Shown here: in pieces, positions 1 through 1,197 of the stretch
Layout of the letters: the number at the start of each line of letters is the position of its first letter
How positions within the stretch are numbered: position 1 is the first letter of the stretch
Origin: a phage
Length of the DNA: 1,197 nt
Sequence record: OR846208.1
Direction: 5' to 3' (one strand)
The notes under the pieces: generated by a model
The model's database searches: none
Told to the model about the DNA's origin: nothing
The model's input: the letters and a program-made list of their open reading frames with translations, nothing else
Translations under genes and position numbers: made by a program

Positions 1-637
1 AGGTAACCCTGCAATTTGTAATCTGTGCTGGTTTTAGCGTGGCAACTTCCGTCCATCTTCCTCCAGTGCTCAGACATAAAAGCGCGACAAGTAAGTCATC
101 ACCAGCCAAAACATTTAACAGTTTTTCGATTTCTGCTTTTTCCAGGAACGTCATTTCAGGGTTGGCCTCCGCCAGTGGCGGCAGTCCGTGAATTGGGTGT
201 TGCCCGGAAAATTCATCCAATTGAATTAATTTTGTGAACATGCCGGATAATCGGTACATGTCACGGTTTATCGTTGCGGCACTGATACCATCACGTAGTC
301 GCATGGAACGATAATCCATCAAAGCCCTTTTGCTCATCCTGCTCACTGGTATATCACCTATGCCGCTGATGGTTTTGAGTAGATGATTAAACTCTTTTGT
401 TCCATGCTCGTGGTTTTGCCCGTGATATTTCCACCAGATGTCCAGCAACTCACTCAAAGTCCGGCGGTCTGCTCGCTGGCCTCCCCATTCTTTCTGACTG
501 GCATTGGCGATTGTGTATCGCTCAAATGCTAGTGCTTCAGCTTTTCTTTCGAATTTCCTGCGGATGCGTTTTCCGTCGCGACCGCGAGGTCTAATGTCCA
601 CTTCATAGCGACCATCATCGAGCTTCTTAATTGCCAT
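1..637 (-). CDS. int: Phage tyrosine integrase, P2 Int-like; N-terminal ~212 codons only, 3' end lies beyond the left edge of the window
   Basis: Reverse-complement translation from ATG (complement of 635-637) runs open to position 1 with no stop: MAIKKLDDGRYEVDIRPRGRDGKRIRRKFERKAEALAFERYTIANASQKEWGGQRADRRTLSELLDIWWKYHGQNHEHGTKEFNHLLKTISGIGDIPVSRMSKRALMDYRSMRLRDGISAATINRDMYRLSGMFTKLIQLDEFSGQHPIHGLPPLAEANPEMTFLEKAEIEKLLNVLAGDDLLVALLCLSTGGRWTEVATLKPAQITNCRVT. The N-terminus closely resembles phage P2 integrase as I recall it (MAIKKLDDGRYEVDIRP.GR.GKRIRRKF). The LSTGGRW segment matches the region holding the first catalytic Arg of tyrosine recombinases. Shine-Dalgarno GGAGGG (complement of 645-650) sits 7 nt upstream of the ATG. 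The gene is missing from the ORF track probably because it has no stop inside the window. Confidence 0.9.
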   Translation of the reverse strand, partial: MAIKKLDDGRYEVDIRPRGRDGKRIRRKFERKAEALAFERYTIANASQKEWGGQRADRRTLSELLDIWWKYHGQNHEHGTKEFNHLLKTISGIGDIPVSRMSKRALMDYRSMRLRDGISAATINRDMYRLSGMFTKLIQLDEFSGQHPIHGLPPLAEANPEMTFLEKAEIEKLLNVLAGDDLLVALLCLSTGGRWTEVATLKPAQITNCRVT

Positions 638-660
638 AAGAAAGCCCTCCGGCGCTGTAA

Positions 661-685
661 TCACCATCTTGGTAGCAAATGGTGA
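661..685 (-). other. Hairpin-forming inverted repeat in the C-int intergenic region (TCACCAT, 11-nt loop, ATGGTGA)
   Basis: Perfect 7-bp inverted repeat (661-667 and 679-685) located between the C stop (707-709) and the int ribosome-binding site (645-650). There is no T-run on the transcribed (minus) strand after it, so it is not a canonical intrinsic terminator. Confidence 0.3.
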
Positions 686-706
686 AAATGTAATCTTTAT
701 ATAGAG

Positions 707-1000
707 TTAGCCAATCCTTTTCGCGGAGTGGTTGGACTCTGTTGACTCTGGCCCAATGTGCGCGAGAGCCGGTGCGATTTGTCCTGCGTCCGGCGCGGTT
801 TTATCTGTCATAAGCCATAGAGCATATTTTTGGAATGTGGGATGCATAGTGATTTTTAGCAAAGCTGTGCCACCGGGTTCAAAGTTTCCTCCTTCATATT
901 TTTTAAGTGTGCTTAGCGGTAACTCTATGATTTCACAGAATTTTGATTGGCTTAGCCCTTCAGCCTCACGCAAGGCCTTAATCTTTTCGCTTAATTTCAT
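707..1000 (-). CDS. C: Phage immunity repressor, P2 C-type small helix-turn-helix protein (97 aa)
   Basis: Complete minus-strand ORF in the track: MKLSEKIKALREAEGLSQSKFCEIIELPLSTLKKYEGGNFEPGGTALLKITMHPTFQKYALWLMTDKTAPDAGQIAPALAHIGPESTESNHSAKRIG. It has an N-terminal HTH-like segment (LSQSKFCEIIELPLSTLKKYE). The C-terminal motif FQKY.LW.MT...AP..GQIAPALAH resembles phage P2 C repressor (99 aa) as I recall it. Size, orientation and position immediately upstream of int, co-directional with it, match the P2 C-int arrangement. The Shine-Dalgarno is weak (only AGG about 12 nt upstream). Confidence 0.85.
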   Translation of the reverse strand: MKLSEKIKALREAEGLSQSKFCEIIELPLSTLKKYEGGNFEPGGTALLKITMHPTFQKYALWLMTDKTAPDAGQIAPALAHIGPESTESNHSAKRIG

Positions 1001-1030
1001 TTGACATAGTGCCTATATAGGGACTAAATT
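1001..1030 (+). promoter_or_regulatory. Candidate early promoter (Pe-like), rightward: -35 TTGACA (1001-1006), 18-nt spacer, -10 TAAATT (1025-1030)
   Basis: A perfect consensus -35 hexamer lies directly next to the C start codon. A TAnnnT-type -10 follows at 18-nt spacing. Predicted transcription start is around 1037-1038, giving a ~100-nt leader before the rightward ATG. The arrangement matches the P2 early promoter lying next to the start of C. Confidence 0.5.
1012..1021. promoter_or_regulatory. Candidate repressor operator copy 1: 10-bp palindrome CCTATATAGG inside the -35/-10 spacer
   Basis: Exact 10-bp palindrome, repeated identically at 1046-1055. It lies between the candidate -35 and -10, so a bound protein would occlude RNA polymerase. 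Confidence 0.5.
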
Positions 1031-1040
1031 CCCTCAAAAC

Positions 1041-1060
1041 TGGAACCTATATAGGTTCCA
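1041..1060. promoter_or_regulatory. Candidate repressor operator copy 2: perfect 20-bp palindrome TGGAACCTATATAGGTTCCA containing CCTATATAGG
   Basis: Perfect 20-bp palindrome. The core CCTATATAGG (1046-1055) is identical to 1012-1021, centre to centre 34 bp. It sits just downstream of the predicted Pe start site, so the two copies flank the -10. Flanking arms CTCAAAAC (1033-1040) and GATTTGAG (1063-1070) extend the symmetry imperfectly. Confidence 0.5.
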
Positions 1061-1130
1061 TTGATTTGAGAATAAACCAGCGTCTAAACGGTTTTGAGTG
1101 GTTTAGAAAGGGCTGGATCCTATGAGGGTA

Positions 1131-1140
1131 CCATATATGG
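1131..1140. promoter_or_regulatory. Third related 10-bp palindrome CCATATATGG overlapping the start codon of the rightward gene
   Basis: Exact palindrome that differs from CCTATATAGG only by a symmetric A/T swap at positions 3 and 8. It covers ATG 1137-1139 and lies just 3' of the Shine-Dalgarno. Confidence 0.3.
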
Positions 1141-1197
1141 ACGCTGAAAATTATGTGATTCAGTATCCGCTTGATGCGGTTCATGTGGATAAATTTG
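1137..1197 (+). CDS. cox: 5' end of the rightward early gene, putative Cox-like excisionase/switch regulator; partial, continues past the right edge
   Basis: ATG at 1137 is preceded by Shine-Dalgarno GAGGG (1124-1128) with an 8-nt spacer. The reading frame is open to the window end: MDAENYVIQYPLDAVHVDKF. The position, divergent from the C repressor and downstream of the operator/promoter, is that of cox in P2-like phages. Only ~20 codons are visible, so the family assignment rests mostly on synteny. Confidence 0.45.
   Translation, partial: MDAENYVIQYPLDAVHVDKF

Follow-up and report, generated by a model that had tools for sequence, protein, structure and literature searches.

Dyad-symmetric O1 and O2 Sites in WΦ-like Positions as the Probable C Operator of an L-413C-type P2-like Prophage

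Few prokaryotic repressors are said to recognize direct repeats that lack palindromic symmetry, and the C proteins of the P2 family are cited among these rare cases, although the protein is a symmetric dimer (PMC2995052). The stretch of phage DNA analyzed here, 1,197 nucleotides of sequence record OR846208.1 (the window), raises the question of how a C protein would read an operator whose repeats are themselves symmetric. The sequence CCTATATAGG, a perfect 10-bp palindrome, occurs exactly at 1012–1021 and 1046–1055 with a start-to-start distance of 34 bp. A sequence-only reading of the window had reported these identical palindromic elements, which were located exactly, and had described them as palindromes rather than direct repeats. 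That opposition is false because a repeated palindrome is a direct and an inverted repeat at once.

The Locus and Its Immunity Type

Judged by identity and gene order, the window is the int/C/Pe-Pc/cox region of an L-413C-type P2-like prophage, and the locus is its lysis-lysogeny switch. The window is 99–99.8% identical to L-413C, P24B2, R18C, FSLSP004, and others, and int and C run leftward and cox rightward as in the P2-type C/Cox switch (Peduovirus). Its features are listed below.

1–637, minus strand: 3′ part of the integrase gene; phages that are 99.3–99.7% identical have an integrase annotation with the same coordinates.
707–1000, minus strand: C immunity repressor gene, 97 aa, an open reading frame matching P2 C and Pfam HTH_3.
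1001–1006, plus strand: predicted Pe −35, TTGACA, from a promoter scan; it abuts the C start codon.
1007–1026: putative O1, a 20-bp near-palindrome, TAGTgCCTATATAGGgACTA, with core CCTATATAGG at 1012–1021; it fills the −35/−10 spacer.
1025–1030, plus strand: predicted Pe −10, TAAATT, from the promoter scan; the hexamer stands directly before CCC, like TATATT of WΦ.
1033–1070: outer imperfect arms CTCAAAAC ... TTGATTTGAG, which extend the O2 palindrome and are homologous to the hairpin/dyad of related switches.
1041–1060: putative O2, a perfect 20-bp palindrome, TGGAACCTATATAGGTTCCA (TGGAACCTAT followed by ATAGGTTCCA), with core CCTATATAGG at 1046–1055, at about +5 to +24 of Pe.
1114–1123, plus strand: lone half-site-like sequence TGGATCCTAT near the predicted Pc start, of uncertain significance.
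1124–1132, minus strand: candidate Pc extended −10, TGgTACCCT, proposed from homology to the WΦ Pc feature (AJ245959 1875–1911, minus strand).
1137–1197, plus strand: start of cox (MDAENYVIQYP...), from annotation in relatives and alignment with the WΦ Cox N terminus.

The 97-residue C protein matches P2 C (PDB 2XCJ/2L49) over residues 3–97 with E = 1.9e-21 and scores above the Pfam HTH_3 cut-off. It is 100% identical to the C proteins of L-413C, R18C, P24B2, FSLSP004, vB_YpM_50, and "P2" strain T22, whereas its identity is 43% with P2 C and 56% with WΦ C, which also has 97 residues; the suggestion that immunity specificity differs from that of P2 is borne out by these values. Immunity classes were defined by C proteins at least 95% identical within the class together with the same operator sequence. 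On this basis the window lies outside the WΦ class (class III), with 56% C identity and CCTATATAGG rather than TATTGGTGAC as its operator sequence, and within the L-413C-type group, with which it shares an identical C protein and from whose consensus its spacer departs only at position 1008. It also differs from the 186-type CI switch in having a 97-residue repressor of the P2 C family, and none of the listed open reading frames of the window between C and cox is cII-like.

The start of cox at 1137 is annotated in vB_YpM_50, FSLSP004, P24B2, R18C, and RefSeq E. coli prophages, and GAGGG at 1124–1128 is a good match to a ribosome-binding site. The immunity type is present in 420 of 5426 complete E. 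coli genomes (~8%). A plasmid search gave one match, a Salmonella record, which is uninformative.

Promoters of the Switch

The promoter scan returned a sole σ70-like promoter, with TTGACA at 1001–1006 and TAAATT at 1025–1030 separated by an 18-nt spacer (17 nt in WΦ). The CAT-TTGACA junction is common to the window, WΦ, and P37, and the AJ245959 annotation puts Pe of WΦ in the corresponding position; from the end of that feature, transcription from Pe is predicted to start at about 1036–1038. Because the sole predicted promoter has its −10 at 1025–1030, the two copies of CCTATATAGG flank the Pe −10, as the sequence-only reading had it. The consensus scan of the window gave no match for Pc. 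The candidate assigned by homology would start at about 1117–1120, and its TGnTACCCT sequence is kept in WΦ, P37, and the window.

The TATATA within each element had been thought to bring repressor and polymerase into direct competition. As a −10 box it is wrongly spaced: the copy in O1 begins 7 nt past the −35, and the copy in O2 has as its best rightward −35 TAAATT, with two of six positions matching, and in the leftward direction would form TTTATT-17-TATATA without the final T. If the repressor competes with polymerase, it would do so in another way, by occupying the −35/−10 spacer and a second stretch at about +5 to +24, as happens in WΦ.

Sequence and Symmetry of O1 and O2

Both ~20-bp sites contain the half-site TGGwnCCTAT. 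The perfect 20-bp palindrome reported around the second element is present at 1041–1060. O1 is symmetric at nine of ten positions in the window and at eight of ten in the common allele, 1008G; the 1008A of the window is a rare allele found in 7 of the 420 E. coli prophages. A further constraint may act on the left edge of O1, where CCT is complementary to the AGG in the C ribosome-binding site. Beyond 1041–1060 the O2 palindrome extends imperfectly, with 26-nt arms (1028–1053 and 1048–1073) that are 77% complementary.

Comparison with Known Operators

The layout of the two elements is already known: two 10-bp repeats 34 bp apart that flank the −10 reproduce the WΦ arrangement to within 1–2 bp. 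In WΦ, 10-bp half-sites with a centre-to-centre distance of 34 bp on either side of the −10 have been proven as the operator by EMSA, reporter assays, and mutagenesis (PMC1904268, PMC1904263). The order there is TTGACA, O1 (TATTGGTGAC) 6 nt further on, the −10, and O2, also TATTGGTGAC, 34 bp after O1; measured from the start of the −35, O1 and O2 lie at +12 and +46 in WΦ and at +11 and +45 in the window. The two switches share a homologous C protein, a −35 abutting the C start codon, one repeat in the −35/−10 spacer with the other just past the start site, a dyad or hairpin around O2, and a convergent cox. The 34-bp spacing, which had been regarded as an oddity for not being a whole number of helical turns, equals that of WΦ, where it is treated as approximately three turns and where C represses even at 2.5 or 2 turns (PMC1904263). 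The phages are heteroimmune, and apart from AACCTAT, which both have at the left edge of O1, their operator sequences are unrelated. Self-complementarity is lacking in the WΦ half-sites, in contrast to the palindromic unit of the window, which extends to ~20 bp.

P2 (structure 2XCJ) resembles the window in its C family, in its leftward C and rightward cox, and in having repeats that flank the Pe −10. Its O1 and O2, however, are 8-bp non-palindromic half-sites (GTTTAGAT) 22 bp, or two turns, apart. The half-sites of P2, WΦ, and P2 Hy dis are all non-palindromic direct repeats, so that the claim of internal palindromes unlike those of P2 stands; what is new in the window is the dyad symmetry of each site, which is absent from these studied operators.

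In their symmetry the sites resemble those of the P22 c2, 434, and lambda repressors and of C.Esp1396I, which are ~14–20-bp two-fold symmetric sites with an AT-rich centre, each bound by one dimer, with neighbouring sites bound cooperatively. Kinship of the window C with these proteins is not detectable beyond the generic HTH_3 fold, although P2 C superimposes on the N-terminal domain of P22 c2. The window differs from these systems also in its convergent promoters, in the lack of a RecA-cleavable domain, and in a site spacing of 34 bp as compared with 15 bp in C.Esp1396I. [quoted passage not shown] Distal operators of this kind were sought in the complete 32-kb genome of P24B2, which has the same immunity type: allowing up to one mismatch, CCTATATAGG occurs nowhere beyond the two sites.

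Dyad symmetry is retained in four diverged relatives, in which C proteins with 53–78% identity are associated with symmetric sites of differing sequence at 32–34-bp spacing. The sites in the diverged relatives are as follows.

Trabulsiella, O2: GGTTCCTTATAAGGAACC
Serratia, site: GGTATCCACATATGGATACC
Brenneria, sites: TTCCTATTTAGGAA and GTTGTTCTCATATAGGAACAAC
Symbiopectobacterium, sites: CCTAATTAG and CCTATATAAG

Six to ten of the ten position pairs are symmetric in these sites, and CC at −4.5/−3.5 from the dyad is nearly invariant. A further comparison is provided by P37 and a Sodalis prophage, whose recognition regions differ by one substitution in 26 residues (D/E at HQ[D/E]PGI) and whose O1 sites differ at one position in 13 bp; O2 has opposite orientations in the two (direct versus inverted), suggesting that the orientation of the site does not matter in this sister group.

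Conservation and Natural Variants

Conservation within the class exceeds 99% across the entire region, which makes conservation of the cores weak evidence on its own. Of 35 IMG/VR copies, 33 are identical over 1007–1060; among the 420 E. coli prophages, O2 (the 30-mer 1041–1070) is intact in 419 and O1 in 407, plus 7 more that carry the 1008A allele. The polymorphisms in the sampled prophages, at 1008, 1029/1030, 1040, 1060, and 1082, all lie outside the 10-bp cores, with 1008 and 1060 falling in the outer parts of the 20-bp sites. The common variant of the operator region is 1030 T>C, carried by 80 E. coli prophages. The 1040A allele, as in AMSCJX02, was considered as the variant of the ~100 E. 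coli prophages with one mismatch and was found in only three.

More pointed are the changes in two isolates that retain a wild-type C: L-413C, which is lytic, and R18C, which has been called "virulent" (PMC6823313). Over an 1833-bp block, L-413C matches P24B2 except at three positions: 1012 C>A in O1, 1058 C>A in O2, and 1029 in the Pe −10. One of the three (1029) thus falls outside either site, and the association of these changes with the lytic phenotype rests on comparison with the closest relative rather than with the parental L-413. R18C has 1020 G>T in O1 and 1046 C>T in O2. In each isolate both sites are affected, by changes that lie within them or next to them; the changes fall to the left or the right of the dyads and spare the central TATA. 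In P2, relief of repression requires mutations in both half-sites. The natural genetics of the lytic isolates supports an operator function for both sites, and operator mutations would be a simple explanation for the obligately lytic behaviour of L-413C (plague diagnostics) and R18C (Citrobacter rodentium infection models).

With the WΦ geometry, the conservation, and these mutations considered together, the two CCTATATAGG elements are very likely the cores of O1 and O2, the operator through which C would control Pe, in agreement with the sequence-only reading.

Proposed Mode of Repression

[quoted passage not shown] In an alignment of the window C with 13 C proteins, Arg11, Glu14, Tyr35, Glu36, Lys58, Tyr59, Trp62, Gly73, Gln74, Pro77, Leu79, and Gly83 are invariant. 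Four of the five residues proposed to read bases in P2 C (Tyr31, Ser35, Tyr36, and Arg41; PMC2995052) are replaced in the window C by Leu, Lys, Lys, and Asn, respectively.

The overall reading that we prefer, with a probability of roughly 0.7, is that O1 and O2 are symmetric sites in WΦ-like positions, that one C dimer binds each, and that the two dimers together occlude Pe. O1 would fill the −35/−10 spacer and O2 would lie just downstream of the transcription start, as in WΦ. Each ~20-bp site would accept one two-fold-symmetric dimer, and because each site is dyad-symmetric, the dimer can contact both halves alike. The contacts expected are with CC/GG at ±3.5 and ±4.5 and with G/C at ±7.5 from the dyad, on either side of a flexible TATA centre. 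The two dimers, probably cooperating through DNA bending, would exclude RNA polymerase from Pe. The component of this reading in which the dimer reads each site symmetrically is slightly more likely than not.

A broader possibility, which we put forward tentatively, is that the C proteins of the P2 family in general are ordinary symmetric dimers, one per site, and that the direct repeats of P2 and WΦ are such sites half-occupied. Were this so, the fully symmetric form would be the one seen in the L-413C-type class and in its relatives from Brenneria, Serratia, Trabulsiella, and Symbiopectobacterium, the P37 and Sodalis pair would show that site orientation is irrelevant, the O2 20-mer would be a natural substrate for studying how a symmetric C dimer reads DNA, and the lytic L-413C and R18C would be explained by operator point mutations. 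If one dimer does bind each 20-bp dyad through both halves, the direct-repeat mode of P2 and WΦ would amount to degenerate dyad recognition. A common natural immunity type with symmetric sites in WΦ-like positions thus offers a clean test system.

The Hairpin around O2 and Asymmetric Recognition

The palindrome around the second element had been described as extending imperfectly to ~38 bp. The imperfect arms are real; as part of a repressor site they are less well explained than as the homologue of the hairpin that surrounds O2 in WΦ, P37, and other switches. The arms of that hairpin are TCAAAAGGT-12 nt-ACCTTTTGA in WΦ, CCCGAAAAGGT-12 nt-ACCTTTTCGGG in P37, and AAAAGGT-12 nt-ACCTTTT in SW3, and the stem that brackets O2 comprises 9 bp in WΦ (with a 12-nt loop), 11 bp in P37, 7 bp in SW3, and 10 bp in 569R5. 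P2 has an 8-bp stem slightly downstream of O2. The outer arms around O2 are probably a distinct element, a conserved hairpin formed in the Pe and Pc transcripts, which overlap here. In folding calculations, the Pc-strand RNA (998–1117) gave z = −4.9; it forms a 15-pair stem-loop at O2, and at O1 a small hairpin covers the C ribosome-binding site. The Pe leader gave z = −2.1. A program call of a terminator at 1041–1060 was rejected: the T tract TTGATTTGAG is poor, the element lies in the leader just past the Pe start, and the equivalent hairpins of relatives have no T run.

These structures speak for a different view, in which C reads the 10-bp repeat asymmetrically with one helix per dimer, as proposed for P2, and the palindromes reflect the need for a stem-loop, either a 5′ hairpin of the early Pe transcript or a leader hairpin of the Pc (C-int) transcript or both, that serves mRNA stability, translation, or convergent transcription. 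Homology of the window arms CTCAAAAC and TTGATTTGAG to the WΦ stem, the recurrence of a stem in WΦ, P37, SW3, 569R5, and P2, and both z-scores fit this view. A point against the preferred reading is that WΦ C, 56% identical, is documented to act on non-palindromic half-sites in the same positions. The O2-type palindromes are also consistently longer than those of O1; because of this, and because the hairpin around O2 in related switches is built from sequence other than that of the operator, part of the O2 palindrome may have a role in RNA or DNA structure. The stem is kept in nine relatives, and at 5 of its 13 pairs one or more sequences have both bases changed, but it consists mostly of conserved sequence and the covariation term is weak.

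Asymmetric reading combined with a stem-loop does less well elsewhere. O1 lies upstream of the Pe start and yet has the same symmetric core in the window and the four diverged relatives, and an RNA hairpin has no need of a sequence repeated 34 bp away. In Serratia, O1 and O2 have the arms of the palindrome in common but not its centre, as expected of a dimer that contacts the arms. The changes at 1012, 1020, and 1046 in L-413C and R18C sit in the repeated cores. We consider this view unlikely as compared with symmetric occupation of O1 and O2 by C dimers.

Other Ligands and Chance

Binding of the elements by Cox (the lytic repressor and excisionase) or by a host protein such as IHF, instead of C, has some precedent: in P2-like phages Cox sites, too, are located between Pe and Pc, and DNA-bending proteins take part in these switches (PMC3448106; P2 annotation). 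The same two positions, however, are proven C sites in WΦ, and the annotated O1 and O2 repressor sites of P2 flank the Pe −10, with Pc placed rightward, towards cox. Cox-type sites are short direct repeats approximately one turn apart (PMC7498355) and not 20-bp dyads. Failure of C to bind would be expected to give the lytic phenotypes of L-413C and R18C, both mutated here, whereas phages in which Cox failed to bind would tend towards lysogeny. Assignment of the sites to Cox or IHF is accordingly very improbable.

Chance was assessed with 5000 dinucleotide-preserving shuffles of the 136-bp C-cox spacer. Accidental repetition in AT-rich promoter DNA, or TATATA serving as alternative −10 boxes, is highly improbable, for although the spacer is AT-rich and a 10-bp palindrome is common (682 of 5000 shuffles), a 10-bp exact direct repeat arose in 35 and a 20-bp perfect palindrome in none. 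Moreover, the 32-kb genome has just two copies of the 10-mer, WΦ shows an identical geometry, and the TATATA stretches are wrongly spaced from any −35.

Further Sequences in the Switch

A full-text literature search for CCTATATAGG returned no phage paper, and an earlier mention of the repeat or of the L-413C operator changes is possible. Position 1131–1140 is occupied by CCATATATGG, a palindrome of the form CC-W6-GG. It was rejected as a third operator, differing from CCTATATAGG at six of ten positions and being missed by a search that allowed two mismatches. The half-site-like TGGATCCTAT is not specific to the immunity type of the window because the heteroimmune P37 carries the same sequence. 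It is one of only five matches to TGGNNCCTAT in the 32-kb P24B2 genome; the one extra match, in gene D, is about the number expected by chance, and the other four lie within the switch.

Identity of the Locus and Its Immunity Type

Over its full length, the window is 99.0-99.8% identical to a set of P2-like phages recovered by sequence search, including Yersinia phage L-413C, P24B2, R18C, FSLSP004, vB_YpM_50, HQ103, and 'P2' from E. coli T22.

Features of the window (deposited annotation)
1-637, minus strand: int, 3' part
707-1000, minus strand: C immunity repressor, 97 aa
Between C and the cox start: C-cox spacer, 136 bp
After the spacer: cox, start of gene

Annotations place the cox start at ATG 1122 for L-413C and 569R9 and at ATG 1137 for P24B2, R18C, FSLSP004, vB_YpM_50, and RefSeq prophages; ATG 1137 is likelier because it aligns with the N terminus of WΦ Cox and has GAGGG 8 nt upstream. 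The C protein has an HTH_3 domain and matches P2 C, a repressor of known structure (2XCJ/2L49; E = 1.9e-21). Its identity is 43% with P2 C and 56% with WΦ C, and the window is therefore assigned to a separate immunity type. GenBank already contains this type, and it is common (420 of 5426 complete E. coli genomes), being chromosomal in every case with one copy per genome in operator-region searches.

Two Dyad-symmetric Sites at the Predicted Early Promoter

The sequence-only reading had described an operator built from palindromes, and its elements were located as claimed: two copies of CCTATATAGG lie at 1012-1021 and 1046-1055, the second inside a perfect 20-bp palindrome, TGGAACCTATATAGGTTCCA (1041-1060), with imperfect outer arms. 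The predicted operator sites containing these cores are designated O1 (1007-1026) and O2 (1041-1060). In dinucleotide-preserving shuffles of the 136-bp spacer (n = 5000), a 10-bp repeat arose in 35 and a 20-bp palindrome in none, and a search of one complete 32-kb genome of this type placed the 10-mer at the O1 and O2 positions alone (≤1 mismatch). O1 is near-symmetric over its 20 bp, with 9/10 symmetric positions in the window and 8/10 in the common allele. The window has a rare A at 1008 (7/420 E. coli prophages), where the consensus is G (413/420 E. coli prophages and 35/35 IMG/VR copies; 314 exact 66-mers); 1008A raises O1 symmetry, and 1008G matches the left flank of O1 to that of O2 (TGGnnCCTATATAGG).

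Half-sites, written toward the dyad
O1 left: TGGTGCCTAT
O1 right: TAGTCCCTAT
O2 left and right, identical: TGGAACCTAT
Consensus of the four halves: TrGwnCCTAT

The sole sigma-70-like promoter found, the predicted rightward early promoter Pe (TTGACA, 1001-1006; 18 nt; TAAATT, 1025-1030), places O1 in the -35/-10 spacer and the O2 core at about +10 to +19. The operators of P2 (8-bp half-sites, 22 bp center-to-center, across the -10; PMC1904268; PMC1904263; P2 annotation), P2 Hy dis (8-bp half-sites, 26 bp, around the -35; PMC1904268; PMC1904263), and WΦ (10-bp half-sites, TATTGGTGAC, 34 bp, across the -10; PMC1904268; PMC1904263) differ in arrangement. The WΦ order is CAT-TTGACA, O1 from 12 nt after the -35 start, TATATT, and O2 34 bp past O1; that of the window is CAT-TTGACA, O1 from 11 nt after the -35 start, TAAATT, and O2 34 bp past O1. 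The 34-bp spacing, earlier taken for an oddity, is thus the known WΦ spacing, called about three turns in the literature, and WΦ C copes in vivo with spacing cut to 2.5 or 2 turns (PMC1904263). The window is therefore a member of the P2-type C/Cox switches with WΦ-type geometry. However, comparable dyad symmetry is absent from the half-sites mapped by experiment in P2, WΦ, and P2 Hy dis, and the window lacks the 'non-palindromic half-site' trait used by the field for this family; its operator looks more like a pair of neighboring dyad operators of the P22 c2, 434, or C.Esp1396I type.

Symmetry in Related Switches

The C-cox spacers of 19 further phage immunity types and 61 genome loci were compared. 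Four genome relatives with the EPGG-type motif of the window after the recognition helix were examined, and all keep the symmetric architecture with different sequences.

Predicted operator sites of the four relatives
Trabulsiella: C identity 53%; O1 GGTTCCTTATCAGGATC; O2 GGTTCCTTATAAGGAACC; spacing 32 bp
Serratia: C identity 61%; O1 TCCATATCTGGA; O2 GGTATCCACATATGGATACC; spacing 33 bp
Brenneria: C identity 66%; O1 TTCCTATTTAGGAA; O2 GTTGTTCTCATATAGGAACAAC; spacing 33 bp
Symbiopectobacterium: C identity 78%; O1 CCTAATTAG; O2 CCTATATAAG; spacing 32 bp

These sites have 6-10 of 10 symmetric positions, as compared with 2.5 expected by chance, and CC at -4.5/-3.5 (bp from the dyad center) is nearly invariant among them; in the Serratia relative, the arms of O1 and O2 are alike and the 4-bp center differs. 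Partial internal dyads occur in PhiR44_2 (ATGCC-N6-GGCAT within a 17-bp direct repeat) and 569R5 (the O2 copy within AAAGATAACC-TTTT-GGTTATCTTT). Phage P37 (L003, 1516-1548) and a Sodalis prophage (spacer L072) have C recognition regions that differ by one D/E substitution over 26 residues and O1 sites one base apart (CTGACTTAATGAC versus CTGACTTAGTGAC), yet P37 carries O2 as an inverted copy (GTCATTAA) and the Sodalis prophage as a direct one (TTAATGAC), so site orientation seems to be free in this family. P2 C crystallized as a symmetric dimer resembling P22 c2, for which the authors proposed recognition of the repeat by one helix and non-specific binding by the other (PMC2995052). The symmetry in the relatives and the P37/Sodalis orientations fit one symmetric C dimer per site. 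No description of the symmetry of this operator, or of a symmetric clade, was found in the searchable literature.

Conservation, and Mutations at the Predicted Operator in Lytic Isolates

Both cores hardly vary within the immunity class: 1007-1060 is identical in 33/35 IMG/VR copies, the O2 30-mer is unchanged in 419/420 E. coli prophages, and the O1 30-mer in 407/420, plus 7 with 1008A. Polymorphisms were identified at 1008, 1029/1030, 1040, 1060, and 1082 in the sampled prophages, with ~15 E. coli operator-region variants outside the sample. Two phages that have been described as lytic depart from this pattern, L-413C and R18C, the latter labelled 'virulent' (PMC6823313); in both, C is wild-type and int is intact.

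Differences in the lytic isolates
L-413C, 1012 C>A: O1 position -4.5 (L-413C locus L001, 2512)
L-413C, 1029 T>C: in the predicted -10 (L001, 2529)
L-413C, 1058 C>A: O2 position +7.5 (L001, 2558)
R18C (L062), 1020 G>T: O1 position +3.5
R18C (L062), 1046 C>T: O2 position -4.5

Over a block of 1833 bp, L-413C and P24B2 differ at these three positions alone, and by our arithmetic the chance of all three falling inside one 54-bp stretch is ~(54/1833)^3 = 3e-5. In each phage the changes fall within or next to both sites, to the left and right of the dyads and at the most conserved positions of the clade; the central TATA is never affected. In P2, repression survives single half-site mutations and is relieved by double ones (PMC1904268). 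The operator point mutations probably account for the lytic phenotype of L-413C and R18C. They are not mentioned in the R18C paper (PMC6823313), and no description of them was found in the searchable literature, to which Garcia et al. 2008 does not belong. A third lytic isolate, Yersinia phage HQ103 (L020), represents the alternative route to lytic growth within this immunity type: a 7-bp deletion in C (835-841) frameshifts its repressor, annotated there as a 186-nt CDS.

The last base of the predicted Pe -10 is T>C at 1030 in 80/420 E. coli prophages (TAAATT to TAAATC), and one strain, 41EC2, has 1029C and 1030C together. The final base is normally the most critical position of a -10 hexamer. 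Such prophages may be Pe-down and possibly domesticated, or else the predicted -10 assignment may be off.

Proposed Binding Mode and the Hairpin around O2

We propose that each ~20-bp dyad would be bound by one C dimer, the recognition helices contacting CC/GG at about ±4 and G/C at ±7.5, with the central TATA as the source of bendability; C proteins bend DNA strongly (PMC1904263). Two dimers 34 bp apart would occlude the -35/-10 spacer together with about +5 to +24, excluding polymerase. Imperfect symmetry of O1 is expected because the -10 overlaps its outer positions (1025-1026) and because its left CCT complements AGG, which can serve as the putative C ribosome-binding site; TCCT occurs at the position equivalent to the O1 left edge in most relatives. 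On the minus strand, the O1 palindrome (1007-1026) gives a small predicted hairpin in C mRNA that pairs this AGG and, speculatively, would damp C translation.

The long palindrome could instead reflect an RNA hairpin bracketing O2. A stem surrounds O2 in WΦ, P37, SW3, and several genome relatives, and lies slightly downstream in P2; the outer arms of the window palindrome are homologous to it. Homology to the WΦ promoter annotation (AJ245959) predicts starts near 1037 for Pe and near 1117-1120 for Pc, the leftward promoter of C and int, so that the O2 region would lie within both convergent transcripts. RNA from the Pc strand shows an unusual degree of structure (z = -4.9), the Pe leader less (z = -2.1). 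We regard the hairpin as a real, separate feature, which may account for the greater length of O2 palindromes relative to those of O1, but it leaves the repetition of the same symmetric core at O1 unexplained and does not exclude dimer binding at both dyads.

Other Elements

At the predicted Pc start, TGGATCCTAT (1114-1123) fits the operator half-site consensus at a distance of 73 bp (~7 turns) from the left half of O2; through it, C at high concentration could down-regulate Pc, or it may simply be part of Pc, being identical in heteroimmune P37. A second CC-W6-GG palindrome, CCATATATGG (1131-1140), overlaps the cox start codon, and the Serratia relative (L070) has AACCGCCATATATGGCAGTT at spacer positions 87-106. 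Between O2 and Pc, a nested inverted repeat (1077-1116; CCAGC...GCTGG around TCTAAAC...GTTTAGA), with a hairpin predicted for both strands, may be a Cox-binding region or remnant; GTTTAGA accounts for 7/8 bases in the half-site GTTTAGAT of the P2 operator. Primer A3-44 (CCTTTCAGATTCACGG), published for P2 Hy dis, falls within the C gene of phage vB_EcoM-720R8 (L009), whose spacer has CTCCGAAA/CTCCGATT around the -35, and on these grounds this phage and comparison loci L103 and L104 are assigned to the P2 Hy dis immunity type.
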